Virus record (IMG/VR): IMGVR_UViG_2778261380_000007 | Location: 1 to 29,228 of that record | Direction: 5' to 3' (one strand) | Length of the DNA: 29,228 nucleotides | Source of the DNA: a virus | Taxonomy: Duplodnaviria > Heunggongvirae > Uroviricota > Caudoviricetes | Part shown: in pieces, positions 1-29,228 of the stretch | How positions within the stretch are numbered: the first letter of the stretch is position 1 | How the letters are laid out: the number at the start of each line of letters is the position of its first letter | Made by a program: the position numbers and the translations under genes | Notes under the pieces: generated by a model | Told to the model about the DNA's origin: nothing | Databases searched by the model: none | Seen by the model: the letters and a program-made list of their open reading frames with translations, nothing else

Positions 1-1158
1 ATGCTCACTGTTAAGCAGATTGAAGCAGCAAAGCCGAAAGAAAAACCATACCGCCTTCTCGATGGTAATGGCCTGTACCTTTATGTCCCTGTATCCGGGA
101 AAAAGGTATGGCAGCTTCGCTACAAGATTGACGGTAAGGAGAAAATCCTGACCGTAGGAAAATATCCGCTAATGACTTTGCAGGAGGCAAGGGATAAGGC
201 ATGGACTGCGAGGAAAGACATCTCGGTTGGCATCGATCCGGTAAAGGCGAAAAAGGCTTCGTCTAACAACAATTCCTTTAGTGCGATTTACAAGGAATGG
301 TACGAGCACAAGAAGCAAGTCTGGTCAGTAGGCTATGCAACTGAACTTGCCAAAATGTTTGATGACGACATTTTACCCATCATCGGCGGTCTTGAGATTC
401 AGGATATTGAGCCGATGCAACTGCTGGAAGTAATCCGCAGATTTGAAGATCGCGGCGCAATGGAGCGAGCCAACAAAGCACGCAGAAGATGCGGCGAGGT
501 TTTCCGTTACGCTATTGTCACTGGTAGGGCTAAATATAACCCGGCACCTGACCTTGCTGACGCCATGAAGGGATACCGCAAGAAGAACTTCCCGTTTCTC
601 CCAGCAGACCAGATCCCTGCATTCAACAAAGCACTGGCAACATTTTCAGGAAGCATCATATCGCTCATTGCGACCAAAGTTTTACGCTACACAGCCCTAA
701 GAACGAAAGAGCTTCGTTCTATGCTATGGAATAACGTCGATTTTGAAAACAGGATTATCACTATCGACGCCAGTGTGATGAAGGGACGCAAGATTCATGT
801 GGTCCCGATGTCGGACCAGGTGGTTGAACTTCTCACTACGTTAAGCTCCATCACCAAACCAGTATCAGAGTTTGTTTTTGCCGGGCGTAACGATAAGAAG
901 AAGCCAATCTGCGAGAACGCGGTATTACTTGTGATCAAACGAATCGGCTATGAGGGTCTGGAAAGCGGTCACGGATTCAGGCATGAATTCAGCACGATTA
1001 TGAACGAGCACGAATGGCCTGCTGACGCTATTGAAGTGCAACTGGCACATGCCAACGGCGGATCTGTGCGCGGAATTTACAACCATGCTCAGTATCTCGA
1101 TAAGCGCAGAGAAATGATGCAGTGGTGGGCGGACTGGTTAGATGATAAGGTGGAGTGA
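1..1158 (+). CDS. int: Tyrosine integrase (P4/Sf6-type, with N-terminal arm-binding domain)
   Basis: 385-aa ORF. N-terminus KPKEKPYRLLDGNGLYLYV...GKKVWQLRYK matches the arm-binding domain pattern of P4-family integrases; C-terminal HGFRHE and RGIYNHAQY resemble the catalytic H-x-x-R and Tyr. Recognised from memory, no search run. Confidence 0.9.
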   Translation: MLTVKQIEAAKPKEKPYRLLDGNGLYLYVPVSGKKVWQLRYKIDGKEKILTVGKYPLMTLQEARDKAWTARKDISVGIDPVKAKKASSNNNSFSAIYKEWYEHKKQVWSVGYATELAKMFDDDILPIIGGLEIQDIEPMQLLEVIRRFEDRGAMERANKARRRCGEVFRYAIVTGRAKYNPAPDLADAMKGYRKKNFPFLPADQIPAFNKALATFSGSIISLIATKVLRYTALRTKELRSMLWNNVDFENRIITIDASVMKGRKIHVVPMSDQVVELLTTLSSITKPVSEFVFAGRNDKKKPICENAVLLVIKRIGYEGLESGHGFRHEFSTIMNEHEWPADAIEVQLAHANGGSVRGIYNHAQYLDKRREMMQWWADWLDDKVE

Positions 1159-1184
1159 ACCATCTTAAAAATCAATGAAAACAT

Positions 1185-1216
1185 GCAAGGCCTGGCACTC
1201 AAGTTACAGGCCTTGC
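1185..1216. terminator. Perfect 10-bp inverted repeat (GCAAGGCCTG / CAGGCCTTGC, 12-nt loop) between the convergent int and tailspike genes; candidate bidirectional terminator and/or part of attP
   Basis: Seen directly: stem 1185-1194 pairs with 1207-1216. T-rich tract follows on the - strand and AT-rich DNA (1217-1266) on the + side. Confidence 0.5.
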
Positions 1217-1266
1217 GCATACAATTTATCAACTAATAATTTAATTTTTTAAAATATCAATTAATT

Positions 1267-3441
1267 CTATCTAATCCTGAACATTACAATTGGAGCAGAG
1301 CCAGAAGATAAAGGGCCTGACCAATGGTATCTAATTCTGAAAGAAGACTCACTTGGAGTTCCGATAATTTCTATTGGACTTAAAGTTGCACCTTCTGCAG
1401 AACCAGCAGGTTGTCTAAACCCCAACACAGCAATCTGGTTTGGTGTTGGGGCATACAGAAAATTATGCTCAATATCAACCTCGTTAGATTCGCTACCTGT
1501 TGGGTTTGGCATATTCCACTCAATATAATCGTCAGTTGATTTCCCATTTATTGAGTTTCCAACTGTTGCCATAATCGTCCACGTACACGTCCTGTTAAGG
1601 GCTGCCATTCTATCACCTAAAAACCTATTATAACCATTTGCGCCTGAAGTGATTAATCTTATATTCTCTGATGCACATGTGCCAATGCTGTTAAATCCAG
1701 TGCAATCAGAAGAAAGCCCCTTCGCAGTTATATCTACGCTGTTCGCAAAACAAATTGTTGTTGAATTTACTGCATCGCGAATAAGAGCAGAACCCGAAAA
1801 CAAATTATCACACGAACCTCTTATATTATTACCACCGCCGGATAAGTAACATAAATTTCCTTTTATCCTCTTGGATGTAAAAGTAACATTGTTATTGTCA
1901 CCAGTAACAGAAAGAAGCGAGGCTTTAATAGGGGCATTGTCACTCTGTAACTGACCAATTTGGTTTATTGTAACTACATTGTTGTTGCCTGATATAGCTA
2001 TCTGATACCCATCATCATCAATTGAAGGTGAATATCTTTGTGCTTTTATATTGATGTTAAGTGTCCAGATTGTACCGTTATCCAGAAGCATGTCGCGGAG
2101 AGGAGAAATTGAATCGCCAGTGTAGTTATCTGGCATTCTTCCGCACGCCCTGGCTTCTGCGATGGCAACAACACCATGTGCCCCGTTGGTAAACCAGTAA
2201 CCACCTAAACTATTATCAACACACACATGCCTCGCATTGAATCGGTTAACACCCAGCGTCTTAAATCCATAGCCATAATACGCAGCATATACATGGATGT
2301 AATTTATATCGACATGTCCTGTATAAGGAGACTGATTATCAAGAACAATTCCATGACATGGTTCTCCGGGATAAAGAAGGCTTTGTTGGCTTGTTGCTGT
2401 TAATCTTGCGCTGTAAGGAGGAAGTCCACACAGGCCAAAAACAATATAATCCATGTTAATATCACCTGGCCCCCTGAACACAACCCCCTCTCTCCCTGAA
2501 ATTCTTCCCGTTATCCTCACTTCAGAGGCGTGTTCCTGATTATCATGAAATGATCCATACCCCTCTGAATAGAGAGCATGTTCTGCAACATTATTAATCT
2601 CAACGTCAATGTGGTACATGCTGCCGAATATTTTAATGGCAGTTCCATAGTCATTGTTAACAGTGTCGCAAGTTCTCCATGAGTTTGTATCTCTTTGCAA
2701 GTCAAGATAATTACCATCAATGGTCATATCTTTTATGCTAAATCCATATGGCGCATCAGACAGATTTTCCACAACGCCAAAGCCATGTGTTTTAAATACA
2801 TCTGTATTACTACCTTTTTTAACATACAGAAATGTTGCTCTCTTTCCAGAGCCTTTATGATGAACGCCTGTATAAAGAATGATAGGAGAATCTATTAAAT
2901 AAACACCTGGAGGGTAAAATATTTCCCCGCCACCATTATTAAAAGCAGCTAATGCTGCGGCATTAATGGCATCAGAATCTGATGTCAATCCATCTGCTTT
3001 AGCTCCATAGTATTGAGGTGTTTTCCTGATTGCATCGTAAACCGTTGAAGCGCCGAAACCGATATATTTACTACCATCTGTACCGCCAATAAGTAATTTA
3101 AACTGATCCGGGTCATACTTCAGCACATTCGGAAAATAGAACTGCTGTGTACCATACGCATCATAAACAGCCATAGAATGGCCTTGCACGGTTACGAATT
3201 TGGCAATCTGTCCGTTATATACCGGATATCCAGCAGCGTTAATGATTATTGGTTGCGAAACAGGAACGTGAGAACCGTCTTCATTCTCCACATAAACCTG
3301 AATCTGGTTTTCAGGATTTACTGGGTCAGTGTCAATTTTACCGATATAAATTTTGCCATTAGCTACGGCTTTAAAAGAGCGGGCCATAGTGAAGAGTTGC
3401 GAAGGCATGCTCACTACAACATTGGCTGTAATGTCTGTCAT
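1267..3441 (-). CDS. Tailspike protein (P22 gene 9 family): conserved N-terminal head-binding domain fused to a divergent receptor-binding domain
   Basis: 724-aa ORF. First ~110 aa ([43 protein letters not shown]...[10 protein letters not shown]) closely match the P22 tailspike head-binding domain as I recall it; the remainder is not P22-like and is more AT-rich. Confidence 0.9.
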
Positions 3442-3496
3442 TTAATTTGCTCCAGATACAAGGAATGGCCGCAGTGATGCATTATTAACCAAAAAA

Positions 3497-3515
3497 TACG
3501 ACCACCGTGGTCTTA
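3497..3515. promoter_or_regulatory. Mnt-operator-like palindrome TACGACCAC-C-GTGGTCTTA (core GACCAC-C-GTGGTC, 3500-3512)
   Basis: Seen directly: perfect 6-bp arms around a central C. It resembles the P22 mnt operator (AGGTCCAC-G-GTGGACCT as I recall it) with one change per half-site, and sits between the divergent tailspike and mnt genes. Confidence 0.6.
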
Positions 3516-3544
3516 TTGAGGATGCAACCAGCAGATAATAAGAT
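3516..3544 (+). promoter_or_regulatory. Candidate mnt promoter (-35 TTGAGG 3516-3521, 17-bp spacer, -10 TAAGAT 3539-3544)
   Basis: Hexamers read by eye, abutting the operator palindrome and ~30 bp upstream of the mnt start. Weak match to consensus. Confidence 0.3.
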
Positions 3545-3576
3545 GCCGATCCACTCACAAGAGCGAGGCATCAAGA

Positions 3577-3828
3577 ATGGGAAGAGATGACCCGCAATTT
3601 AATCTGCGGCTACCTTACGAATTAAAGGAAAAACTAAAACAGCGAGCCAAATCCAATGGCCGCTCTCTTAATTCAGAATTAGTTCAGATAGTGACTGATG
3701 CTGTATCAAAGCCATCCAAAATTTCAGGCTATCGAGACGATGCGGAACGCATCGCTGATGAGCAGTCCGAACTTGTTAAGAAGATGGTGTTTGATACGCT
3801 GAAGGATTTGTACAAAAAACCCACCTGA
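3577..3828 (+). CDS. mnt: Mnt-like ribbon-helix-helix repressor (Arc/MetJ family) with an Arc-type recognition beta-strand
   Basis: 83-aa ORF, near-identical in length and in its C-terminal two-thirds to P22 Mnt (...NGRSLNSELVQIV...YRDDAERIADEQSELVKKMVFDTLKDLYKK). N-terminal strand is PQFNLRLP (Arc-like) rather than Mnt PHFNFRMP. GAGG RBS upstream. Confidence 0.9.
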   Translation: MGRDDPQFNLRLPYELKEKLKQRAKSNGRSLNSELVQIVTDAVSKPSKISGYRDDAERIADEQSELVKKMVFDTLKDLYKKPT

Positions 3829-3927
3829 AGGTGAGTTAATTTTTGCATTTACCTGGGCCATATTGACTACTTATAAAATGAGATCAATATTTAATCGCCC
3901 AATAATGGGTGTATGTTGAGGTATATC

Positions 3928-4107
3928 ATGGCGAAAAAACCAGGTGAAAACACAGGAAAAAACGGCGGAATATACCAAGAAGTTGGCCCGCGCGGAGGTA
4001 AGAAAGACAATTTTGCCACCGTCAAGGACAACGAAAGGCTTCCGCCAACAACAAAGCCAGGTCATGGCTGGGTATTAGATAAGCGAACTCCAGACAGCAA
4101 AAAGTAA
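3928..4107 (+). CDS. Small conserved hypothetical protein (YjzC-like pattern, 59 aa)
   Basis: ATG at 3928 preceded by GAGG with 6-nt spacing (the ORF-track start at 3913 is probably too early); same strand as and 100 bp downstream of mnt; followed by a terminator. Motif KKPGENTGKNGGIYQEVGPRGG...HGW resembles YjzC-like small proteins (from memory, low certainty). Confidence 0.6.
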   Translation: MAKKPGENTGKNGGIYQEVGPRGGKKDNFATVKDNERLPPTTKPGHGWVLDKRTPDSKK

Positions 4108-4113
4108 TAATCA

Positions 4114-4135
4114 AGCCGGGTCACTCCGGCTTTTT
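4114..4135 (+). terminator. Rho-independent terminator of the mnt / small-ORF transcript
   Basis: Stem AGCCGG (4114-4119), loop GTCACT, stem CCGGCT (4126-4131), then TTTT (4132-4135), immediately after the 3928-4107 stop codon. Confidence 0.75.
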
Positions 4136-4486
4136 GATATGTCGCTCGCAGAACTCAACAAGCCTGCTCATTAAGTAGCAGTAAGTCTCGTTGGCTCTTC
4201 CTGGTTCAACATCAACGCCTACCCTTGAGCAGATATCGAATGCCATGTGAGCGCACTCATGGGCAATAGTAGATAGTTTGCCATTGAACACACCTATCAC
4301 ATGCAAAACACCATTCTCGCTGCTCATTGTATGAGACGCTCCGTTGGCATCCGAGTCCTGCACGTCCACGCCAAGTTTTTGATGCAGGCGTTGCCATTCT
4401 GGAAAGTCTCTGCAAAACACAATCGTACCGCTCTCAAAGAGCGGAACGAGCATCTTTGGTACGTTTCCAATGTTAACTTTTTTCAT
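4121..4486 (-). CDS. Small HEXXH protein, possibly a minimal ImmA/IrrE-like zinc metallopeptidase (121 aa)
   Basis: ORF with ATG at 4484-4486 and an AGGA RBS. Contains AHECAH followed ~20-25 aa later by acidic residues (VEPGRANE) and several Cys. Sense orientation relative to late transcription reading through from gene 16. Family assignment is inference. Confidence 0.5.
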   Translation of the reverse strand: MKKVNIGNVPKMLVPLFESGTIVFCRDFPEWQRLHQKLGVDVQDSDANGASHTMSSENGVLHVIGVFNGKLSTIAHECAHMAFDICSRVGVDVEPGRANETYCYLMSRLVEFCERHIKKPE

Positions 4487-4516
4487 GGTATCCTGCGCAA
4501 AACTAAGGAGGTTGGT

Positions 4517-4846
4517 GTGTTAGAAATAGTCGTACTCGCTCTTGGGATATCCTGTTGCGTACTATATGCAGGGTTAGCTGCCCTCAAGAAACAGGTTAAG
4601 GAATTAGATCGCTCACATGAAATTGATACAAAAATTGCGCGATTAACAGAAGAGAATAAACACTTAAAAAATTCCATAAGGGCACTAACTGATGACAACT
4701 ACAAACTGTCCCATGCATTGGCTAAGTGGGAAATAGTAAGTTATGAAAGAATGACCGACATGATTTTTTCGTCTTATATGGCTACAAAATCTCCTGAAAC
4801 ATCAGGAAAAGCAATAATTGCAGCCATTGAAAAGAGAATTAAATAG
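4517..4846 (+). CDS. Membrane-anchored coiled-coil protein (109 aa), AT-rich accessory gene; candidate superinfection-exclusion-type moron
   Basis: GTG start at 4517 preceded by a strong AAGGAGG RBS (4505-4511); the ORF-track start at 4301 is probably spurious upstream extension. N-terminal hydrophobic segment LEIVVLALGISCCVLYAGLAAL, then K/E-rich heptad-like sequence. Low GC. Occupies the position sieA has in P22. Confidence 0.5.
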   Translation: MLEIVVLALGISCCVLYAGLAALKKQVKELDRSHEIDTKIARLTEENKHLKNSIRALTDDNYKLSHALAKWEIVSYERMTDMIFSSYMATKSPETSGKAIIAAIEKRIK

Positions 4847-4865
4847 CCTTCCTTGGCGTTCATTT

Positions 4866-6707
4866 CTACTGCCTAGTAGCTTCGTTAGTTAGGAGAGGGC
4901 GAACGGCGTTAGCAGCCTGATTTAACGCTCGCTCATATGCCGGAGTTCCAGGCTTGACGTTTGCAAGGCGGAGAAGCATGTTTCTTGCTGCTTTAGACTC
5001 ATACAAACGCATCATTGCACCAAAGCCAGCCTCAAGCCCCATTGATACGCCAAGAGTCGCAGTTGCGCCAATCGTCCTTATCCGGTTGGCTTGCGATTGC
5101 CCCGTCTGAGTTACTACATTTGCGGTGTCTGACCTTGCTGTTTGCTGTAGAACTTCATGAAGAGAATCAAGCTCTTTCATGTGCTTTCCAGAAAAAATAG
5201 TGTTGTAAATTTCACCGCCTGACTGAGATTTCAGCTTATTAACTTCAGTGATGAACTTGGCTGGAGAGTCACCGGCCTTTTCCGCTATTTTGCTGACGTA
5301 AGCTGCACGCATAGCATCTTTCCCTTTATCATCCAATGCGCTCCAGATTCGTTTCACGTCAGATGGTTTTCTGCTTAATACAACAGTATTTATAAGTTCA
5401 GGACTGGCTTCACTGCTTGCCTTGTTGAGCTTGTTAGCAATGTTTTTATTAAGCACCTTATTATAAACGTTTGCATAATCGGAATTTGCTTTAAGGTATT
5501 TTGCTGCGTCTGACGCACCGAGGTTTTTTGCAACTGCGTTACGAAGGTCTTTTGACATTGCATTCTCTACCATATTGGTAGCTGCTTTTGCCTGGTTGGG
5601 GAAGACCATAGCATCTCCCTGAACATTAGATCTAAATGCTGTTCTGTGCTGACGCAAGAGATCAAACGTAACATCCAAATCAGTTGCAGGGTTTGCTAAT
5701 TCTTCACGCAGGTTACGCAAGGATGTAAGCAGGCTTTGATTGGCTGAAGTCCCAAGCCGTTCCTGTCTTGCGATCGCTGTATTCAGAGCATTCATGGTAT
5801 TTGTAGTATCAACTGCGGCATTACCCATTTTATTGGTGACGTCATTGATAACAGCGCCAGCAGCATCCTTCCGCCCCCTTAACGTGGTGGTCAGAGATTT
5901 CACCACATCATCAGGGTTGTACTCACCAAAACGGTCAAAATAATTGCTTACCAGCTTACTACGCGTTGCATATTGCTCTGCTCGCTTTGAGCCCGTCCCG
6001 AGCAAAGCCCCCTCGGCATCCTGAGTAAGGCCGCGAGTGAAAGCATTTTTCGGCGGGATAACATCAGATGTCATTGGTGTCACGCCCATCGATTCTGATG
6101 TGGCAATTTTCTTCGCCACTTCTGGCGCAATATCACCTTTTATAGCCGTTATTCCACGCCCTATTCCCTTTGCTGCTGCGGAAAGAACACCCTGAGCGGC
6201 AAGGTTAACTCCGGCATTTTTAGCTGCATTTTGTGCGAAATCGCCTTTCTGATTTGCGGCCTCTGCCAGCGATCCAATAGCCATGCTTCCTGCCGTTCCA
6301 ACTCCTGGAACTAAATACCCACCAATTGTTTCACCGGCTTGTGCGTATGGGTCTGTCGGTTTATCTACTGGACGATAAACATCATCCAAAACTTTTGGCC
6401 CACCAAGCCCCTGACTGATTGCATTAATCAGACTTGCGCCACCCTGCAATACGTCAAATGGTACGTTTACCAGACCACGACCAGCCTGTTCTGCAATTTG
6501 CCCTGCACTTTGACCACCAGTGAGCCAATCGCCAGCTTGTTGCATCAATGATGGTTCTTCCCGTGTTGGTGCATTATTGTCCTGATTAACTGTTTGTTGC
6601 TGAACAGCCTGACCAGCAAAATACTCATCAATGGCGGTGCCAATATCTTCGGTGCTCGTACCATCAGGAAAGGTAAATGTCTTACCGTTTGCAGTTACTT
6701 TCATCAT
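4866..6707 (-). CDS. Ejection (DNA transfer) protein, P22 gp16 homolog
   Basis: 613-aa ORF, N-terminus [30 protein letters not shown]; position and size as P22 gene 16; start overlaps the gp20 stop (ATGA). Confidence 0.85.
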
Positions 6708-8119
6708 TCCACCGTAAATTGAATGCCTGATTTTGAGGTATATGATCCAACCTGATTCCGTGGTTCTCCTGAAGGTGTCGAATCTTGTGCTGGCGCTGCG
6801 TCAGTATTCATTGACATATAACGCTTAACGGCACTCCCCAATGATTCACCTTTTTTAACATCCAACCCCAATATCTGACCGCCATTACGCGATTGTCCAG
6901 GGTTGCCATTCGCGCTCATCCACTCGGCTTTAAACTCATTAAACTGCGCGTTTCGTCGCTCAAGGTTTGCCATTGCATCAAGCCATCTTGCGACCGTCTC
7001 AGGGTTATCCATGTCAGTTGGCGCACCCTGTCGAACGATCTCAACGTCTTTATCCGTTGCTGGGCCGGGAGGTAGGAATTTAAGAACCTGACTGTTAACA
7101 AGGGCATTTTGGCGAATGCGCAAATCACGCAATGTTGTATCGCTTCCGGTAAGTTTTGCGAACATGTTCTGTGCGTTACCGAACAAACCTGTCGTTGGTT
7201 TTTCTGCTCTGAACTGTTGAGCAAGCGCACTCATAGAATTGGCTGAGTTTGATGATGCTGTAGCATTGTTTACAGCCGTCTCGATGCCTTTTTCCATGTT
7301 TACTGACAGCTTAGGTGCTTCGCTAATCAACTGCTGAGCCTTTTCCTGCGCTTGCTGCATCTTAAACCCGAACTCTTGCTGATCCAGAGCCAAGCGTTGT
7401 GCTGCGATATTGTGCCCAGTCATTGCTGACTGATAGGAAAGGTTTTGCCCTCTCGCCTGAAGTGCCTCGCCAGCCTGATTGCTGCGGATTGTCTCTGCCA
7501 GCCTGCCTCGGTCAATTTCACGACCAGCCATCTTATCCTGAACAGCAAACGCCTTTTCTGGTCCAAGCGCACCGAGAGACATAGTAGTCAGCATGTGTGA
7601 TAGCTGCTCTGGATTCTGGATACCTGTCTGAATCATCCAGTCAGCATTAGCACCAACGCGATTTAACCTGTCCTTGTTGTCAGTAATGAATTTACTGTAG
7701 GCTTCCGGTCCCTGAGAAAGAGCGACGTTAGCCCTCATGGCTAAATCGCCCATATCGTTGCGTTGCTGATCATTAAGACCGGAAAACGCCTGTTGTGCCT
7801 GTGCAACAAACGCTGGATTTTCCTGGGCAAACTTAAATAGTCCCGATGGATCACCAGAAGCCCATGCATCAGCGTGAACCTTATTGAACGCACTAATAGC
7901 TTTATGTTGCTGTTCCTGATTGTAAATATCAGCAACTCCAGCCAGACCACGTAACGCGGTCAGGCCAACGTTATTTGCACCTGAGCGAGCCAGTTCATTG
8001 TTTTCGCGGATCAGACCAAGCGTTGCGTTAATGTCGCTTGCCTTTGGCGCATTCTCATTTTGCGTACCGATGCCAGCCAGAAAACCACCAGAATTAATAC
8101 CCTGTTGCCACGTAGCCAT
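6704..8119 (-). CDS. Ejection protein, P22 gp20 homolog
   Basis: 471-aa ORF (same length as P22 gp20), in the conserved 7-20-16 order. Confidence 0.85.
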
Positions 8120-8129
8120 TGATTACCCC

Positions 8130-8825
8130 TTAATAAAGCAGTGAACCAAGCAGACCGATACCAGCACCGATACCAGCACCCCACGGAGTTGATGAACCAA
8201 TTAATTTCGCAAGTCCAGCCCCAGCAATAGCACCAGACGCACCTCCGCCAATAGCAGATTGCATTGCTGATGGTCTGTTGGCATTTGCCGCTGCAAGAGC
8301 CGCACTTTGCTGCGAAATCTGACTCATGTTGTTGGCATATGTCTGCCCGGCGTTTGCCTGACCTTGCAGTGCGCCAAGACCAATATTTGCCAGATTCTGG
8401 TAGTTGTTCATCTGACCAGATAGCCATTGCTGACCAAGCGTTGGTGCGATTGTTGCTAACTGATTACCGGTTGCAGTGGAACCCAATCCACCTGTTGCTT
8501 CCGCTGCCGCCAGACTCTGATAGCGAGCCTGACCAGCAAGATCTTTGTACTGCTGAGAGTTGTAATACTGGTTAAGTGCCTGACCTTGCCCTTCCAGAGA
8601 CGATAAGTTCTCGAGGCTGCCGACATACTTATCAGCCAGAGGAGTAAACGGCTTCAGGTTGTTCATGATGGTGTTGAACTGCTGATTTTGCAGGTCTGCG
8701 GCATACTTCTGAGCTTCTGCTGCATACTTTGCGCTTTTATCAGAACTGCCACCTTTCCCGCCTTTTTCATGGCAATAAGGTTCCTCGCCGCGCAGTTTTC
8801 TGCCCAGCTTAAATGCATATAACAT
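8130..8825 (-). CDS. Ejection protein, P22 gp7 homolog
   Basis: 231-aa ORF with Gly/Ala-rich C-terminal hydrophobic region; synteny 14-7-20-16. Confidence 0.8.
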   Translation of the reverse strand: MLYAFKLGRKLRGEEPYCHEKGGKGGSSDKSAKYAAEAQKYAADLQNQQFNTIMNNLKPFTPLADKYVGSLENLSSLEGQGQALNQYYNSQQYKDLAGQARYQSLAAAEATGGLGSTATGNQLATIAPTLGQQWLSGQMNNYQNLANIGLGALQGQANAGQTYANNMSQISQQSAALAAANANRPSAMQSAIGGGASGAIAGAGLAKLIGSSTPWGAGIGAGIGLLGSLLY

Positions 8826-8827
8826 GG

Positions 8828-9286
8828 CTATCTCCCGTGATTCAGGAAGTCGATTAGTTCTTCGCGTGTGGCGCTGTAAAACGTCACGTCATCAACGCCT
8901 TTGAAGTATTTCTTGATGGTTCCTACACGCTTAAGGCCAATCATTGCGCAGTACATCTGACCGTGGCGGAATTTGCGTGCAGCGAACGATGTGACGCACT
9001 GAACAGTGGTGTTAGTCAGAATGTATCGCCAGAACGCCAGCCCGATTTCCTTGCTGAAGCCACGAACCTCTGGCAGGTACATGGCGTGGCAATCGAATGT
9101 CAGCGGCTGAATCTCCTGATAGTAAACAATGCCGCCAAACTGACCGTGCACGTTAACCTCAAAGTAACGGCATTCAGGCTTGTAGTCGTATCCATCACCG
9201 TTGTTGCTCCCGGCAATAATGTCAGGGTGATTTCCGACTGCTTCGATCAGGTCGATGTTTCGCGTTGGTTTGAACTGAATCATCAC
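8828..9286 (-). CDS. P22 gp14-like protein
   Basis: 152-aa ORF between tail needle and gp7; start overlaps the tail-needle stop (ATGA). Confidence 0.7.
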
Positions 9287-10236
9287 TGCTCCGCGATTAT
9301 CTTGATGGTTGTGGCAGTAAACGCCGCCCCATTTGACTGGATGGTTAACGCACTGCCATTTGTGGCAAGAAAGCCGTCTTTATCCACGCTGAAGAACGTA
9401 GCTAACAGGATGTTATCGGTTGTTGTCGCCGAGTTGCGACTGCTTACCAGTGTGTCAGGAACAGAGCTGGAAAAGGTTAGCTGCATTGACCTGTTTGCGG
9501 TTCCGCTGGGCCACGTCCCGACGATCGACAGCTTGAAGAACAAGGTTTTGTTCTCGTTGAACACAACCATCTTGTTGTTAACGGTGTCGAAGAATGGTGC
9601 CAACGTGCCGGATGACGGCGTGAGCGTTTTCAGCAGGCTAACAAGGTTGGTCGGCGCTGTCGGGATGGTTACCGATACTCCTGAGTAAACAACCTCTGAT
9701 TTCTTGCGCGTGGTGGCATACTCAAGCGCAGATATTCTTGTTGAGTGATCACCAACTGTGTTTTGTAGTGTCGGAATACTTCCCTCTGCCGCTGTGAGCC
9801 TGGTATCAAGTGCGTCGATATCGGTTGTATTCTGAGTTATTCGCGCATCATGGTTTGCTAACTCAGATTCATTGGCAGCAATTCGCGTCTCGTGATCAGC
9901 CAGCTCTGTTTCGGCAGCCGTAATCCTTGTTTCATGATCTGCAAGAGTGCTTTCCGCTGCTGCAATTCTATGTTCATGATTGATGAGAGTTGCTTCAGCA
10001 GCTTCAATTCTGGATTCATGGTCTGCAAGGGTGACATCCTGCTCATCATTCTTCACCTGTGCATCATAAGCCCCCTTCCCTGCTTCGTTGGCCTTGTTAG
10101 CCACGTTACCAACATCAGTGCCCTGTGCGATAACGTAAAGCAGATACGACTGCGAGAAGATATTGCGTGGAAGAACTGATGTATCGAGCCGCGTAGCCTG
10201 GATGATTACTGGCTCATTGAGATTCGAATCAGCCAT
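9283..10236 (-). CDS. Tail needle (P22 gp26 family) with extended C-terminal knob domain
   Basis: 317-aa ORF. N-terminus [43 protein letters not shown] matches the gp26 N-terminal domain; central repeats ([11 protein letters not shown] / [11 protein letters not shown] / ANHDARI) indicate a trimeric coiled coil; ~130-aa beta-rich C-terminal extension. Confidence 0.85.
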
Positions 10237-11654
10237 TACTCAATCCTTATCTGGCAGCCAGACAGAGTGACAGGTGACTTCGTGATAACGCGCAATTTGA
10301 AGCCAACATTTTTCCTGATGCGCCCGACTCGCTTCCACAAAACGCGTTTGTCGTAAACGAACGGTTCATTCTGCTCAATCATCTGCTCACGTCCGTAATT
10401 GATGCCGTCAGTGGTTGCAGAGAGAAAAAGGCGGTCGGCGTACTGCGCAACGCCAGTTGACGATTCAACCTCAAAGTCAAACACCCTGGCGTTATCCGCT
10501 TTGAACAACGGAGTAAACAGCAGGTGTTCCTGTTGCTTGTCGTACTGGCTGCTAATGTCGAACTGCAATTTCCCGGTCACGGATTCCAGCTTATCTCCGC
10601 ACGTTATCTGATTGCCTTCGTAAATGAAGTCGATAGCGCGGTACACATCGTCATCCAGGCCTGTTTTCAGTACACACCATTGCGGACCATTGGCGCTTGA
10701 AGATGCGTCGTACACCAGTACATGGCGCGGAAGATGGATAATCAGCAACTCATGCGCATCAAATCGCAGCGATTCCATTACACCATCAGCCAGTTCATCA
10801 GCAGTGTAGGAGCGGAGAATTTTCTCAATGCTCGCGCTGGCGATTGGTGATACCTGACCGGAGCCGATGATGTATACAGACGGCGCACCTGTTGCCGGAT
10901 TGCTGATAAACGCATAGGAATCAGCAAACGGCGTTTTGCAGTAAGTTCCGGCAATGCCTTTCTGCACCATTAACGATGGCTGGGCGACATACAAAGCAGC
11001 ACCAACGGTGGTTGCCCCAGTCAGGGAAAAATATTCAATCGTCGATGAACCAAAGCAGACGATGAAGTCTCGCCATGTTCCGATACCGATGATGCCGTCC
11101 GGCTGAGACTCGGCACGATATTGTGCGCTGTAACGGTCAGGATGCGATTCATCTTCAAGGTCAGTGATAAACCATGAATCAGTGCCGTCTTTTGACCACG
11201 CATAACGCCCACGTAAGCGCGTAATGTCGCGGACTGAGCCTAACTCATACTGAGTGAATCCACTGTCTGTAGGCCAGTTTGAGACGGTTTTAACCGTGCC
11301 ATCATAGCGATACTCGACCAGTTGACCATTAACGCCTACAGCCTGAGATGTCCGACCATGCGCCATTGATACGCGACCACTTCCGGCAACATCACCGACT
11401 TCACTTTCTCCTTTGTACAGCTTGCCACCACACACGCGATAAACAGCACTCTGCGCCATGTTGTACTCGACGCCGCGCGATACGCCGTTCACATCAGAAC
11501 GTTTGGCAATGCCCGGGAATGAGCGAAGATATCCGCTGCTGTTCAGGATTTCTTTGGGTGTAGCCAGCATATTCACTGGCAGATAGTCGATATAGTCGGC
11601 GTTTCGGAAGTCTTTTCCGACACCTTTCATAAGCGGAAGTTGCTGAATCGGCAT
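10236..11654 (-). CDS. Tail accessory / head-completion protein, P22 gp10 homolog
   Basis: 472-aa ORF (same length as P22 gp10) in the conserved 4-10-26 order. Confidence 0.85.
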
Positions 11655-12154
11655 TATTTGCTCCCGTTATCGCAAGGTTCCTTTCGGTGGAAGTAATTCC
11701 ACCCGTTCCACTTCGCCAACTGGTTTCCACTGCCAACAGGCATACGGTTTGGATAACCGGACTTACATTTTGCGGCTTTTGCTCTGTCCATTGCAGACAG
11801 TTTGACGAGTCGCTCTTTCCCGTATCTGGCAGTGGTTATAAGTTTTGCAGACGCTTCCAGCGCATAATCTGGAGCAATGCGGCAGGCAAGGTTGAAAATG
11901 ACGGCATTTATAGCGTTATTTGATAAGCCGTGCTCATCGCCCGGATCCGGAGCAACATCTGCATCAGCAAAAATGTAGCCAACGTTGATACCAGGTGACG
12001 CATCACCGCCAAGCCATTCAGCCATCATCATTTCAAGGTCGTTGACGCCGTCTTCCATAGACTGCGGTTCGACATCGGTTAACGTGGCATTTGATGCCAC
12101 ACCGAGCTTACGTAATGCCGCAAGAACTAAATCACCCTTCGTTGTCAGGTTCAT
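11654..12154 (-). CDS. Tail accessory protein, P22 gp4 homolog
   Basis: Start placed at ATG 12152-12154 ([21 protein letters not shown]..., matching the P22 gp4 N-terminus) with an AAGGCGG RBS; the ORF-track start at 12235 adds a probably spurious SQSQSQSQ leader. Confidence 0.8.
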
Positions 12155-12374
12155 CTGCTGCCGCCTTAGGTTTTCGACCAGGCTTTTTACGCTGTTTTTC
12201 TTCTGGCTCTGGCTCTGGCTCTGGCTCTGCAACATCCTTCAAAAGGTCATCAGGATGTGAAAACCAGCCAGCATCCAGATATTCCTGTAGCTCTTCGGCT
12301 TTCACGATTTCAAAGTCGTATCCAACGCCTTTCCATTTCTTCATGTCGCCATGACGAAAGATCATGTGTGTCAT
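12132..12374 (-). CDS. Small acidic hypothetical protein (80 aa) with [10 protein letters not shown] repeat and Lys/Arg-rich tail
   Basis: ATG at 12372-12374 preceded by a GGAG RBS, immediately after the coat terminator; the ORF-track start at 12422 would lie inside the terminator. Coding status uncertain. Confidence 0.45.
12204..12230. repeat. Hexanucleotide tandem repeat (CTGGCT)x4
   Basis: Seen directly at 12204-12227; encodes EPEPEPEP in one - strand frame and SQSQSQSQ in another. Confidence 0.9.
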
Positions 12375-12386
12375 GCTTGTCTCCAG

Positions 12387-12410
12387 ATAAAAAAGGGAGC
12401 CGAAGCTCCC
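12387..12410 (-). terminator. Rho-independent terminator directly downstream of the coat gene
   Basis: On the - strand: GGGAGC-UUCG-GCUCCC followed by UUUUUUAU, 8 nt after the coat stop codon. Confidence 0.8.
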
Positions 12411-12418
12411 TCTGGTTA

Positions 12419-13714
12419 TCACGCGGTCTGGTTAGGCAGACCAACACCAATTGCCTCTGGTCGTACAGCACATGCTGAATACCACACAGCAATACGGCAC
12501 TTACCAGACAGAGTATTGATATCACCCTGCGTTGCGAAGATGCCGTTAACACCAATACCAGGAATGCTGAAGGAAGACGTTTTCATGCCAGCAAACAGTT
12601 CATGGGTTACCGGAATCGGCTGAGACAGCAGGCGGATTGAGTCATCAGCCCAGAACACGTTAGCGGTGGTTGTTGCCACGTTCAGAACGTTTACCGGAGT
12701 GGAATCAGCAAGAGAGGTGTTTACGTTAGCGTAAGCCTTCTCTTCTTTTGTCAGTGACGCGTCATCCAGCGCAATCGGCTTCGGCGTGATTTCGATATGA
12801 GTACCATCGATCACACGAGTGATTGAGAAAGTCGCATCATCAGTCAGCACGTTCTTCGCCATCTGAGACAGGAATTTCACACCAGTGAAGCTGATTTTGT
12901 CGCCGCGCTTAAATCCGGTGGTGGAGGATACGGTCACCGTTGCAACACGGTTATCGACGTTCTCTTTGTTACCATCGGTATCAAGGGTGTATGCCTGCGG
13001 CTTAAACTTCTGCGCACCAGAAACAGTTACACCAGTAGCGGTTGACTTGGTAACTGCCGGAAGTTTCGGTGAGCGAAGAATTTCATCAAAGCCAGCAATC
13101 TGACGCTGAATAGTACCGTTGCGATACGCGTCTTCAGGAACGCGCCCAAAGATGTCACCATCTACCAGGTTGCGGCCTGCTTTGCGGTAATCGTCCGGGT
13201 TCAGGAAGTAACTGATGCCCATATCGCGGTTTAGCTCACGGGAGAACATCAGGCGCTCTGCATCAGACACAAAATCCCAGCCAGACAGGCCAGTAGATGG
13301 ACCAATTGCGCGGGTATCGTGAACAACAAGCGAGCCCATTTCAGTTGCCTGTTTGGCAATCGCTGACTCAATGTTATTCGCCAGTTTTTTGGCGGATGCC
13401 TGGATTCGGCGACGGTAAGAACGCTCATCACGCAGGTCATCTGCACGAAGCTCGAAGAAATCGTTATCCGGATCGCCCATGTTGCATTTCACGGACAGCT
13501 CCAGAATCCCGGTTGCGTTGCCAGTTAAATCCCAGCCAGTCTGAGTTGGCGCTTCCTGCTCAACAGGCATCCACACGGTGTTGCTTGAACGTTGCATGGA
13601 TTCTGCCGGAGGGGTGTATTTTGTCACTTTTGACGCCATTGGCGTCAGGTTCTGGACGGTTTCGATGATTTCATCCAGAGCATACGTGACCAGTTGACCT
13701 TCATTTAATGCCAT
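12419..13714 (-). CDS. Major capsid (coat) protein, P22 gp5 homolog
   Basis: 431-aa ORF; [27 protein letters not shown]...[14 protein letters not shown] is highly similar to P22 coat protein as I recall it. Confidence 0.95.
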
Positions 13715-14625
13715 TATCGAATTCCTTTATTCAGTTGCGCCTTGAGCTTGCGGTATGTCTCTACATCCCCTTTGTTTGCTGCCGCTTCCATCTGCTTTTC
13801 AATCGCAGAGATATTTGCAGCAACAGCATGTCCCTGAATTGGTTCATCAGGTAACGGGGCTTCTGAAACAGGCTTGGCTCGAGGCTTGAGAGTTAAACGT
13901 TCTGACAGTCGAGTGAGTTCAATAAGCGCGGATTGCCCGTCCATCGCCAGCAACTGGCGTGTTTTTTCAGGATTAGCACCAAGGTGATACATGAGAGCGG
14001 CGGATTTCTCCGGGAAGAGGCGCATGATGTCGGCACCGACTGCTGGCGGCACCAGTTGCATGAATGCATCCTCTTTCTCCTGATAGTCAGGGATATTGAG
14101 CTTTTCCGCTGCGTCGTAGTGCTTACGGGCTGCCTCGACGTATTGCGCTGATTGCTGGGTGAACTCCTGAGTTTTGCGACCCTGCTCGGCGACAGCCTGG
14201 CTTCGTGCGTCCATAGCCTTGATCTGCCATTCACTGTTTGCCTGCTGGAAGGCAGCCAGTGCGCGGCTCTGGTCATAGTCGTACTTAGCCAGTGCATCTT
14301 CGGAAAGATAATCGTTAGGGTCTGGTTGTTTTGGTAACTCAGGGTTCACCCGCAGGTGCTCCGGCAACTCTCCACGCTTAACCGCTTCCATCTGCTGCTC
14401 AAGCTCACGCTGGCGTTTGCGTTCGATGCGGCGACGGGCAAATTCAGCATTAGTTGCCGGGTCTTGTTTTGGTTTCTCATCGTCTTTCAGGACAATCTCG
14501 AAGCCTTCTTCCTGACCTGCGTTGTCGTTGGCATTATCGACAACTAAGCCATCAACAGATGCCGCTGCATGATTGCCAGGCAGGGTTAATTCTTCAGAAG
14601 CCTGAATGTCGGTGGTTTGGTCCAT
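13714..14625 (-). CDS. Scaffolding protein, P22 gp8 homolog
   Basis: 303-aa ORF (same length as P22 gp8), charged and helical, between portal and coat. Confidence 0.9.
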
Positions 14626-14638
14626 GATTAACTCTCTC

Positions 14639-16807
14639 TTATTGAGGTGTCTCGGCTACTCCGCCGGAGGGGATTTGAACTTGACGCATAAGATTCGCGA
14701 AATCCATGCGTTGTGAATGAGTCTGGTCTGCATCTTTAAGAAGCAGCTCAGCGTTAGCACGAGCATCTTTGCTGCGCTGTTGCTGGAATTGACCTACGAG
14801 CTTGAGGTACTCACGCAGTTCTGCCTGCTTGTCGAGGTCCATATTGTTGAATATTTCTGCAATCTTCGCGGCGTTGAGTTGGTTTTGGGCTTCAACCTTG
14901 GCGGCTTCAACCTGAATCTGCGCCTGTTGGTTCTCTGCCTTGAGCAATTCAGCCTGACCTTGCAGAAGGATACCCTGCGCCTGAATTTGCTCTGCTGATG
15001 GCTGCTGCGGCTGTTGTTGTGCCTGCTGTACCATCTCCATCTCTTCAGGTGTTTCTGGTTTCTTCAGCCCCATCATCACCAGTTGCTTGTTCGCGTACTC
15101 TCGCATCATCTCGACGCCTTTACCGTCAAGCAGCGTGAAGTATTGCAGCATCAGCATCTGGAACTCTGGAGTACCTTGCGGAACCTTGGTGAGTAACTCC
15201 TGAATCTCTGCGCGGTTCTGTTCCTTCATGCTCTGGAAGGATGGCCCAACGTCCGTATAGCACTCATATCGACCACGAATGTCGTTGAGTGTGACCACAT
15301 TGCCGGACTGGTAATCGACAACTTGCGCATAGAGTTGAACGTCTTTCTCGCTTCCATCTTCAAGTGTCAGCGTTACATGACGAGGAACGTCATAAATATC
15401 GTTGACCATTGAGGCATAAATCTCGCCATCACGTCGCATTGCGGTAGCCAGGTTATCCTGAAACACGTATGTCTCAAGGTCTGCCCGCATGTTCAGTTGG
15501 TTGACGGTATCGAAAGCGACCTGACCATTTGCCGCCTGCGCATCCACGCCAAGACTAGCCACCTCTTTCACTGCGTTGGTGGCAGCCTCAAGCATGTAAG
15601 CGTTGGCTTGCGGCACTTCAGGGTTTTCCATGTAGGAGATTGGACCAATCGGCAGGTCGTTACCGTTTTCATCGGTCCTGTTCTGCAGATAGTACGGATA
15701 GTCATCATTTCCACCGTACATGTATTCGTAGCCTTCGATTTGCTCAGGGAAGAAGGTCGGTTTCTTCTTCGGTGAACGAGCAACAATATCGGCGTTGAAC
15801 GACATGATCATGTTACGAAGGCGTTGACCGTCTTTCGTCAGCCTTACCACTCCTTCGTAGCACTCCTTGTCACCAGCGAATGACCATTCGCCATACACTG
15901 GAACGATTGGAATATGCTCTCCGGCTATCTTCTCGCGGTCTTTCAGTATCTGCGTGCAGGTGATGATCGACTTATACACACGCCGACGCTTGACCTTACG
16001 CTCTGCTACCTTAATGAATCCACGATTAGCCAGGTCGTCGATGACGTCTTTGATATCCTGCTGGTAATAGCTGACCGGCTCACCTGTCAGCGGGTCGCGG
16101 TAGATGAAGACTTTCTCTTTCTTCTCTTCGACCTCGTAATACTCAGCGACGTAGACGACATCATTCGATACCCACGGAAACAGCCATGTATCGTTCGGAT
16201 TCTGGAAAGATGGCAAGGTGTCAGGATCAATACCGTAATCCTCTGCGAACTCTTTCCAGCCATTGCGTGACAAAGCGTTAATCACCGTGCAGTGCTTAGC
16301 GTCGCTCTTATCCATCTGCTTGCTGTTGGCGTCCCATATGACGTGTGAGCAGGCTTCATGGATTGGCAGGCGTCGGATTACCTGATTGTTGCTTGTTGGG
16401 TCGTTGTCTTCGTACTGTGTGACCAGACGCCATGCACCAACGCCGGACTCTATCTGCTCACGAACGCCAACGTTAACGGCAATCTTTGCCGTGTTATGGC
16501 GCATATCAGTACGATACATTCCCATCAACACATCGGCAGCATCAGGATTAGCGCCGTCTTTGGGTCGGAAGAGAACGTCGATAGGGTTCCGGCGCATCTC
16601 TGCGACCAGTTTCCTGACCACCGGGCGAACAACATCGAATTGTCCGCGATATTGCAGGGTAGTGTAGTTTGATAGCCAGTCATCCCATTGCGACACTCGG
16701 CTAAAATACAGGTCATTTGTCGCCTCGGTTCTGGCCTCATCGCTTGCTGCCCAATCCCTGTCAAACCGAAGGAGAATGGTTCGCAATTTGTCGTCTTGGT
16801 CGGCCAT
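14639..16807 (-). CDS. Portal protein, P22 gp1 homolog
   Basis: 722-aa ORF; [26 protein letters not shown]...[16 protein letters not shown] matches the P22 portal sequence from memory, including the long helical C-terminal barrel. Confidence 0.95.
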
Positions 16808-18267
16808 TATCTACCTCTGGAAATTGGACGAATTGGAGCCGGTAATGGCTTAGTTGGTTTGTTTTTGACTACCGGGAATGCAAACGTCAGGGCTAACGCA
16901 TCAGCGCGGTTTGGTGAAGGAACCCCACGGCGCTTCATGTCATCTTTGGCCTCAAGGACGATGCGCCCATCGAGCTTAACCCTGTACTCAGGAGCAACGA
17001 TTTCGTCAGCTGTTTGCTGATCATCGATACTTCCCCCTTCTTTGAGCCATGACTTCATTGAGTTCCACATCTCACCGCGCTTGTTCAGCATGCCGGGGTC
17101 TTTGGATTCACCCCCAAAGTTAACCAGCTGCCACTTCCTTCCCCACGACCTACCTATTGAGTGAATTCCGGTGCCATACCCGAAGTCTATGAACACTGCA
17201 TCTGCCTTATGCTCATCCTCAAATCCTGCGACGATTTGCGCGAACTTAACGTCGTCATCTGTTTTCGGGTAGGTGCCAAGCAGGCGCGCATGAAGACCCT
17301 GGCGAAGGTAAATTGATGCCTCATCACTACCTGTGTAAGCAGGGTCAACGCCGATTATTTTGGATGCGAATGTGTAAGAGCCGGGTTCAAGCGTGCGAGA
17401 CATGGCCTCATCCACATATGCCTGAGGTATGAACTGGACTTCTGATGTCGATGGGAATAGACCGCGAACACGTACTTTAAAGAAATCGCTGTCTTCACCG
17501 TAATCCTTGCGCCACTCTTCGATGAGCTCTTTGTTGGTCATCTTTGCCAGGCGGCTATCAATTTGACGTCGACGCCATCGGTGTTTGAACTTGCGGAAGC
17601 ACTCTCGGAATCGACCGGTGTTACGCGTCGGGTTCCCAAATGCAAACCAGAAAGGCTCGCCGTCAGTAAGGCCGCCCTCTGCTACTTCCCAAATTTTGTC
17701 AGGAACCGCTGAGGCTTCATCGAAGATGTAGAACGGGCTTGAGTTAGCTGCATGCAGGCCAGCAAATGACTCGCTGTTCTCTTCCCGACACGTCTGGCCG
17801 TCACAGCGCCATGATTCCATGTGATCCACATGGTAGATGTTCATGTTGCCTTTGCCGTTGTTGTACTCAAACCAGTGACCGGTGATGCACCGCTTCTTCC
17901 ACTTGCCCAGCTCGCCCCATGTTTTGGTGCGAAGCTGTTCAGAGGTATTGGCTGTCACGACGCCCTTGCAGAAAGGACGAGTGCTGAGGATGTACAGAAT
18001 GACCCAGGCAGTTAGAGCACTTTTACCGATACCGTGACCAGAGCTGGTAGCGCAACGATAGGCTTCAACAGGTTTAACACCGTCGAAGTTATTAGTCCTG
18101 ATTGCGTCTCCCCAATCTGTCAGAAACTCTTTCTGCCATTCATCGGGGCCGTCAAAGCCCTCAAGCTCACCAGTTCCCCAATCAAACGCATACATAACGA
18201 AGCCAAGCGGATCGTAAAAGAATCGACCCATATCATCGGCAAGCATTGCCTCGAATTCTGACGACAT
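16807..18267 (-). CDS. Terminase large subunit
   Basis: 486-aa ORF immediately downstream of the small terminase; nucleotide-binding-like motif [14 protein letters not shown]; conserved gene order. Confidence 0.9.
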
Positions 18268-18704
18268 TACTCACCTCTCGCGCGTTTTCTGGCCTCCTGA
18301 ATGCGCTGAATCAGGTTAACCTCTCCGGTGTGTTCAACTTCTTGCTTATCGCGCCATTTATCCTTCTGTCGGTTCTTAAGCCAGAAGATGGCGGCCGTTG
18401 TATCAGGCGGGTAATACTTCTCAAGCGGAGTTTCGACAATTCTGTTTTCAATAACACGAATATCGATGTCTGGAGCCACGAAGCCCATAGCGCGTTGATA
18501 AAGACGATCACTAACTTCTGCATCAGCGACGGCCTTACCCTTTTTTATGGACTCCGAAAACTCAGGATAATCAAGCTTCCACTTGTTAATAGTTGACTCA
18601 CTGACTTCGAAGAAATCAGCAAGCTCTGCATCGGTGTAGCCCAGCAAGCACAGTTTGCGTGCCTGTTCGGCGTACGCCTCTTGATACTTTGTTGGGCGCG
18701 CCAT
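18267..18704 (-). CDS. Terminase small subunit
   Basis: 145-aa ORF; HTH-like N-terminus (GYTDAELADFFEVSESTINKWK) typical of small terminases; overlaps the TerL start by 1 nt. Confidence 0.8.
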   Translation of the reverse strand: MARPTKYQEAYAEQARKLCLLGYTDAELADFFEVSESTINKWKLDYPEFSESIKKGKAVADAEVSDRLYQRAMGFVAPDIDIRVIENRIVETPLEKYYPPDTTAAIFWLKNRQKDKWRDKQEVEHTGEVNLIQRIQEARKRARGE

Positions 18705-18706
18705 GT

Positions 18707-18949
18707 TTATGCTCCGGTAGTGAACAGGTCTAACGCTTCCTTCGATTTACGCACTGCTTCGAATGTGCGGATCGTGATATCCGAATTAGCGCCGCCTGAC
18801 TGGAAGTGAATTTTGAATAGCTCAAGCTTCAGTTCGTCAGTGCCAATGAACTGAAATGCTTCCTCTGCGGCTGCGTTCTGGTTCATGACCAGTTTGTAAA
18901 TCTCTAGCTGGAATTTCTGTTCTTCAGTCATGGGAATAATCTCTGCCAT
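18707..18949 (-). CDS. Hypothetical protein (80 aa)
   Basis: ORF ending 2 nt before the TerS start; no recognised motif. Confidence 0.5.
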   Translation of the reverse strand: MAEIIPMTEEQKFQLEIYKLVMNQNAAAEEAFQFIGTDELKLELFKIHFQSGGANSDITIRTFEAVRKSKEALDLFTTGA

Positions 18950-19052
18950 TGTTGGCTCCGTTTATCCGTTAAAAGGGATATCAGTTAAGTTATCCCGTGT
19001 AGGGTATAAGCCATTATCAAAGCCATTCTGTAGGGAATGGCTTTTGTAATAA

Positions 19053-19409
19053 CTACTGTTCGCTTAGCTTCTGCTTCAGCAAGTAACCTTCGAGCATCCA
19101 GATTTTGTTTACAGCATTCTGCCGGGCAATCTTCCGACCAATTTCTGCATCAAAGTTTTCCGGGCTTGCACAGGCACTCTCTCCGGTGACGGTGAAGCCA
19201 TTCTTCAGCACCAGTACGCAGAAAGTCAGGAGGTCTGTAGATTTATGCGCTGTCCATGAATCGCCAACGCCCATATTGGCAGCACGAATGCCGTCATAAG
19301 CAGTAAAGAAATGCTCTTCAAGAATGATGCTTTCGATATATTGAGGCGTAACTCGCGGAGCGGTTTTTCCTTTCTCAACGATTTCTTTTTCGATTTGCTG
19401 GTCGTTCAT
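19053..19409 (-). CDS. Hypothetical protein, N4 gp49 / Sf6 gp66-like
   Basis: 118-aa ORF; pattern LLTFCVLVLKNGFTVTGESACASPENFD recalled as this phage family. Function unknown. Confidence 0.6.
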   Translation of the reverse strand: MNDQQIEKEIVEKGKTAPRVTPQYIESIILEEHFFTAYDGIRAANMGVGDSWTAHKSTDLLTFCVLVLKNGFTVTGESACASPENFDAEIGRKIARQNAVNKIWMLEGYLLKQKLSEQ

Positions 19410-19635
19410 AATTATGACCCTGTGGAGTGGTTGCTTGATTAGGATGTCTTTCCATCAGTCCGCCACCACAAAGAATCTTTTTTGCCATAAGGCAGGAGGT
19501 TCATCTTTCAGTGGCTGCCAGTGTTATTTCCCCACTTACTGGCTTGGGTTGTATCGCTGTACTGCCGTTAATTAGTGACCAGAAATTAACTCCGGTTTCA
19601 TTATCAAGCCCACCCGTAGGTAGGCTTTGTAATGG

Positions 19636-19893
19636 CTACTTCGCTTTTGCTTCCGCTCGCTTACGCCGGCGCTCTTCTTTCCTCTCGGCTTTTGCCATGT
19701 CCATGAATGCCTGCATGATCGAGTTCCGCATCATGTAGCTAACAAAGTGATGATTGACACAGCCGTTGAGGCGCAGCTGCTCGCCAAACTCATCCACCGA
19801 GGCCAATGCTTCCATCATGCCCTTCTCGCCTTTCATGAACTCTGAGAAGTCGCGCCCCGCTCTGGAGGCGCATTCAATGACACGATCACTCAT
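19636..19893 (-). CDS. Hypothetical protein (85 aa) with basic C-terminal tail
   Basis: Start ATG overlaps the stop of the KilA-N gene (ATGA), suggesting translational coupling; C-terminus AKAERKEERRRKRAEAKAK. Confidence 0.55.
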   Translation of the reverse strand: MSDRVIECASRAGRDFSEFMKGEKGMMEALASVDEFGEQLRLNGCVNHHFVSYMMRNSIMQAFMDMAKAERKEERRRKRAEAKAK

Positions 19894-20387
19894 CCCGGAA
19901 GCCCGGGGATCGTAATCTGCAGCTGGTTAGCCAGGGAGTTAATCTCAGCGACCAACACTGGCTTCGTATAGCGCCATGCCGCCAGTCCTTGTCCGCAGAA
20001 GCTCGCCATGTCTTTCTTCTGGTCAAACTCATGACATTTCATGTTGAGCTGCGCACTTAAGCTGTTGCGATGCTGAAGTTCTCCGGTGAAGTAGTCATCG
20101 AGGACTTTATAGGCCGCGTACTTGAACCCGGGGTTTAACCAAGCCGCATAATCGTAAGCAACAAACTTCCCGCCATATGTTCCACCGTGTACACCGCGCT
20201 CAGTAAAAACCACAGATTCGTGGTTTTTCTCCAGCTCGGCTAAGAACTCTTTGGTCTGCTTGTTTCGCAGGTAGTGGTACGGAGATTCAGATTCACTTTT
20301 ACCACTGGCTTTCCACATATCAGTGAGGCAGATCATGCCATCTTCACCGATACGAATTGGTTGATTGAAGAGGGTTAATGATTTCAT
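19890..20387 (-). CDS. KilA-N domain protein
   Basis: 165-aa ORF; segment GVHGGTYGGKFVAYDYAAWLNPGFKYAAYKVLDDYF fits the KilA-N DNA-binding domain signature (from memory). Confidence 0.7.
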   Translation of the reverse strand: MKSLTLFNQPIRIGEDGMICLTDMWKASGKSESESPYHYLRNKQTKEFLAELEKNHESVVFTERGVHGGTYGGKFVAYDYAAWLNPGFKYAAYKVLDDYFTGELQHRNSLSAQLNMKCHEFDQKKDMASFCGQGLAAWRYTKPVLVAEINSLANQLQITIPGLPG

Positions 20388-20501
20388 AGCGTGTACCTAC
20401 TCTTTGAAATGAACCTTTGCCGCACAGGAAACCAGCCCACCGAGGCTCGCCAGCACTAACTGGTATCCTCAAAGGCCCATTCCAAAGGGGCAGGTTCGGT
20501 G

Positions 20502-20526
20502 TAAAAACATGCGTTGCGGTACGCAT
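20502..20526 (-). terminator. Terminator hairpin downstream of Rz (second of two in tandem)
   Basis: - strand: AUGCGU-loop-ACGCAU followed by a GUUUUUAC tract. Confidence 0.6.
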
Positions 20527-20533
20527 TTATTGC

Positions 20534-20555
20534 AAAAAGCCCCGCATCGCGAGGC
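20534..20555 (-). terminator. Terminator hairpin downstream of Rz (first of two in tandem)
   Basis: - strand: GCCUCGC-GAU-GCGGGGC (one G-U pair) followed by UUUUU. Confidence 0.65.
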
Positions 20556-20587
20556 TCATTAAATTGACTTTGTGATTTGCAAAAAAA

Positions 20588-21025
20588 TTATTTCAGGCAC
20601 TGAGTCCTGATGTACTCCTGCAGGTAGTTAACCTGCGCGGTTATCTTGTCGATTCCACTTCGGAGACGGTAATAATTGAGTTCAGCATCTGCTGTAAGTC
20701 TTGGGCTTTCTCCATCGCCCATGCTGCTGGCTCCGGTCGTTGACTTTGCACAGGTGGCGGCGACTTGCAGGCGCTTACGCCCAGCAGAAACATCAGCACG
20801 AAGGCTTTCGATAGTAGCGTTAGCATCAGCAAGCTCCTTTGTGTATCTGGCGTCGAGTTCTGCTACATCACGTTGACGCTTCTGCATATCAGCGATGATG
20901 GATGTGGCTTTGTCGCGCTGGTCTTTATAGGCGATGGCGTTATCACGGTAATGATTAACCGCCCATGAAAGGCAGACGATGACGCAGATAACCAGAGCGG
21001 AAATAATCGCGGTTACTCTGCTCAT
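20588..21025 (-). CDS. Rz: Spanin inner-membrane subunit (i-spanin)
   Basis: 145-aa ORF; N-terminus [31 protein letters not shown] is nearly identical to lambda Rz as I recall it. Confidence 0.9.
20641..20832 (-). CDS. Rz1: Spanin outer-membrane lipoprotein subunit (o-spanin), embedded in the +1 frame of Rz
   Basis: 63-aa ORF wholly inside Rz; signal peptide with lipobox (LLGVSAC) followed by a Pro-rich segment ([16 protein letters not shown]), as in lambda Rz1. Confidence 0.85.
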
Positions 21026-21498
21026 ACCTCAATCTCTCTGACCGTTCCGCCAGCCTCTTTGAATTTTGCAATCAGGCTGTCAACCTTATGCTCGAACTGA
21101 CCGTAACCGGCCCCCGGCAGTGAAGCCCAGATATTACTGCAACGGTCGATTGCCTGACGGATATCACCGCGATCAATCATCGGTAAAGCGCCACGTTCCT
21201 TAATCTGTTGCAGTGCCACAGCGTCCTGGCTTTTCGGAGAGAAGTCTTTCAGGCCAAGCTGCTTACGATAGGCATCCCACCAACGGGAAAGAAGCTGGTA
21301 GCGTCCAGCGGCTGTTGATTTGAGTTTGGGGTTTAGCGTGACAAGTTTGCGAGGGTGATCGGAGTAATCAGTGAATAGCTCACCACCTACAATGACGTCA
21401 TAACCATGATTTCTGGTTTTCTGCCGTCCGTTATCAGTTCCCTCTGACCACGCCAGCATATCGAGGAACGCCTTACGTTGATTATTGATTTCCACCAT
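21022..21498 (-). CDS. R: Endolysin, lambda R-type lytic transglycosylase
   Basis: 158-aa ORF, essentially identical to lambda R from memory ([35 protein letters not shown]...). Confidence 0.95.
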
Positions 21499-21805
21499 CT
21501 TCTACTCCGGCTTTTTTAGCAGCGAAGCGTTTGATAAGCGAACCAATCGAGTCAGTACCGATGTAGCCGATAAACACGCTCGTTATATAAGCGAGGTTGC
21601 TACTTAGTCCGGCGAAGTCGAGAAGGTCACGAATGAACCAGGCGATAATGGCGCACATCGTTGCGTCGATTACTGTTTTTGTAAACGCACCGCCATTATA
21701 TCTGCCGCGAAGGTACGCCATTGCAAACGCAAGTATTGCCCCGATGCCTTGTTCCTTTGCCGCGAGAATGGCGGCTAACAGGTCATGTTTTTCTGGCATC
21801 TTCAT
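21482..21805 (-). CDS. S: Holin/antiholin, lambda S (S107/S105 dual start)
   Basis: 107-aa ORF, identical to lambda S from memory, starting [10 protein letters not shown] with the Met1-Lys2-Met3 dual-start motif; upstream DNA matches the lambda S leader. Confidence 0.95.
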
Positions 21806-22103
21806 GTCTTACCCCCAATAAGGGGATTTGCTCTATTTAATTAGGAATAAGGTCGATTACTGATAGAACAAATCCAGGCTACTGTGTTTAGTAATCAGAT
21901 TTGTTCGTGACCGATATGCACGGGCAAAACGGCAGGAGGTTGTTAGCGCAACCTCACGCCACCCGCTTTCACGAAGCCAGCCATTACGCTGGTTTTCTTT
22001 TATGCAAAGCACACCGCACCGTAGCCACAGCGGATAAGGTGATTATTTTTGTCTGTCTGGTATTTGGGTTGATGTGCTTTCAGAAAGGTCGTGATTAAAA
22101 CGC

Positions 22104-22131
22104 AAAAAGCCCCGAGCTATTAACTCAGGGC
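22104..22131 (-). terminator. tR'-like rho-independent terminator in the late leader
   Basis: - strand: GCCCUGAG-UUAAUAG-CUCGGGGC (one G-U pair) followed by UUUUU, about 30-55 nt downstream of the predicted pR' start. Confidence 0.65.
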
Positions 22132-22160
22132 TTTATTTAACGAGTGCATTTATCCATCGT

Positions 22161-22196
22161 TGGGTCAAATTTACCCAACTTTATTCAAAAAGTCAA
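22161..22196 (-). promoter_or_regulatory. Late promoter pR' (-35 TTGACT, 17-bp spacer, -10 TAAATT) with the overlapping qut region
   Basis: The - strand reads TTGACTTTTTGAATAAAGTTGGGTAAATTTGACCCAACGATGG, near-identical to lambda pR' as I recall it, directly downstream of Q. Confidence 0.8.
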
Positions 22197-22238
22197 TATC
22201 ATGCCGTTAATATGTTGCCATCCGTGGCAATCATGCTG

Positions 22239-22862
22239 CTAACGTGTGACCGCATTCAAAATGTTGTCTGCGATTGACTCTTCTTTGTGGCATTGCACCA
22301 CCAGAGCGTCATACAGCGGCTTAACAGTGCGTGACCAGGTGGGTTGAGTAAGGTTTGGGATTAGCATCGTTACAGCGCGATATGCGGCGCTTGCTGGCAT
22401 CCTGGAATAGCCGACTCCTTTGCATCTTCCGCACTCTTTCTCGACAACTCTCCCCCACTGCTCTGTTTTTGCTATATCAACCGCACGGCCTGTACCGTGG
22501 CAATCTCTGCACCTTGCTCCCGGCGTCGCGGCACTACGGCAATAATCCGCATAAGCGAATGTTGCGAGCACTTGCAGTACCTTTGCCTTAGTATTTCCTT
22601 CAAGCTTTGCCACGCCACGGTATTTCCCCGATACCTTGTGTGCAAATTGCATCAGATAGTTGATAGCCTTTTGTTTGTCGTTCTGGCTGAGTTCGTGCTT
22701 ACCACAGAATGCAGCCATTCCGAATCCGGCTTGTGATTGCGCCATCCCCATAGCAGCCATCACATCAGTACCGGAAAGAGAGTCAGAAGCCGTAGCCCGT
22801 GGTGAGTCGCTCATCATCGGGCTTTTTGGCGAATGAAATTTAGCTACGCTTTCGAGTCTCAT
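22239..22862 (-). CDS. Q: Late gene antiterminator Q (lambda-type)
   Basis: 207-aa ORF, essentially identical to lambda Q from memory, including the Cys-rich zinc-binding region (CRDCHGTG...CGRCKG). Confidence 0.95.
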
Positions 22863-23524
22863 GCGCCTTCTCCCTGTACCTGAATCAATGTGAGATTTCC
22901 GTAGAACACTGCGCCGGTATCGATATACATCTGGTTGGCAAACTTGAGTGGTTTCACTGCTGGCGTATGACCAAAGATGAACGTGTCCGCGCCTTTGATT
23001 TCTTTCACGATCCCGTCTTGTGAGTTGCTGATTCGTTCGCGGTTCCAGATTACCTGCTGATGATCAACTGGCTTACCAAACTCGTATTCGTCACAAGGAT
23101 AATCGGCGTGGCAGATGACATATTTTTTACCTTTGCTCACCAGTTCGATGATTAACGGAAGTTCATCTGCTTTATGGGCAAGAGCTTTAGCCAGAATTTC
23201 TTTGTCGTAATCGAGATTAAAGAACCAGCCACCGCCATTAAGCAACCAGTGATTGACGTTTCCACGCTCTGATAAGCCATCAATCATCATGTGCTCATGG
23301 TTTCCACGTACAGCTCTGAACCAGGGGAATGTGATTAATTCCAGGCATTCGACGTTCTCTGTACCGCGATCGACCAAATCGCCAACCGAGATAAGCAGGT
23401 CTTTTTTGGTGTCGAATCCTATCGTCTCCAGTTTTTCCATCAGGTTCGTGTAGCATCCGTGCAGATCGCCAACTACCCAAATATTTCGGTATTTGCTGCC
23501 ATCAATTCTTTCGTAATAGCGCAT
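22859..23524 (-). CDS. ninI: Ser/Thr protein phosphatase (lambda NinI / orf221)
   Basis: Start placed at ATG 23522-23524 ([25 protein letters not shown]...), giving 221 aa and matching lambda phosphatase motifs GDLHG, GDLVDRG, GNHE; the ORF-track start at 23599 is an upstream extension overlapping ninH. Confidence 0.9.
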
Positions 23525-23708
23525 CTCTTTCACTCCATCCGCGATGAACCATGAGAACGTCGTTGACGATGGCGTGCATTTTCCCGTCTTTATCATCAAC
23601 GTATTTTCTTACCGTACCGCGACTACATTTCAGTCTGCGTGCTACTTCTGTCTGGTTTCCGTATGCTTCAACGAGCATGTCTGGAATGGTTTTTACTGAG
23701 AACGTCAT
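23502..23708 (-). CDS. ninH: NinH
   Basis: 68-aa ORF identical in length and near-identical in sequence to lambda NinH from memory. Confidence 0.9.
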
Positions 23709-24313
23709 GCGGCCTCACTTCTGCTGTTTCGCAGGTCTTTGAGTTTCTGCTGATATTCCGCCTTGATGGCCCTGCACTCTTCGACAGTCCAGCGATGGCG
23801 GTTATGGTTTGATTCGATTTCGTCTACTGCTTCCTGCCCGATGCGGCTAATCAGTTCGACGCGATACGGAACGAGATTTCCGCTTTTGTGCTGGTTGCAC
23901 ACCACGCATTGCTTGTGAATATTGCGTTCATCAAATCGGAGTTGAGGCGCCGCAGCAGTTGTCCGGTAATGCCCGGCATCCCACTGAGCAGACGTGAGCG
24001 TTCCGCACGAGATACATGGTAAGTCGCGGTCTCTTTCTCTGATGAAGGCGTTTACGGCTTGTTGGGCTTGTTTAATCCAGTAACTGCGGGGCTTTAAGGC
24101 GAGTTTTCGAATCTTCAGTTTATCTTTCTGTTTCTGCTCATCTCGTCGTCGTTTCTTCTCTGCTGCTTTTTCCGCTTTTTTGCGCTGTTTGCTTCGTAGT
24201 TTGAGTGCTAATTGAGTTCCATGTTCCGGGCAGCACCACCACTGATTTGAGAATGCCGGGTGAAACCATTCCTTGCATATTTTGCATTTCCTTCGCGCTG
24301 GTTTAGCCATCAT
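23705..24313 (-). CDS. ninG: NinG (Rap) recombination endonuclease
   Basis: 202-aa ORF, highly similar to lambda NinG from memory (Cys-rich N-terminus, [14 protein letters not shown] linker). Confidence 0.9.
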
Positions 24314-24363
24314 CTTCTTCCTCGTACATTGAGCTATTCGGATCGCTCATCAGTTCTGCGCAG

Positions 24364-24870
24364 TTATGGTCTGCCATGGTTTTCATGAAAACCCAGTTCT
24401 TTTTCTGCCCTCTTCCTTTCTGCAATAGCGTCAATGATGCTAGCAAATATTCCAAGATATTTGGTGCGCCCATCTACGCATATATTCGCAATCCACTTAC
24501 ATCTCTCTTTATTGAAATATACTCCAGTCACTCCTGACGAATTGGTTATTTTTCTCTTTTGGTTCTGTGCATTCTGTTGGTGTGTAACCAATCGAAGATT
24601 AGATAGCCTATTATCTGACCTTACTCCATTTATATGATCAATTTTATACCCTAATGGAATCTCACCATTATTTATCATCCATATAACGTGGTGAGCATAA
24701 GTAATTACACCATCGATAGTTAACATCCTATAACCATCACTCCTAATGTAACCAGCAACACTGCCAACCTTAACATTATTAGAAGGAGACACTTTCCATC
24801 TAAGTACACCTAAAACATCATCATATGATAATTTATTTCTTAATTCGTCTATGTTGCTTATATTTCTCAT
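24364..24870 (-). CDS. HNH homing endonuclease with AP2-like DNA-binding domain
   Basis: 168-aa ORF in a markedly AT-rich segment. N-terminal NUMOD4-like region (WKVSPSNNVKVGSVAGYIRSDGYRMLTIDGV), HNH motif (IDHINGVRSDNRLSNLRLVTHQQN), C-terminal AP2-like segment (SGVTGVYFNKERCKWIANICVDGRTKYLGIF). Confidence 0.8.
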   Translation of the reverse strand: MRNISNIDELRNKLSYDDVLGVLRWKVSPSNNVKVGSVAGYIRSDGYRMLTIDGVITYAHHVIWMINNGEIPLGYKIDHINGVRSDNRLSNLRLVTHQQNAQNQKRKITNSSGVTGVYFNKERCKWIANICVDGRTKYLGIFASIIDAIAERKRAEKELGFHENHGRP

Positions 24871-25012
24871 TATGTTCCACCATATTTAAGCATTCATATA
24901 TACAACGCTCACACACGTGAACTTCCAGCACATGCAGCTTCTGACCGCAGTTAGCGCACGTTAATGCCCGCTCGACGCTTTCTTGTTCGTAACTTCGATT
25001 TTGGTCAATCAC
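24833..25012 (-). CDS. ninF: NinF-like protein with altered C-terminus
   Basis: Core [25 protein letters not shown] matches lambda NinF; GTG start at 25010-25012 overlaps the ninE stop; the last ~12 codons overlap the start of the HNH gene and differ from lambda. Confidence 0.6.
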
Positions 25013-25191
25013 CTTGTTTTCCTCGCACGATGTCTTAGCCACCGGATATCCCACAGGTGAGCCGTGTAATTGAAGGTTTTTACATCAGATTCTTTTGGGA
25101 TTGGCTTGCGTTTATTTCTGGAGCGTTTCGTTGGAAGGTATTTGCAGTTTTCGCAGATTATGTCGGTGATACTTCGTCGCTGTCTCGCCAC
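25009..25191 (-). CDS. ninE: NinE
   Basis: 60 aa from GTG at 25189-25191 with an AAGGAGG RBS (4-nt spacing, slightly short); sequence [26 protein letters not shown]...[17 protein letters not shown] matches lambda NinE. The ORF-track start is further upstream. Confidence 0.8.
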
Positions 25192-25331
25192 ACGTCCTCC
25201 TTTTCCTGCGGTAGTGGTAACCACCCTGTTGGTGTTCTTTCACACCGGAGACACCATCGATTCCAGTAAGGTTGCCCGGGTCGAAAGCGATCGCCTTCCT
25301 TTCGCTCTCCACATCGATAACAGTGCTTCAT
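25158..25331 (-). CDS. ninD: NinD-like small zinc-ribbon protein
   Basis: 57 aa from ATG 25329-25331, which overlaps the methyltransferase stop (ATGA); CxxC...CxxC pattern ([16 protein letters not shown]...WCLRCE); same length as lambda NinD. Overlaps the ninE start by ~34 nt in another frame, so the exact boundaries are uncertain. Confidence 0.55.
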
Positions 25332-25918
25332 GCGATCACCATTTTGCATGGTTTAATCGCCATGCCGGTAGCCAGTTCAAAATCGGAGTCGCACTGATTG
25401 CCCCACATATCCCACCCGGTCACTTTGTCGCGGCTAAATAACTCACAGCGCGGCACGTCGCCAAGCAACTTAGCTAACATGTCTCTTACGATCGGTGGTT
25501 TTGCACTGTGCTCCATTCTCGGTGCGGTAAAGTGCTGGCATATGGAAGCGTCCATTCTCTCAGGCAACCGCCCTCGAACAGCAAACAAGCAATCCTCGCT
25601 ATTTGCCCTGGTCATATGCCCCATTCCGATCGCACTGTTGCCTTTGTGCTTATTGGTTTTGTGCCAGGTAAAGCCTTTCATAGTCATCAACCTGAATCCC
25701 CATGCCTCAACTACCTTTAGCGCTTCGGCTGGCTGTGTCGGCACCCACCACATCGCTAACAAGCAAGATTCTGGATCCGCTAAATCCCATACTGGCAGTC
25801 GGCAAATGTCCTGAACATTCATAACATCGTATTTATGTCCAGCACCGCGATTGCCATCGTTGGCTTTGTCGCGATATTGCCAAGGCGGATCTGCGTAAAT
25901 AAGTCGGTATTTGTTCAT
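25328..25918 (-). CDS. Orphan DNA N6-adenine methyltransferase (MT-A70-like, DPPW motif)
   Basis: 196-aa ORF; catalytic motif DPPW at residues 10-13 ([15 protein letters not shown]). No restriction endonuclease partner adjacent. Confidence 0.8.
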
Positions 25919-26355
25919 GCAGCTTTATCTCCCCATCGCGCTTTCCATTCCAGAGCCAGTCTCGCTTCGTCTGACCACTTAACGCCACGCTCTGCACCGA
26001 ATGCCTGTATAAGCTCTAATAGCTCCGCAAATTCGCCTACACGCATCCTGCTGGTTGACTGGCCTATTACCACAAAGCCATTCCCGGCAAGGTTAGGAAC
26101 AACGTCCTGCTGCTTTAATGCTGCGGTAAACACACACTTCCAGCTTTCTGCATCCAGCCAGCGACCATGCCATTCAACCTGACGCGAAACGTCACCAAGG
26201 CAAGCCCAAAGCTTCCGGTTTTGGTCTAAGCTGCGGTTGCGCTCCTGAATGGTTACTACGATTGGTTTGGTTGGGTCTGGAAGGATTTGCTGGATGGCTT
26301 GAATGGCGTTCTGCTGATGGATGGGGCTTCTTAGTTCAAACGTTAGTTTCCTCAT
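25915..26355 (-). CDS. ninB: NinB (Orf) recombination mediator
   Basis: 146-aa ORF, same length as and highly similar to lambda NinB from memory. Confidence 0.9.
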   Translation of the reverse strand: MRKLTFELRSPIHQQNAIQAIQQILPDPTKPIVVTIQERNRSLDQNRKLWACLGDVSRQVEWHGRWLDAESWKCVFTAALKQQDVVPNLAGNGFVVIGQSTSRMRVGEFAELLELIQAFGAERGVKWSDEARLALEWKARWGDKAA

Positions 26356-26572
26356 GGGATGAACTCCAGTGTGCGATGTTAAATTCCCATTTAATTACCT
26401 TTGCATACCCAATTTTGAACCCATCAATACCTATCCACCGCTTGCCACTCCAATAAGCTGTACCACTATGCTTGAAATGATGTGGATGCTTAGATTGAGT
26501 GGTCACTGTTACAGGTAAATATGGCTTCGGGTATTCCCCATTCCCTGGATAACCAGATTTAATTCTGCTCAT
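26336..26572 (-). CDS. Hypothetical small His-rich protein (78 aa)
   Basis: ATG overlaps the stop of the upstream 108-aa ORF (ATGA) and its 3' end overlaps the ninB start, giving a chain of coupled genes; no recognised motif. Confidence 0.5.
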   Translation of the reverse strand: MSRIKSGYPGNGEYPKPYLPVTVTTQSKHPHHFKHSGTAYWSGKRWIGIDGFKIGYAKVIKWEFNIAHWSSSHEETNV

Positions 26573-26895
26573 TGATACCCTCTCTCACTTAATCGCCTCC
26601 ACGCTTCGTTAAACTCTTCACGAGTTGCGCCGGATTTTCTTTCTTCAAACATCATGCATTCGCTGATGTCTCCCCATGACTTTGGTCGCTTTTCAGCGAA
26701 CAGATCATCCCATTCGAATACCCAGCGGCCTGATTTTCGGTAGTGGTAAATGGTCAGCCATGTTGTGCTGTTCGCTGGATACCCATAGAGAACTTCGACT
26801 TTTTGATCACGGTCTTTATGCTTTTTCAGCAGGATAAAGCCAGCAACCAGCGAAGCTCCGGCAAGAATGACGATTGGAATTTGCCAGTCAGCCAC
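26569..26895 (-). CDS. Hypothetical membrane-anchored protein (108 aa)
   Basis: Strong RBS (GGGGGAGAGGG) upstream of the ATG; N-terminal hydrophobic helix IPIVILAGASLVAGFILL; first gene after the tR2-like terminator. Confidence 0.6.
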   Translation of the reverse strand: MADWQIPIVILAGASLVAGFILLKKHKDRDQKVEVLYGYPANSTTWLTIYHYRKSGRWVFEWDDLFAEKRPKSWGDISECMMFEERKSGATREEFNEAWRRLSERGYQ

Positions 26896-26910
26896 ACTTC
26901 CCTCTCCCCC

Positions 26911-26942
26911 AAATAAAAAGGCCTGCGATTACCAGCAGGCCT
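26911..26942 (-). terminator. tR2-like rho-independent terminator between the helicase gene and the nin region
   Basis: - strand: AGGCCUGC-UGGUAAUC-GCAGGCCU followed by UUUUUAUUU; same position as lambda tR2 relative to the replication genes. Confidence 0.75.
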
Positions 26943-26967
26943 GTTATTAGCTCAGTGATGTAGATGG

Positions 26968-28344
26968 TCATACGTCAGCCCCTTGTGCATATCGTCTGCC
27001 ACGTGCAGCGGGTGCATTTGATGCTGTGCAAATCTGTCTGGCTTCATCCTGGTCACATGCAACAAAGTGTCCGTTGCAGAACCGTTGGTAAACCGTACCA
27101 AGCGAGCCAAAACGGTTTTTCGTCACGATGATTTCAGCAAATGGCGCGGCGCTACTGTTCTCGTCATATACCGCTTCCCGATAGAGCATGATGATTGAGT
27201 CTGCGTCCTGTTCAATGCTTCCTGAATCACGCAAATCTGCGTTTGTCGGGCGTTTGTTTGGTCGCTTCTCAACATCGCGCGAAAGCTGACTTAGGGAGAT
27301 AACTGGCGTTTTCAGGTCTTTCGCCATCGCCTTCAGGCTTCCGGAGATGTGAGCAATTGCGAGATCGTTGCGATCTGCTTTCGGCTTCTCAATCAGGCCA
27401 AGATAATCCACCATGATGAGTGACAGGTTTGGATTTTCCTGTTTGTGCCGTTCTGCGATTGAGCGTATTTCTTCGACCGATAACTGCGAGGCATCGACTA
27501 CCCATACATCCAAATCTGCAAGCTGACTCATGCCGTTAGCAACACGCGCCCATCCTTCGTCATCCATCGATGCAGGATTTCGCAGCACGCTAACCGACAT
27601 CCTCCCGGCGTTGGCAATGCTTCGCTCTGCAATCTGCAATGCGCTCATTTCCATCGAGAAAATCAACACTCCGCGCCGGACGTCAGAACCAGGAATAACG
27701 CGGCTTGCAACGCCTTCGGCAATCTTCAGCGCCAGTTCGGTTTTCCCCATACCAGGACGAGCGGCGATTATCACCAGGTCTTCCGCGTTCATCCCTCCGG
27801 TGATGGCGTCAAGTTCTTCGATTCCGGTCTTCAGGGTATCTGACTCTTCTCCGTTCCTCAGACGCCTATCAAGCGTGTCAGTGTAGTCAGTGATGATTTC
27901 CCCTAACCGTACAGGTTTAACCTCGTCACGGGGCTTTCTGATGGCTGAAAGACGCTTTACAAGCTCGTCCATCGCCTGACTCGATGTATCGATGGTTCCG
28001 CTCTGAATTGGTTCACGCATTTCATCCATGATTTCCAGCACCAGACGGCGGTGATAGTTATCCGCGACCATTCCGGCATATCCCTTCAGGTTTGCGGCGC
28101 TCGGGCAGTTTTTGCTGGTCATCAGGATTGACGTGAAATGCTCCTCTCCGCACGCCTCGGCAACCATCAGCGCGTCGATTAGGTTTCTGTTTCTCGCCTG
28201 CTTGCGGATAACCTCGAAGGCTTTCCGGTAGAGAGGAATTGAAAACGCTTCCGGCTCAAGCGTTGCCAGAACGTCACTGGCGGTTGGAGTTAATCCACCA
28301 ATCAGCAGGCCACCGATAACGCTCGCTTCGATATCCTGTCTCAT
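26968..28344 (-). CDS. Replicative DNA helicase (DnaB family; P22 gene 12-like)
   Basis: 458-aa ORF; Walker A-like [13 protein letters not shown] and downstream DnaB-type motifs; same length as P22 gp12; start overlaps the initiator stop. Confidence 0.9.
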
Positions 28345-29228
28345 GCAATCCCCCTGTCTGCAAACTTCCCTTCCCGAACTCCCGTTAACGAGTCTTCCCT
28401 CAGCAGGTAATCAAAATCAGCCGTCCAGCCCGTGTCGTTGTCTCCGAAGTAAAACGGCTTGGCCTGATGCACAAACGCCCTGACATACGCCCTGAAACCG
28501 TCCACGTTTGGCGTTTTCAGTTGCGGGATGATTTTCTTCAGGCGGCGTTTTCGTTTCTCGTTGACCGCAACAGCGTGTGGAAGTCTGTCACCGACTTCGG
28601 TGTTGTAGGCGTTCAGGAAGGATTCGTAGTCGATTCGTTCTGCCTTGCGACGTTCAGGTTTAACCTGCCCATCGCCGCCCCCGTTAGGGGGTAAGGGGGT
28701 ATTATTTATATTCTTGTTAATACCTTCTTGTTCATGATGTGCGGTTGTTTGTGCGGCTTCATGTGCGCTTTCATGTGTGGCATGTACGCTGAAAGCCGCG
28801 CCATTACTGGCTTCATCATGTGCGGCATCATGTGCGGTTGTTTGTGCGGCTTCATGTGCGGGTGAATTGTCCATTTTTTGAGCGTATTCATGGTAATTTG
28901 TGATGGTGATCACACGCCCTTTTTGCTTCTCTCCATCAATGGAAATCATCCCCTCTTTCACAAAAACCTGAAGCATCCGCTCAACCTGATCACGGCTTGC
29001 TGGCTTGCCATGCCTGTCGCATAACTGAAGACCTAAATCAGCTGCTGTCACAACCAGTTGACCGGGTTGCAGATGCCATTCATGACCTTTGAAATTCGCT
29101 TTGTATGGCTTTCTGGCGGCATTCAGGAGAAGGTTTTCCCACAGGGTGCGAAGATAAACATCTTTCGCCCATGACTGTTTCAGAATGCTCCGGTACAACG
29201 GAATGTAACCAGTTTTCTGGTTCTCCAT
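28341..29228 (-). CDS. Replication initiator (lambda O / P22 gene 18 functional analog) containing the presumed origin
   Basis: 295-aa ORF whose ATG sits exactly at the window edge, so the true start cannot be confirmed; N-terminal winged-helix-like region; His/Ala-rich repeated linker ([10 protein letters not shown] twice) encoded by iteron-like DNA repeats; lies directly upstream of the helicase. Confidence 0.75.
28737..28866. repeat. Iteron array: eight TGTGCGG-type heptamers at exact 12-bp spacing in two blocks of four, including a perfect 31-bp direct repeat; candidate replication origin
   Basis: Seen directly: heptamers start at 28738, 28750, 28762, 28774 and at 28819, 28831, 28843, 28855; 31-bp repeat at 28737-28767 and 28830-28860; AT-rich tracts flank both sides. 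Confidence 0.7.

Follow-up and report, generated by a model that had tools for sequence, protein, structure and literature searches.

Mnt and Arc, two repressors of phage P22, are textbook models of β-sheet DNA recognition. In a 29,228-nucleotide stretch of viral DNA (IMG/VR record IMGVR_UViG_2778261380_000007, hereafter the window), a gene for an Mnt-like protein lies beside the tailspike gene with neither arc nor ant, and this raises the question of whether it is a leftover of a decayed immI region or a working repressor gene, and, if it works, which site the protein reads and what it controls. The original prediction, made from the sequence alone, regarded the locus as an immI remnant whose Mnt had an Arc-type recognition strand and an operator that had changed in step, possibly acting on a promoter that reads into the tailspike gene or the neighbouring accessory genes.

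The window is a segment of a P22-like (Lederbergvirus-type) phage genome (Table 1). The tailspike N terminus is of the P22 head-binding type (Pfam Head_binding, 221 bits, residues 1 to 112), with a pectate-lyase-like body behind it. The tailspike leader matches the P22 immI segment with 94% identity over 33 bp (blastn), and alignment and folds of the relatives show a conserved leader hairpin that the window has lost through a 14-bp deletion. The predicted distance of 135 bp between mnt and the tailspike start agrees with the ORF coordinates (3577 and 3441). For the hairpin that closes mnt, the homologous sites in HK620 (tMNT) and phage L carry a terminator annotation. The orf59a homologue matches P22 orf59a with 98% over 59 aa (tblastn); it also gave a weak match to the Pfam family YjzC, under the cut-off.

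Table 1. Features of the window around mnt
Feature	Coordinates	Strand	Details
int	1-1158	+	
Tailspike gene (gene 9 homologue)	1267-3441	-	ORF of 724 aa; divergent from mnt
Tailspike leader and ribosome-binding site	3442-3474	-	CTGGAGCAAATTAA ahead of ATG; homologous to P22 gene 9 leader
mnt-tailspike gap	3442-3576		135 bp
Operator	3498-3514		17 bp, ACGACCACCGTGGTCTT; core GACCAC-C-GTGGTC at 3500-3512; positional homologue of P22 Omnt
Pmnt	3516-3544	+	-35 TTGAGG 3516-3521, 17-nt spacer, -10 TAAGAT 3539-3544
mnt ribosome-binding site	3565-3568	+	GAGG, 8 nt 5' of ATG; read off the sequence, conserved in the alignment
mnt, Gln6/Leu9 (QL) class	3577-3828	+	83 aa; ribbon-helix-helix domain, then Mnt tetramerisation helix
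Terminator-like hairpin at mnt end	3818-3837	-	Called on the minus strand; AACTCACCTTCAGGTGGGTT + TTTTGTAC
orf59a homologue	3928-4107	+	Downstream of mnt
hkcC-like ORF	4121-4486	-	Homology putative
Injection genes 16 and 20			Past the hkcC-like ORF; assigned by synteny

The window protein and P22 Mnt are both 83 aa long and share 76% sequence identity. Pfam Arc (PF03869) was matched with 78.8 bits against a cut-off of 20.4, which identifies an N-terminal ribbon-helix-helix domain of the Arc/Mnt type, and the protein hits the Mnt structure 1MNT in the PDB with an E value of 2.8e-34. The claim that the tetramerisation body of Mnt is kept was borne out by matches to Pfam Repressor_Mnt (PF11423, 66 bits against a cut-off of 20.9), corresponding to the C-terminal tetramerisation helix, and, over residues 53 to 83, to the Mnt tetramerisation domain 1QEY (E value of 3e-12). 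The Arc-type strand was equally evident from alignment of the N termini (MGRDDPQFNLRLPY in the window, MARDDPHFNFRMPM in P22 Mnt, and ..MPQFNLRWP in Arc): the reading strand is PQFNLR in the window protein and in Arc but PHFNFR in P22 Mnt, that is, Gln6/Leu9 (QL) instead of His6/Phe9 (HF). The Mnt N-terminal arm (G-R-D-D-P), Asn8, Arg10, and the C-terminal tetramerisation helix are retained. The resemblance to Arc ends with the strand, as Arc is a 53-aa dimer with the arm MKGMSKM and no tetramerisation or C-terminal domain, whereas the window protein has 83 aa, the Mnt C terminus, and the GRDDP arm.

Knight and Sauer reportedly identified Arg2, His6, Asn8, and Arg10 as the base-contacting residues of Mnt. 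The window protein keeps Arg2, Asn8, and Arg10 and has Gln in place of His6; the set marks P22 specificity, not the fold. The base touched by His6 is taken here from general background and secondary citations. Altered-specificity Mnt (His6 to Pro) and Arc/Mnt N-terminal hybrids were reportedly obtained by Youderian in 1983, Knight and Sauer in 1989, and Raumann in 1995. Such laboratory variants were engineered, whereas the window protein is a natural, widespread allele that has a matched natural operator and keeps the Mnt arm. Mnt specificity is set by residue 6 and the N-terminal arm, and Arc/Mnt ribbon swaps alter which operator is chosen (work cited in PMC3413123).

Between positions 3400 and 3900, GACCAC-C-GTGGTC was the sole inverted repeat found; by our own calculation, chance would give about 0.03 perfect 6+1+6 palindromes in 135 bp. 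Annotated in the P22-pbi record are the mnt operator (AGGTCCACCGTGGACCT), Pmnt, Pant, and Oarc, and the P22 operator core quoted in the original prediction, GTCCAC-G-GTGGAC, agrees with this record. Read in the same orientation, P22 has AGGTCCACCGTGGACCT-a-TTGAGA-17 nt-TATCAT and the window has ACGACCACCGTGGTCTT-a-TTGAGG-17 nt-TAAGAT, so that the spacing from the operator over 1 nt to the -35 element of Pmnt is identical. The window palindrome is an exact positional homologue of Omnt with the same geometry as in P22. As predicted, one base per half-site differs in the 13-bp core (T4 to A and A14 to T); over the full 17 bp there is a second difference per half-site, at positions 2 and 16. The window thus resembles P22 in the ribbon-helix-helix domain with its tetramerisation helix, the 17-bp odd-symmetric operator, the Pmnt layout, and the downstream orf59a, and differs in the operator half-sites, AAGACCAC-N-GTGGTCTT against AGGTCCAC-N-GTGGACCT in P22. 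The preferred half-site of Mnt has been given as GTGGACC (PMC2726951). We infer that the window protein binds its operator as a tetramer with an altered base preference, in which Gln6 would read the A:T pair at position 4/14.

The P22 Arc operator, in contrast to the Mnt-type operator of the window, is 21 bp long with TAGA boxes. Arc-type operators gave only chance-level matches in the window and none in 3442-3576, and we rejected an Arc-type operator as the partner of the Arc-type strand. When 29 distinct intergenic sequences were scored with a weight matrix of our own, nearly all had Pmnt as their best rightward promoter, at a constant distance from the centre of the operator; it ranked second in three loci (L034, L043, and L161) and fell outside the top two in L081 and L085. 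Its variants among the relatives are TTGAGG/TTGTGG-17-TAAGAT/TATGAT. A stricter consensus scan omits the window Pmnt, which has 8 of 12 matches by our count against a threshold of 9.

We collected relatives of the locus from 80 IMG/VR loci (of roughly 560 hits), 6 loci from species-representative genomes, and the phages ST160, vB_EcoP-720R6, HK620, P22, Gally, L, CUS-3, Sf101, and VSe13, together with 120 stretches holding exact GACCACNGTGGTCTT. Deep phylogenetic sampling is thin because the scan of species-representative genomes yielded just the 6 loci. After removal of duplicates, 57 distinct combinations of upstream sequence and protein were left. Among these, QL proteins were found with an intact GACCAC-N-GTGGTC in 24 cases and with one or two mismatches in 4 more, and HF proteins with an intact GTCCAC-N-GTGGAC in 21 cases and with one mismatch in 3 more; no site was recognisable for four CUS-3-type HF proteins and one QL protein (L085). 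Crossovers, either a QL protein with the GTCCAC type or an HF protein with the GACCAC type, numbered 0 among the 57. The original prediction had named a His-6 Mnt with the same palindrome as the finding that would speak against it; with no crossover in either direction, no such case came to light.

In the 28 distinct QL sequences, aligned without gaps on the -35 element, the half-site positions are conserved in 26 to 28 sequences, while the central base is free (9 C, 8 G, 8 A, and 3 T) and there is variation at the two outer positions on the left. A free centre between fixed half-sites is the pattern expected of a site that would be read by two symmetric dimers, not of a hairpin. Four loci (L081, L085, L012, and L025) have a degraded left half-site. 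Diverged QL Mnts (those of L161, L177, and phage L) keep AAGACCACNGTGGTCTT in front of the tailspike gene; synonymous divergence (dS) from the window, computed for L177 alone among the three, was saturated. Two contigs with 54 to 57% GC (L119 and L122) encode a 140-aa ribbon-helix-helix protein with the strand REDPQFKLR and an unrelated C-terminal domain, facing three GGACCACNGTGGTCC sites, GGACCAC(C/G)GTGGTCC. On the strength of these sites, the pairing of an R-x-D-P-Q strand with GACCAC occurs beyond the Mnt clade, and the 140-aa proteins with their putative sites are independent support for it.

The predicted protein-operator co-evolution stands in part. Strand and palindrome do co-vary across the 57 sequences, but mostly as two lineages in which the N-terminal domain, the operator, and the promoter are inherited as one block, and two linked lineages resemble a single event more than co-evolution that happened repeatedly. 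Strand and palindrome could also go together because adjacent DNA is inherited jointly, without selection for a matching specificity.

The lone mnt gene is not particular to the window. In the mnt-only "ant moron" phages L, ST64T, ST104, SE1, ST160, and Gally, the order tailspike gene-operator-mnt is the same, with no arc or ant; the type has GACCAC-N-GTGGTC in a gap of 135 to 148 bp and mnt divergent from the tailspike gene, and the window shows all of these. The "Mnt repressor" of Gally and the window protein have the same sequence (100% identity). Phage L Mnt begins MGRDDPQFNLRLPY, as does the window protein, and its operator is the perfect 19-mer TAAGACCACGGTGGTCTTA; the Mnt proteins of L, ST64T, and ST104 have a diverged C-terminal domain and 70% overall identity to the window protein. 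The window itself differs from the mnt-only phages by the 14-bp deletion in the tailspike leader and by an asymmetric outer operator base (AC against AA). The arrangement is not new: P22-like prophages commonly have it, it has been annotated before, and it is described for ST64T, ST104, and Para1 by Villafane et al. (PMC2629481) and for phage L by Zaworski et al. (PMC8022706); both descriptions leave the function of mnt open. In the literature searched, with the primary Mnt-operator papers lying outside it, we found neither the Gln6/Leu9 strand nor the operator change that goes with it.

The label "remnant" did not hold up. Between the window and ST160, mnt has 19 synonymous and 9 nonsynonymous differences, with a dN/dS ratio of 0.11, and the ORF is intact in all 43 distinct QL loci. 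In a comparison with P22, dS was saturated over the N-terminal 50 codons of mnt and 0.36 over the C-terminal 33, which places a recombination joint within mnt near codon 50 (about position 3725). A 521-bp probe found matches in 1,007 of 5,426 complete Escherichia coli genomes, and in 102 of these the match covered 80% or more of the probe. Phages of Salmonella and E. coli carry the module, as does a Symbiopectobacterium genome (L085). The predicted absence of arc and ant was confirmed: tblastn with P22 Arc, Ant, and SieA and CUS-3 Ant found no homologue in the window except mnt itself. Unlike P22 immI, the window also lacks Pant and sar, and the tailspike start is 135 bp away. Two segments of the window, the tailspike leader (3442-3474) and the region of the operator and -35 element (3483-3523), account for all DNA homology to the P22 arc-ant block, and the window bears no DNA scar of arc or ant. 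The substitution pattern, the conserved half-sites, the presence of the module in other genera, and the lack of a scar favour a working gene over a remnant, and we take the window mnt to be an intact, selectively maintained gene for a putative repressor.

The reading that we prefer, with a probability of roughly 55%, is that the locus encodes a functional Mnt-family repressor that stands alone, belongs to a second specificity class occurring in nature, has its own paired operator, and acts in cis. The tetramer would bind the single 17-bp site abutting the -35 element of Pmnt, and Mnt would set its own expression from this promoter. Against this reading, some lineages have the degraded left half-site, and in Kapi1, a related E. 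coli P22-like lysogen with arc and ant, mnt transcripts were undetected by RNA-seq (PMC12922286). Bound Mnt would also occupy the stretch that any leftward transcription must cross to reach the tailspike gene. The hairpin at the end of mnt would stop leftward transcripts that are not antiterminated before they cross mnt. The tailspike gene is probably reached by antiterminated late transcripts alone, which must pass the operator. On this reading, the N-terminal domain, the operator, and the promoter move together as a specificity cassette of about 250 bp, and exchange with P22-type phages affects the C-terminal third of mnt and orf59a independently.

With up to two mismatches allowed, the operator occurs in one copy each in the window, Gally, and ST160; second copies, which might have pointed to a distant target, were sought there and not found. 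Because the operator occurs once, any action of Mnt within the phage genome would be at that site, and with a single operator per genome and no credible counterpart of Pant, Mnt most likely acts only in cis. Vershon et al. are said to have found in 1987 that P22 Mnt bound at the Omnt position does not directly repress Pmnt in vitro. A purely autoregulatory role is therefore without an obvious mechanism, since Pant is gone and P22 Mnt reportedly does not repress Pmnt. Local control at Pmnt and of the mnt-tailspike gap appears to be the likeliest role.

Because P22 Mnt reportedly does not itself repress Pmnt, we keep as the main rival, although an unlikely one, a bound tetramer whose chief effect is on transcription running leftward into gene 9. 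Either a weak promoter where Pant used to be would be repressed, or late-operon polymerases crossing mnt antisense would meet the tetramer as a roadblock, and the tailspike gene would be silent in the prophage or have its level and timing tuned. The operator sits in the only path to gene 9, and wherever an Mnt-family gene is solitary, it and the tailspike gene are divergent, which holds for three strand classes (QL, the EAQFHLR strand of Sf101 and VSe13, and L081/L085); L177 has an extra half-site nearer gene 9. In P22, the ant moron affects read-through into gene 9, in which Mnt or Arc may take part (PMC2629481). The promoter evidence is less favourable. The strong P22 Pant is TTGACA-17-TATATT, and phage L retains a near-Pant, TCGGCA-17-TATATC, but the window has TCGGCA and TGCATC at this position, the latter with 2 of 6 matches to a -10 element and without the key A and T. 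A consensus scan found no leftward sigma-70 promoter in the mnt-tailspike gap. Across the 29 intergenic sequences, the weight matrix gave no conserved leftward promoter and only weak, non-conserved candidates, such as TTTTGT-16-TATTAT, which overlaps the -10 element of Pmnt. The suggested promoter reading into the tailspike gene accordingly has little in its favour. A roadblock ahead of an essential late gene is without a citable precedent, and the terminator at the end of mnt would already stop leftward transcripts that are not antiterminated.

We regard as very unlikely that Mnt is a guard acting in trans, with the resident protein silencing a Mnt-controlled antirepressor promoter of incoming related phages, by which the prophage would be shielded from induction by a superinfecting heteroimmune phage. 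An orphan repressor under purifying selection would fit this, and P22 Mnt prevents superinfecting phage from making Arc and Ant (summarised in PMC7549136). Against it, arc or ant lies upstream in none of the 43 distinct QL loci, and every ant-linked Mnt seen has a GTCCAC-type site or no Omnt palindrome. Among the first 120 IMG/VR stretches with exact GACCACNGTGGTCTT, 27 adjoin a QL mnt and a handful are reverse-strand readings of the same palindromes; the remaining matches lie in unrelated contexts and are mostly chance, in GC-rich contigs.

Similarly unlikely is a decaying immI that lost arc and ant by deletion and kept mnt and its operator as neutral leftovers. The absence of arc, ant, and sar agrees with this, the possibility was raised for phage L (PMC8022706), and HK620 shows that immI can decay at this position, since its immI vestige occupies the same place, with gene 16 on one side, the tailspike gene on the other, and related DNA around it. 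HK620, however, has annotated mnt and ant remnants with terminators, whereas the window mnt is intact and appears to be under selection. Neutral decay is also at odds with the dN/dS ratio, the ORF intact in every distinct QL locus, half-sites conserved while the centre drifts, the missing scar, and a module found in several genera and, at full length, in about 100 complete E. coli genomes. A reading of the palindrome as a hairpin of the tailspike strand, acting in RNA or as a terminator, is almost certainly wrong: the scan does flag GACCACGGTGGTC followed by GTATTTTTTG on the minus strand, but the stem of just 5 to 6 bp with a loop of 1 to 3 nt is too short for a terminator, the T-run is present in some E. 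coli variants only and absent in the ST160 and phage L type, and the change is confined to the central base and not compensatory, which fits a dimer-of-dimers protein site.

If the locus is a working repressor with its own operator, as we prefer to read it, the question of what a lone mnt does in phages of the L and ST64T type comes down to one site in the mnt-tailspike gap. As a widespread natural allele with one contact residue and one base pair per half-site changed, it is also a ready-made test of the recognition rules.

The two strand classes differ further in their company. A second ribbon-helix-helix gene with a PQ(F/V)NLR strand lies within 700 bp upstream of mnt in 38 of 38 distinct HF loci and in 0 of 43 distinct QL loci, a pattern that we did not find in the literature searched. 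As the paralogue stands beside all HF and no QL loci, the Arc-type strand may be the ancestral, solitary state of Mnt, and His6/Phe9 with GTCCAC..GTGGAC a derived state fixed only beside a Q-strand paralogue. We offer this order of events tentatively and would not bet on it, because two or three old haplotypes in simple linkage would also produce this association. If true, it would be a case of natural specificity displacement that avoids cross-talk or heterodimers between paralogous repressors, and it would provide the ribbon-helix-helix recognition code with a clean pair from nature, in which A at operator position 4 goes with Gln6 and T with His6. In the 38 HF loci, the paralogue is a divergent Arc in 33 and a tandem CUS-3-type gene in the other 5.

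Comparison with P22 places a mosaic joint within the mnt gene of the window, at about codon 50. Divergence from P22 differs on its two sides, the downstream side reaching to position 4107: across codons 1 to 50, synonymous sites are saturated, while the last 33 codons have a dS of 0.36 and the downstream gene orf59a is 98% identical to its P22 counterpart. The DNA-binding domain, operator, and promoter form one cassette that moves apart from the tetramerization domain. The N terminus of the tailspike protein is the conserved P22-type head-binding domain. Its body, by contrast, resembles a pectate lyase/rhamnogalacturonase (Pfam PF12708) rather than the P22 endorhamnosidase, in line with the usual exchange of receptor-binding modules.

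On the tailspike strand, the operator palindrome of the window is followed by GTATTTTTTG, and the region was flagged as terminator-like. The resemblance is probably incidental, because the T-run is missing in ST160 and the phage L type. The -10 element of the mnt promoter, Pmnt, sits inside a near-palindrome, ATAATAAGAT in the window and ATCATATGAT at the equivalent position in Salmonella phages (L001/L213), and on the opposite strand it can therefore likewise be read as a good -10 (TATTAT or TATGAT), though the only -35 to go with it, TTTTGT, is poor. A divergent relative, L177, has an additional half-site, CTAAGACCACCGC, displaced from the full operator by about 24 bp toward the tailspike gene.

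Kapi1 is a related Escherichia coli P22-like prophage with mnt-arc-ant, and RNA sequencing of its lysogen detected no mnt transcripts (PMC12922286). This result is at odds with the textbook role from P22, and it bears on the amount of Mnt made by such prophages.

A third class of Mnt-like proteins adjoining the tailspike gene has the strand YDEAQFHLRL; here, the palindrome is replaced by another inverted repeat, xTACC-N5-GGTAx, directly 5' of the same ATTG(A/T)G -35. CUS-3-type loci have a tandem gene pair, with an 85-amino-acid ribbon-helix-helix (RHH) protein (..NPQVNLRLP..) first and a His6/Phe9 Mnt second, and an extra small Arc-like open reading frame (MKVKTLRMPEKLEK...) beside ant on the opposite strand. 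These loci lack an mnt operator palindrome.

In two IMG/VR contigs with a GC content of 54 to 57%, a gene for a 140-amino-acid RHH protein (MSREDPQFKLRMP...) is divergent from a small excisionase-like gene, and three GGACCAC(C/G)GTGGTCC palindromes lie between them. This gene is possibly the one with an Arc/Mnt domain that has been reported from Pseudomonas Pf prophages (PMC7549136).

Coordinates of features in the window and related loci
Feature	Locus and position	Strand or record
Mosaic joint in mnt	window ~3725	
Tailspike gene	window 1267-3441	minus
Terminator-like feature	window 3488-3512	minus
Near-palindrome at Pmnt -10	window 3533-3544	
Additional half-site	L177 ~7760-7775	
YDEAQFHLRL class	L215 (Sf101) 1865-1952; L216 (VSe13) 1851-1985; L088 (Buttiauxella)	
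CUS-3-type locus	L214 (CUS-3) 1980-3009; also L045, L048, L079	
140-amino-acid RHH protein locus	L119 ~3250-3340; L122 ~5280-5370	IMG/VR 2546826726_000001, 2757320411_000003
Leader hairpin, intact	L004 1085-1105; also L001, L012, L081, L085, L161	tailspike strand
Leader hairpin, deleted	window 3460-3485	tailspike strand

Most relatives, with or without ant, have a hairpin with a 7-bp stem about 25 nucleotides 5' of the tailspike ribosome-binding site. The P22 version is CCGTAGC-cat-GCTGCGG, and compensatory changes in the stem are seen in L022 (CTGCAGT/GCTGCAG), L161 (CCGCTGC/GCAGTGG), L085, and L081. A 14-bp deletion has taken away one arm in the window, as it has in a few relatives from E. 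coli.

Follow-up and report, generated by a model that had tools for sequence, protein, structure and literature searches.

Between the tailspike gene and the gp16-type injection protein gene of a P22-like phage genome, a 59-aa open reading frame (ORF) lies just downstream of the repressor gene mnt, and its position raises the question of whether it is a passenger of the mnt operon or a gene with control, partners and a function of its own. The window analyzed here, that is, the whole stretch of 29,228 nt (positions 1 to 29,228 of IMG/VR record IMGVR_UViG_2778261380_000007), comes from a P22-like genome of Lederbergvirus type. The first-pass annotation of this DNA had presented the ORF as co-transcribed with mnt, closed by its own terminator and expressed in the lysogen as a superinfection-exclusion or conversion moron. 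Our analysis identifies the ORF as orf59a of phage P22, describes it as an autonomous cassette and places its product among the YjzC-like proteins; we hold this anatomy and family assignment with high confidence. As an account of the locus as a whole, we lean, with reservations, towards an autonomous moron cassette whose product has an intracellular role in conflict or stress.

Gene content of the mnt region and identification of orf59a

The genes of the region are arranged as follows:
1267-3441, minus strand, tailspike gene
3577-3828, plus strand, mnt, 83 aa, Arc/Mnt ribbon-helix-helix repressor
3928-4107, plus strand, small ORF (orf59a-type CDS, YjzC-like), 59 aa, MAKKPGENTGKNGGIYQEVGPRGGKKDNFATVKDNERLPPTTKPGHGWVLDKRTPDSKK
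4121-4486, minus strand, hkcC-like gene, 121 aa
4517-4846, plus strand, 109-aa ORF (ORF109)
4866-6707, minus strand, gp16-type injection protein gene

The mnt product matches Pfam Arc (2.8e-22) and Repressor_Mnt (2.2e-18) and shares 76% identity with P22 Mnt. The small ORF follows on the same strand; a GAGG placed 6 nt upstream of the ATG is its ribosome-binding site, and GAGG, GGAG or AGGAG stands at the equivalent position in its homologues; a real small gene with a good ribosome-binding site, as originally called, is what we find. A 64-aa version starting from the ATG at 3913 was dropped, since the homologues begin with MAKK, MSKK or MGKK and the GAGG serves the start at 3928.

Homologues of the 59-aa ORF form 108 clusters at 90% identity and 82 representatives at 50% identity; they come from Enterobacterales, from alpha-, beta-, gamma- and deltaproteobacteria and from a few other phyla, and share 63-80% of their amino acids. 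In pairwise comparisons with each lineage outside the P22 group, pN was 0.13-0.25 against a saturated pS of 0.77-1.0, and dN/dS relative to the P22 copy was 0.09. The domain also occurs among the relatives as tandem-repeat proteins. These substitution patterns show that the ORF truly encodes a protein and is under strong purifying selection, in keeping with the conservation that had been attributed to it.

Searches of phage records with megablast and tblastn showed that 58 of the 59 residues (98.3%) are identical to P22 orf59a (AAM81399), and that the product is 100% identical over 59 aa to the SE1/ST160 protein (SE1 gp65). The P22-pbi record labels the gene "orf59a" and the hairpin 3' of it "t mnt", and the HK620 record labels the same stretch "may encode HkcD", with a "bidirectional terminator tORF59A". 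The HK620 copy is a pseudogene with an in-frame stop, so the gene is dispensable for HK620. With the P22 locus the window shares the placement of the gene after mnt, the promoter region in front of it, its terminator and hkcC as a convergent ORF, and the tailspike gene, mnt and gp16 are syntenic with P22-like genomes, as expected of an orthologue of P22 orf59a. The window differs from P22 in that arc and ant are missing and in that an hkcB-like ORF with transmembrane and coiled-coil segments takes the place of sieA, as in HK620, SE1 and ST160.

Being 98% identical to P22 orf59a and ending in the P22 "t mnt" terminator, the feature is the already known P22 orf59a. As a discovery, the ORF is therefore ordinary. 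The gene has been annotated for over twenty years in one of the best-studied phages without a function, and a literature search retrieved no function assigned to it; the accessible portions of the P22 RNA-seq paper (BioProject PRJNA737196) and its supplements do not mention orf59a. The stretch comprising mnt, orf59a and hkcC (3560-4500) was matched in 270 of 5,426 complete E. coli genomes, 56 of which have a match covering 80% or more of it, and its genes are annotated there as hypothetical proteins. Both the identity with P22 orf59a and the invariant partner hkcC had been overlooked in the first-pass annotation.

Assignment to the YjzC family and predicted fold

The product had been described as resembling YjzC-like proteins, and this description proved right, with a qualification concerning the profile search. 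The sequence on its own scored 19.4 bits against Pfam YjzC (PF14168; E 1.3e-3, profile positions 8-54 of 55), below the gathering threshold of 25 bits. The comparison of profiles, in contrast, gave a clear match: hhalign aligned the orf59a subfamily profile (alignment A3) from end to end, over 59 columns, with a profile of PF14168 proteins (99.1%, E 1.5e-18), the target profile consisting of 15 proteins, 14 of which match PF14168 at E <= 1e-3, with a first member scoring 29.2 bits. Among 45 aligned relatives, 29 match PF14168 themselves (best 2.8e-15); phmmer ties the 59-aa query directly to PF14168-annotated proteins, and the product also matches phrog_3202 (E 7e-31).

In the AF2 model of ORF59a (pLDDT 84), residues 14-19, 25-32 and 47-53 form the strands of a three-stranded sheet. 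Foldseek against BFVD returned a single significant neighbor, the 'YjzC-like protein' A0A8S5MH11 (TM 0.73, rmsd 1.8 A, E 2e-4), and against the PDB nothing below E 1.8. A sequence search of solved structures gave noise only, namely the designed repeat proteins Cake and Symfoil and a malic enzyme, at E >= 0.16, and NCBIfam and PADLOC held no match for ORF59a, HkcC or ORF109. As relatives match PF14168, the profiles are homologous and the predicted fold is matched by a YjzC-like model, the label is appropriate, and by these relationships ORF59a is a YjzC-like protein of the PF14168 superfamily.

Compared with PF14168 members such as B. subtilis YjzC and the 'YjzC family protein' of Clostridium phage phiCT9441A, ORF59a agrees in size (55-65 aa), in the motif PG..(n)G.Y.EVGPRGG...(v/t)...LPPT.kpG..W and, at the level of models, in the predicted fold shared with the viral YjzC-like protein. 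It differs in that the proteobacterial/P22 subfamily alone stays below the gathering threshold, and Firmicutes-type members lack the conserved tail (K/R)TP(D/N)SK(R/K) of that subfamily.

ORF59a is basic (pI 9.9; family median about 10) and strongly hydrophilic (GRAVY -1.43), with no hydrophobic segment and no transmembrane or signal sequence. We would guess that it acts in the cytoplasm on a widely conserved target and does not block injection at the envelope. Because the protein is basic and carries conserved aromatic residues on its beta sheet, nucleic acid is the most plausible target, if still an unlikely one.

Transcription signals around orf59a

The following signals were predicted around the gene:
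3818-3837, minus strand, hairpin over the mnt stop codon, annotated 'tMNT' in HK620
3863-3891, plus strand, predicted sigma-70-type promoter of orf59a: -35 TTGACT (3863-3868), N17, -10 AATATT (3886-3891)
3896-3911, plus strand, short stem-loop or dyad CGCCCA ATAA TGGGTG at the predicted transcript 5' end, just 3' of the -10
3918-3921, plus strand, ribosome-binding site GAGG, 6 nt 5' of the ATG at 3928
4113-4137, plus strand, orf59a intrinsic terminator: 8-bp G+C-rich stem (4113-4132) followed by TTTTT

The promoter motif is kept in seven lineages, some of them without mnt. The two hexamers and the distance separating them are unchanged in P22, HK620, Morganella, Proteus, Xenorhabdus and Rosenbergiella, even though the sequence between and beside the hexamers differs; Klebsiella and a metagenomic lineage combine a weaker -35 with a TG-extended -10. 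A promoter scan of the region gave 3 sites against 2.6 expected, which alone is not above chance, and for this reason we place the weight on the conservation across lineages. Just downstream, the consensus fold of six lineages contains 5 pairs, the fourth being C-G in three lineages and U-A in the other three, and visual inspection of alignment A7 showed a G-C variant in its L102 row. The dyad may represent an RNA structure or a DNA operator.

At the other end of the gene, the terminator stem reaches -12.6 kcal/mol (z = -2.8) on the plus strand, so the clean terminator originally placed at 4114-4135 was essentially correct. It extends into the 3'-terminal codons of the convergent hkcC, and on the minus strand the stem has no U tract. 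The hairpin at the end of mnt has the opposite polarity: on the minus strand it is a good terminator (-13.9 kcal/mol, z -4.1, followed by U6), whereas on the plus strand it is weak (-7.9 kcal/mol, z -1.5). Across the chromosomal homologues surveyed below, terminator-like hairpins stand 3' of 23 out of 80, as against 1.6% of random windows from the same loci.

These elements show orf59a, at the level of sequence, to be a self-contained cassette with its own promoter, 5' stem-loop, GAGG, CDS and terminator. A promoter and a terminator of its own are what is expected of a moron, and in this anatomical sense the designation as a moron is borne out. Like the classical prophage morons, orf59a is a promoter-CDS-terminator cassette that is opposed to the late genes and shifts between unrelated backbones; unlike them, it travels as a convergent pair with the late-strand gene hkcC, which shares its terminator.

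Genomic context of orf59a relatives in bacterial chromosomes

The subfamily alignment A3 was used to collect chromosomal relatives. A single search pattern returned 165 matches from a collection of 185,579 species genomes, a patchy distribution; 80 species-representative loci were surveyed. An M78 (ImmA/IrrE/CapP-type) peptidase gene lies at most 0.81 kb upstream in 25 of the 80 loci, mostly as part of a divergent capP-capH pair. At these loci PADLOC recognized capP (down to 1e-58) and capH (down to 9e-24), or else RmrA-type fusion proteins. At several sphingomonad and Caulobacterales loci, the cargo position is taken by the YjzC-like gene alone, and at Pseudomonas-type loci this gene is found 3' of a DUF3892 gene. 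At a further 10 of the 80 loci it follows IetA/IetS on the same strand. Eco29kI restriction-modification, type I restriction and DUF3892 genes are other neighbors of the relatives, some of which lie beside housekeeping genes (nrdAB, an aminotransferase, enoyl-ACP reductase), and about half of the loci are without a protease, regulator or defence neighbor. The window contains neither capH/capP nor ietAS; the gene upstream of orf59a there is mnt.

In CapH/CapP systems, CapP cleaves CapH after DNA damage, whereupon the divergent operon is derepressed, and DUF3892 operons are among the cargo described, with no mention of YjzC (Lau et al. 2022, bioRxiv 10.1101/2022.04.27.489752). The resemblance to these cargo operons, including the 'DUF3892 systems', lies in the placement of the ORF59a relatives, which are divergent from capH-capP and often the lone cargo gene. 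The difference is that the window lacks capH/capP, and a control of YjzC-like genes by these switches is suggested by arrangement alone. A comparable case is M. tuberculosis Rv1954A, described as YjzC-like by the authors who studied it (PMC3912914). It is the first gene of the HigA-repressed Rv1954A-higB-higA-Rv1957 operon, in which a second promoter is induced by DNA damage. Its position under the small HTH repressor HigA parallels orf59a next to mnt and the proteobacterial relatives next to capH; it differs in belonging to a toxin-antitoxin-chaperone operon outside any prophage, and its similarity to YjzC follows the authors' description.

With no PADLOC or NCBIfam match and no similar solved structure, the function of ORF59a has to be argued by guilt by association. 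From these neighborhoods we tentatively suggest that ORF59a could be a stand-alone cytoplasmic effector of conflict or stress. If the associations reflect function, this easily manipulated 59-aa P22/Salmonella protein would open a way into the widespread YjzC family, and the presence of relatives as apparent cargo of CapH/CapP switches that respond to DNA damage and at the tail of IetAS defence loci would be a new lead bearing on what minimal CapH/CapP modules control.

The associations can also be read as pointing to host physiology. ORF59a would then be a protein of the DNA-damage or stationary-phase response that benefits the host, that is, a fitness moron without a role in conflict. The core-like chromosomal settings of the family, beside nrdAB and metabolic genes, are in line with this, as is the fact that B. 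subtilis yjzC gave PF14168 its name; CapH/CapP-like switches resemble the Deinococcus IrrE/DdrO DNA-damage regulon, and the 63-80% identity across proteobacterial classes suggests a universal cellular target. The recurrence of mobile and defence neighbors (IetAS, Eco29kI restriction-modification, type I restriction, DUF3892) argues against it, and the patchy distribution noted above fits an accessory gene better. We regard a pure host-benefit role as unlikely, though a serious contender.

Association with hkcC and distribution in phages

In all 80 IMG/VR loci, orf59a is adjoined by hkcC. The two genes are convergent, 14 nt apart from stop to stop, and hkcC ends inside the shared terminator; it has the orientation of the late genes (gp16, tailspike), to which orf59a is opposed. 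In P22, hkcC is intact yet unannotated in both AF527608 and BK000583. The gene is also found beside orf59a relatives in Morganella, Proteus, Xenorhabdus, Rosenbergiella and Serratia, and the pairing was seen in all Enterobacterales contexts examined, from either gene's side: when three divergent HkcC homologues were taken as the start, a convergent 59-aa YjzC-like gene lay 14-30 nt downstream each time. The orf59a-hkcC block occurs in three settings, namely the podovirus immI region, the siphovirus tail region, where it lies between the tube/chaperone genes and the tape measure gene, and beside a lysis cassette.

Among phage relatives more broadly, several unrelated prophages carry a YjzC-like gene that is opposed in strand to the late genes around it. 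The gene is located between the lysis genes and the terminase in an S. bongori prophage, beside the lysis cassette in Xenorhabdus prophages, in the tail region of Rosenbergiella and Klebsiella siphoviruses, and in the head region of Clostridium phage phiCT9441A. S. bongori and Gram-positive phages have the YjzC gene without hkcC. HkcC paralogues without orf59a were found in turn in the late operon of ST64T, L and epsilon34 (Orf129, about 38% identical), and HkcC relatives without orf59a also occur in virulent phages. Since HkcC-like proteins occur without orf59a, the coupling is one-sided.

HkcC matches phrog_1365 and carries an invariant HExxH motif followed by NET (H76 E77 H80 N99 E100 T101 in alignment A4), and its AF2 model (pLDDT 87) consists of a sheet and two long helices. 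It has no Pfam match. Aligned by hhalign with the neighboring M78 proteins, it matched over 18 columns around the HExxH motif only, at 20% probability, and a Foldseek search with the model gave no significant match, the only protease-like entry being SPRTN (E 0.33). An identification of HkcC as an M78/ImmA peptidase was considered and not adopted, given that only the motif aligns and no fold match is significant.

The arrangement of terminators bears on how the two genes would be expressed. As the shared stem lacks a minus-strand U tract, transcription of the late genes or of hkcC should run antisense through orf59a; minus-strand transcripts would next meet a good terminator beyond orf59a, in the hairpin over the mnt stop codon. 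Berget, Poteete and Sauer reportedly found in 1983 that P22 gene 9 is expressed by antiterminated transcription crossing the orf59a region. Going by this anatomy, orf59a would be transcribed in the lysogen from its own promoter, possibly with additional read-through from Pmnt, and lytic growth would bring minus-strand late transcription from gp16 through hkcC to the tailspike gene, antisense to orf59a. As such late transcription would also express hkcC, expression of orf59a and hkcC probably falls in opposite phases.

These features invite the idea of a lysogeny/lysis pair, in which ORF59a made in the lysogen would inhibit a lytic step of superinfecting relatives, and the late-expressed, zincin-like HkcC and antisense transcription would remove it on induction of the resident prophage, so that the defence would carry its own self-immunity. 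The convergent pairing at every one of the IMG/VR loci, the movement of the block among the immI, siphovirus tail and lysis-cassette positions, and the alignment of hkcC with the late genes and of orf59a against them are what such a pair would be expected to show. The terminator without a minus-strand U tract and the invariant HExxH with its downstream Glu agree with it as well, and YjzC-like genes elsewhere also adjoin metallopeptidases. Against it stand the lack of a Pfam match for HkcC, its motif-only alignment with M78 proteins and the best protease-like fold at E 0.33, together with the HkcC paralogues that do without orf59a, even in virulent phages, and the YjzC genes of S. bongori and Gram-positive phages that do without hkcC. 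In addition, the substrate of the CapH/CapP protease is the repressor and not the cargo. On balance, we find the pair rather improbable as a full explanation.

Returning to the effector role, a wider and doubtful extension can be formulated. YjzC-like mini-proteins might constitute an unrecognized class of stand-alone conflict effectors, released by CapH/CapP or linked to IetAS in bacteria, and in P22-like and lambda-like prophages combined with the zincin-like HkcC into a lysogeny-versus-lysis module; ORF59a would then block incoming phage and be neutralized on induction by antisense transcription, by HkcC proteolysis or by both. Apart from such models, two new leads come from the locus itself: that orf59a is an autonomous cassette as opposed to an mnt passenger, and that it is tied to an HExxH gene which P22 carries intact but unannotated.

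Relation to mnt, immunity and superinfection exclusion

Taken strictly, the original proposal would make orf59a a passenger gene of the mnt operon whose product appears only alongside the repressor and acts at the envelope in superinfection exclusion or surface conversion; this reading has several observations in its favor. The gene lies 3' of mnt on the same strand, its terminator was named 't mnt' in P22, and the weakness of the mnt hairpin on the plus strand makes read-through from Pmnt plausible; Pmnt transcripts can probably read into orf59a. The interval between gp16 and the tailspike gene is moreover known to host lysogen-expressed exclusion functions, namely sieA and the STnc6030 antisense RNA of phage BTP1 (PMC7067206). 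The prophage region covered in that BTP1 transcriptome paper is without orf59a.

Dependence on mnt is contradicted by the conserved promoter of orf59a itself, which is kept in lineages without mnt. Of the 80 IMG/VR loci, 16 have no mnt and nevertheless keep the orf59a ORF intact and 100% identical, and Rosenbergiella, Klebsiella, Xenorhabdus and S. bongori are among the mnt-less contexts. Of the claimed co-transcription, then, read-through survives as a plausible addition, while the dependence on mnt does not. Set beside the pairing at all 80 of these loci, the 16 losses of mnt show orf59a to be coupled to hkcC more tightly than to mnt. From its sequence context the gene is best described as independent of mnt, an autonomous cassette that happens to sit 3' of it.

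For superinfection exclusion or O-antigen conversion, the analysis gave no support. A hydrophilic protein with neither a transmembrane nor a signal sequence, and without a PADLOC match, does not have the character of a SieA-type block to DNA entry at the inner membrane. A plasmid carrying sieA, orf59a and mnt excludes P22, but sieA alone is sufficient to reproduce this exclusion, and the YjzC-like family is common in ordinary, non-phage chromosomal settings. We consider the envelope-acting mnt passenger very unlikely.

Its location inside immI, beside mnt, could alternatively suggest that orf59a is an accessory regulator of the Mnt/Arc/Ant circuit. The window and SE1/ST160, however, retain orf59a without arc and ant, the gene also occurs in siphoviruses and chromosomes without immI, and a Mnt-operator-like palindrome was found only at 3498-3514, with none near the orf59a promoter; this role is highly improbable. 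Finally, the notion that what is conserved here is not a protein gene but an RNA or a spacer with a regulatory role, the ORF being incidental, could draw on the conserved 5' stem-loop and the likely antisense transcription, but it is effectively refuted by amino acid conservation that persists despite saturated synonymous change across phyla, and also by the conserved ribosome-binding site and start, the tandem-repeat versions of the protein and the confident AF2 fold.

Transcription signals around orf59a

Two signals bear on transcription across orf59a, the 59-aa YjzC-like gene 3' of mnt. A hairpin at 3818-3837 on the minus strand, spanning the mnt stop codon, forms a strong terminator for leftward transcripts only (-13.9 kcal/mol, followed by U6), and the terminator of orf59a, when read on the minus strand, has no U tract. 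Taken together, these features predict that an antisense RNA covers the whole of orf59a. A further element lies at the predicted start of the gene's own transcript:

3896-3911, plus strand: conserved short stem-loop or dyad directly 3' of the -10 of the orf59a promoter

Its stem shows compensatory C-G / U-A changes across lineages, and a G-C variant was seen by eye in one further lineage; the element may act as an RNA hairpin at the 5' terminus or as a small operator.

Neighboring genes and a candidate Mnt operator

4121-4486 (2892-3257 of the P22 locus), minus strand in both: hkcC-like ORF, its HExxH and NET motifs invariant
4517-4846, plus strand: 109-aa ORF resembling hkcB of HK620 (phrog_8100), in the position of sieA
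3498-3514: palindrome ACGACCACCGTGGTCTT, between mnt and the tailspike start

The hkcC-like ORF adjoins orf59a in all 80 of the IMG/VR loci examined. It is intact in P22 itself, where neither AF527608 nor BK000583 annotates it; in these records its start is overlapped by the annotated sieA promoter. The product of the hkcB-like ORF has a hydrophobic segment at its N-terminal end and a coiled coil, and is a candidate alternative exclusion protein.

The window mnt (3577-3828) encodes a protein 76% identical to P22 Mnt, with the changes falling mostly in the N-terminal, DNA-reading part. The window lacks arc and ant, and with them the classical Mnt target (Pant/ant); the palindrome resembles a variant Mnt operator.

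A paralogue of HkcC is encoded between the small terminase and lysis genes of ST64T, L, epsilon34 and ST104, and both paralogues are present in SE1 and ST160.

2501-2890 of the ST64T locus: Orf129, ~38% identical to HkcC

YjzC-like genes in bacteria and other phages

Among the bacterial relatives, a recurring module consists of divergent capP-capH followed by a DUF3892 gene and a YjzC-like gene (about 4300-6180 in L040, L055, L063, L074, L091 and L092, from Pseudomonas, Delftia and Gallionellales), adjoined in those of Pseudomonas type (L040, L055 and L091) by an Eco29kI-type restriction-modification pair. Published CapH/CapP-controlled 'DUF3892 systems' may include a small second gene that was overlooked. 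In several unrelated bacteria, ietA-ietS is followed on the same strand, 39-230 nt downstream, by a YjzC-like gene (L013, L034, L037, L068, L071, L079, L083-L085) that may belong to some IetAS defence loci as a third, accessory gene.

Some proteins (P0127, P0180) are made up of two to four YjzC-like domains in tandem, an arrangement suggestive of a modular binding unit.

In HK620, orf59a (2501-2680 of the HK620 locus) carries an in-frame stop (IYQ*VG); only a remnant of mnt is left there, and hkcC, promoter and terminator are intact. In Brochothrix phage NF5 an unannotated YjzC-like ORF (2687-2860 of the NF5 locus, plus strand) lies opposite the annotated gp50, which is on the other strand, and one of the two may be mis-called.

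Follow-up and report, generated by a model that had tools for sequence, protein, structure and literature searches.

In a P22-like E. coli prophage, two small genes located between genes 16 and 9 diverge with exactly 30 bp between their start codons (4487-4516), which raises the question of whether they function as a pair. The initial annotation of this stretch of DNA, 29,228 nucleotides in full and referred to here as the window, depicted them as a single module of an effector and its counter-factor. Our analysis supports, with moderate confidence, a different explanation in which two independent accessory units abut within the variable 'ant moron' that separates gene 16 from gene 9. The first unit (4517-4846, plus strand) would be an ORF-precise cassette with the promoter region, Shine-Dalgarno sequence and GTG of P22 sieA and HK620 hkcB. 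The second (3913-4486) would be a mobile convergent pair, orf59a on the plus strand and hkcC on the minus strand, with one common hairpin terminator. The features of the region are as follows.

3863-3891: promoter-like site TTGACT-17-AATATT upstream of orf59a
3913..4107, plus strand: orf59a, encoding an HkcD-like small basic protein, 59 aa from ATG 3928, weakly YjzC-like
4113..4132, no strand assigned: hairpin AAGCCGGGTCACTCCGGCTT, common to the convergent hkcC and orf59a, with a T-run on the plus strand only
4121..4486, minus strand: hkcC, ATG start, 121-aa HEXXH protein, co-oriented with late genes 16 and 9
4456..4486, plus strand: PsieA equivalent, mapped by alignment from the P22-pbi annotation, within hkcC codons 1-10
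4487..4516, no strand assigned: 30-bp intergenic spacer with both ribosome-binding sites, the conserved left junction of the cassette
Complement of 4491-4494, minus strand: ribosome-binding site of hkcC, AGGA, 4 nt before the ATG
4505-4512, plus strand: ribosome-binding site of the 109-aa gene, AAGGAGGT, 4 nt before the GTG
4517..4846, plus strand: 109-aa cassette gene, GTG start, in the sieA slot
4847..4865, no strand assigned: 19-bp spacer between the cassette stop and the gene 16 stop, the right junction
4866..6707, minus strand: gene 16, ejection protein, convergent with the cassette

Two selected genes and their borders

Both reading frames were reproduced with the lengths, strands and spacing originally reported, as were the ribosome-binding site, membrane anchor and coiled coil of the 109-aa gene. 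Its AT-rich, foreign composition is also borne out (37.0% GC, GC3 31.8%, against 48.3% GC for the window and 47.3% for hkcC). Both are genuine genes under purifying selection and not chance ORFs. Variable sites in hkcC fall 2/3/24 by codon position with a pN/pS of 0.02 (24 distinct alleles). For the C-terminal domain of the 109-aa gene, pN/pS is 0.09-0.18 with synonymous sites near saturation (pS 0.69-0.76), and the ORF and its architecture are maintained in homologues at 50-65% identity. A longer ORF of 181 aa from ATG 4301 was rejected, given that its first 72 codons overlap the strongly selected hkcC in antisense orientation and that the ribosome-binding site and GTG at 4505-4519 are conserved.

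HkcC is 100% identical over 121 aa to HK620 hkcC (NP_112089) and to an unannotated P22 ORF that adjoins sieA. It matches PHROG 1365 over its full length (phrog_1365, E 1.4e-39, residues 1-121), and its homologues fall into at least 370 clusters. The 109-aa protein matches PHROG 8100 (phrog_8100, E 1.4e-69, residues 2-109/109), and the L007 copy of its gene, with a DNA identity of 99.5%, is RefSeq WP_000890120.1. This family is far smaller, with 14 clusters among 5.8 billion proteins and five representatives with E<1e-10 among 1.84 billion, and it is essentially confined to P22-like prophages, adjoining gene 16. Pfam, NCBIfam, PADLOC and PHROG profile scans agree with the earlier view that neither protein belongs to a characterised family; the remote-homology and structure check proposed at the time yielded the two PHROGs and no characterised family, and for HkcC no match to a solved structure. 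Pfam, NCBIfam and PADLOC returned only sub-threshold noise for both proteins (lantibiotic, DivIC/bZIP/ZapB and LmuB coiled coil), and no defence model was matched by either, the sole PADLOC match being the spurious LmuB coiled coil.

The 109-aa protein has one hydrophobic segment, residues 4-22, with a mean Kyte-Doolittle value of 2.43 compared with 0.22 for the next-best window. A conserved C-terminal domain of about 45 residues (KWEIxSYExMTDMIFxSYMATxSPETSG..IIAAIE.R) completes the architecture. The protein is probably anchored in the inner membrane with coil and C-terminal domain in the cytoplasm, an orientation assigned by the positive-inside rule only, because no K/R precedes the helix and four follow it. 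The AlphaFold model is a single helix over residues 2-90, and such a one-helix model carries no fold information. The family profile gives weak matches in the PDB to generic leucine zippers only. An Rz-like spanin assignment (phrog_739, E 0.015) was discarded as coiled-coil noise, the gene being on the prophage strand behind PsieA.

The borders of the two units are sharply defined. The hairpin at 4113-4132 is the P22 t-mnt and the HK620 'bidirectional terminator tORF59A'. No terminator-like hairpin is present in the 19-bp gap at 4847-4865, as first described, and an Rfam scan of the whole window matched no family. The co-orientation of the HEXXH gene with the late operon also holds, the late transcript being known to read through the moron region to gene 9 (PMC2629481). 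The assertion that the promoters of the two genes must overlap is not supported: only the plus-strand promoter, equivalent to PsieA, has been documented, and its position is within the first hkcC codons; hkcC requires no promoter of its own. Because the cassette promoter is inside the 5' coding region of hkcC, late transcription passes through the cassette in the antisense direction. For P22 sieA, 85 bp of upstream DNA suffices for expression (PMC10883804). We infer that the extended -10-like TGGTATCCT at 4486-4494 is the part retained even where hkcC is replaced.

Assortment of the cassette, hkcC and orf59a

Alignment places the left junction at the same GTG in P22, HK620, ST160, CFSAN004176 and the window. 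Sequence exchange begins at this shared GTG and ends immediately beyond the stop codon, with the P22 PsieA and ribosome-binding region retained and P22 similarity resuming straight after the cassette stop at the right junction. The pattern is present in at least 120 IMG/VR contigs. Among at least 125 listed loci that share the junction, at least 12 unrelated ORF families begin at the same GTG, including at least 25 copies of the 109-aa family, at least 12 of sieA and at least 18 of hkcB; these counts are lower bounds from the IMG/VR matches listed and, as many of the prophages are near-identical, do not represent independent events. The cargo ORFs are mostly predicted membrane or secreted proteins. 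Recombination in the short conserved flanks would exchange them in the sieA slot. The description of a pair in that slot is not borne out: the 109-aa gene replaces sieA, while hkcC does not, being present alongside sieA in P22.

The single-module explanation held that a lysogeny-expressed 109-aa membrane effector is opposed by a late-expressed HEXXH counter-factor or protease switch. It draws on opposite-strand starts only 30 bp apart, on the cassette promoter within hkcC, on gene orientations that fit lysogenic and late expression respectively, and on the same layout in ST160/SE1-type phages. The distribution of the genes argues strongly against it. At the listed loci, hkcC lies upstream of 10 of the 12 unrelated cassette families, but of only 8 of the 25 copies of the 109-aa cassette. 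In E. coli CFSAN004176 the 109-aa cassette adjoins a lipoprotein gene, and distant members of its family in Klebsiella and in a metagenome contig are found without hkcC. Conversely, the distant hkcC contexts examined always include orf59a, lie outside the gene 16-gene 9 slot and have no such cassette. The two genes assort independently and are not a working pair, which leaves the single module an extremely improbable reading. As part of the two-unit explanation, we consider the head-to-head placement of hkcC and cassette to be an accident of adjacency, with the same moderate confidence as the explanation itself.

The conserved partner of hkcC is orf59a, which is convergent with it on the side away from the cassette. 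At least 32 of the listed loci have both genes and at least 81 have neither; at least six have hkcC without orf59a, and none has the reverse. Beyond these, five more distant loci contain the pair, and in four cases it lies within a siphovirus-type tail-gene cluster. In all five of these contexts hkcC is followed by an orf59a homologue of 59-75 aa that is 74-81% identical to that of the window, and the same arrangement of hkcC, orf59a and hairpin is seen in Rosenbergiella. A switch tied to the neighbouring mnt, as had been suggested, finds no backing: orf59a separates hkcC from mnt in the window, and no repressor is close to the hkcC relatives in late operons and in the four tail-gene-cluster contexts. 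Two further contexts do place Arc-family genes in the vicinity of hkcC.

Putative functions of HkcC and the cassette protein

HkcC is a small, phage-specific and strongly constrained HEXXH+E protein. Its motif, H76-E77-C78-A79-H80 followed by N99-E100, is accompanied by conserved cysteines C25, C78, C86 and C103. Down to 33% identity, H76, E77, C78, H80, N99, E100, C86 and C103 are invariant in 56 homologues, which substantiates the downstream acidic and Cys residues noted beside AHECAH at the outset. The 20 residues from H80 to E100, likewise invariant in the 56 sequences, equal the gluzincin spacing, for which thermolysin is the reference (H146 to E166). In the structural model (pLDDT 89.7), strands precede the HExxH helix and a further helix begins at E100, which is the order expected of a minimal zincin, a likeness of order and not of superposed structures. 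In the comparison of the model with solved structures there was no match and a zincin fold was not recognised. Both the SprT-like zincins (PF10263, clan Peptidase_MA) and ImmA/IrrE (PF06114) resemble HkcC in carrying HExxH on a long helix after strands, and some HkcC homologues bear the database labels 'SprT-like family protein' or 'Metalloprotease'. Matches to SprT-like PF10263 occur in 25 of the 56 members at 11.6-15.5 bits and cover the HExxH helix only, the best of them below the 25.6-bit gathering cut-off. In SprT/Spartan the third zinc ligand is a conserved His downstream of HExxH; the HkcC family has no third conserved His, its only invariant His residues being H76 and H80 and its downstream conserved residue being E100. 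The proposed kinship with ImmA/IrrE must be abandoned, since none of the 56 members matches the Peptidase_M78 profile (PF06114) at E<=5 and the model superposes poorly on IrrE-labelled phage proteins (TM 0.28-0.40).

We propose that hkcC would be transcribed with the late operon and supply a zinc metallopeptidase-like enzyme that acts in the cytoplasm during lytic growth. Alternatively, HExxH and the four cysteines may form a structural or regulatory metal site in a small binding protein, such as an inhibitor of a host factor. This is unlikely given the invariance of H, E, H and the Glu at +20 from the second His across the 56 sequences, at 33% identity or above, together with the predicted strand and helix order, which resembles that of a minimal zincin. 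The hkcC-orf59a pair could be a mobile unit in which a late mini-metalloprotease removes the prophage-expressed, small basic Orf59a at the lytic switch, which would restore the effector and counter-factor idea with the correct partner. That Orf59a is in fact a partner or substrate of HkcC we consider a long shot. No second hkcC paralogue, as in ST160/SE1, was found in the window. Our literature search found no functional studies of hkcB/hkcC, orf59a/YjzC or phage SprT-like proteins.

The 109-aa gene would be expressed from the prophage, as sieA is, and we tentatively suggest for its product a role in superinfection exclusion or defence at the DNA entry step. Because there is no SieA similarity and the topology differs, the suggestion is built on position, promoter and architecture only; equally, equating the slot with exclusion generalises from one case, because 11 of the 12 listed cassette families are uncharacterised. 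The protein could represent a new, structurally distinct class of exclusion protein: single-pass, probably with the C-terminus in, and dimerising through its coiled coil. The conserved 45-residue tip would then act at the cytoplasmic face, obstructing the gp16/gp20/gp7 conduit through which an incoming P22-like phage delivers its DNA. More broadly, the fixed PsieA-GTG junction could be a plug-in site for a dozen unrelated envelope-defence proteins. That at least one of two proposals is right, either the new exclusion class or the hkcC-orf59a protease unit that removes Orf59a, appears possible although somewhat doubtful.

Two other roles for the cassette have to be weighed. The 109-aa protein may be a lysogenic-conversion factor that alters host physiology and is unrelated to phage exclusion, for instance by docking its coiled coil on a host inner-membrane complex such as an FtsB/FtsL/DivIC-type divisome, a signalling or a transport complex. 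Its architecture is typical of bitopic coiled-coil membrane proteins, there are weak sub-threshold Pfam matches to DivIC (E 0.0037), ZapB and bZIP, and morons often bear host-fitness genes (PMC2629481). However, those matches are generic coiled coil well under gathering scores, the family is restricted to a position beside the ejection-protein genes of P22-like prophages, and the one slot occupant that has been characterised is an exclusion protein (PMC10883804), so we rate conversion as improbable. The active product may otherwise be the RNA, with the PsieA-type transcript reading antisense into the 3' end of gene 16 across a 19-bp gap that has no terminator. The precedent is STnc6030 of BTP1, which is transcribed antisense to the gene 16 homologue at its 3' end and confers exclusion, the escape SNPs falling within that same 3' end (PMC7067206). 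The retention of the ORF at 50-65% identity with the low pN/pS given above is evidence of selection at the protein level, and an antisense effect would be at most an additional property common to all cassettes; we consider an RNA product very unlikely. Should the exclusion role be correct, the 109-aa protein would be a second, unrelated protein aimed at the DNA-delivery step of SieA, and the junction a catalogue of around a dozen candidate envelope-defence genes in E. coli and Salmonella prophages. The small size of the gene makes genetics easy, and escape mutants would map its target.

Known occupants of the slot

Our results refine the map of a known hyper-variable moron and do not overturn current understanding. 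The 'ant moron' between genes 16 and 9 has been described as ten types in sixteen genomes, with hkcC and 59a listed as P22 genes of unknown function (PMC2629481), and positions 3442-4865 of the window represent a further variant of it. The hkcC-orf59a pair is nevertheless unannotated in the reference records of P22, which is among the best-studied phages. In the literature we found no description of the exact GTG and stop junctions, of the set of 12 cargoes or of the hkcC-orf59a unit outside P22-like phages.

The closest relative in layout is the hkcB-hkcC-hkcD region of HK620 (NC_002730), which has identical gene order and orientation: gene 16, a TM and coiled-coil gene of 109 aa with the same GTG and ribosome-binding site, the divergent 121-aa hkcC, a terminator and the orf59a-like hkcD. 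By the initial annotation's own terms, its reading would fall if the pair matched a well-characterised sieA/hkc-type gene set of known function; the pair does match an hkc-type set, whose genes were named in the 2001 HK620 genome record, but one with no known function. HkcB (PHROG 5962) and the 109-aa protein of the window share a slot, a length of about 107-109 aa, an N-terminal TM segment, a coil and a conserved C-terminus. No BLASTP similarity links them. There is a weak juxtamembrane coil motif, KIxxLxxENxxLKNSI (hhalign probability 49% over 36 coil columns), the 109-aa protein matches phrog_5962 at E 0.011, and the two C-terminal domains are each conserved and mutually unrelated.

In P22, SieA occupies the same locus between genes 16 and 9 with the same PsieA, ribosome-binding site and GTG, is convergent on gene 16 and is likewise a membrane protein. 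Given 85 bp of upstream DNA, sieA by itself is able to exclude P22-like phages, gene 16 is a genetic target of this exclusion, and escape mutations fall in gp16 and gp20 (PMC10883804). SieA has 164 aa, several TM segments and a cytoplasmic FxRYPxEAxxFNK (PMC10883804), whereas the 109-aa protein has one anchor and a coiled coil. This motif is absent from the alignment of the 109-aa family, hhalign detects no homology to SieA (probability 0.3%), and tblastn with the 109-aa protein found 13 Salmonella phage records with no P22 record among them.

A further parallel is provided by BTP1, in which STnc6030 is transcribed from the prophage strand, convergently with the gene 16 homologue, and functions in self-exclusion, and escape changes lie at the C-terminal end of the protein encoded by that homologue (PMC7067206); the cassette of the window is similarly convergent on gene 16. 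BTP1 was checked for the same slot and has no ant moron, its gene 16 and tailspike gene being only 155 bp apart. STnc6030 is described as non-coding (PMC7067206), in contrast to the window, where the convergent position is held by a selected ORF.

The gene 16-proximal slot and the identity of the HEXXH gene

The window comes from a P22-like (Lederbergvirus-type) prophage and covers its late and right-end part, with the following features:

1-1158, integrase ORF, named intS in the homologous locus of E. coli CFSAN004176
1267-3441, minus strand, tailspike gene with a P22 head-binding N-terminus
3577-3828, plus strand, mnt, with Pfam Arc and Repressor_Mnt matches
3913-4107, plus strand, orf59a-like gene
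4121-4486, minus strand, hkcC, the 121-aa ORF
4517 (GTG) to 4846, plus strand, the 109-aa ORF
4866-6707, minus strand, gene 16

At 3442-3576, mnt is kept and arc, ant and sar are absent, and just 135 bp lie between mnt and the start of the tailspike gene, an arrangement shared with ST160 and SE1; Mnt is therefore without its known target, the ant promoter. E. coli chromosomes carry DNA 99.5% identical to window 4487-4900, and at least 80% of this stretch is present in 17 of 5,426 complete genomes.

The sequence-level statements of the initial annotation (ORFs, spacing, ribosome-binding site and GC) were all reproduced. The 121-aa and 109-aa ORFs start 30 bp apart, AAGGAGGT lies 4 nt upstream of the GTG of the 109-aa gene, and the GC content of this gene is 37% against 48% for the window. 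The 19 bp between the 109-aa ORF and the gene 16 stop hold no hairpin. Within the 109-aa ORF, a terminator-like hairpin on the minus (late) strand (TTTCCTGATGTTTCAGGAGA followed by TTTTGT, 4790-4809), 57 nt downstream of the gene 16 stop, could attenuate late read-through toward hkcC and the tailspike gene.

The HEXXH gene had been placed in the sieA slot, where P22 keeps its superinfection-exclusion gene sieA beside gene 16. It is instead hkcC, which P22 carries alongside sieA, and the 109-aa ORF alone occupies the place of sieA. In tblastn, the 121-aa protein matches HK620 hkcC (NP_112089) at 100% identity, and likewise an ORF, mostly unannotated, in P22 and dozens of its relatives. The order in P22-pbi is mnt, orf59a, t-mnt, a 366-bp unannotated stretch, PsieA, sieA and gene 16, and newer P22 records annotate a hypothetical protein exactly in that stretch. 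The reference P22 records NC_002371 and AF527608 leave hkcC unannotated. HK620 shares the layout of the window, with gene 16, hkcB (109 aa), hkcC, a bidirectional terminator and hkcD. The epsilon34 genome paper names 'hkcC, 59a' as P22 genes of unknown function within the 'ant moron', the variable insert between genes 16 and 9, through which late transcription runs as far as the tailspike gene (PMC2629481).

Both hkcC and the 109-aa ORF are genuine genes. Variable sites among 24 distinct hkcC alleles are distributed 2/3/24 over the three codon positions, with a pN/pS of 0.02. In the 109-aa gene, pN/pS is 0.09-0.18 over the C-terminal 43 codons, even against homologues with nearly saturated synonymous sites, and 0.6-0.7 in the transmembrane and coil half.

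Cassette exchange behind a shared start codon

When the junctions of the window, P22, HK620, ST160 and E. coli CFSAN004176 are aligned, all five are identical through the GTG (TTTTTTCATGGTATCCTGCnnAAAACTAAGGAGGTTGGTGTG) and unrelated from the second codon onward; similarity returns immediately past the stop codon and extends into the gene 16 3' end. The annotated P22 PsieA corresponds to window 4456-4486, within the first ten hkcC codons, and in P22 a fragment of sieA plus the 85 bp upstream is enough to confer exclusion (PMC10883804). On this alignment the 109-aa ORF replaces sieA as a precise cassette, and hkcC is not part of the swap.

A scan of IMG/VR recovered the junction in at least 120 contigs, and cargo families were derived by translating 125 loci from the shared GTG; the sample is rich in closely related prophages, and its figures are copy counts rather than independent events. 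Among the matches listed, 12 families with no BLAST link between them start at this GTG in P22-like prophages, with promoter and RBS in common: the 109-aa family (25 copies), a 129-aa family with a signal-peptide-like N-terminus (phrog_2651; 23), HkcB (18), SieA (12) and eight others of 62, 140, 75, 106, 116, 149, 99 and 68 aa. Judged by eye, most cargo products have a long hydrophobic stretch, at the N-terminus or further in. The 62-, 75- and 116-aa cargos are hydrophobic proteins and the 140-aa cargo is soluble. SieA is the only one of the 12 listed families with a known function in PHROGs. These loci mark the sieA slot as a cassette hot spot.

The proposal that the two divergent genes form one effector/counter-factor module is contradicted by their distribution, as hkcC accompanies many cassettes and is missing beside most copies of the 109-aa cassette. 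Among the listed loci, 10 of the 12 cassette families have an intact hkcC upstream, against just 8 of the 25 copies of the 109-aa cassette. In CFSAN004176, the 109-aa gene adjoins a lipoprotein gene. This 139-aa gene (MKRIIGVVAGAILLSGC..., L007 3993-4412) takes the place of hkcC and orf59a in prophages that lack them, and all that persists of hkcC there is its first five or six codons (MKKVNI...). Distant 109-aa family members from Klebsiella quasipneumoniae (128 aa) and a metagenome (131 aa) are likewise without hkcC, and each still faces gene 16 directly, in convergent orientation, within a P22-like prophage.

The hkcC-orf59a pair and the HkcC family

In the window and on L135 (4001-4556), L136, L137, L138 and L139, hkcC and orf59a are a conserved pair of convergent genes with one hairpin terminator in common. 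Among the listed junction loci with enough flanking sequence, 32 carry both genes, 81 neither, six hkcC only and none orf59a only. Five more distant contexts show this arrangement too: 12-17 bp beyond an hkcC of 56-63% identity lies a convergent gene whose 59-75-aa product is 74-81% identical to Orf59a of the window. In three of these the pair sits between the tail-tube gene and the tape-measure gene of a siphovirus-type prophage, and in a fourth a tail-assembly (YdaY-family) gene is nearby; these tail-gene clusters come from Rosenbergiella, Klebsiella oxytoca and metagenomic contigs. The fifth is beside antirepressor and Arc-family genes. Rosenbergiella conserves, in kind, the hairpin between the two genes and also a promoter-like TTGACT-17-AATATT site 5' of orf59a. 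Together, then, orf59a and hkcC (window 3913-4486) make up the mobile unit, and synteny suggests a possible functional link between the two products. On L138 (1-1712) the pair sits beside a GmrSD_N and HEPN gene pair and Arc/Ant/antirepressor genes, in what looks like a defence and anti-repressor island of a prophage.

The HkcC family comprises at least 370 clusters, nearly all of 110-135 aa and chiefly from Enterobacterales prophages. A second subfamily at 38-40% identity, including ST64T Orf-129, epsilon34 gp70 and mEp021_49, sits between lysis and terminase genes, again in late-operon orientation. Invariant residues are L16, F17, G49, F67, T73, H76, E77, C78, H80, F83, C86, G90, N99, E100 and C103. 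H80 and E100 are 20 residues apart, the His-to-Glu spacing of gluzincins such as thermolysin. The AlphaFold model is confident (pLDDT 89.7, pTM 0.85), with strands at 11-13, 21-25, 49-56 and 59-66 and helices at 28-37, 71-88 (bearing HExxH) and 100-116. It matches 28 predicted structures from very diverse phages at E<=0.001, some labelled SprT-like (including Pseudomonas, Ralstonia, Erwinia, Eggerthella and Achromobacter phages and uncultured phage cr130_1); just above this cut-off are a Metalloprotease-labelled protein (E 1.5e-3) and crAss-like and Acinetobacter phage proteins. In profile searches of 56 members, 25 gave Pfam SprT-like matches over the motif helix only (11.6-15.5 bits against a 25.6-bit cut-off) and none matched Peptidase_M78. 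We infer that HkcC is probably a late-expressed cytoplasmic zinc metallopeptidase-like protein with a putative metal site.

A candidate DNA-entry function for the 109-aa protein

The 109-aa family is tiny, with 14 clusters in a 5.8-billion-protein index; scanning 1.84 billion exhaustively gave five representatives at E<1e-10. Its C-terminal 45 residues are nearly invariant, and anchor and stalk are variable. The gene is labelled hypothetical in RefSeq and some phage records and is unannotated in the reference records of ST160 (L002 3127-3456) and SE1 (NC_011802 38479-38805). The protein has a single hydrophobic segment (residues 4-22) with no K/R before it and four in the next 15 residues, a pattern also seen in the Klebsiella homologue and in both types of HkcB; the positive-inside rule would therefore place the C-terminus in the cytoplasm. 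AlphaFold models one helix (2-90), a loop at SPETSG and a second helix (97-108), and residues 20-70 give weak leucine-zipper-type matches. No relationship to SieA was found and BLAST gave no match to HkcB. A weak HkcB similarity in the juxtamembrane coil, KIxxLxxENxxLKNSI (hhalign probability 49%; phrog_5962 E 0.011), is consistent with possible remote homology of the N-terminal halves.

The 109-aa gene lies behind the sieA expression signals, encodes a membrane-anchored protein under selection and is confined to a place beside ejection-protein genes. SieA, from the same slot, blocks DNA injection, and escape mutations fall in the C-terminal regions of gp16 and gp20 (PMC10883804). Our tentative reading, at somewhat below even odds, is that the 109-aa protein would be a prophage-expressed inner-membrane factor whose conserved C-terminal domain would interfere with DNA entry of incoming phages. 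A gene with these properties may possibly serve host physiology instead. Another possibility is an effect of its transcript at the RNA level, by analogy with BTP1 STnc6030 (PMC7067206). STnc6030 escape SNPs are non-synonymous and lie in the gp16 C-terminus (PMC7067206), like those of SieA. The region published as this non-coding exclusion RNA contains a 23-aa hydrophobic ORF (MERDLLNFVFLIFGLVVGKLLFA; phage BTP1, L132 14011-14082, minus strand) where gene 16 and the tailspike gene are 155 bp apart; this ORF is convergent on gene 16, with GGAGG 4 nt upstream and TATAAT farther upstream. The BTP1 effector might be a small membrane peptide rather than the RNA.

hkcC as a named gene of unknown function and the region as a hyper-variable moron are already known. 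Relative to the cited papers, three points are new: the junctions are precise to the ORF, 12 alternative cargos are listed, and hkcC-orf59a occurs as a unit beyond the P22-like phages. Together they are a useful refinement that gives cheap experiments rather than a new kind of system.

Follow-up and report, generated by a model that had tools for sequence, protein, structure and literature searches.

An in-frame Glu-Pro microsatellite in an ORF69-family gene at the coat–gp4 junction of a P22-like prophage

Introduction

The late operons of lambdoid phages are served by a single promoter and antitermination, and in P22-like phages late transcription is driven by antitermination of the Q/gp23 type, so that the polymerase should be largely resistant to terminators (PMC8022706). 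For the terminators that lie inside such operons, the authors of the phage L study suggested either partial termination or a block of transcription that has not been antiterminated (PMC8022706). That a hairpin behind the coat gene might set coat stoichiometry is the standard hypothesis and has already been put forward for phage L (PMC8022706). The element also figures in GenBank annotation, where the Sf6 record labels the hairpin ‘t coat’ and the phage L record has terminators at this place.

Between the coat gene and gene 4 of these phages lies a small orphan gene, which appears in P22 as ORF69 and in epsilon34 as gene 6. Homologues of epsilon34 gene 6 vary in length, and the versions of P22 and Scho1 were described as carrying internal deletions (Villafane et al. 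2008, PMC2629481). In P22 the gene is reported to be dispensable for plaque formation under laboratory conditions (Eppler et al. 1991, as cited in PMC2629481), and our literature search on orf69 of P22 returned nothing on its function. Gene, terminator and gp4 overlap are thus all previously known and annotated. Here we describe the same junction in a prophage of the Escherichia coli lineage, in which the small gene carries a tandem repeat of rapidly changing length.

Results

The window, a 29,228-nt stretch of viral DNA (IMGVR_UViG_2778261380_000007), represents the late operon of a P22-like (Lederbergvirus-type) prophage, and all genes considered here lie on the minus strand. The scaffold gene (13714–14625) is followed by the coat, or major capsid, gene (12419–13714), whose 431-aa product is a homologue of P22 gp5 (Pfam P22_CoatProtein, 6.3e-166; phrog_283 and phrog_22632) and whose stop codon, TGA, is read at 12421–12419. 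Downstream of the feature under study come the gene for gp4 (11654–12154), the head-completion or head-tail adaptor protein (Pfam P22_Tail-4, 1.1e-58), and that for gp10 (10236–11654). A prophage in E. coli NZ_OZ039045.1 matches the feature region at 100% identity, and an Rfam search over the whole window matched no family. In its layout the feature is an ordinary conserved coat-to-head-completion junction of P22-like late operons.

The coat gene is followed by a hairpin of the intrinsic-terminator type at 12389–12413 on the minus strand (stem AGAGGGAGC / GCUCCCUUU). Its core begins 8 nt past the coat stop and comprises GGGAGC (12410–12405), the loop TTCG (12404–12401), GCTCCC (12400–12395) and six T residues (12394–12389), that is, a GC-rich stem-loop and then a U-tract on the transcribed strand, as in intrinsic terminators. 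With the flanking AGA/UUU pairs the stem reaches 9 bp, 5 of them GC pairs (12413–12392), and a cUUCGg tetraloop caps it. The preliminary description had placed a strong UUCG-tetraloop terminator 8 nt after the coat stop, and both its coordinates and its canonical anatomy are borne out. The 81-nt context of the hairpin folds with a free energy of −22.8 kcal/mol (z = −2.24). It is also the top-scoring match of a generic terminator scan, at a position that is kept in relatives, while the number of matches in that scan, 8 against 6.7 ± 2.7 expected in shuffles, is not enriched.

Conservation was followed across 92 related loci, in which the window is joined by 80 loci from IMG/VR and 11 from phage and E. 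coli records. Stem pairing is intact in all 92, and variation is confined to the loop (UUCU, UUUG) or to the U-tract, which ranges from T4 to T7 throughout the relatives, apart from one A-to-G change in the stem that retains a G·U pair. Beyond this lineage, a GC-rich stem with a U-tract separates the coat stop from the slot ORF in every P22-like phage examined, and in APSE-1 as well. The hairpins of P22, L, Sf6, Sf101, Brookers and APSE-1 are positionally equivalent and differ in their stems, with GGGAGC/GCUCCC in the window and Brookers, GGGGC/GCCCC in L, P22 and Sf6, UGGGGC/GCCCCA in Sf101 and GGGCGC/GUGCCC in APSE-1, and the loops are UUCG, UGCG, UUAC or UUAG. Pairing is therefore kept while the stem sequence changes, as expected of a terminator.

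This anatomy points to terminator activity. A hairpin at this position could make the message beyond the highly expressed procapsid genes scarcer or shorter-lived, whether by terminating part of the transcription or by making the 3′ end of the coat mRNA more stable. P22-like late transcription operates under Q/gp23-type antitermination, which may override such a terminator, and the hairpin may then mainly be something other than a late terminator, being read through by the Q/gp23-modified polymerase and serving instead as a barrier to 3′ exonucleases after mRNA processing, or as a stop for un-antiterminated transcription, spurious or from the prophage state, into the head-completion, tail and ejection genes. 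Read-through by the modified polymerase is what the use of one promoter and antitermination in lambdoid late operons would predict, and the cUUCGg tetraloop makes for an unusually stable cap, as protective 3′ hairpins typically have. A hairpin kept purely for stability would, however, need no U-tract, and a tract of T4–T7 is retained in all relatives; we judge this alternative, in either form, to be possible but somewhat unlikely.

Immediately downstream of the hairpin, a Shine-Dalgarno sequence (GGAG, 12381–12384), kept in relatives, lies 6 nt 5′ of an ATG at 12374 that opens an ORF of 80 codons on the minus strand (12132–12374 including the stop, TGA, at 12134–12132). Its product has 20 Asp and Glu residues versus 13 Lys and Arg and a pI of 4.9. 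An N-terminal module of residues 1–48 (12231–12374), recognised from alignment and substitution pattern and here called the GW module, is followed by the (GAGCCA)4 microsatellite encoding (Glu-Pro)4 (12204–12227) and by a C-terminal tail of 21 aa (12135–12197), which consists of a basic, AT-hook-like cluster and then an acidic end. Tandem Repeats Finder (TRF) reports the repeat as an array at 12202–12229 with a period of 6, 4.7 copies and 100% match, and read in the sense of the gene (12227–12204) the four units give EPEPEPEP. The ribosome-binding site, the acidic 80-aa ORF and the fourfold repeat proposed at the outset are all confirmed.

The product matches phrog_1175 over its full length (2.9e-37; residues 1–78 on positions 1–72 of the 72-column profile), a family to which P22 ORF69 (4.5e-31), Sf101 gp06 and Proteus phage Brookers gp6 also belong, and BLASTP against P22 ORF69 gives 31% identity (E 2e-10). 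Its position, directly after a P22-type coat gene and overlapping the start of gp4, is that of the phrog_1175 family and matches the placement in P22, L, Sf101 and Brookers. In the 100%-identical prophage, the CDS called by PGAP is precisely this ORF of 80 aa. The protein had no matches in NCBIfam or PADLOC, and in Pfam only sub-threshold low-complexity ones, to PARP and DUF7302 (E about 0.05).

The protein has both features of its family, an N-terminal module with the motif G..W-G...V....E...YL..GW..HP and a basic C-terminal cluster; the alignments show no variation at G36, W37 and P41, and conservation at K70 and G9. Some E. coli prophages have a long form of 197–203 aa in the same slot, with the same hairpin upstream, whose N-module is 34% identical to that of the window over residues 1–44. 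The 203-aa form contains a Pfam WDGH domain (PF25311, 1.5e-39), and the long forms have a repeat of 2 or 5 Glu-Pro units and a last stretch of 25 residues identical to the window's. The combination of N-module and WDGH domain is also found in Salmonella phages L and ST64T (orf186), epsilon34 and g341c (gene 6), ST104 and BTP1, while P22 ORF69 is a short form. The family can thus be laid out as an N-module of ~45 aa, an optional WDGH domain, an acidic linker, a basic tail and an acidic end, and the published ‘internal deletions’ are better stated as presence or absence of the Pfam WDGH domain. A literature search on WDGH found nothing relevant.

Variants of the basic tail in the family include KKPGRKPK, as in the window, and KKPGPKPK. 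A distant homologue (P0134) ends in the canonical AT-hook RRGRPPK at the same place as the tail cluster of the window protein; the latter lacks the Arg-Gly-Arg-Pro core, having G-R-K-P in KKPGRKPK, and is ‘AT-hook-like’ at most. An exhaustive search with the N-module retrieved only 22 representatives, including proteins of 72–79 aa with the same layout, of which P0134 is one. The same search gave weak matches over several stretches to GIY-YIG/HNH proteins with NUMOD3 (phmmer E 5e-7 to 7e-4), which carry 4–6 tandem modules of ~36 aa with the pattern ‘K.V..EELQ.YLD.GW..G’ and no Pfam model. A profile comparison of the N-module with these tandem modules in hhalign returned a probability of 95.4% (E 1.9e-8), over just 20 columns and with the modules chosen by motif. 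This resemblance to a homing-endonuclease module offers a lead on nucleic-acid binding but does not count as evidence for it.

Structure prediction with AF2 from an alignment of 30 sequences gave a mean pLDDT of 60.6 and a pTM of 0.29, with moderate confidence only for residues ~21–40. A short β element and a helix (residues 26–34) were modelled in the N-module at a pLDDT of about 72–77, and no regular structure was modelled in the C-terminal half. Searching PDB sequences with the N-module profile yielded no related structure, only chance matches to designed TIM barrels and ETS domains.

Coding constraint was assessed on the 92 loci. The ORF is intact in every one of them, at lengths of 74–102 aa in steps of 2 aa, and no frameshifted or stop-interrupted version was seen. 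Among its first 141 nt, 22 columns vary, distributed over codon positions 1, 2 and 3 as 6, 0 and 16, and changes in the N-module, read in the frame of the ORF, are synonymous in 17 cases and non-synonymous in 7. Read in the other two frames, the ratios of synonymous to non-synonymous changes are 2:21 and 3:16, the latter with 4 further changes that create stops. This pattern indicates purifying selection on the N-terminal 47 residues. In the last 75 nt of the ORF the corresponding counts are 5, 3 and 3, with no clear bias; constraints on the C-terminus are mixed because these 75 nt also hold the ribosome-binding site and start of gp4, and conservation of the tail may partly reflect the overlapping gp4 signals rather than a function of the protein's own. 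By homology, placement and substitution pattern, the 80-aa ORF is a genuine conserved gene and represents the P22 ORF69 family in the E. coli lineage.

The start of gp4 determines how much of the small gene it shares. Alignment to P22 gp4 begins at M28 of the long open frame, which corresponds to the ATG at 12154 and gives a protein of 166 aa, like P22 gp4, and PGAP places the start at the same codon. The two genes therefore overlap by 23 nt (12154–12132), and do so in all 92 loci. An overlap of the small ORF with the 5′ end of gp4 had been proposed from the first reading, and it is real at this length; an overlap of 82 nt or more would require the ATG at 12235, and with the true start at 12154 the repeat lies outside gp4 and not within the overlap.

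The upstream ATG merits separate treatment, as the reading frame is open from 12235 and the records of Louie, Dewey and IME10 annotate a start there. On that reading gp4 would have 193 aa, the repeat would be translated as (Ser-Gln)n, and its length would tune the N-terminus of gp4. The 27 additional codons (12155–12235) nevertheless have no homology to P22 gp4, which aligns only from M28, and PGAP picks the short start. In one allele (L020; cluster P0025, with 212 member sequences) ACG replaces the ATG at 12235, and a GAGCTA (Glu-Leu) unit makes an in-frame TAG in the gp4 extension, while the 80-aa frame stays open. Polymorphisms of the N-module, when read in the long-gp4 frame, are 2 synonymous versus 21 non-synonymous. 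We give the 193-aa reading almost no weight and regard the 12235 start as spurious and the extension as a non-coding feature. The preliminary description had set conservation of the 80-aa frame against that of a long gp4 N-terminus, and it is the former that is conserved; the alternative long start falls.

The gp4 Shine-Dalgarno sequence, AAGGCGG (12161–12167), lies within Lys-Ala codons of the small gene's tail, and AAGG(C/T)GG upstream of the gp4 ATG is also found in P22, L, Sf6, Sf101 and Brookers, in which the slot ORF overlaps gp4 by 17–26 nt. The shared overlap with an embedded gp4 Shine-Dalgarno sequence suggests translational coupling, in which ribosomes on the small gene would be coupled to the gp4 start via the 23-nt overlap, and translation of gp4 would follow that of its neighbour. 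Carried to its limit, the same arrangement might mean that the 80-aa ORF is only a translational ramp to a weakly initiated gp4 start, whose product has no function of its own. The retention of a 17–26-nt overlap and of the gp4 Shine-Dalgarno sequence inside the ORF in all P22-like phages fits such a role, as does the same overlap in Sf6 and APSE-1, where the slot is filled by a different and not demonstrably homologous family, and as does the dispensability of the P22 gene under laboratory conditions (PMC2629481). A ramp alone would not conserve protein sequence, however, and the amino-acid sequence of the N-module is under strong purifying selection, G36, W37 and P41 are invariant among homologues that are ~30% identical, and N-module and tail are both retained when the WDGH domain is inserted between them. 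A pure ramp is accordingly improbable.

The most variable part of the gene is the microsatellite. Copy number in relatives (complete genomes) runs from 1 to 15, always in multiples of 6 nt, and the extremes among the dissected loci are a 74-aa product with 1 Glu-Pro unit (L010) and a 102-aa product with 15 (L007). A search of E. coli gave 219 matching records from 217 of 5,426 complete genomes, with match lengths of 373–457 nt among the E. coli matches listed; the region measures 391 nt in the window and 379–415 nt in isolated phages. The only lengths that depart from multiples of 6, 420 and 416 nt, are T5 and T7 variants of the U-tract, which rules out a frameshift in the ORF as their cause. 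In protein clusters at 90% identity the linker has 4–28 aa and is built from EP (422 units), ES (46), DP (38), EQ (31), EL (12) and ET (11), all of which are single-base variants of GAGCCA. The record of APC_JM3.2 flags a ‘repeat_region’ at the array.

Copy number changes between loci that are otherwise almost the same. Where the 2,607-nt flanks are identical, 4 of 9 locus pairs differ, each by one unit, and where the flanks have 1–2 differences all 3 pairs differ, by 1–3 units, so that 7 of the 12 pairs with at most 2 flank differences are unlike in copy number. At more than ~50 flank differences, only 11–13% of pairs share a copy number, and copy number is almost uncoupled from relatedness. 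These differences between near-identical flanks mean that the array changes far faster than by point substitution. The rate is as expected for replication slippage, which is presumably the mutational mechanism; the (GAGCCA)n spacer would grow and shrink in whole dipeptide units, over 1–15 copies and with the frame preserved.

Draft assemblies can miscall short tandem repeats, and the differences could in principle have arisen in assembly or sequencing. At 6–90 nt, however, every array is short enough for single reads to span it, and copy number varies among complete RefSeq genomes as well as among isolated phages. All ORF lengths differ by whole 6-nt units, and inheritance within arrays is seen for interrupted variant units (GAGTCA, GAGCAA, GACCCA). 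Artefact is thus a hardly credible explanation, and the variation is taken as biological. With respect to contingency loci, the array is a hypermutable repeat that differs between close relatives, but it does not switch the gene on and off: all 92 alleles are in frame, no ORF is truncated, and with a 6-nt unit a change in copy number never turns the gene off. That the repeat would be free to vary without frameshifting, as was foreseen, is upheld by the steps of 6 nt between 1 and 15 copies and the 92 intact ORFs.

Discussion

The locus is, in our view, probably a conserved P22-like coat/head-completion junction that consists of a hairpin, an E. coli-lineage gene of the ORF69 family with an in-frame Glu-Pro microsatellite, and an overlap with gp4. 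The repeat-bearing form in E. coli adds a new class of alleles, specific to this lineage, to an orphan gene that was already known. Our best guess for the protein is a dispensable late nucleic-acid-binding or adaptor protein, in which a small head would be folded and a spacer, flexible or extended, would tolerate variation in its length.

A more far-reaching proposal can be formulated, and we consider it a long shot. The ORF69 family would comprise small late nucleic-acid-binding adaptors, with a GW module related to the DNA-binding repeats of homing endonucleases and an AT-hook-like tail, and in P22-like phages of E. coli the microsatellite would tune the length of the rigid Glu-Pro spacer. 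The array would then be a contingency locus that does not switch but is under selection, for instance for fit to a host factor or escape from it or from a defence sensor. The alternative to a selected spacer length is a linker that drifts neutrally.

We did not find the polymorphism of the Glu-Pro microsatellite or its rate described in the literature, the ‘repeat_region’ flag of APC_JM3.2 aside; nor did we find described the restatement in terms of presence or absence of the WDGH domain, the shared module of Glu-Pro repeat plus tail, or the likeness of the N-module to tandem modules of homing endonucleases. The analysis reveals no new mechanism, and its main outputs are corrections to annotation and the description of a family. 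The true gene pair at this junction is the 80-aa ORF and the 166-aa gp4; the records of Louie, Dewey and IME10 wrongly begin gp4 at the long start and leave the small gene out, and PGAP labels the intact long WDGH form as pseudogene fragments. Beyond this, the ORF69 family is more clearly described, and an unusually fast in-frame microsatellite is placed within a phage structural operon.

The closest comparison is with P22 ORF69, epsilon34 gene 6 and orf186 of L and ST64T (phrog_1175, phrog_3769), which share the position of the window ORF, after the coat gene and before gene 4. Like it, they follow a terminator hairpin and overlap the gp4 start, and their N-modules are 31–34% identical to that of the window, with an invariant GW..P, a tail of the KPGRKPKA type and an acidic end. 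P22 ORF69 and L orf186 are nevertheless without the Glu-Pro microsatellite spacer of the E. coli lineage, and the window allele is without the WDGH domain found in orf186 and epsilon34 gene 6.

In Sf6, ‘t coat’ and gene 6 (hkbT in HK620) show an identical layout of coat stop, GC hairpin with U-tract, Shine-Dalgarno sequence and ORF. The ORF of Sf6 gene 6 has ~60 aa, ends in a basic KRGRK tail and overlaps the gp4 homologue by 26 nt, but it has GF in place of GW and no repeat. Sf6 gp6, HK620 hkbT and an ORF of APSE-1 that is unannotated share the slot and a similar layout and belong to phrog_3251; homology of Sf6 gp6 to the ORF69 family is unsupported, given the different PHROG and an hhalign probability of 3.8%.

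Outside the lambdoid phages, the classic analogue of the stoichiometry idea is T-phi of phage T7, a terminator after the most abundant structural gene. T-phi is a strong hairpin terminator directly behind the major capsid gene 10, and partial read-through feeds the tail genes; T7 uses its own RNA polymerase and has no Q-type antitermination. For the spacer, a comparison can be made with TonB, whose (Glu-Pro)n-(Lys-Pro)m spacer is an extended, rigid, polyproline-II-like rod. The window protein resembles it in having an acidic Glu-Pro run and then a basic segment rich in Lys and Pro, but there is no homology beyond the low-complexity segment, and the window protein is cytoplasmic and phage-encoded and its number of Glu-Pro units is polymorphic.

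A parallel for the array itself is neuO in the P22-like prophage CUS-3, which has phase-variable heptanucleotide repeats (King et al. 2007, cited in PMC2629481). Both are short tandem repeats in a gene of a P22-like E. coli prophage, and both change rapidly in copy number. The difference lies in the unit: the 7-nt unit of neuO switches the frame on and off, whereas the 6-nt unit of the window gene changes only the length of the spacer.

Results and discussion

In two E. coli prophages, the gene between the coat gene and gp4 that corresponds to the P22 ORF69-type small protein has been recorded by PGAP as pseudogene fragments, labelled 'WDGH domain-containing protein, missing C-terminus' (L011, NZ_CP080255.1, locus positions 396-1007; L012, NZ_CM132951.1, 396-989). 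A single unbroken ORF of 203 or 197 aa, respectively, covers this region and encodes the N-module, the WDGH domain, the Glu-Pro repeat and the tail, and the pseudogene call is therefore probably a mis-annotation. In another E. coli allele of the small protein, P0001 (93 aa), the N-module ends with a tandem duplication of 13 aa that preserves the reading frame.

The records of phages Louie, Dewey and IME10 (L002, L003 and L006; locus positions 324-461 and 536 onward) begin gp4 at the upstream ATG, through the repeat, and leave the ORF69-type gene unannotated, with a 45-aa ORF spanning the coat stop and the hairpin called in its place in Louie and Dewey. At 821-1432 of L020, an allele of small-protein cluster P0025, the gene caller gives a gp4 of 203 aa rather than the expected 166 aa, and this call additionally matches PF26808 (Phage_P22_gp16). 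The APC_JM3.2 and Brookers records name gp4 'recombinase'.

Among close relatives (L001, L008, L009, L030, L047 and L095), the U-tract of the predicted terminator after the coat gene (window 12389-12394) is polymorphic in both length and sequence, ranging from T4 to T7 or having its first base replaced by C, G or A, which could modulate termination efficiency.

Elsewhere in the window, a tandem repeat with a 42-nt period (9910-10033; three copies, 68% match) lies inside a 317-aa minus-strand ORF (9283-10236), which occupies the gp26 (tail-needle gene) position. At the protein level, the metagenomic GIY-YIG/HNH + NUMOD3 proteins P0129-P0142 include a ~36-aa module (consensus G..WIN.G...K.IK.EELQ.YLD.GW..G) that is present in four to six tandem copies; covered by no Pfam model, this module may represent a so far undescribed type of DNA-binding repeat found in homing endonucleases.

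In APSE-1 (L019, AF157835.1), the coat gene is separated from P27 by an unannotated 63-aa plus-strand ORF (about 710-900), at whose place the record has P26 on the opposite strand. This ORF belongs to the Sf6 gp6 family (phrog_3251, 7e-30).

Follow-up and report, generated by a model that had tools for sequence, protein, structure and literature searches.

The lysis-terminase interval of a P22-like Escherichia coli prophage as a probable swap-site for regulator-like, Acb4 family and DUF2560 cassettes

The interval between Rz and the small terminase gene (18707-20587) was analysed in a window of 29,228 nucleotides, which is the whole stretch of DNA studied here. The analysis indicated, with moderate confidence, that this part of the late operon is a swap-site for recombination and holds three independently acquired cassettes: a regulator-like KilA-N/HkbL pair, an acb4 sponge gene, and a DUF2560 gene. 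As a whole, the interval is ordinary phage mosaicism at a known moron hot spot and no new kind of system.

Layout and assortment of the cassettes

The prophage is an E. coli prophage of the P22-like group (HK620/Sf6-type), and all genes of the interval are on the minus strand. Profile searches identified Rz (PF03245), holin, and Q (PF03589) in the upstream flank and TerS/TerL and a P22 portal in the downstream flank. All features described in the first-pass annotation were found at the positions it had given. The identical 2.1-kb arrangement was found in three of the searched E. coli assemblies, strain CAVp367 among them (two are complete chromosomes and the third is a contig record), and in a single IMG/VR contig, which indicates that the sequence is real and not an assembly artefact. 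The base composition was unremarkable (42-57% GC). No tRNA or tmRNA was detected, the IHF consensus WATCAANNNNTTR had no exact match in the window, and the NCBIfam search gave no meaningful match. The Rfam search (whole window at the gathering threshold, island at E ≤ 1) returned only a spurious snoRNA (E = 0.19).

The contents of the interval were compared in 71 related loci, a biased sample because all of them carry an identical DUF2560. In these loci, Rz and DUF2560 were 308 to 2165 bp apart, with many different gene contents between them, which agrees with the earlier description of the interval as a variable moron site of lambdoid and P22-like phages. Acb4 was present in 12 of the 71 loci and occurred with every type of gene in slot A, the position held here by the KilA-N/HkbL pair. 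The pair itself was found both with and without Acb4. Elsewhere, slot A carried Rha, a Tad2-like fusion, HNH, DUF551, or trypsin-like genes. The Tad2-like fusion (PF11195, 1.7e-24) occupied slot A in phage Huey and four IMG/VR loci. In Huey it is followed by the same non-coding linker as in the window and by an Acb4 homologue, and the four IMG/VR loci have this linker as well. Variable content, conserved flanks, late-operon orientation, and conserved bounding linkers, the features used to define a swap-site, were all observed.

The first-pass annotation had presented the interval as one accessory island, and this part of its description does not hold. Because the three cassettes sort independently in the 71 loci, the interval cannot be regarded as a single functional unit. 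The four genes are co-oriented, lie near one another, and are probably co-transcribed, which would suit a single co-functioning operon or system. However, the full four-gene arrangement was rare (5 of 5426 E. coli genomes, with parts of the arrangement in 3111), and acb4 is a clean indel. The survey already contradicts a single system, and we regard this explanation as highly improbable.

Every cassette closes with a hairpin of one covarying family. The type 1 hairpin (19599..19633, minus strand) is ATTACAAAGCCTACC-TACG-GGTGGGCTTGATAATG. The type 3 hairpin (19012..19050, minus strand) is ATTACAAAAGCCATTC-CCTACA-GAATGGCTTTGATAATG, annotated with the inverted repeat I2 and the direct repeats D6/D7. 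Across the family, 97.4% of cells were paired and 7 of the 14 pairs showed compensatory changes, although these values derive from only about four independent hairpin types. The covarying hairpins and the near-invariant linkers bound the cassettes, and they probably provide the homology for module exchange.

The first-pass annotation had noted an untranslated gap of about 225 bp. The gap (19410-19635) measures 226 bp and contains no conserved ORF, but it is not specific to this island. Its near-invariant non-coding core of 136 nt (19443..19578, minus strand) recurs in many P22-like and lambdoid phages, irrespective of the genes on either side. The core matched 196 phage records, and 23 variants were aligned. 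In P22 the core sits 3′ of rha, in Sf6 3′ of gene 65, and in phage L 3′ of Rz, and it is also present in HK022. A promoter or a small RNA had been suggested as something to look for in the gap. A crude consensus scan, which a weak internal promoter could escape, found no promoter-like site on the gene strand within the island, and the core had no Rfam match. Two ORFs of 9 and 21 aa in the gap were rejected as coding; they are unconserved, with frameshifts in loci L022 and L053 and an ATG to ATA change in HK022. The gap was also rejected as a remnant of the 3′-end of rha, since only the last ~10 nt of P22 rha overlap and the element lies downstream of rha.

The third cassette would be the DUF2560 gene (18707..18949, minus strand; Pfam 2.6e-42), a conserved small gene preceding the terminase. 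It encodes an 80-aa protein equivalent to HK620 hkbM, P22 ORF80, and Sf6 gp67. As described earlier, the ORF abuts TerS, with its stop 2 nt from the TerS ATG at 18704. Relatives were found in at least 574 IMG/VR stretches. AlphaFold2 predicted a four-helix protein (pLDDT 78), for which the fold search against the PDB gave no match at E ≤ 0.001 and the PDB sequence search nothing significant.

The acb4 cassette

The acb4 cassette (19053..19442, minus strand) comprises a 33-nt leader and a 118-aa ORF (19053-19409). Compared with phages Dewey and HK620, it is a clean and precise insertion of ~390 bp. The 118-aa protein matched PF13876 (Phage_gp49_66, the Acb4 family) at 1.7e-34, with a score of 118.6 bits against a cutoff of 27. 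The protein is 100% identical to UniProt A0A0C5F232, which is among the 1,331 Acb4 homologues in Table S3 of a recent study (10.1101/2024.12.30.630793). Its sole PDB sequence match was Acb4 (9E4W, E = 0.006). By sequence, the protein is a member of the Acb4 family. The first-pass annotation was right to call the gene gp49/gp66-like, but it overlooked that this is the Acb4 sponge family.

PF13876 proteins constitute the Acb4 family, an anti-CBASS cyclic-dinucleotide sponge of known structure (PDB 9E4W) with a dsRBD-like fold (10.1101/2024.12.30.630793). All eight purified homologues bound 3′3′-cGAMP, including those from Gram-negative phages, for which the specificity is reported to differ (10.1101/2024.12.30.630793). 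The Acb4 of phage N4 is a sponge in E. coli (PMC12657230).

The pocket residues K36, F48, E49, V56, Y57, F62, N63, I66, T70, and K81 of SPO1 Acb4 were compared with the 118-aa protein. Stacking and hydrophobic pocket residues were kept (F48→F72, F62→F86, I66→I90, and G67→G91). Several ligand contacts of SPO1 were replaced (K36→L60, E49→T73, Y57→A81, T70→I94, and K81→M105), and N63, a backbone contact, corresponds to Asp. The acb4 product is predicted to form a tetramer that acts as a sponge for the cyclic dinucleotides of CBASS, and the host effector would then stay inactive.

The 118-aa protein also has a [KR]-x-x-[KR] motif (K93..R96), which SPO1 Acb4 does not have and which is a typical feature of dsRBDs that bind dsRNA. 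The motif lies at the start of the second helix, as does the KR motif required for dsRNA binding, and together with the dsRBD-like fold of Acb4 it raises the question of whether the protein binds dsRNA, or both dsRNA and cyclic dinucleotides, and is not a pure sponge. We consider this improbable. The cGAMP binding of all purified homologues and the in vivo sponge activity of N4 Acb4, whose aligned N4-like homologue is 39% identical, argue against it, and the basic residues could equally touch dinucleotide phosphates. The sponge reading gives a likely function, anti-CBASS signal sequestration, to an E. coli prophage gene whose current RefSeq name is only 'Gp49 family protein'.

The KilA-N/HkbL pair and its expression

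The lysis genes are closed by two tandem intrinsic-terminator-like hairpins (20503..20557, minus strand), as the first-pass annotation had noted. T1 (20557-20537) folds as GAGCCUCGC-GAU-GCGGGGCUU followed by a U run. T2 (20526-20509) is AUGCGU-ACCGCA-ACGCAU followed by GUUUUU, and was found by both RNA folding and the consensus scan. Both follow the Rz stop and have a GC-rich hairpin and a U tract, so they are candidate intrinsic terminators by sequence and fold. T1 accompanies the Rz segment in phage Dewey. Downstream of them lies a conserved leader (20395..20495, minus strand) that forms an imperfect hairpin of ~100 nt, with its 3′ arm over the SD-like GAGTAGG just 5′ of the KilA-N ATG. The fold of the 211-nt region had an energy of −74.4 kcal/mol (z = −3.4). 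This leader recurs, with 95-100% identity, in front of P22 rha and other genes of slot A. A pR′-like promoter and tR′ were found by the consensus scan. We infer that expression is late only: Q-modified RNA polymerase from pR′ would read through tR′ and both post-Rz terminators. The long leader hairpin, by burying the SD, probably restricts KilA-N translation, and HkbL would be made through ATGA coupling.

The KilA-N gene (19890..20387, minus strand) encodes a 165-aa protein, and the HkbL gene (19636..19893, minus strand) an 85-aa protein. The HkbL gene overlaps the KilA-N stop by 4 nt (19890-19893; ggATGAgt), which confirms the tight coupling noted earlier. The pair is hkbK/hkbL of phage HK620, known since 2001, a description that the first-pass annotation had overlooked. 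Its proposal of a profile search with each protein was fruitful: Pfam returned KilA-N plus ORF11CD3, PF13876, and DUF2560, and PHROG returned phrog_875 (3.2e-54) for the 85-aa protein. In the 165-aa protein, the KilA-N domain (1.3e-15) covers residues 9-101 and ORF11CD3 (2.4e-13) residues 109-161. This architecture, an N-terminal KilA-N domain with a shuffled C-terminal network domain, is that of the Bro network. The protein matched phrog_129 'transcriptional regulator' (2.7e-61), whereas the PHROG 'anti-repressor' matches were weak and ran through the CD3 region. Pfam found no C-terminal ANT or P22_AR domain, and the PDB sequence search gave nothing significant. P22 Rha (Phage_pRha + ORF11CD3) occupies the same slot behind the same leader. 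By sequence comparison, the KilA-N-ORF11CD3 protein corresponds to P22 Rha in position and in its C-terminal domain.

HkbL was predicted by AlphaFold2 to have three helices (pLDDT 92), and its C-terminal tail (KEERRRKRAEAKAK) is basic. Its fold search against the PDB and BFVD gave no match at E ≤ 0.001, and the PDB sequence search returned nothing significant. The family is very narrow, with only 21 relatives among 1.84 billion representatives. In the seven contexts retrieved, the HkbL homologue was always directly downstream of a Bro-network gene (KilA-N+CD3, KilA-N+P63C, or pRha+ANT, the last in locus L092), with an overlap of 4-8 bp or a gap of 2 nt. One homologue lies within an immI-like cluster (Arc/Arc/Bro-N-P22_AR_C). 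The HkbL domain was also found fused to T5orf172. C8, C45, H48, and H49 are conserved in HkbL and form a candidate Cys/His metal site; the T5orf172-fused relatives have no C8, and some lack the His-His pair.

The KilA-N protein is a predicted Bro-network DNA-binding factor, and together with HkbL it is most likely a late-expressed regulator or antirepressor-like factor. The term 'antirepressor-like' is drawn by analogy from family membership and neighbourhood.

The pair has also been considered as a counter-defence module; the Rz-terminase interval would then be a hot spot of anti-signalling or anti-defence genes, and slot A would receive one inhibitor or another. The Tad2-like fusion in the same slot belongs to an anti-Thoeris sponge family, with an Acb4 homologue beyond it in Huey, and in N4-like phages Tad2, Acb4, and Sequestin are gathered in an anti-signalling hot spot (10.64898/2026.06.04.730250). 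However, this is guilt by association, and we regard the explanation as rather unlikely: the KilA-N, Rha, and T5orf172 domains are of the DNA-binding or nuclease type and are not sponges, the HNH, DUF551, and trypsin-like genes of slot A also speak against it, and KilA-N/HkbL matched no anti-defence family. In its broadest form, the interval would be a dedicated counter-defence hot spot and the KilA-N-ORF11CD3/HkbL pair a new two-component module acting on host or competitor immunity or on prophage repression. HkbL would then be a universal small adaptor of the Bro network, since its domain is also fused to T5orf172 nuclease-like domains. This broad proposal is equally doubtful.

Less likely than either is that the pair serves prophage defence or exclusion in the manner of BstA/abortive-infection proteins, or that it is a Kil-type toxin and its small partner. 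Like the window protein, BstA is prophage-encoded with a KilA-N-like N-terminal domain (PMC8585504). PADLOC gave a weak local match to the candidate PDC-S22 (1.2e-8, residues 60-90 only), and P22 and phi80 Rha are reported to stop phage growth in IHF-defective hosts (as summarised in PMC4936722). Against this, the BstA model gave no match to the 165-aa protein in PADLOC at E ≤ 1, and the protein lacks the BstA C-terminal region, being half the length of BstA (~300 aa). The first-pass annotation was therefore correct that it is much shorter than BstA, and it is not BstA. The KilA-N gene lies in the late operon after two terminators, has no promoter-like site, and is not next to cI, whereas BstA is encoded beside the repressor gene cI and expressed in lysogeny (PMC8585504), which is not expected of the window gene. 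If the gene is late-only, lysogen protection by KilA-N/HkbL would be impossible. BstA is also associated with an aba element; the suggested search for an embedded anti-defence DNA element in or 5′ of the KilA-N gene found no aba-like repeat and only chance-level short repeats.

Whichever role the KilA-N/HkbL pair may have, the preferred swap-site reading implies that temperate enterobacterial phages swap immune-evasion sponges (Acb4, Tad2-like) with Bro-network regulators in their lysis-terminase slot, via common hairpins and linkers. The slot is a concrete place to seek new counter-defence genes, and the HkbK/HkbL pair, DUF2560, and the T5orf172 fusions form a simple test set.

Comparison with known systems

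The closest known arrangement is hkbK-hkbL-hkbM of HK620, which has ~97% DNA identity to the window genes and the same position between Rz and gene 3. HK620, Sf6 genes 65-67, and P22 rha-ORF25-ORF80 have the position, linker elements, and hairpins in common with the window. They differ in content. HK620 lacks acb4, which the window has, and the window lacks hkbN/ORF59C. Sf6 carries acb4 (gene 66, 126 aa) without the KilA-N pair, and P22 has Rha (pRha+ORF11CD3) in place of KilA-N and HkbL.

Iyer, Koonin and Aravind reportedly described the Bro-network/KilA-N proteins in 2002, including P1 KilA, P22 Ant, and Rha. Such proteins combine a KilA-N N-terminus with a shuffled C-terminal domain, as in the window (ORF11CD3), and the swapping is visible in the same slot. 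Unlike some members of the network, the window protein has no ANT/KilA-C domain. In the literature searched, no obligate small downstream partner such as HkbL was described for the Bro network.

SPO1 Acb4 (PDB 9E4W) and N4 Acb4 are, like the window protein, small single-domain phage proteins. The family and the window protein share the beta-core, the GxS...NF(D/N)xEIG motif, the stacking Phe, and the hydrophobic residues of the adenine pocket. The window protein is longer (118 aa versus 96 aa in SPO1), is extended at its N-terminus, and has a variable loop at residues ~40-59, and the guanine-specific and phosphate contacts of SPO1 Acb4 are replaced. Unlike the founding SPO1 member, the window gene belongs to a temperate phage, where it is part of the late operon, and its product retains the KR motif.

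The hot spot of N4-like phages is likewise a fixed slot that gathers sponges of the Tad2 and Acb4 families (10.64898/2026.06.04.730250). The slot of the window differs in phage group and flanks, and it also receives Bro-network and homing-endonuclease-type genes.

Organisation of the Rz–TerS interval

The window is E. coli prophage DNA of the P22-like (HK620/Sf6) type, and its late genes lie on the minus strand, as do all window features given below. The Q antiterminator gene (PF03589, 22239-22862) is followed by a pR'-like promoter (22196-22168), a tR'-like terminator (22134-22106), holin (21482-21805), endolysin (21022-21498), and Rz with embedded Rz1 (20588-21025). The interval under study (18707-20587) separates Rz from TerS (18267-18704), TerL (16807-18267), and a P22-type portal gene (14639-16807). 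An ORF upstream of Q (22859-23599) carries GDLHGC...GNHE motifs and by eye resembles a lambda-type Ser/Thr phosphatase.

Downstream of Rz lie two hairpins that resemble terminators: T1 (20557-20537), which leads into a U run, and T2 (20526-20509), with GUUUUU directly after it. The interval then contains a KilA-N+ORF11CD3 gene (165 aa, 19890-20387), an 85-aa gene (hkbL, 19636-19893) whose start lies within the KilA-N stop codon (ATGA), a 226-bp gap, a PF13876 gene (118 aa, 19053-19409), and a DUF2560 gene (80 aa, 18707-18949) ending 2 nt short of the TerS ATG. All elements listed by the first-pass annotation were recovered at these positions. A 60-aa ORF (20344-20526) crossing T2 and the KilA-N leader is almost certainly spurious; P22 Rha, as annotated, has an N-terminal extension encoded by this DNA in a different frame. 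The KilA-N, 85-aa, and DUF2560 genes are hkbK, hkbL, and hkbM of coliphage HK620 (~97% DNA identity), and many Stx-converting and lambda-like phages likewise carry the KilA-N/85-aa pair after Rz. The 2.1-kb arrangement was found, identical, in 3 of the E. coli assemblies searched (e.g., CAVp367) and in one IMG/VR contig.

Eighty IMG/VR loci with an identical DUF2560 protein were fetched, of which 71 contained both Rz and DUF2560. The interval had been described as an accessory island at a variable site. The variability was borne out, with Rz–DUF2560 distances of 308 to 2165 bp in the 71 loci; as judged from sequence comparison, the interval is a mosaic rather than one unit. The first position after Rz (slot A) held KilA-N-CD3+HkbL in 3/71 loci, an HkbL-like domain fused to T5orf172/MUG113 in 9/71, a Tad2-like fusion in 4/71, and elsewhere, among other alternatives, Rha-type genes, other KilA-N genes, other genes, or nothing. 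The second position (slot B) held Acb4, the PF13876 protein, in 12/71 loci, and it occurred with every slot-A type. Parts of the region were present in 3111 of 5426 complete E. coli genomes, and the four-gene combination in 5 of 5426. Window 19054-19442, comprising a 33-nt leader and the acb4 ORF, is a clean indel relative to phages Dewey and HK620.

In phage Huey, the slot carries a Tad2-like protein (PF11195, an anti-Thoeris sponge family), then the same linker, then an Acb4 homologue. The first gene (locus L006, 1096-1596) encodes 166 aa with a Tad2-like C-terminus and an unassigned N-terminal domain, which by eye resembles a domain that a Clostridium protein in Table S3, the published list of Acb4 homologues, carries in fusion with Acb4. 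Both this gene and the Acb4 homologue gene (1831-2211) are annotated as "anti-CRISPR protein" in the record. In phage Dewey (locus L001), the counterpart of window 20393-20533, a segment containing T2 and the leader, is replaced by an HNH endonuclease gene (2099-2650) that also encodes an AP2-like domain and is inserted between Rz/T1 and the KilA-N gene.

The Acb4 homologue

The first-pass annotation called the PF13876 gene gp49/gp66-like; it missed that this Pfam family is now recognised as Acb4. Among the 1,331 homologues of Table S3 (10.1101/2024.12.30.630793), UniProt A0A0C5F232 (E. coli) has exactly the sequence of the window protein (100% identity), whose sole PDB sequence match is the Acb4 structure 9E4W (E = 0.006). 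Acb4 of Bacillus phage SPO1 is a tetrameric sponge that takes up 3'3'-cGAMP and similar signals of CBASS, and it rescues phage from this defence; 8/8 purified homologues bound cGAMP, and c-di-AMP was bound as well by the ones whose phages infect Gram-negative hosts (10.1101/2024.12.30.630793). The coliphage N4 member, source of the Pfam family name, is a sponge in vivo and triggers Panoptes (PMC12657230).

The SPO1 ligand contacts were mapped onto the window protein. The stacking residue F48 (window F72), the adenine-pocket residues F62 (F86) and I66 (I90), and the invariant G67 (G91) are kept. The guanine-specific K36 (L60) and E49 (T73) and the phosphate contacts Y57 (A81), T70 (I94), and K81 (M105) are replaced. 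Thus, the fold and family are secure and the ligand specificity is not. A minor alternative is that the protein would bind dsRNA. Residues 92-96 are R-K-I-A-R, and K93-x-x-R96, where the second helix begins, matches the KR motif by which dsRBDs bind dsRNA; in contrast, SPO1 Acb4 is without this motif (10.64898/2026.07.21.739742).

The slot-A proteins

P22 Rha is Phage_pRha+ORF11CD3, so the window KilA-N+ORF11CD3 protein corresponds to it in position and differs by an exchange of the DNA-binding domain at the N-terminus. BstA is about twice the length of this protein; it is encoded beside cI, is expressed during lysogeny, and has a cognate aba repeat element (PMC8585504). Unlike bstA, the window gene lies in the late operon behind two terminators, with no promoter-like site. 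The BstA model did not match the window protein and no aba-like repeat was found for its gene. The protein is not BstA; the first-pass annotation had noted that it is much shorter.

The HkbL prediction is of high confidence (pLDDT 92) and shows three helices, the C-terminal one long and basic; a fold search of PDB and BFVD gave no match. The family is extremely narrow: a search of 1.84 billion representatives gave 21 proteins at E ≤ 0.001, and all named relatives are from Enterobacterales. C8, C45, H48, and H49 (motifs ECASRAGRDFS and GCVNHHFV) are invariant or nearly so and could form a metal site. Of eight homologues looked up, seven had a genomic context on record. HkbL appears to be a dedicated small partner of Bro-network proteins, since a Bro-network gene (KilA-N+ORF11CD3, KilA-N+P63C, or Phage_pRha+ANT) lay directly upstream in 7/7 contexts, with a 4-8-bp overlap or 2-nt gap, and fusions of the domain were found only to T5orf172/MUG113. 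The late-region moron slots that hold these pairs vary: some follow the lysis genes, some lie within tail gene clusters, and one is in an immI-like cluster that also encodes Arc, Arc, and a Bro-N+P22_AR_C antirepressor. No description of this partnership was found in the searchable literature. The fusion proteins (161-179 aa; locus L084 3268-3753, eight other loci, and proteins P0223 and P0225) have an HkbL-like N-terminus and a T5orf172/MUG113 C-terminus, stand alone in the slot used by KilA-N+HkbL in the window, and partly retain the Cys/His pattern.

Shared linkers and proposed mechanism

Every cassette is closed, immediately downstream of its stop codon, by a hairpin from a single family (window 19633-19599 and 19050-19012), with the pattern ATT(A/G)CA-stem-loop-stem-GA(T/C)AATG and no U tract after it. 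The fetched loci gave 110 instances (29 distinct sequences), and 28 distinct variants were aligned. Canonical pairing was found in 97.4% of cells, versus 34–50% with the partner column slid, and 7/14 pairs changed on both sides. The covariation score was 0.40 versus 0.22 in shuffles, and 0/500 shuffles reached 0.40. This supports a conserved structure and falls short of proof, because the independent hairpin types number only about four. In lambda-like PhiR49_1, a single such hairpin joins hkbL straight to the segment preceding DUF2560 in the window, as recombination within the linkers would produce. The Sf6 record annotates "boundary sequences" in the Rz–terminase region.

The gap core (136 nt, 19578-19443) hardly varies across 23 variants. 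It is preceded by rha in P22, gene 65 in Sf6, Rz in phage L, and Tad2 in Huey, and is present in HK022, HK620, and many IMG/VR contigs irrespective of flanking genes; it is not specific to the island. Its small ORFs are disrupted in several phages, leaving no conserved ORF among the 23 variants. The gap (19410-19635) had been singled out as a place to look for a promoter or small RNA; it showed no promoter-like site on the gene strand, and its core matched no Rfam family.

The leader (20495-20395), in the ~110 nt before the KilA-N ATG, is 95–100% identical to leaders of P22 rha and unrelated slot-A genes. It folds as a long imperfect hairpin; for the 211-nt region the fold has −74.4 kcal/mol and z = −3.4. 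The SD-like GAGTAGG is hidden within the 3' arm of this predicted hairpin, which suggests that the leader limits translation of whichever gene occupies slot A; these genes could thus have an element of translational control in common.

We propose that after induction or infection, Q-modified polymerase from pR' would read through tR' and T1/T2. KilA-N-CD3 would be made at a level limited by the leader hairpin, and HkbL by coupling. We tentatively speculate that the two together form a regulator or antirepressor-like factor that acts on DNA. With moderate to high confidence, Acb4 tetramers would bind host CBASS cyclic dinucleotides and prevent effector activation, at the probable cost of exposing the phage to systems that sense sponges, Panoptes among them.

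Already known are the region and its swap site, the hkb genes, and the Acb4 family. Modestly new are the precise acb4 cassette boundaries, the covarying cassette-end hairpins, the finding that Tad2-like and Acb4 sponges share the slot, and HkbL as a constant companion of Bro-network genes.

What the first reader, a model, noticed from the sequence alone, without database searches (positions are those of the whole stretch)
21806..22238. Truncated late leader: lambda-identical pR' and S-upstream sequences, but the terminator lies only ~30-55 nt from the start
The Q-S interval is 433 bp against ~680 bp in lambda as recalled. The pR' hexamers/qut and the S-proximal leader match lambda, but the central part is different and a terminator hairpin (22104-22131) follows the promoter almost immediately. 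The constitutive short late RNA would therefore be about a quarter the size of lambda 6S RNA.
Basis: partly seen in the sequence, partly recalled or inferred. Interest (0 to 1): 0.45.

Follow-up and report, generated by a model that had tools for sequence, protein, structure and literature searches.

The report
P22-type short late-leader terminator (known)
The stretch between the late-gene activator Q and the lysis gene S carries the lambda/P22 late promoter followed by a transcription terminator about 30-60 nt downstream; this is the ordinary, already annotated late-control layout of phages P22, HK022 and HK97, not an unusual truncation.

Summary
The genes lie on the minus strand: Q is 22862..22239 and S is 21805..21482, leaving a 433-nt interval against 676 nt in lambda. 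The pR' hexamers (TTGACT, 17 nt, TAAATT) are identical to lambda's. Lambda homology runs from Q to about +22 of the transcript and resumes 171 nt before S. Between these stretches, 163 nt replace lambda's 406 nt. A strong intrinsic terminator (stem 22134..22106, T-run to 22097) starts at +28/+31, so the Q-independent RNA should be about 58-65 nt, roughly a third of lambda's 194-nt 6S RNA.

It is not a truncation and it is not new. The whole interval is 94-99.8% identical to the Q-S interval of viable phages Gally, HK140, HK544, HK022, HK97 and the mEp phages. The promoter-to-terminator part is 93-98% identical to P22. The P22 GenBank record annotates this same hairpin as "t late or tR'; antiterminated by gene 23 protein", 30 nt after the annotated RNA 5' end. 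The central segment occurs in 261 of 5426 complete E. coli genomes, against 217 for lambda's version.

The region is a mosaic: a lambda/P22-type Q-qut module, a P22/HK-type tR' module and a lambda-type lysis cassette. Interest is low.

The parts
22239..22862 (-). Q late antiterminator gene (207 aa), lambda type
   Evidence: ORF. The protein is 206/207 identical to lambda Q (single L135Q difference) and 202/207 to P22 gp23.
22168..22196 (-). Late promoter pR' (P late): -35 TTGACT 22196-22191, 17-nt spacer, -10 TAAATT 22173-22168
   Evidence: Promoter scan. Same hexamers and spacing in lambda and P22. Aligned with the 'P late or P R'' feature of BK000583.
22170..22190 (-). Q-binding part of qut (TTTTGAATAAAGTTGGGTAAA)
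   Evidence: Two mismatches to the lambda Qut string quoted in the HK/mEp phage records. Identical to P22 across this stretch.
22145..22168 (-). -35-like TTGACC (22168-22163), transcript start A at 22161, -10-like pause element AACGAT (+1..+6, 22161-22156) and the expected sigma-70-dependent pause at +16/+17 (22146/22145)
   Evidence: +1 placed by alignment to the P22 feature 'P late RNA 5' nt' 37887. AACGAT is conserved with lambda and P22. The roles of these elements come from established lambda Q literature and were not tested here.
22097..22134 (-). tR' / t late intrinsic terminator: stem 22134-22106 (G+C core 22131-22109), T5 22108-22104, GCG, T4 22100-22097
   Evidence: Terminator scan. 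Fold -19.1 kcal/mol, z -4.7. Aligned with the P22 annotated 't late or t R'' 37917-37945 and the Emek annotated terminator. Nearly invariant in 10 related phages.
22097..22161 (-). Predicted Q-independent short late RNA, about 58-65 nt (5' hairpin +1..+23, A/U-rich linker, terminator hairpin, U tail)
   Evidence: Fold of the 65-mer: -23.3 kcal/mol, z -4.6, 0 of 200 shuffles as stable. No Rfam family at gathering score. The 3' end is predicted, not measured.
21977..22096 (-). Central leader segment of P22/HK type, with no lambda counterpart
   Evidence: 97-100% identical to HK140 and Gally, 69% to P22, no lambda match. The homologous stretch of P22 contains the reported 101-nt P22E RNA.
21806..21976 (-). 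S-proximal leader of lambda type, including a conserved hairpin at about 21964-21920
   Evidence: 98% identical to lambda 45015-45185, 70% to P22. Hairpin fold -23.2 kcal/mol.
21482..21805 (-). S holin/antiholin gene (dual start), first gene of the late operon
   Evidence: ORF. Protein identical to lambda S.

Best explanation
This is the late-gene control region of a P22-like prophage. It combines a lambda/P22-specificity Q-qut module with the P22/HK022/HK97-type promoter-proximal terminator tR'.

**Without Q (inferred by homology).** Host sigma-70 RNA polymerase starts constitutively at pR' (+1 = 22161). It pauses at +16/+17 because sigma-70 re-binds the -10-like AACGAT. It then terminates at the hairpin and U-run spanning +28 to +58, releasing an RNA of about 60 nt.

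**With Q (inferred by homology).** Once Q has been made from the early rightward operon, it binds the site between the promoter hexamers. It loads onto the paused polymerase and makes it terminator-resistant. Transcription then continues through tR' into S, R, Rz and the P22-type virion genes.

**Origin (shown here).** The short leader results from mosaic module exchange. The Q gene and its cis site (to about +22) travel together, while the terminator module downstream is interchangeable because Q-modified polymerase ignores any terminator. Sequence, structure prediction, homology and distribution are shown here. Start site, pause, termination and Q-dependence are inferred from homology to lambda and P22.
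For: - Q is 206/207 identical to lambda Q.
- The pR' hexamers and spacing are identical to lambda and P22. The qut spacer is identical to P22, and AACGAT is conserved.
- The hairpin is a strong intrinsic terminator. It aligns with the P22 feature 't late or t R'; antiterminated by gene 23 protein action' and with Emek's annotated terminator.
- The identical 433-nt architecture occurs in viable phages Gally (99.8%), HK140, HK544, HK022 (96%) and HK97 (94%). 84 phage records cover at least 80% of the pR'-to-tR' stretch.
- The central segment is present in 261 of 5426 complete E. coli genomes.
- The literature states that lambda Q and P22 gp23 are interchangeable (PMC8022706; PMC2629481). It also states that P22, 21, 82 and phi80 late promoters give short antitermination-regulated RNAs (PMC7547250).
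- The mosaic junctions are sharp. HK620 matches at 100% from the promoter to the T5 run that follows the terminator stem; its aligned match stops there. This fits the terminator being an exchangeable unit.
Against: - Nothing here measures transcription. The start site, the pause and the 3' end are positions transferred by alignment, and the P22 record itself is a third-party inferential annotation (TPA_inf).
- The -35-like element next to the pause site is TTGACC rather than lambda's TTGACT, and four bases between +9 and +17 differ from lambda. The same variants occur in functional phages.
- I could not read the primary 1976 P22 in vitro transcription report.
Confidence: 0.92

Rival explanations
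1. The hairpin at 22134-22106 is not the operative tR'. The leader is collinear with lambda, and the real terminator lies further downstream.
For: A second stable hairpin followed by GTTTTG lies at about 21964-21920 and is shared with lambda. From memory and unverified, lambda has been reported to carry further terminators after t6S.
Against: - The alignment with lambda shows 163 nt of unrelated sequence in place of lambda 44609-45014, which contains lambda's tR'.
- The scan finds no other terminator-like site on the transcribed strand in the leader.
- In the downstream hairpin the U-run is predicted to pair in an outer helix, and it is absent in P22.
- P22 and Emek annotate the promoter-proximal hairpin as the terminator.
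Confidence: 0.03
2. The short leader is a recent deletion or decay of a lambda-type leader in a defective prophage.
For: The interval is 243 nt shorter than in lambda.
Against: - The centre is non-homologous sequence, not a subset of lambda's.
- The same interval is found at 94-99.8% identity in plaque-forming phages HK022, HK97, HK140, mEp213 and Gally.
- Q and S are intact and essentially identical to lambda's.
Confidence: 0.02
3. Besides being a by-product of antitermination control, the terminated RNA of about 60 nt is a trans-acting, Hfq-binding regulatory sRNA expressed in lysogens, like StxS of Stx phages.
For: - Its layout resembles an sRNA: a 5' hairpin, an A/U-rich single-stranded linker (UUAAAUAAA) and a terminator hairpin with a U tail.
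- StxS shows that pR'-tR' RNAs can be regulatory, and its authors propose this for other phages (PMC7547250).
- The sequence is nearly invariant across many phages.
Against: - There is no Rfam family. The only hits, isrJ and NsiR1, are at chance level (E 0.6-0.8).
- The invariance is equally explained by qut and pause constraints together with recent recombination.
- No target or binding data exist. The RNA was not among the ten P22 small RNAs reported in PMC13397905.
Confidence: 0.1

Closest known systems
Phage P22 late control region (gene 23, P late/pR', qut, t late/tR'; GenBank BK000583 and AF527608)
   Same: - Same promoter hexamers and an identical qut spacer.
- Same +1 context and the same terminator hairpin at the same distance. 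The pR'-to-+22 stretch is 98% identical and the terminator module 93%.
   Different: - The P22 terminator loop differs (TTTAACCG against TTAATAG).
- The leader after the terminator is only about 70% identical, and P22 has its own gene 13 holin allele.
Q-S intervals of coliphages HK022, HK97, HK140, HK544, mEp213/234/X1/X2, Sf101 and Gally
   Same: The whole 433-nt interval is collinear at 94-99.8% identity, with lambda-type Q, S and R on either side.
   Different: Only point differences, for example TTGACC against TTGACT next to the pause element and one stem mismatch in HK022. Most of these records annotate the promoter and qut but not the terminator.
Lambda pR'-qut-6S RNA-tR'
   Same: Q protein (206/207), promoter, Q-binding site (2 mismatches), pause element, the first 22 nt of the transcript, and the last 171 nt before S.
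   Different: Lambda's terminator ends about 194 nt from the start and lies in a 406-nt segment (44609-45014) that has no homologue here. The terminated RNA here is about 60 nt.
Short pR'-tR' RNAs of other lambdoid phages (phi80, 21, 82; StxS of Stx phages)
   Same: Same design of a constitutive late promoter with a nearby terminator overridden by Q. The phi80 record places a putative terminator ending about 75-80 nt after the start. PMC7547250 lists such RNAs and shows a regulatory role for StxS.
   Different: These phages have different Q specificity types and unrelated leader sequences. StxS is longer and is processed to 74 nt.

Membership tests
Lambda-specificity Q antitermination module (Q + pR' + qut) | Q protein of the lambda/P22 sequence type encoded immediately upstream | tested here: met
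   206/207 identical to lambda Q and 202/207 to P22 gp23.
Lambda-specificity Q antitermination module (Q + pR' + qut) | Sigma-70 promoter TTGACT-17-TAAATT with the Q-binding element in the spacer | tested here: met
   Hexamers and spacing are identical. The spacer has 2 mismatches to lambda and is identical to P22, whose gp23 is interchangeable with lambda Q.
Lambda-specificity Q antitermination module (Q + pR' + qut) | -10-like pause-inducing element (AACGAT) in the initially transcribed region | tested here: met
   AACGAT at +1..+6 is conserved with lambda and P22. Pausing itself was not measured.
Lambda-specificity Q antitermination module (Q + pR' + qut) | Q-dependent read-through of the downstream terminator | not testable with these tools
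   Needs in vitro transcription with and without Q, or genetics.
P22/HK022-type tR' leader | Sequence homology to the annotated P22 t late/tR' hairpin at the same distance from +1 | tested here: met
   41/44 identical to P22 and 42/43 to HK140. Aligned with BK000583 37917-37945.
P22/HK022-type tR' leader | Intrinsic-terminator anatomy (G+C stem, U-run) | tested here: met
   13-pair stem with 6 G-C pairs, followed by UUUUUGCGUUUU. Fold -19.1 kcal/mol, z -4.7.
Lambda 6S RNA | Homology to lambda 44587-44781 along its length, about 194 nt | tested here: not met
   Only the first 22 nt or so are homologous. The rest, including lambda's terminator, is absent.
Curated RNA families (Rfam 15) | Match at gathering score | tested here: not met
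   No hit in the window at gathering score. The only hits in the E-value search are at chance level.

The most novel reading that the evidence does not exclude
The constitutive pR'-tR' RNA of about 60 nt, shared almost unchanged by P22, HK022, HK97, Gally and hundreds of E. coli and Salmonella prophages, could be a trans-acting prophage sRNA that acts on host or phage mRNAs in lysogens, as StxS does. If so, it would not be merely a by-product of antitermination control.
Probability: 0.1. Interest if true: 0.45.

Novelty: already known. Interest (0 to 1): 0.07.

Why it matters
It matters little beyond correct annotation. It shows that lambda's 194-nt 6S leader is one variant among several. It also shows that the promoter-proximal P22/HK-type tR' is at least as common in natural prophages. 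Many phage records annotate pR' and qut here but omit the terminator, and some call spurious ORFs across the leader. The one open question of some interest is whether this widespread, constitutively made RNA of about 60 nt has a function of its own in lysogens.

Tried and rejected
- **Rfam.** The gathering search over the whole window and the E-value search over 21750-22300 found nothing meaningful.
- **Lambda collinearity.** Rejected by alignment.
- **A further sense-strand terminator in the leader.** None was found by the scan. The hairpin at 21964-21920 is not terminator-like, because its U-run pairs in an outer helix and is absent in P22.
- **phi80 as the source of this leader.** I suspected this from a DH5alpha hit. 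It is rejected: phi80 has a different Q and leader, and the DH5alpha hit lies in another lambdoid prophage.
- **Primary papers.** Searches for 'P22 / gene 23 / qut / terminator' returned nothing directly on point.
- **Covariation in the S-proximal hairpin.** Inconclusive. P22 shows compensatory changes, but HK022, HK97, HK140 and this window carry uncompensated mismatches.

Full report
**Orientation and observation**

The late genes of this window are on the minus strand. Q is 22862..22239, S is 21805..21482, R is 21498..21022 and Rz is 21025..20588. They are followed by P22-type terminase, portal, scaffold, coat and tailspike genes. The window is therefore part of a P22-like (Lederbergvirus-like) prophage with a lambda-type Q and lysis cassette.

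The Q-S interval is 22238..21806, 433 nt. Lambda's is 44510-45185, 676 nt.

Read in the direction of transcription, the interval contains these elements:
- -35 TTGACT at 22196-22191, a 17-nt spacer, and -10 TAAATT at 22173-22168.
- The start-site context TGACCC-A, followed by AACGAT.
- The hairpin AAAGCCCTGAGTTAATAGCTCGGGGCTTT followed by TTGCGTTTT, at 22134..22097.

This hairpin is the only terminator-like site on the transcribed strand of the leader. It folds at -19.1 kcal/mol (z = -4.7, 0 of 200 shuffles as stable). The 65-nt RNA from +1 folds at -23.3 kcal/mol (z = -4.6).

**Comparison with lambda**

Alignment and segment-wise identities give the following picture.

| Segment (window) | Identity to lambda |
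|---|---|
| Q coding sequence | 98% (protein 206/207, L135Q) |
| Q stop to +22 (22238-22140) | 93% |
| 22139-21977 (163 nt) | no homologue; replaces lambda 44609-45014 (406 nt, includes most of the 6S RNA and lambda's tR') |
| 21976-21806 | 98% |
| S protein | identical |

With +1 at 22161, the G+C core of the hairpin is +31..+53 and the U5 run is +54..+58. The predicted RNA is about 58-65 nt, roughly 30% of 194 nt.

**What it is**

The 433-nt interval has 68 near-full-length matches among phage records:
- Gally 99.8%
- HK140 97.7%
- HK544 and ECP1 97.5%
- mEp234 and HK106 97.2%
- Sf101 97.0%
- HK022 96.1%
- mEp213 95.4%
- HK97 94.0%
- Salmonella P22-like phages at about 87%

The stretch from promoter to terminator is covered at 80% or more in 84 records.

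The P22 record BK000583 annotates the homologous positions explicitly:
- 'P late or P R'' at 37852-37880
- the qut-like site at 37871-37900
- 'P late RNA 5' nt' at 37887
- 't late or t R'; antiterminated by gene 23 protein action to allow full late transcription' at 37917-37945

In the alignment these map onto window 22196-22168, +1 = 22161 and the hairpin 22134-22106. AF527608 (P22-pbi) and phage Emek carry the same terminator annotation.

Across ten relatives the promoter, start region and terminator are almost invariant.

**Mechanism**

The mechanism is inferred from established lambda and P22 knowledge plus homology. RNA polymerase initiates constitutively at pR'. It pauses at +16/+17 through sigma-70 binding to the -10-like AACGAT. 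Without Q it terminates at tR', giving an RNA of about 60 nt.

Q, which here is essentially lambda Q, binds between the hexamers. It loads onto the paused complex and renders it terminator-resistant, so the S-R-Rz and virion genes are transcribed. P22 gp23 and lambda Q are reported as interchangeable with the same target (PMC8022706; PMC2629481).

A terminator starting at +28/+31 is compatible with loading at +16/+17. The viability of HK022, HK97, P22 and Gally with this layout shows that it works.

**Why the leader is short**

The leader is a three-part mosaic:
- the Q + qut module, to about +22, of lambda/P22 type
- the tR' module plus about 120 nt, of P22/HK type
- the S-proximal leader and lysis genes, of lambda type

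Q and its cis site must stay linked, while any terminator will serve downstream. This fits the sharp junction at about +22. It also fits HK620, which matches at 100% from the promoter to the T5 run that follows the terminator stem, where its aligned match stops.

**How common it is**

| Leader centre | Complete E. coli genomes (of 5426) | Phage records |
|---|---|---|
| This 163-nt centre, at 80% coverage or more | 261 | 68 for the full 433-nt interval; 84 for the promoter-to-terminator stretch |
| Lambda's 406-nt centre | 217, the top listed hits mostly laboratory lambda or DE3 lysogens | 21, lambda and its derivatives |

**Literature**

PMC7547250 describes lambda 6S RNA. It states that similar antitermination-regulated short RNAs come from the late promoters of 21, phi80, 82 and P22, citing Roberts et al. 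1976. It also shows that the equivalent Stx-phage RNA, StxS, is a regulatory sRNA.

The phi80 record likewise places a putative terminator within about 80 nt of pR'.

I could not access the primary P22 transcription report.

**Rivals**

- A more distal true terminator, or collinearity with lambda, is excluded.
- A decayed or deleted leader is excluded by the non-homology of the centre and by identical intervals in viable phages.
- A regulatory role for the short RNA cannot be excluded. It has no support beyond its sRNA-like layout and the StxS precedent. Rfam gives nothing.

**Verdict**

'Truncated' should read 'P22/HK-type module'. The feature is already known and annotated, and interest is low.

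Noticed in passing
window 21973-21996 (+ strand): A terminator-like hairpin oriented against late transcription (GAAGCCAGCCATTACGCTGGTTTT followed by CTTTTATG). It sits exactly where lambda homology resumes. P22 has a hairpin at the same place with a different stem register (CCCAG/CTGGG) and the same T-run. Its fold on the sense strand is weak (-9.9 kcal/mol, z -1.8). What leftward transcript it would stop is unknown.
   Followed up: partly
window 21920-21964 (- strand): A stable hairpin in the S-proximal leader (-23.2 kcal/mol), shared with lambda (-26.3) and P22 (-22.1). P22 shows apparently compensatory changes, but HK022, HK97, HK140 and this window carry uncompensated mismatches, so covariation is inconclusive. 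It is possibly an RNA processing or stability element of the late mRNA.
   Followed up: partly
window about 21987-22086 (- strand); P22 AF217253 19716-19816: A 2026 paper (PMC13397905) reports an abundant 101-nt P22 small RNA, 'P22E'. Its sequence maps to the leader segment just downstream of tR' and ends in the loop of the antisense-oriented hairpin. The homologous window segment is only about 69% identical to P22. It may be a processed piece of the antiterminated late leader.
   Followed up: partly
window 22098-22133 (- strand): The terminator hairpin alone has near-exact matches of 30-36 nt in unrelated phages: Hafnia phage Meifeng (97%) and Pantoea phage AH01 (100%). This suggests that the same terminator cassette is reused in other contexts.
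   Followed up: no
window 21857-22012 (-) and 21901-22098 (+): Some records annotate small hypothetical proteins inside the leader. Examples are HK140_065 on the sense strand, WP_029798719 on the opposite strand in a DH5alpha assembly and vse13_060. The calls are mutually inconsistent and overlap predicted RNA elements, so they are probably spurious.
   Followed up: no
window 22163-22168 and Q codon 135 (about 22458-22460): There are small differences from lambda in functional elements. The -35-like hexamer next to the pause element is TTGACC, against TTGACT in lambda, P22 and HK140. Emek, HK022 and the DH5alpha-assembly prophage also read TTGACC (Gally has TTGACC but differs at the next base). 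Q carries L135Q.
   Followed up: partly
window 22239-22862 (Q, + strand antisense): The P22 record annotates an antisense promoter and terminator (a23, C1-activated) inside gene 23. The Gally/LF82 study saw macrophage-specific antisense transcripts starting at Q (PMC9928086). I did not check whether the a23 elements are conserved in this window's Q.
   Followed up: no
window 22859-23599 (- strand): The NinI-like Ser/Thr phosphatase ORF upstream of Q is listed as 246 aa from a TTG start, against 221 aa in lambda. The real start is probably an internal ATG.
   Followed up: no

Follow-up and report, generated by a model that had tools for sequence, protein, structure and literature searches.

The window (the whole stretch of DNA analysed, 29,228 nt) belongs to a P22-like E. 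coli prophage, as deduced from its gene content and profile matches, and contains P22 coat and portal genes together with a lambda-type early-right region (Table 1). All genes in the nin-region part of the window are on the minus strand and run from a DnaB-type helicase through NinB, an MT-A70 methylase, NinD, NinE, NinF, NinG, NinH and a NinI-type phosphatase to Q, which confirms the lambda-like surroundings claimed in a preliminary description of this DNA. That description also reported a 168-aa HNH endonuclease gene in an AT-rich block between ninF and ninG. The gene and the composition of the block were both borne out, but its location has to be revised: the inserted DNA lies inside codon 37 of ninF.

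The limits of the insert, for which an alignment with lambda had been proposed, were defined by anchored string comparison with ninF of NC_001416, because MAFFT misplaced the 3' part of the lambda sequence against the long gap. Homology to lambda extends up to ...GTT CAC GTG TGT GAG C.. TG and picks up at C TGC GCA GAA CTG ATG AGC GAT CCG..., with the insertion point between the second and third bases of codon 37 (TG|C). The two anchors are separated by 24 nt in lambda and by 563 nt in every interrupted locus, and the insert therefore measures 539 bp. On either side of it, the lambda-aligned parts of ninF (110 nt at the 5' side and 60 nt at the 3' side) are collinear. We consider it close to certain that an HNH-AP2 cassette is inserted within ninF, a non-essential lambdoid gene of 56 codons.

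Table 1. Features of the window and of the interrupted ninF locus, with the corresponding uninterrupted sequences.
Feature	Position	Strand	Basis or remark
Integrase	1-1158
Tailspike with P22 head-binding domain	1267-3441
Terminase	about 16.8-18.7 kb
Q	22862-22239	minus	3' of NinG, after NinH and then a NinI-type phosphatase
ninG (rap)	23705..24313	minus	Pfam NinG E=8.9e-90; 3' neighbour of the HNH ORF
Displaced ninF 3' remnant	24303..24363	minus	Third base of codon 37, 19 codons and stop
Mini-ORF, 24 codons	24303-24377	minus	In-frame ATG within the HNH 3' end continues into the ninF remnant
Inserted cassette, 539 bp	24364..24902	minus	Anchored comparison with lambda ninF
Putative homing-endonuclease (HNH) ORF, 168 aa	24364..24870	minus	TAA at 24364-24366 is the final 3 nt of the insert
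AP2-fold DNA-binding domain (predicted), residues about 112-160	24391..24537	minus	Model and Foldseek (7et5, 1gcc, 3igm)
HNH_3 (His-Me finger) nuclease domain, residues 58-102	24565..24699	minus	Pfam, 1u3e alignment, conserved columns
AT-rich cassette leader, 32 nt	24871..24902	minus	TATATATGAATGCTTAAATATGGTGGAACATA; read off the sequence
Shine-Dalgarno-like GGTGGA	24876-24881	minus	5 nt 5' of the ATG
NinF-like ORF (ninF 5' fragment), 59 aa	24833..25012	minus	Pfam NinF (PF05810) E=7.7e-12
ninF codon 36, CGT (Arg)	24905..24907	minus	CAC (His) in uninterrupted alleles
ninE	25009..25191	minus	Pfam NinE E=3.9e-44; overlaps the ninF start; 5' neighbour of ninF; gene calls in the identical locus L004
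NinD	25349-25158	minus
MT-A70 methyltransferase	25918-25328	minus
NinB	26355-25915	minus
DnaB-type helicase	28344-26968	minus	Two small ORFs next in transcription order
Intact lambda ninF, codons 25-50			GTGCTGGAAGTTCACGTGTGTGAGCACTGCTGCGCAGAACTGATGAGCGATCC
P22 ninF allele			GAAGCGTGC

The cassette is self-contained and lacks a counterpart in lambda and P22. It consists of the leader and the ORF, with only 32 nt outside the latter and none past its stop codon. Its composition is foreign: the GC content is 0.349, versus 0.488 and 0.503 in the 1-kb flanks, and nowhere else in the window, apart from the tailspike region, is GC lower. Consensus matches to a promoter or terminator of its own were no commoner in the cassette than in shuffled sequences, and the lone terminator match corresponds to the CxxC region of ninF followed by the AT-rich leader. 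We also found no significant RNA structure near the start of the HNH gene (fold of positions 24840-24940, z=-0.99), and on this ground rejected an RNA hairpin sequestering the ribosome-binding site, as in T4 endonuclease genes.

Both parts of ninF are preserved and flank the insert precisely, as could be expected from a spliced intervening sequence, either a group I intron or an intein, that still allowed the synthesis of full-length NinF. The probability of this reading is negligible, however. An intein is ruled out by the frame and by start and stop codons that belong to the cassette itself: the insert of 539 bp leaves a remainder of two when divided by three, contains its own ATG and TAA, and the host frame stops after 22 codons. 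An intron would have at its disposal only the 32 nt outside the ORF, none of them 3' of the stop, and the leader does not show significant RNA structure. A cmscan search of positions 24100-25300 on both strands against Rfam, group I and II introns included, retrieved no match at E<=10 and, with no room for a ribozyme, also rules out introns of either group.

As a consequence of the insertion, ninF is split in two pieces. The 5' fragment retains 37 native residues, including both CxxC pairs (CANC...CERC), and ends with 22 new residues, unlike those of lambda, that derive from the leader and from the first 12 codons of the HNH gene read in another frame. The two ORFs overlap by 38 nt, about 12 codons, in agreement with the earlier reading of the locus. 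The proposal that the 3' end of ninF had been rewritten did not hold, because the lambda-type end is displaced: its 19-residue C-terminus is intact and lies immediately 3' of the HNH stop codon (24303-24362). The remnant overlaps the start of ninG (ATGATGGCTAA) in the same way as in lambda, and the ribosome-binding GAGGA of ninG sits untouched within the remnant; judged from these features, the cassette leaves the translation signals of ninG intact. Besides the insertion, interrupted alleles also differ in the adjacent codon 36. All 39 interrupted alleles contain a CAC-to-CGT change (His36Arg), which lies 3-4 nt away from the junction and is strictly linked to the cassette, as none of the uninterrupted sites surveyed shows it.

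The product of the HNH ORF scores 70.1 bits (E=1.2e-19) with Pfam HNH_3, a family whose gathering score is 24.8, and matches PHROG 99, annotated as 'HNH endonuclease', with E=3e-70. In a phmmer alignment to I-HmuI (1u3e), residues D78, H79, N91 and N100 correspond to D74, H75, N87 and N96 of this enzyme. D78, N91 and N103 are invariant among 63 homologues, whereas H79, N87 and N100 are at least 90% conserved; from these alignments, all the I-HmuI-type catalytic residues are retained. Likewise, I-HmuI was the top match from the PDB in a Foldseek search (E=8.6e-4, probability 1.0, identity about 21%) with an AlphaFold2 model built from the 63 homologues (mean pLDDT 90.2), which shows a beta-beta-alpha fold like that of this solved HNH homing endonuclease. 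I-HmuI-type enzymes are nickases that act on one strand and, by analogy, the 168-aa enzyme may likewise nick one strand. Both the position of the gene, in the nin region and far from the terminase, and its family (HNH_3 plus AP2) rule out a packaging HNH protein of the HK97 gp74 type.

The assignment of an AP2 domain required more nuance. In the model, the C-terminal region forms an antiparallel sheet of three beta-strands (residues 117-120, 125-132 and 135-142) packed on the helix that follows (145-159), and superposes on the plant AP2 domains of TEM1 (7et5; rmsd 1.3 A, 47 columns) and AtERF1 (1gcc; 1.8 A, 50 columns), with a Foldseek probability of 1.0 in both cases. The Pfam AP2 profile (PF00847) remained below threshold, however, with 15.4 bits versus 33.3 (E=0.024), and with 16.9 bits for the isolated C-terminal part; it is present in many homologues at 40-50% identity. 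The 'HNH-AP2' label that had been given to this gene holds at the level of the predicted fold and by way of its homologues, and it lacks a direct profile match.

We found the insert in 45 of 5,426 complete E. coli genomes (47 places, all chromosomal), or about 2.7% of the complete E. coli genomes bearing ninF; in 44 of the 45 the identity is at least 99%. Uninterrupted ninF occurs in 1,975 places in 1,590 of the 5,426 genomes and in 213 phage records; about 29% of complete E. coli genomes, as well as many phages of Salmonella and E. coli, contain the predicted target. The insert is not covered by any of 50,697 phage records, and none of these contains a protein relative with 60% or more amino acid identity; the closest relatives in these records are HNH genes, about 50% identical, from virulent Klebsiella and Escherichia siphophages. 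Because empty ninF was found in 1,975 places, versus an insert in 45 genomes and in no phage record, the interrupted arrangement is, from these sequence comparisons, a derived, minority form. The counter-case considered in the preliminary description, that this gene order is ancestral, was not seen.

The search for empty sites used as query a 50-nt synthetic sequence joined from the window's own flanks, which had no exact match among the uninterrupted E. coli or phage sites. The best match, with 96% identity (3 records), contains CAC TGT, and most sites contain CAC TGC. Uninterrupted ninF genes in the same gene order do exist, for instance in E. coli D1 and in lambda; the best same-order uninterrupted locus was 95.4% identical, and no isogenic partner with an empty site was found at 99% identity or higher. 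The exact endonuclease protein appears in 3,440 index blocks of an assembly collection, corresponding to at least 1,000 contigs, from E. coli and E. albertii, and is labelled in these sources only as 'HNH endonuclease'; the cassette is also present in 29 IMG/VR loci, and truncated forms of the endonuclease occur in the database (P0003, P0004 and P0011). The GTDB representatives, with one genome per species, yielded no confirmed relative with a method that needs exact 8-residue words. A literature search for ninF plus HNH, or for the nin region plus homing endonuclease, retrieved no description of the insertion studied here.

To examine variation among occupied alleles we compared 39 complete copies, from the window, E2348/69, ten assembly loci and 27 IMG/VR loci. 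The insert has an identical position (TG|C, ninF codon 37) in 39 of 39 copies, in agreement with the defined insertion site claimed earlier; 38 of them are 539 bp long with an intact ORF, and the remaining copy is 540 bp long and frameshifted. By contrast with this constant position, the cassette is found next to at least six downstream and three upstream gene modules and in varied ninF haplotypes. Upstream, it is preceded by ninE, by ninX with a P22-type ninF N-terminus (MLSPSQSLQYQK...), or by another ORF, whereas downstream there can be ninG, a 70-aa ORF followed by ybcO and rusA, a 393-nt ORF, a Rha/Ant antirepressor, an IS21 element, or others. The junctions of these modules are exactly at the start and stop of ninF. 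There are 13 joint flank haplotypes among 28 less biased loci, and the common flank polymorphisms of occupied alleles are also found in empty alleles.

On the downstream side these common polymorphisms start 34 nt from the insert, and on the upstream side 66 nt from it; at shorter distances there are only singletons. Within 25 nt on either side of the insert, variation was found in 4 of the 39 occupied alleles, whereas about three quarters of the empty alleles, from rows spread over the listed matches, show extra differences in the same interval. Nucleotide diversity (pi) amounts to 0.005 within the insert, versus 0.018 in the flanks, with different densities of segregating sites (Fisher p=3e-4), although the contrast is modest, about 3.4-fold, and comes from short flanks. 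This is the pattern expected for a single cassette lineage moving between ninF alleles with short conversion tracts; it is supportive, not decisive, because ordinary recombination in a conserved linker such as ninF would yield a similar picture.

The interpretation that we favour, and deem probable from these sequence patterns, is that the cassette encodes a homing endonuclease that is free-standing and active and has intact ninF as its target. As an alternative, the cassette could be a passive passenger that entered ninF once and was then inherited vertically and spread by ordinary homologous recombination, without driving itself. Certainly, ninF is a short, highly conserved linker with module junctions at both ends, which general recombination would shuffle; the cassette is rare (45 of 5,426 genomes) and absent from isolated phages, and the common polymorphisms inside the insert indicate that it is not extremely young. 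However, an inert gene in a non-essential region would hardly have its ORF intact in 38 of 39 copies and synonymous changes strongly in excess, nor would it be expected to keep every catalytic residue. The existence of a variant with 85% identity at the same site of a diverged ninF (see below), and immediate flanks that are far more uniform than in empty alleles, as short conversion tracts predict, also argue against a passenger, which we therefore hold to be unlikely, albeit the strongest of the alternatives.

Selection on the ORF is apparent in its polymorphic sites, 13 of 21 of which are synonymous and eight non-synonymous, when synonymous positions make up 21% of the ORF sites (pN/pS about 0.16, binomial p=5e-5); all three common ORF polymorphisms are synonymous. 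The copies were obtained by exact-protein and exact-peptide (8-residue word) look-ups, which are biased against non-synonymous and shortened copies, and even so the endonuclease gene looks constrained. For a selfish nuclease, such constraint would imply continuing activity.

Purifying selection could also be expected if the nuclease had been domesticated, being kept because it harms rival lambdoid phages with an intact ninF, through marker exclusion or superinfection competition, or for another phage function, with mobility being secondary. Competitors bearing the site are indeed common, both in complete E. coli genomes (about 29%) and among phages, and nin regions have accumulated several paralogous HNH-AP2 genes; these paralogues, with 39-41% identity, occupy other sites of the nin region in related prophages, at ybcO-rusA, upstream of ninB and at ninB-ninE. 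Expression of the nin region depends on pR, a promoter that is repressed in the lambda lysogen, and a resting lysogen would hence obtain no protection. Moreover, there is no sign of another function, and the gene is not beside the terminase, unlike HK97 gp74. Domestication would involve the same biochemical activity as homing, and the sequence cannot tell them apart; in all, we see domestication as quite improbable.

The preliminary description considered the insertion to be recent, which fits its spread within E. coli, where copies are at least 99% identical, and not its origin. Apart from the common synonymous polymorphisms inside the insert, a single Logan contig (L019) contains an endonuclease with 85% identity. 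Here the ninF gene has clearly diverged, but the junction is the same, ...ATT CAT GTT TGT GAG AAA TG|T ATA TAT G... (..CEKC|IY..), and ybcO follows directly. Its 3' junction is 27 nt shorter, and the ORF lacks a stop codon of its own and extends eight codons into the ninF remnant. The presence of this variant at the same site indicates that the association of the lineage with ninF is older than the near-clonal E. coli population. We found no relative of the ninF-inserted endonuclease lineage closer than 85%.

In the homing mechanism that we propose, the cassette would share the transcript of the delayed-early pR operon when the phage infects or is induced, as inferred from the biology of lambda. 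The AP2 domain would then bind conserved intact ninF at about codons 30-45 (...GTGTGTGAGCACTGC|TGCGCAGAACTG...), a target site deduced solely from the position of the insert, and the enzyme would nick or cut intact ninF there. Through recombinational repair, the recipient ninF would acquire the cassette from the genome that bears it, along with some 25-60 nt on either side. An allele that is already interrupted would be immune, because the site, a sequence that most ninF alleles conserve, is split and also because of the adjacent CAC-to-CGT change. Since the insertion is inside ninF, the ninF-ninG junction that had been suggested for cleavage assays is the wrong substrate, and the intact ninF segment is the relevant candidate target.

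Several observations do not sit easily with homing. The rarity of the cassette (about 2.7%; 0 of 50,697 phage records) is unlike that of a strong driver, unless the element is of recent origin, imposes a cost or has been poorly sampled, and ordinary recombination among mosaic lambdoid phages could spread one ancestral insertion. Homing endonucleases usually avoid gene disruption; this cassette truncates ninF, albeit a dispensable gene.

Among known systems, I-HmuI from Bacillus phage SPO1 shares with the ninF enzyme the same HNH_3 core with the D-H...N...N residues, as the best whole-protein structural match, and is grouped with the related HNH_3 phage homing endonucleases I-HmuII, I-BasI and I-TwoI. 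Both I-HmuI and the ninF cassette are phage-borne and tied to a specific site in a conserved gene. However, I-HmuI is located inside a self-splicing group I intron and contains NUMOD and helix-turn-helix modules, whereas the ninF cassette is not associated with an intron and has a predicted AP2 fold. Intronless homing by the seg and mob genes of T4 follows the same mechanism that we predict here, cutting the endonuclease-less allele in mixed infections, with repair and short co-conversion. These genes differ in that seg products are GIY-YIG enzymes and mob products belong to other HNH lineages, and in that they are usually intergenic and cut a neighbouring gene.

There are also precedents for genes split by a homing endonuclease. 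In Aeromonas phage Aeh1, nrdA is split by mobE, and the T4 topoisomerase genes 39/60 are likewise in pieces. Similarly, nrdD of Felix O1-like phages is split by a free-standing homing-endonuclease gene (PMC4837284). As in ninF, these cases involve a free-standing ORF within a coding sequence, resulting in two separately translatable pieces; in ninF, both the stop codon that ends the upstream piece and the in-frame ATG that opens the downstream one come from the insert. The split genes of those phages encode essential enzymes whose pieces reassemble, unlike the dispensable 56-codon ninF.

The ninF enzyme belongs to the 'HNH-AP2' class of putative homing endonucleases, which has been tabulated for the T4-related phages RB49, JSE and RB43 (PMC2993671) and which, as members of PHROG 99, also occurs in Klebsiella and Escherichia siphophages. 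These enzymes of virulent phages are free-standing and have the same two domains and size as the ninF enzyme, with 40-52% full-length identity. Their genes lie between genes, whereas the ninF lineage is inside a coding sequence, in temperate lambdoid or P22-like Escherichia prophages. Lytic phages, such as those of the T4, T5, SPO1 and Felix O1 groups, offer many well-documented homing endonucleases; in temperate lambdoid phages such enzymes have seldom been analysed. What is particular to the ninF cassette is its temperate lambdoid/P22-like host, its position within a gene, its compactness, and the linked substitution adjacent to the target.

The cassette is compact and precisely bounded, with natural variants, and its candidate target in lambda is conserved and easily synthesised. 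Lambda genetics could be used to analyse homing, the length of co-conversion tracts and the share of endonuclease breaks in the mosaicism of the nin region. Our literature search found no biochemically characterised AP2-type HNH homing enzyme, and the ninF system is, as far as we are aware, a potential route to the first biochemical description of one.

Two further ideas, which we advance as speculative and improbable, are that breaks made in short, conserved nin genes by the ninF-inserted and the paralogous HNH-AP2 enzymes are a main driver of the exchange of modules exactly at the ninF borders in lambdoid and P22-like phages, or that the split NinF works as a two-piece protein, which would be a 'gene in pieces' in a temperate phage. 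The two pieces would then be a zinc-ribbon head, extended by a new basic tail, and an acidic peptide of 24 residues starting at the ATG within the cassette. Finally, delimiting the cassette corrects recurrent errors of database annotation, in which ninF is called twice, the endonuclease appears as a pseudogene, or fragments are named 'phosphatase'.

In the window, the ninF remnant, the displaced 3' end of ninF, is in frame with an ATG that arises from conserved His-Gly codons (..AAC CAT GGC..) at the C-terminus of the endonuclease and opens a mini-ORF (see table). That the ATG lies in frame could be due to chance, with a probability of one in three, or could be a means to keep ninG translationally coupled. 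The same relation between ATG and remnant is kept in an endonuclease variant, 85% identical, that occupies the same junction in a diverged host ninF (locus L019, 1-909, Logan SRR25288770). Compared with the ninF cassette, this variant is 27 nt shorter at its 3' junction, a difference that takes away the stop codon of the endonuclease and gives an ORF of 176 aa; the shortened junction also yields an in-frame mini-ORF, of 14 codons (MADPNGQMLEKDDG). In one prophage (L007, 4741-5523), an IS21-family element with an IstB-like ORF on the opposite strand has inserted immediately downstream of the ninF remnant, which it parts from ybcO and rusA.

Related prophages carry further HNH_3 genes at other sites in their nin regions, two of them HNH-AP2 paralogues of the ninF cassette, with 39% and 41% identity, and one encoding a NUMOD4-HNH_3 protein with 27% identity. 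Homing-endonuclease genes in general seem to use the nin region as a landing zone.

Features of the window and of related prophage loci, with coordinates internal to each sequence
Feature	Sequence	Position	Strand	Location or content
Low-GC stretch (38-40%), the second	window	1201-3300		spans C-terminal receptor-binding part of tailspike gene
Tailspike gene	window	1267-3441		P22 head-binding domain and pectate-lyase-like fold
Mini-ORF, 24 codons	window	24303-24377	minus	ATG in frame with ninF remnant; ends in ninG start overlap
MT-A70-family DNA methyltransferase	window	25328-25918	minus	at position of lambda ninC (PAPS-reductase-like)
Two small ORFs, 108 and 78 aa	window	26336-26895	minus	between helicase gene and ninB
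HNH_3 gene	L008 and L009	5053-5577		between ybcO and rusA
HNH_3 gene	L009	3081-3683		between ninB and ninE
HNH_3 gene	L010	2768-3253		upstream of ninB

Other related loci contain either ninC or nothing at the site of the MT-A70 gene, an alternation that is ordinary nin-region mosaicism. The pair of small ORFs, neither with a Pfam match, is found again in related loci (e.g. L004, 1976-2535). Away from the nin region, the low GC over the receptor-binding part of the tailspike gene is probably the mark of a host-range module subject to horizontal exchange.

Several database entries for these genes are annotation problems. The endonuclease copy of E. coli E2348/69 (L002, 6195-6344; NC_011601.1) is labelled by PGAP as an incomplete pseudogene, yet at the DNA level its ORF, of 168 codons, is intact, and several partial copies (protein cluster members P0104 and P0106-P0112) bear the name 'serine/threonine protein phosphatase, partial' in NCBI records. 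In E2348/69, PGAP also calls 'protein NinF' twice.

Follow-up and report, generated by a model that had tools for sequence, protein, structure and literature searches.

The open reading frame at positions 25328..25918 (minus strand, 196 aa, ATG start) of the window, a 29,228-nt stretch of DNA from a P22-like (Lederbergvirus-type) E. coli prophage, encodes an MT-A70 family (beta-class) adenine methyltransferase located between ninB and ninD. The product is probably a stand-alone N6-adenine methyltransferase of the lytic nin operon, which would most likely act on GATC and could serve the phage as a mimic of host Dam.

The ORF was taken from the ORF list and compared with Pfam, PHROG, PADLOC and NCBIfam profiles. 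The Pfam MT-A70 model (PF05063) matched with an E-value of 6.7e-25 (88.4 bits, cut-off 23.9 bits) and was covered over its entire length (profile positions 1-172 of 172). Further matches were obtained with PHROG 359 'DNA methyltransferase' (2e-106) and with the PADLOC model MTase_II for Type II methyltransferases (4e-70). PF05063 was the sole Pfam match, the phage Dam family PF05869 was not matched, and the NCBIfam profile search returned no specific model for this ORF. Catalytic motif IV (DPPW, residues 10-13; 25880..25891, minus strand) was identified from the translation and from alignments of 7 and of 49 sequences. D10, P11 and W13 were invariant in both alignments, and one of the 7 sequences carried A in place of P12. 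A C-terminal ELFSR motif (residues 159-163; 25430..25444, minus strand) was located using the same alignments; E159, L160, F161 and R163 were invariant among the 7 sequences, and in a PDB sequence match the motif aligned to EIFAR of Tetrahymena MTA1. This order of motifs, with DPPW N-terminal and ELF(A/S)R C-terminal, fits the permuted Rossmann fold of MT-A70 enzymes.

For structural comparison, an AlphaFold2 model was generated with 49 homologues as input (pLDDT 76.7, pTM 0.79) and searched with Foldseek. The catalytic domain of human METTL3 (E 8e-13, TM 0.69), Tetrahymena MTA1 (E 3e-11) and METTL4 were matched. A PDB sequence search led to families in agreement with Foldseek, and phmmer aligned residues 4-165 to MTA1. 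With its 196 aa, the protein is essentially a bare catalytic domain and has no separate target-recognition domain. The ORF belongs to the MT-A70 family, all testable defining features being present. Judged from sequence and model, its product is most likely a small, single-domain, SAM-dependent N6-adenine methyltransferase. The coordinates, the DPPW motif and the MT-A70 assignment given in the initial annotation were thus right by the ORF list, the PF05063 match and the AlphaFold2 fold.

Genes of the window lie on the minus strand and read leftward: replication genes come first, then the nin region, Q, the lysis genes and the virion genes. The integrase gene is on the plus strand at the left end. 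Around the methyltransferase gene the order is NinB, methyltransferase, NinD, NinE and NinF (Pfam), then HNH_3, NinG, NinH, a NinI-type phosphatase and Q. The upstream border is formed by the recombination mediator gene ninB/orf (25915..26355, minus strand; Pfam NinB, 3.8e-54), the downstream border by the 57-aa form of ninD (25158..25331, minus strand; Pfam NinD, 1.7e-37). Both borders are ATGA overlaps. At 25915..25918 (minus strand), read directly from the sequence, the ninB stop overlaps the methyltransferase start, an arrangement of translational coupling; at 25328..25331 (minus strand), placed by comparison with the P22 junction, the methyltransferase stop overlaps the P22-type ninD start. 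The sequence reads ...GCTGCATGAAC... across the left junction and ...TCGCATGAAG... across the right one. A GGAG Shine-Dalgarno-like element was likewise read 10 nt upstream of the methyltransferase start (25929-25932, minus strand).

In P22, ninB and ninD overlap directly, the ninB stop and the ninD start sharing ATGA. In the window-versus-P22 alignment, homology stops at 25914 and resumes at 25334. From this gap and the junction sequences, the methyltransferase gene is a 587-bp, exactly gene-sized insertion relative to P22. The slot in lambda holds NinC (annotated as PAPS-reductase-like), which overlaps NinB on one side and NinD on the other by 4 nt, and the earlier placement of the gene in the lambda ninC position was borne out by the same slot and the same overlaps. 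The ninB|ninD junction is a plug-in slot, empty in P22 and occupied by NinC in lambda and by the MT-A70 gene here; the window gene is a clean example of cassette exchange at this junction.

The listed starts of two nearby genes are probably too far upstream. The longest NinD ORF (63 aa, start 25349; 25158-25349, minus strand) is probably over-extended, and the P22-type start is the ATG at 25331-25329 (57 aa), a codon that overlaps with the stop of the methyltransferase. In the longer ORF, the match to the Pfam NinD model sets in at residue 7, and PGAP agrees with the 57-aa start in three related prophages; in the AR_0058 prophage, PGAP annotates the 63-aa form. The NinI-type Ser/Thr phosphatase ORF (22859-23599, minus strand) is listed with a TTG start, 246 aa and approximately 100 nt of overlap with ninH. 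In related prophages it is annotated with approximately 223 aa, and the true start is probably further downstream. Two small ORFs lie between the helicase gene and ninB (26336-26895, minus strand), one of 108 aa (PHROG 5903) and one of 78 aa (PHROG 29435). The 78-aa ORF overlaps the ninB start and is without PGAP annotation in the AR_0058 prophage; neither ORF accompanies the methyltransferase in three other inspected prophages.

A terminator scan found a strong intrinsic-terminator-like hairpin with T-run at 26919..26942 (minus strand), directly behind the DnaB-like helicase gene and ahead of the nin genes. It has an 8-bp stem with 6 GC pairs (AGGCCTGC...GCAGGCCT), followed by TTTTATTT. Its position is analogous to that of the lambda nin-region terminators. 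By this analogy, the hairpin is likely a tR2-like terminator that would make expression of the nin region dependent on antitermination. A scan of the region upstream of the methyltransferase ORF on its own strand gave no promoter-like site that stands out. From lambda biology we infer that the gene would be delayed-early, antitermination-dependent and silent in the lysogen.

Of 5,426 complete E. coli genomes, 39 carry the gene, each copy matching the full 591 bp at 95-100% identity, and the NinB, methyltransferase, NinD arrangement was found in all 30 of the 39 genomes that were listed for gene order. The copy in the AR_0058 prophage is 100% identical and corresponds to RefSeq WP_023157010.1 'MT-A70 family methyltransferase'; the window gene is therefore an uncharacterised member of a known family and not a discovery. 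Five translated E. coli copies were all intact and differed at 15 variable sites, 10 of them at third codon positions. Synonymous differences exceeded non-synonymous ones in every pairwise comparison of the five except one, which was tied. Against the Erwinia orthologue dS was saturated, so that dN/dS at that distance is uninformative. The gene is maintained and under purifying selection. Four inspected related prophages differ in their backbones, with O/P-ren or DnaB-type replication genes and NinG or RusA.

The family comprises 1,055 clusters at E <= 1e-10 across Enterobacterales prophages, whose members are variously named 'MT-A70 family methyltransferase', 'adenine methylase' or 'IME4'. 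Megablast against phage records returned only Erwinia phage 59 (74%); the sequenced-phage collection thus lacks the exact gene, which turned up solely in E. coli chromosomes and in one IMG/VR contig. Among 80 related viral loci the methyltransferase occurs in at least three unrelated contexts (nin/replication, int-proximal behind a PerC-like gene, and others), and no neighbouring gene is conserved across them. The lack of a conserved partner across the family argues for stand-alone action.

The initial annotation had called the target site unknown; characterised relatives narrow it to a likely GATC. Expression of the MT-A70-type protein p32 of Serratia phage BZS1 (44% identity to the window protein) in dam- E. 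coli rendered plasmid DNA MboI-resistant and DpnI-sensitive, and the m6A-sensitive enzymes HinfI and Hin1II still cut, from which GATC specificity was concluded (PMC7556043). According to the same paper, the bacterial MT-A70 subfamily has its GATC-specific prototype in M.EfaBMDam of Tn1549; the window protein is approximately 42% identical to a copy located in a Tn1549-like conjugation module. For M.EcoGV of O104:H4, GATC was determined by PacBio (Fang 2012, as cited in PMC10810198 and PMC6602927), and this enzyme is described as highly similar to that of Stx phage PA8 (Gong, Chakraborty and Koudelka, NAR 2023, PMC10810198), which is 64% identical to the window protein over residues 2-187. REBASE is said by Gong et al. 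to annotate many relatives as GATC enzymes (PMC10810198). Identity within the subfamily is 42-64%, with 54 invariant columns in the 7-sequence alignment. In a neighbour-joining tree, the window clade (with Erwinia phage 59, epsilon15 and PA8) falls between the BZS1/phiES15 and Tn1549 clades. GATC-tested enzymes therefore bracket the window clade and one GATC-tested member lies inside it, all of them falling outside the immediate subclade of epsilon15, Erwinia phage 59 and the window protein. With three tested relatives bracketing the protein, GATC is the parsimonious specificity. Literature searches on methylation of epsilon15-type phages gave nothing relevant, and a broader search on MT-A70, prophages and methylomes gave nothing further.

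We propose the following course of events, in which activity, specificity, timing and benefit are all predicted. Translationally coupled into the rightward delayed-early (nin) operon and located downstream of a terminator, the methyltransferase would be made only after antitermination, during lytic growth and together with replication and recombination genes. It would then act on the adenine in GATC sites of replicating phage DNA, host DNA being methylated incidentally. By topping up limited host Dam, the phage enzyme could complete GATC methylation of rapidly replicating phage DNA, and packaged DNA with fully methylated GATC might resist nucleases acting on un- or hemimethylated GATC, for instance MboI/DpnII-type restriction enzymes or MutH. 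The initial annotation had suggested protection from host restriction or modulation of gene expression, either of which would be a putative role. E. coli hosts already possess Dam, so that the selective benefit is not self-evident. For M.EcoGV and BZS1 p32, activity on GATC was observed solely when the enzymes were over-expressed in vivo, a setting known to raise concern about off-target methylation (PMC10810198).

The window is strongly depleted of GATC (63 sites observed versus 147 expected under a maximal-order Markov model, ratio 0.43). Long-standing protection of these sites in the phage lineage would not lead one to expect such a deficit, but the genome is mosaic and the cassette may be a recent arrival; GATC counts as such cannot decide specificity. 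CTAG is rarer still (ratio 0.16). Within its 591 bp, the methyltransferase gene has 5 GATC, where the remainder of the window predicts approximately 1.2 (Poisson p 0.008); one of the 5 falls in the codons for the ADP portion of the DPPW motif.

No restriction endonuclease was detected among the window ORFs with Pfam or PADLOC models, and none is annotated anywhere in the AR_0058 prophage, which carries the identical gene. The sole qualification to the orphan status claimed earlier, which is otherwise upheld, is an HNH_3 endonuclease ORF of 168 aa (24364-24870, minus strand) between ninF and ninG, 458 bp downstream of the methyltransferase and on the same strand, its 5' end overlapping the 3' end of ninF. 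That the two form a restriction-modification pair is hardly credible. The HNH ORF matches homing-endonuclease models (Pfam HNH_3, PHROG 99, PADLOC HEase), it is separated from the methyltransferase by NinD, NinE and NinF, and related E. coli prophages cease to be homologous to the window at approximately 24907, before the HNH ORF. It is absent from the nin region of 4 of 4 inspected methyltransferase-carrying prophages, and from that position in P22 as well. It looks like a mobile homing-endonuclease insertion and was rejected as cognate nuclease; the adjacent and co-inherited endonuclease that defines a Type II system was not found. An inactive passenger gene in a decaying prophage is also very unlikely. 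Carriage by so few complete E. coli genomes would be consistent with it, and activity is a prediction, but all 39 copies are full-length, the five translated copies are without internal stop, catalytic residues and coupled ATGA junctions have been kept, most substitutions are synonymous or fall on third codon positions, and the window encodes a complete-looking set of P22-like virion and lysis genes. A relaxed or non-specific DNA adenine methyltransferase conferring broad protection from restriction, as known for M.EcoGII, Hia5 and OS31 p25, is unlikely, although such phage enzymes exist and a bare catalytic domain would suit this activity. Without PNB-2, the PA8 enzyme had weak activity and no preference among substrates (PMC10810198). 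However, the non-specific enzymes were described apart from the MT-A70-type BZS1 p32 in the same study, in which p32 left HinfI and Hin1II sites cleavable (PMC7556043), and 3 of 3 tested members of the subfamily gave GATC.

The PA8 enzyme also bears on whether the substrate could be RNA, an alternative that the initial annotation did not consider. Purified alone, it used SAM on dam- DNA at near-background level and was without GATC activity in vitro; together with PNB-2, which is encoded by the gene upstream, it formed a 1:1 complex that preferred 16S rRNA and 30S subunits over DNA (>13-fold) and over 23S rRNA (PMC10810198). Exchange of DPPW for APPA abolished function of the PA8 homologue (PMC10810198). 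By analogy with M.EcoPA8orf6770P-PNB-2, the window enzyme could modify 16S rRNA or another RNA (m6A) and alter host translation during phage development, leaving DNA aside, and two RNA enzymes, METTL3 and METTL4, are among the nearest solved structures. We regard this as quite unlikely. The RNA preference of PA8 required PNB-2, the enzyme alone being weak and non-specific, and the modified base in rRNA was left unassigned (PMC10810198); the DNA enzymes MTA1/AMT1 are structurally as close. Tblastn of PNB-2 and PNB-1 against the whole window gave no homologue (best E 7.4), the upstream gene here is ninB, and PNB-2 is directly adjacent in 3 of the 80 related viral loci, all three Stx-type. Variants without the C-terminal ~27 aa occur in non-STEC bacteria lacking PNB-2, and the STEC-type tail has been linked to PNB-2 binding (PMC10810198). 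Similarity of the window protein to PA8 ends at about residue 187, its terminus being KPCKMVIA versus FLEKTNERKNDVDKGITS in PA8, and the window protein lacks the STEC-type tail. No stx genes were found in the window, and the gene is part of the nin operon, in contrast to the int-proximal, stationary-phase-induced transcript of PA8. Adjacent PNB-2, STEC-type tail and int-proximal location in a Stx prophage, the features of the holoenzyme, are thus all lacking, and without PNB-2 and tail the window protein fits the described PNB-2-less non-STEC variants. A partner-independent RNA m6A methyltransferase (rRNA or mRNA) that re-tunes host translation in the lytic cycle has a similarly slim chance of being right. 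If true, an RNA target would carry the one existing report of a phage enzyme that methylates rRNA (Stx phage with PNB-2) over to a much larger family of Enterobacterales prophages.

Conservation of the partner was inspected in further Stx2a phages. In P14437 (Oslovirus), the enzyme is identical to that of PA8 at 207 of 208 positions and PNB-2 is identical. In phage PA28, the methyltransferase is that of PA8 (208/208) and the upstream gene is a different ORF of 76 aa (L001, 2768-2998), which shares only its last ~10 residues (LYIDEFENAL) with PNB-2 (PA8; L004, 2851-3282). The PA28/PA8 recombination joint lies just before the methyltransferase start. The difference in the upstream ORF means that the proposed rRNA-targeting partner is replaced even among Stx2a phages.

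A GATC-methylating, stand-alone enzyme of the nin operon is the more probable reading. By itself the gene matters little, as one more orphan phage methyltransferase whose likely GATC target duplicates host Dam. Its use is as a natural PNB-2-less comparator, with lytic expression predicted from its position, for the conflict between GATC DNA and 16S rRNA as substrates.

BZS1 p32, which has relatives in HK639 and phiES15, falls into the same bacterial MT-A70 subfamily as the window protein, is 44% identical to it over the whole domain and shares all catalytic motifs with it. Like the window gene, p32 is an orphan phage gene, and it was active in vivo without a partner. Unlike the window protein, it carries a 24-aa insertion after the TWxKxN segment, and its gene is located beside int/xis and not in the nin region. 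The closest characterised relative is M.EcoGV / M.EcoPA8orf6770P, with the same DPPW core and the same tree subclade. It differs in an extra C-terminal tail of approximately 18 aa, in PNB-2 encoded upstream with a 4-nt overlap, and in a gene position near int with expression reported in lysogens at stationary phase (PMC10810198), as opposed to the lytic nin operon of the window.

The nearest phage orthologues are the '6N-adenine methylase' of Erwinia phage vB_EhrS_59 (82%) and the 'adenine methylase' of epsilon15, phiV10 and SPN1S (78%), all of them uncharacterised. The Erwinia phage 59 gene, like the window gene, directly follows a NinB-like gene in the nin region (L003, 2542-3588), whereas epsilon15-like phages carry theirs near int and behind a PerC-like gene. 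METTL3-METTL14, ciliate MTA1/AMT1 and METTL4 share the fold and the DPPW motif (Foldseek TM 0.66-0.70, sequence E 1e-10 to 1e-6) at 22-26% identity. These eukaryotic enzymes work only as heteromers, together with a paralogue that is catalytically dead and with accessory subunits that bind nucleic acids; in contrast, no such partner is encoded beside the window gene.

A different methyltransferase family occupies a comparable position in phage 933W. ST933Wp34, a PF05869 Dam (HP1/T1 type; 1.2e-64), is an orphan encoded directly after ninB with a 4-nt overlap (L009, 3381-4351), and belongs to a sequence family unrelated to the MT-A70 protein of the window. M.EcoVT2Dam, of the same family as the 933W gene, is given as GATC-specific in PMC6602927. 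By analogy of position and likely target, we propose the PF05869 Dam of 933W as a functional analogue of the window gene. Two unrelated adenine methyltransferase families (PF05869 Dam and MT-A70) thus recur next to ninB/orf-type genes in different phages, and some metagenomic phages (L086, L089) have the reversed order, methyltransferase then NinB. More speculatively, placement of a methyltransferase after ninB/orf may reflect a functional link, in which full GATC methylation would shield recombination intermediates from MutH.

Follow-up and report, generated by a model that had tools for sequence, protein, structure and literature searches.

The nin region of lambdoid phages holds about 10 genes per phage, drawn from a pool of 30-50 (PMC5630979, PMC8022706). 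These genes are dispensable in the laboratory (PMC5630979) and are packed with ATGA overlaps as a rule, translational coupling thereby being usual (PMC8022706). The ninA gene of P22 and phage 21 is a 26-aa ORF that overlaps the terminator tR2 and is the first one downstream of the replication genes. The Sf6 record gives this stretch three labels, 'gene 45, similar to phage 21 NinA', 'terminator tR2' and 'bsq6 boundary sequence', and in that phage gp46, gp47, gp48 and gp49 follow before ninB is reached. In lambda, the gene ren, whose product allows escape from Rex exclusion, lies upstream of tR2 and overlaps P.

Many superinfection-exclusion proteins are small and membrane-anchored, among them SieA and SieB of P22, Imm and Sp of T4 and gp15 of HK97, and those encoded by prophages are expressed in the lysogen.

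The locus described here is part of the early region of an Escherichia coli lambdoid prophage and was analysed in a window of 29,228 nucleotides, the whole stretch of DNA under study. A first-pass annotation of this window had noticed two small genes, here called orf108 and orf78, had placed them in the ren/ninA position and had proposed that they were alternative immunity or exclusion cargo. The main value of the present analysis is that it corrects the positions of NinA, ren and tR2 relative to these two genes. Both were found to be non-core, ordinary mosaic early-gene cargo in a slot between the NinA/tR2 boundary and ninB. The best overall explanation, to which we give a probability just short of even, is that they are two independent mosaic accessory genes stacked in this slot and used in the lytic phase, with the roles proposed below.

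Organization of the locus

The minus strand encodes every gene in this part of the window. The first is an O-type initiator gene, truncated by the end of the window, and after it lies the gene of a DnaB-like replicative helicase of the P22 gene 12 type (26968..28344; Pfam DnaB_C 5e-79 and DnaB 4e-13; phrog_19), whose stop codon TGA (26970-26968) overlaps the ATG of a NinA-type tiny ORF of 27 codons (26888..26971). This ORF, which was read directly from the sequence and is homologous to Sf6 gene 45 and to ninA of P22 and phage 21, runs through an intrinsic terminator of the tR2 type (26910..26942) and matches in position the conserved mosaic boundary, which is bsq6 in Sf6. The terminator was identified from a terminator scan, its fold, its identity to lambda and the Sf6 annotation; it has a stem of 8 bp with six G-C pairs (stem-loop 26942-26919) and the T-run tail TTTTTATTT, and is base for base the tR2 of lambda, which bears out the earlier report of a clean tR2-like terminator after the helicase gene.

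The terminator is followed by the Shine-Dalgarno (SD) region GGAGAGGGAAGT (26896..26907), assigned by direct comparison with lambda, in which the same string precedes the ninB ATG, and by orf108 (26569..26895, 108 codons), which starts with a GTG at 26895 and has the SD core GAGG at 26904-26901, 5 nt 5' of the GTG. The start of orf78 (26336..26572, 78 codons, ATG at 26572) overlaps the orf108 stop codon TGA as ATGA and is preceded by a good SD. The orf78 stop codon (26338-26336) lies within ninB (25915..26355, ATG at 26355; Pfam NinB 3.8e-54), which encodes an orf-family recombination mediator, and the two genes overlap by 20 nt. The next nin-region gene, for an MT-A70 family DNA methyltransferase (25328..25918; Pfam MT-A70 6.7e-25; phrog_359), is joined to ninB by a further ATGA overlap. 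An Rfam scan of positions 25000-29228 gave no matches. The first-pass description of this arrangement was accurate except for the strand, for the NinA-type ORF at 26971-26888, which had been missed, and for the chain of overlapping stop and start codons, which was found between orf108 and orf78 but not between orf78 and ninB.

NinA, ren and the tR2 boundary

Identity of 90% or more to the boundary stretch was found in 406 phage records, among them lambda, 434, 21, P22, L, 933W and numerous Stx phages. A 76-nt string comprising NinA, tR2 and the SD is identical to the DNA that separates ren from ninB in lambda, where it leads directly to the ninB ATG; here it leads to orf108, whose SD is the one that serves ninB in lambda. 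NinA was taken to be an ORF of about 26 aa that coincides with the tR2 boundary, comes right after gene 12 or ren and overlaps the start of ninB. The counterpart of NinA at this locus is the ORF at 26971-26888, and orf108 and orf78, which are unrelated to it and lie downstream, were rejected as canonical NinA proteins, a possibility that the first-pass annotation had itself raised for both ORFs. Given that the tiny ORF is NinA, orf108 and orf78 constitute an insert between ninA/tR2 and ninB and do not occupy the ninA position.

The placement in the ren position was also not sustained. In the prophage of E. coli E2348/69 the gene order is P, ren, tR2 boundary, orf108 and ninB, and since ren lies upstream of the boundary and coexists there with orf108, orf108 is not a replacement of ren. 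The likeness to lambda Ren is that of a small non-essential gene between the replication genes and ninB, but orf108 and orf78 lie downstream of tR2 and neither has sequence similarity to it. As had been stated earlier, the two proteins do not resemble Ren: BLASTP gave only chance segments of 19-25 residues (E = 0.027 for a single comparison), and no Ren family was returned for either protein in a PHROG scan.

A recurrent cargo slot between tR2 and ninB

To describe the distribution of inserts, IMG/VR was scanned for the exact 47-nt terminator-plus-SD string, which gave 119 loci, a sample that is biased to exact boundary matches, and the downstream ninB was located in 113 of them. ninB came directly after the boundary in 86/113 loci (slot empty in about 76%), and the other 27 had inserts of 269-1390 nt between boundary and ninB, documenting this junction as a recurrent cargo slot. 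In 14/27 inserts orf108 was first, always at exactly the same offset. The gene that followed was orf78 in only three of these 14 (a 540-nt insert as here), and in the other 11 it was a 66-codon ORF with the length and offset of Sf6 gene 47, accompanied by other small ORFs. A second '108-aa' gene before ninB in one locus is unrelated to orf108. Among 5426 complete E. coli genomes, orf108 DNA was present in 108 and orf78 DNA in 25, and all 25 genomes with orf78 also carried orf108. The two genes thus have the features of nin-region mosaic accessory genes, namely a position between the replication genes and Q, tight overlapping packing and variable presence.

The ATGA overlap, which suggests translational coupling, and the finding that orf78 never occurs without orf108 in E. 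coli both speak for an obligate two-component module, for example a toxin-antitoxin or effector-chaperone pair. However, orf108 stands without orf78 in 83/108 E. coli genomes, as it does in Sf6 and virulent phages, homologues of orf78 adjoin unrelated genes, and ATGA overlaps are generic in nin regions (PMC8022706). An obligate module is very improbable on these grounds and is, in our judgement, essentially excluded; orf108 and orf78 are independently assorting accessory genes. As the tripeptide GYP is present in both proteins, distant paralogy was also checked, and it was rejected with an hhalign probability of 2%.

Expression

Both genes sit downstream of tR2 in the early-right operon, which is repressed in a lysogen, and a scan for the sigma-70 consensus, the one type of promoter searched for, found no promoter-like site on the coding strand from the helicase gene to ninB. 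Given the lack of an own promoter and the location behind tR2, orf108 and orf78 are probably transcribed in the lytic phase only: antitermination of the N type would read through tR2 during lytic growth, and in the lysogen the genes would be silent. The dependence on N is deduced from the homology of tR2 to lambda, since the window does not extend to the immunity region or to any N gene. Translation would then proceed as a coupled chain, entering orf108 from its strong SD, orf78 by the ATGA overlap and ninB by the 20-nt overlap. The two genes are most likely delayed-early accessory genes of the lytic phase.

orf108 encodes a predicted inner-membrane protein of a widespread family

The orf108 protein is 97% identical to Sf6 gp46 (AAQ12235.1) and to a protein of Salmonella phage vB_SosS_Oslo, and has been known as gp46 since the Sf6 genome record AF547987. 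Gp46, which also belongs to phrog_5903, is of equal length and is likewise encoded directly after the NinA/tR2 boundary, but the gene that comes next in Sf6 is that of gp47 and not orf78. Sf6 gp48 has an E. coli homologue to which RefSeq gives the name 'phiTE_015 family protein'. The match of orf108 to phrog_5903 is full length (E = 1.3e-75 over 1-108 of 108 positions), and all 26 aligned relatives match the same family. Single-sequence and profile searches gave 107 clusters of homologues, all of them standalone proteins of 51-149 aa in which no Pfam or extra domain was found, and every cluster with a named source organism came from Enterobacterales. In the alignment the N-terminus varies and the core is strongly conserved, with 17 residues invariant throughout (in YGYP, WLT.YH.R, FE.D.LF and RP), and the motif of the conserved domain in orf108 is YGYP..WLTIYH.R..W.FEWDDLF..RPKSW. 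Judged from the 107 clusters and the invariant residues, orf108 is a real gene.

An AlphaFold2 (AF2) model built from an alignment of 30 sequences had a mean pLDDT of 85, with values above 90 in most of the domain, and consists of a transmembrane (TM) helix, four strands and a C-terminal helix, the conserved domain accounting for about 75 aa. The hydrophobic N-terminal helix spans approximately residues 5-27, in keeping with the membrane-anchored protein with a strong ribosome binding site that had been described earlier. Such a hydrophobic segment, defined as a 17-residue window with a mean Kyte-Doolittle hydropathy of at least 1.6, was present in 62/89 family members, and the mean net charge was -1.1 before the segment and +1.3 after it. 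By the positive-inside rule, this charge pattern predicts an N-out/C-in orientation with the conserved domain in the cytoplasm, and orf108 is classed as a predicted single-pass inner-membrane protein.

The remaining family members have short N-termini, for example MKLLKWLINLF or MGKFLGKILKCF, whose helical hydrophobic moments were 0.63-0.91 in 10 of the 11 tested. This suggests peripheral membrane binding, the amphipathic signal being weak for each individual sequence. Homologues of this type without a TM helix include those of the jumbo phage Goslar, the 112-kb phage KookSpook and the seszw/IME207-type phages (Shuimuvirus, about 47 kb). The family as a whole spans lambdoid/P22-like, jumbo, 112-kb and ~47-kb (Shuimuvirus/seszw) phages, and strictly virulent phages are among its carriers.

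The homology and structure-prediction checks that had been suggested for these proteins were run. By profile match each of them belongs to a PHROG family, phrog_5903 and phrog_29435, both of which are annotated as 'unknown function'. No significant match of orf108 or orf78 was obtained in scans of Pfam and NCBIfam, no match at E <= 1 to the profiles of PADLOC-DB 2.0 and no match in sequence-profile searches of the PDB. Weak Pfam matches of orf108 to FixQ, COX6C and A13L reflect the TM helix only. Foldseek comparison of the orf108 model with the PDB gave no match at E <= 0.001, and comparison with BFVD returned only its own homologues in Goslar and IME207. Given that the domain of orf108 and Sf6 gp46 occurs in very different coliphage lineages, is modelled with confidence and has no fold match outside the family, functional screens of phage accessory genes could reasonably include it.

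These properties bear on the proposal that orf108 and orf78 are immunity or exclusion cargo, either of a Rex/Sie-like type that guards the lysogen or of a Ren-like type that guards the phage from exclusion. In its favour, orf108 shares small size and a single N-terminal anchor with SieA, SieB, Imm, Sp and HK97 gp15, it lies one gene from the ren site of lambda, and the slot holds variable cargo. Against it, neither sequence nor profile similarity connects orf108 with those proteins, the defence and domain databases and the Ren comparison gave no match, and ren and orf108 occur together in the E2348/69 prophage. Furthermore, orf108 lies behind tR2 in a lytic early operon that is repressed in the lysogen, with no promoter-like site of its own, its conserved domain is predicted to be cytoplasmic, and it has homologues in virulent phages which lack the TM helix. 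The position behind tR2, the lack of a promoter-like site, the virulent-phage homologues and the independent assortment of the two genes argue for a lytic role rather than lysogen immunity, and the exclusion proposal, though not refuted, was left unsupported and is in our view improbable.

orf78 is a conserved gene that is missing from annotations

In all 25 E. coli genomes that carry orf78 DNA, RefSeq/PGAP annotates nothing at orf78, as would be the case if orf78 were a chance ORF and the stretch between orf108 and ninB a non-coding spacer. This reading is opposed by several lines of evidence and is hardly credible; like the obligate module, it is essentially excluded. In a comparison with a 78%-identical homologue from Enterobacter ludwigii, pN/pS was 0.25 in the reading frame of orf78 and 1.2-1.5 in the two alternative frames, and 29/51 differences were at third codon positions. 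An exhaustive phmmer search of 1.8 billion representatives recovered a family of small proteins (60-72 aa) with 39-60% identity, and eight residues (Y8, P9, P15, A39, W41, S42, G43 and W62) were invariant in 12 diverged homologues. The match to phrog_29435 covers the full length (E = 1.8e-57 over 1-78 of 78 positions) and is common to all 12 aligned relatives. The AF2 model, all-beta with a short terminal helix, is confident (pLDDT 83), and the start is of the ATGA type with a good SD. On this sequence evidence, orf78 is a genuine, conserved gene that has been missed by NCBI's pipeline in every E. coli genome that carries it, and both of the small genes noticed in the first-pass annotation are real.

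The family has a core of about 62 aa (GYPGNGEYP..AYWSGxRW..KVIKW in orf78), and all its members are basic (pI 9.2-10.6) and aromatic-rich. The earlier description of orf78 as a His-rich protein refers to 6 His among 78 residues, but since four of these are in the variable loop HPHHFKH and the other family members have 0-1 His, it is not a trait of the family. Most relatives lack the C-terminal 16 residues of orf78. Since Sf6 gp49, an unrelated protein, has the same last six residues (HEETNV), these are encoded by a common 5' flank of ninB.

Foldseek comparison of the orf78 model with the PDB gave no match at E <= 0.001. A likeness to Sso7d, with a similar order of strands, had no Foldseek support and was dropped. 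DUF551 (PF04448), which was considered for orf78, was likewise rejected, as 0/13 family members matched the Pfam profile at E <= 10.

In an Enterobacter prophage an orf78 homologue directly precedes ninB, and another prophage has one before ninX. A 47-kb phage carries its homologue between the genes of a DUF3799 protein and an ERF recombinase, and two further phages have theirs near DNA methyltransferases; the upstream partner was different in each context. The protein S13c_00065 of Klebsiella phage VLCpiS13c (phrog_29435) is 54% identical to the orf78 core and has the same conserved motifs; it differs in its length of 62 aa and in the lack of both the C-terminal tail and the His cluster. Its gene stands next to a DNA methyltransferase in a small cassette that is flanked by tail genes, in a phage without a lambdoid nin region.

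Possible functions

No function could be assigned to orf108 or orf78 from Pfam, NCBIfam, PADLOC, PDB, Rfam or the searched literature, in which no functional study was found for the PHROG identifiers, the accession numbers, Sf6 gp46 or Goslar gp199. By sequence comparison, the two are further uncharacterised mosaic genes of the nin region with no homology to any characterised family.

For orf108 we propose that the N-terminal helix inserts into the inner membrane in the N-out/C-in orientation and that the aromatic-rich alpha/beta domain of about 75 aa would thereby be held on the cytoplasmic face, where it would most likely bind a host or defence protein at the membrane. In the virulent-phage relatives the TM helix appears to be replaced by a short, probably amphipathic N-terminus. 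A protein-binding effector at the membrane face, acting in host takeover or counter-defence, is a tentative assignment for orf108, and we hold it with less than even confidence. For orf78, a soluble, basic and aromatic-rich beta protein is predicted. Members of its family turn up repeatedly among phage genes for DNA metabolism, and its binding partner may therefore be nucleic acid or a protein of recombination or replication.

Somewhat more speculative is a joint reading in which the orf108 family would be a previously unrecognised takeover or counter-defence effector across enterobacterial phages and orf78 an overlooked partner in recombination or modification. The orf108 family would then represent a new small fold that is always placed at the cytoplasmic face of the inner membrane, targeted there by the TM helix in most members, including the examined prophage copies; the rest, among them the virulent-phage copies, would use a short and possibly amphipathic helix instead.

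The main rival to the effector reading, which we regard as unlikely, is that orf108 and orf78 serve the phage machinery of DNA replication or recombination as accessory factors; for example, replication might be tethered or modulated at the membrane by orf108, and NinB- or ERF-type recombination proteins might have orf78 as a partner. This would agree with the neighbours of the orf108 homologues, which mostly lie by replication genes (directly after DnaB, lambda-P, primase-helicase or DNA pol A, or beside primase), with those orf78 homologues that are found directly upstream of NinB or between the DUF3799 protein gene and ERF, and with the basic, aromatic-rich composition of orf78. However, orf108 is associated with four or more unrelated kinds of replication protein and so has no specific partner, and homologues of it were also found near an integrase in Pantoea and near a tubulin-like gene in Goslar-type phages. 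In addition, both genes are absent from most phages that have the same replication and ninB modules, and neither model has a fold likeness to DNA-binding proteins. The links to replication and recombination genes may simply reflect a position in the early operon.

Annotation and upstream neighbours of the orf78 family

The sequence matching orf78 (the 78-codon ORF preceding ninB; window 26336-26572, minus strand) was compared with the PGAP annotation of the equivalent segment in 25 RefSeq E. coli genomes, and in all 25 no gene was annotated under the match. orf78 has been left without PGAP annotation despite being under purifying selection and belonging to a PHROG family.

In two comparison loci, one from Klebsiella phage VLCpiS13c (L004 3741-4189) and one from a prophage of Enterobacter ludwigii (L009 4738-5237; coordinates are local to each locus), a gene of 85-86 aa lies upstream and the orf78 homologue begins 2 nt past it. 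The upstream gene in the Klebsiella phage belongs to DUF7740 (4e-26); for that in Enterobacter ludwigii, precomputed tables give Phage_phiTE_015, a label that was not confirmed by the Pfam scan. A DNA methyltransferase gene was found within about 1.5 kb in three of the examined contexts of the orf78 family outside E. coli, and in the window itself a gene for an MT-A70 family DNA methyltransferase (25328-25918, minus strand) follows directly after ninB with an ATGA overlap. This proximity may be coincidental.

Apparent fusions of orf108

A NinA-type tiny ORF (26888-26971, minus strand) encodes a 27-aa hydrophobic peptide through the hairpin of tR2, the lambda-type terminator upstream of orf108. 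In several genomes, indels in a G-run (GGGGGAGAGGG) bring this ORF into frame with orf108, the gene for the predicted membrane-anchored protein, and because the two frames are joined in this way, gene callers report "fusions" of 133-137 aa with two hydrophobic segments (protein records P0001-P0014). These may be either calling artefacts or real variants.

HNH endonuclease genes at module junctions

In prophages of E. coli AVS0578 and W284, HNH endonuclease genes were inserted exactly at module junctions (loci L016 1710-2297 and L017 511-1122). One of the two genes separates orf78 from ninB, and there the annotation gives the counterpart of the ninB 5' end as a pseudogene of a partial HNH endonuclease; the other lies between the helicase gene and orf108. 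Partial boundary matches under HNH genes were also observed in Stx2 phages. These placements suggest homing-endonuclease traffic at such junctions. Within the nin region of the window, after ninF, there is a 168-aa ORF (24364-24870, minus strand). The near-identical CH4794 prophage has, at the matching position, a gene annotated as "NUMOD4 motif-containing HNH endonuclease", and the 168-aa ORF probably encodes a homing endonuclease.

Other features of the window

A 246-aa ORF (22859-23599, minus strand) carries a GDLHG...GNHE motif of the kind typical for lambda-type Ser/Thr phosphatases; a short way downstream of it comes a 207-aa ORF that occupies the late antiterminator position. In the O-type initiator gene (28341-29228, minus strand), imperfect 12-nt tandem repeats at 28750-28861 encode a His/Ala-rich repeat in the central part of the O-like protein, and these repeats are similar to the origin with iterons that is annotated within the Sf6 counterpart of this gene.

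Follow-up and report, generated by a model that had tools for sequence, protein, structure and literature searches.

What does an array of short, evenly spaced repeats do inside the coding sequence of a phage replication gene? The stretch of DNA that we analysed (29,228 bp, in the following called the window) is a P22-like (Lederbergvirus) prophage of E. coli in minus-strand reading, with integrase, tailspike, virion, lysis and nin genes ahead of the replication genes. Eight short repeats lie within its O-type replication initiator gene, and the original prediction had taken them for an origin-like iteron array. Based on our data, positions 28678-28861 are very likely the vegetative replication origin of this prophage, located inside the linker-coding part of the initiator gene. 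The array is almost certainly a further case of the known lambdoid arrangement with the origin in gene O, with an unusual layout, a specificity type of its own and a 12-bp lattice. The parts of the predicted origin region and the genes and domains around it are as follows:

28884..29228, minus strand: N-terminal winged-helix domain of the initiator (aa 1-115), the predicted reader of the iterons
28814..28861, minus strand: putative iteron block A, four 12-bp units CCGCACATGAAG CCGCACAAACAA CCGCACATGATG CCGCACATGATG (minus-strand reading)
28781..28813, minus strand: central spacer of 33 bp, holding CCAGTAATGGCGCGGC (28795-28810) and a degenerate ninth core GCGTACA (28783-28789)
28733..28780, minus strand: putative iteron block B, four 12-bp units CCACACATGAAA GCGCACATGAAG CCGCACAAACAA CCGCACATCATG
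28700..28732, minus strand: AT-rich tract, predicted DNA-unwinding element, 33 bp with 18% GC and a purine-rich coding strand
28678..28699, minus strand: G/C box, on the plus strand CCCCC GTTA GGGGG TAA GGGGG, a 5-bp inverted repeat plus a G run
28341..28677, minus strand: C-terminal domain of the initiator, predicted to recruit the helicase, P22 gp18 / HK97 gp54 type
28341..29228, minus strand: O-type replication initiator gene, ORF of 295 aa, Pfam Phage_rep_O
26968..28344, minus strand: gene for a DnaB-type replicative helicase like that of P22 gene 12, overlapping with the initiator gene at the latter's stop codon

On the plus strand, exact copies of the heptamer TGTGCGG start at 28738, 28750, 28819, 28831, 28843 and 28855, and copies with one mismatch at 28762 (TGTGCGC) and 28774 (TGTGTGG). 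These start positions bear out the predicted eight heptamers at exact 12-bp steps in two blocks of four, which on the minus strand read as eight cores of the CCGCACA type (block A 28814-28861, block B 28733-28780). The 31-bp direct repeat that had also been noticed is exact (28737-28767 equals 28830-28860, the two copies lying 93 bp apart). All eight 12-bp units are direct repeats without dyad symmetry. Blocks A and B are on separate lattices, with a step of 45 bp between the last unit of one block and the first of the next, and the degenerate ninth core in the spacer (plus strand TGTACGC, 28783-28789) is shifted by 9 bp relative to the phase of block B. Outside the array, both strands of the 29-kb window together contain just two further exact copies of TGTGCGG, versus 4.45 expected for the whole window. 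Using the number of in-phase copies of a single 7-mer as a score and allowing one mismatch, the region reaches 8 versus a maximum of 4 among 273 other 211-bp tiles of the window and of 5 among 300 dinucleotide-preserving shuffles of the region itself. The array is real and far above chance, and Tandem Repeats Finder returned no comparable array elsewhere in the whole 29-kb window. Other tandem repeats are found in the virion genes at 9910-10033 (period 42, 3.0 copies, 68% match), 12202-12229 and 8154-8180, the remaining ones being TCTGGC in 4.7 copies and a 12-mer in 2.2 copies. Inverted matches between the array and 28469-28486 (78% complementary) and a 12-bp tandem at 28471-28495 were judged to be chance. 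Scanning of 28300-29228 detected no promoter-like site and a single terminator-like hairpin, which lies inside the repeats and is at chance level.

The gene that carries the array belongs to the O family, since residues 1-112 of the initiator match Pfam PF04492 (Phage_rep_O; E 7e-15), a model that P22 gp18 and HK97-type O match too. It is 97-98% identical to the initiator genes of CUS-3, JEP4, Gally, HF4s and about 50 records of Stx2a-converting phages. As had been proposed, the repeats lie in the linker-coding part, following the N-domain at about aa 123-165 of 295. They are thus placed between the DNA-binding N-domain and the C-domain, as in lambdoid origins and at the same site as the iterons of P22 and HK544. 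The initiator ORF starts at the very last base of the window (29228). The CUS-3 gene (98% identical) is annotated 60 nt longer, and the more distant ENT1 homologue has a Val where the ORF in the window has its Met and starts upstream; therefore, the true start probably lies past the window end and the gene is probably cut, by about 60 nt. In the CUS-3 annotation, in ENT1 and in the SA1298 contig, the initiator homologues begin 20 codons further upstream. For the helicase gene (458 aa), Pfam reports DnaB_C with E 5e-79 and the DnaB N-domain with E 4e-13; its length and position are those of P22 gene 12.

Directly after the repeats in the direction of transcription follows the AT-rich tract, the order known from lambdoid origins. 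It contains two TTCTTGTT motifs 14 bp apart and is kept across clades as AACAAGAA..AACAAGAATATAAA. Of the AT-rich flanks that the original prediction saw around the array, the one on the C-terminal side (28700-28732) has 18% GC and the one on the N-terminal side (28860-28899) has 35% GC. The adjoining G/C box encodes PLPPNGGG and is identical in the O genes of P22 and HK544, where it also stands beside the iterons.

How does this arrangement compare with known replication systems? The lambda origin lies inside gene O and consists of four 18-bp iterons (ITN1-4) and a 38-bp AT-rich tract. In both cases the predicted or known origin is located in the linker region of a Phage_rep_O initiator gene with repeats followed by an AT-rich tract; specificity resides in a module of N-domain and origin, and the C-domain goes with the respective helicase or loader. 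The proposed parallel to the lambda origin applies to the layout inside O and not to the repeats themselves: lambda has four 18-bp dyads, whereas the units of the window are direct repeats, eight in number and 12 bp long with an 8-bp core, arranged in two blocks that are separated by a 45-bp step. Besides, the partner protein is a DnaB-type helicase in the window and the P loader in lambda. Since the units of the window lack the dyad symmetry of the lambda iterons and the P22 repeats, the binding mode is not simply transferable from lambda.

According to the literature, gene 18 of P22 contains four internal repeats of roughly 20 bp, the presumed binding sites of its initiator, and the repeats in gene 18 of both P22 and phage L are comparable to those of lambda. 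With the P22/HK97 type, the window shares the gene order of initiator and 458-aa DnaB-type helicase, the AT-rich tract plus the GGGGGTAAGGGGG box with repeats at the identical position, and a homologous C-domain (53% aa identity to P22, 97% nt identity to HK544). It differs in the N-domain, which cannot be aligned to theirs by BLASTP, and in the sites, as P22 and HK544 are of the dyad type with four sites of roughly 17-20 bp (TTTACCGATTTGGTAAA, TTAGCCGACTTGGCTAA) spaced 23/24/20 bp.

Outside the phages, theta plasmids with iterons also use winged-helix Rep monomers on direct repeats and an adjacent AT-rich unwinding element. Compared by this general description, they resemble the window in combining direct repeats, a winged-helix initiator and an AT-rich element. 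Plasmid iterons are typically 17-22 bp long and located outside the rep gene, often together with DnaA boxes.

By its sequence organisation, the closest described relative of the window array is the array in gene 18 of phage L (ST64T-type), which has been called 'likely the origin' (Zaworski et al., G3 2020, PMC8022706) and is annotated as a putative rep_origin in GenBank MW013502; the phage L origin is thus likewise a predicted one. Both phages have two equal blocks of short direct repeats (4+4 in the window, 3+3 in phage L) that flank a CCAGTAATGRCGCGGC spacer and are followed by an AT-rich tract, in phage L with the central motif CCAGTAATGACGCGGC and the AT-rich continuation AACAATAATATAAATAATA, and in both a DnaB-type helicase is encoded downstream. 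In contrast to the window, phage L uses an 11-bp unit (TGTCCAACGGA) that is out of codon register and has a different core sequence. Both of its blocks are on one 11-bp lattice, 66 bp apart and with a step of 44 bp (4 x 11), whereas the blocks of the window type, with its 12-bp unit, are off-lattice at 69 or 81 bp and have a step of 45 bp, which is not a multiple of 12. The two initiators are 22% identical over their full length (pairwise E 2e-9), a score to which the shared domain layout may contribute most.

To obtain the family-wide picture, we ran a scan with an alignment of the N-domain, which yielded 44 loci in Enterobacterales genomes as well as 80 near-identical viral contigs. The 44 loci, prophages and phages of Enterobacterales, encode N-domains that are 42-89% identical to that of the window, and in all intact loci the array follows straight after the N-domain. 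A single frame accommodates 43 of the loci without gaps: flank, three to four units, a 33-bp spacer, again three to four units and the AT-rich tract. In this frame, the units are 12 bp long in a 3+3 or 4+4 arrangement, the spacer contains CCAGTAATGGCGCGGC and the AT-rich tract begins with AACAAGAA. The distance between the block starts is 69 bp in 3+3 loci and 81 bp in 4+4 loci, which means that the step from the last A unit to the first B unit is always 45 bp, and this step is invariant in all intact loci of the 12-bp type. A helical-phase rule, by which block B would extend the rotational ramp begun by block A (45 bp being equivalent to 24 bp modulo two turns), was dropped because of the 11-bp lattice and 44-bp step of phage L.

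Among the close relatives, 78 of the 80 contigs are 4+4, and in one of the 80 (L132) 93 bp were lost by recombination between the 31-bp repeats. Two genome loci have a single block, one with a frameshifted N-domain (L042) and one without block B and the downstream part (L014). These three single-block variants carry three units each and may be decayed prophages. Within a locus, units A(i) and B(i) often have the same spacer sequence. The equal unit numbers in both blocks could therefore reflect function or, equally well, concerted evolution, which could also inflate the conservation within a locus but leaves the contrast between core and spacer unexplained. The central motif CCAGTAATGGCGCGGC is kept across N-domain clades that read different cores and is also present in phage L. 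As the base preceding CCAGT varies, the CCAGT..GCGG motif too looks like a signal at the DNA level; its reader may be a host factor or a further part of the initiator, or it may act as structural DNA.

To measure the contrast between core and spacer, we read 193 type-I units, taken from 34 loci, in the register xCC|GCA|CAT|nnn. Their position weight matrix holds 1.2-2.0 bits at the eight positions of the core versus 0.08-0.69 bits at the four of the spacer. All 193 units have the same wobble C in their first codon, whereas the first base of this codon is nearly random, so that the encoded residue is P, A, G, S or T. Alanine is encoded only by GCA (143) or GCG (37), nearly always uniformly within a locus, and histidine by CAT in 166 units compared with CAC in one. 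As a baseline, 29 four-fold degenerate N-domain sites with a conserved residue average 0.53 bits in the same loci, and none of them is invariant. The 51 haplotypes of the E. coli-type array give the same contrast, with 16 of 64 core positions but 18 of 32 intra-unit spacer positions being variable (Fisher p = 0.003). In other clades, the lattice is unchanged but its peptides are unrelated (e.g. PDEPCDKPSD and EVTNEVTNQVTN), and the 11-bp unit of phage L causes successive copies to be read in different frames. Judged by these substitution patterns, purifying selection on the cores is exerted at the DNA level and not on the peptide. The His/Ala-rich 10-residue repeat, which occurs twice in the translation of the initiator, is thus a by-product of the DNA motif in a tolerant linker. 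Of the coupled DNA and protein constraints that had been proposed, the frozen wobble positions sustain the DNA side, and the differing peptides of other clades speak against the protein side.

The core sequence itself changes between loci, and it does so together with the N-domain that is predicted to read it:

Type Ia: core CCGCACAT; N-domain 70-89% identical to that of the window
Type Ib: core CCGCGCAT / CCGAGCAT; N-domain 68-78% identical
Type II: core CCGATGAA / CGATACAC; N-domain 46-49% identical
Type III: core AGGTAACA; N-domain 42-44% identical
Type IV (GWCGA): core GTCGAA / GACGAG; N-domain 47% identical (ENT1)

Across at least five specificity types, the core tracks the winged-helix clade of the N-domain, and the core types cross-cut six C-domain clusters and two types of partner gene (DnaB-type helicase or lambda-P loader). 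For example, the P22/HK97-type C-domain is found with types Ia, Ib, II and both dyad types, and type Ia is found with three C-domain clusters and both partner types. The repeat specificity is therefore matched to the N-domain and exchangeable as a module, which is a property of lambdoid origins. This pattern supports the prediction that the initiator's own N-domain reads the iterons. Residues 62 (A or S) and 80 (D or H, within TSRD or TSRH) separate type Ia from Ib perfectly; this could reflect shared ancestry instead of base contacts. An AlphaFold2 model of aa 1-118 (pLDDT 83, pTM 0.76) has a winged helix composed of helices at 24-36, 62-68 (helix 2) and 79-91 (the predicted recognition helix) and of wing strands at 95-100 and 104-109. 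In this model, helix 2 begins with residue 62, and residue 80 occupies the second position of the predicted recognition helix. The top Foldseek matches in the PDB are all winged-helix DNA binders, at a weak level (E >= 0.015) that indicates the fold class only, and a profile sequence search of the PDB with the N-domain returned nothing below E 0.01.

Taken as origin iterons, the array is supported by its anatomy, by selection at the DNA level, by covariation with the N-domain and by its positional equivalence to the P22 and HK97 repeats, and three other explanations have to be weighed against this reading. The repeats might be a matter of the protein only, a flexible or metal-binding His/Ala-rich linker that arose by in-frame duplication and has no function as DNA. 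The 12-bp units indeed stay in frame and encode the 10-residue peptide twice, and their number varies by whole units; nevertheless, a wobble position that is frozen while its residue varies, well above the four-fold degenerate baseline, unrelated peptides on an unchanged lattice and the frame changes in phage L make this explanation extremely unlikely. We also regard it as very unlikely that the units have nothing to do with the initiator and instead bind a host factor or a different phage protein, or act as a recombination hotspot that makes the mosaic junction. The core changes with the N-domain clade and not with the host genus or the C-domain, which is difficult to reconcile with such a reader, even though the conservation of CCAGT..GCGG across the specificity types would leave room for a common one. 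The boundary of the mosaic with HK97-type genes is located only about 20 bp from block B, but it falls in the AT-rich tract and outside the repeats.

More weight has to be given to the idea that the initiator binds the repeats for control, i.e. for autoregulation, handcuffing, titration or exclusion of phages with the same origin, and that the true origin is located elsewhere. From the covariation with the N-domain it follows that the sites are read by the initiator, but not what its binding brings about, and cloned lambda iterons can inhibit the replication of lambda-type phages in trans. Moreover, small circular Salmonella records contain the N-domain and the array without the C-domain or the helicase. 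On the other hand, the array adjoins a conserved tract of 18% GC, occupies the exact position of the P22 and HK97 iterons and has no counterpart in the 29-kb window according to Tandem Repeats Finder. In lambda, the same sites serve both initiation and inhibition. Altogether, we consider a purely regulatory array with a distant origin unlikely.

For the preferred reading, that of a replication origin, the following course of events can be envisaged. In the direction of transcription, four units with the core CCGCACAT, the 33-bp CCAGTAATGGCGCGGC spacer, four further units, the 33-bp AT-rich tract and the G/C box would be encountered. The N-terminal winged-helix domain would bind with one protomer per 12-bp unit and core, all in one orientation. 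Occupation of both blocks would lead to an O-some-like nucleoprotein complex consisting of two short arrays at a fixed offset, and this complex would destabilise or open the adjacent tract of 18% GC. The C-terminal domain of the initiator would then recruit the phage's own DnaB-type helicase, which is encoded immediately downstream. We infer origin activity, melting and helicase recruitment, as well as binding, stoichiometry and binding orientation, by analogy with lambda and P22. In the searchable literature, we found no footprint, replication assay or origin mapping for this origin type, and searches for the motif ATGTGCGG / CCGCACAT and for the origins of CUS-3, HK620, Sf6 and Stx phages gave nothing on it. 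Nor did we find, in a literature whose coverage is incomplete, any account of the CCGCACAT type, of a two-block geometry shared by the family or of the way in which cores and N-domains covary. The abstract of a paper on Stx-phage iterons (PMC7466680) describes replication regions that are highly similar to those of phage lambda.

As a tentative generalisation, which may well turn out otherwise, O-family initiators could have two modes of assembly. Dimers would bind to dyad sites in lambda, P22 and HK97, versus a head-to-tail arrangement on direct units of 11-12 bp with one protomer each, in which two filaments of 3-4 protomers are placed around the central motif at a fixed offset of 45 bp (44 bp in phage L). 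If this is true, the natural swaps would provide a readable code, namely residues 62 and 80 versus core position 5 (A or G) and the TSRD / KSPQ / KSPK / KSAK segment versus core type. With such a code, origins could be re-targeted, among them those of Stx2a phages carrying the module.

The initiator gene is a mosaic. Its C-terminal half (28341-28715) matches the HK97-type O genes of HK544, mEp213 and SPN9CC with 97% nt identity, which stops at about 28715; the N-halves of these genes are not related to that of the window. Conversely, the segment 28705-29228, made up of the N-half and the repeats, shows 75-80% identity to phages of Klebsiella and Yersinia with unrelated C-halves, in which the gene after the initiator encodes a lambda-P-type loader. 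P22 gp18 matches the C-domain alone (53% aa identity), the N-domains not being alignable by BLASTP. The junction with the HK97-type O genes falls in the AT-rich tract and not in the repeats, and recognition of the module explains why the mosaic joint of these initiator genes is found there.

Of 5,426 complete E. coli genomes, 280 contain the module of N-domain and array in full length, and it is also present in CUS-3, Kapi1, other P22-like phages and about 50 records of Stx2a-converting phages. Everywhere it is annotated as 'replication protein' only, without an origin feature, so that its recognition offers an annotatable, predicted origin for these elements. Besides, with its five specificity types on one fixed lattice, the module represents a clean natural data set on DNA reading by winged-helix initiators. 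None of this alters the general view of lambdoid replication, and specialists would anticipate such a finding in an O-type gene.

About 20 small circular PLSDB records of Salmonella Infantis contain the array, e.g. NZ_CP148879.1 (5555 bp) and NZ_CP148834.1 (5872 bp). They comprise N, cI, cro, cII, the O N-domain, a complete array of type Ia or II, the AT-rich tract and the GC box, a layout that resembles lambda-dv. The circles close 10-15 nt beyond the GC box and so contain neither the O C-domain nor the helicase; we did not find this junction in IMG/VR. The circles may be assembly artefacts, and we set them aside as natural cloning experiments.

Some database entries related to the module deserve mention. 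OR850084.1 ('Staphylococcus phage SA 1298 Kay', 2692 bp) is an enterobacterial lambdoid O gene with a type II array and a C-domain 93% identical to that of the window; the record, flagged UNVERIFIED_ORG, evidently was mislabelled or stems from a contaminant. Most of the proteins in the database that match the N-domain (P0001-P0067) are 'partial' and end at 150-204 aa, i.e. inside or shortly past the repeat and linker region, which suggests that short-read assemblies often break at the array or at the mosaic junction. In ORF30 (1537-1591) of the Lactobacillus phage phiAT3, which encodes a distant N-domain homologue with 31% identity, four to five tandem 11-bp units of the TGTCAATCAA type follow directly after this domain, so that short direct-repeat arrays in this gene family reach phages of Firmicutes.
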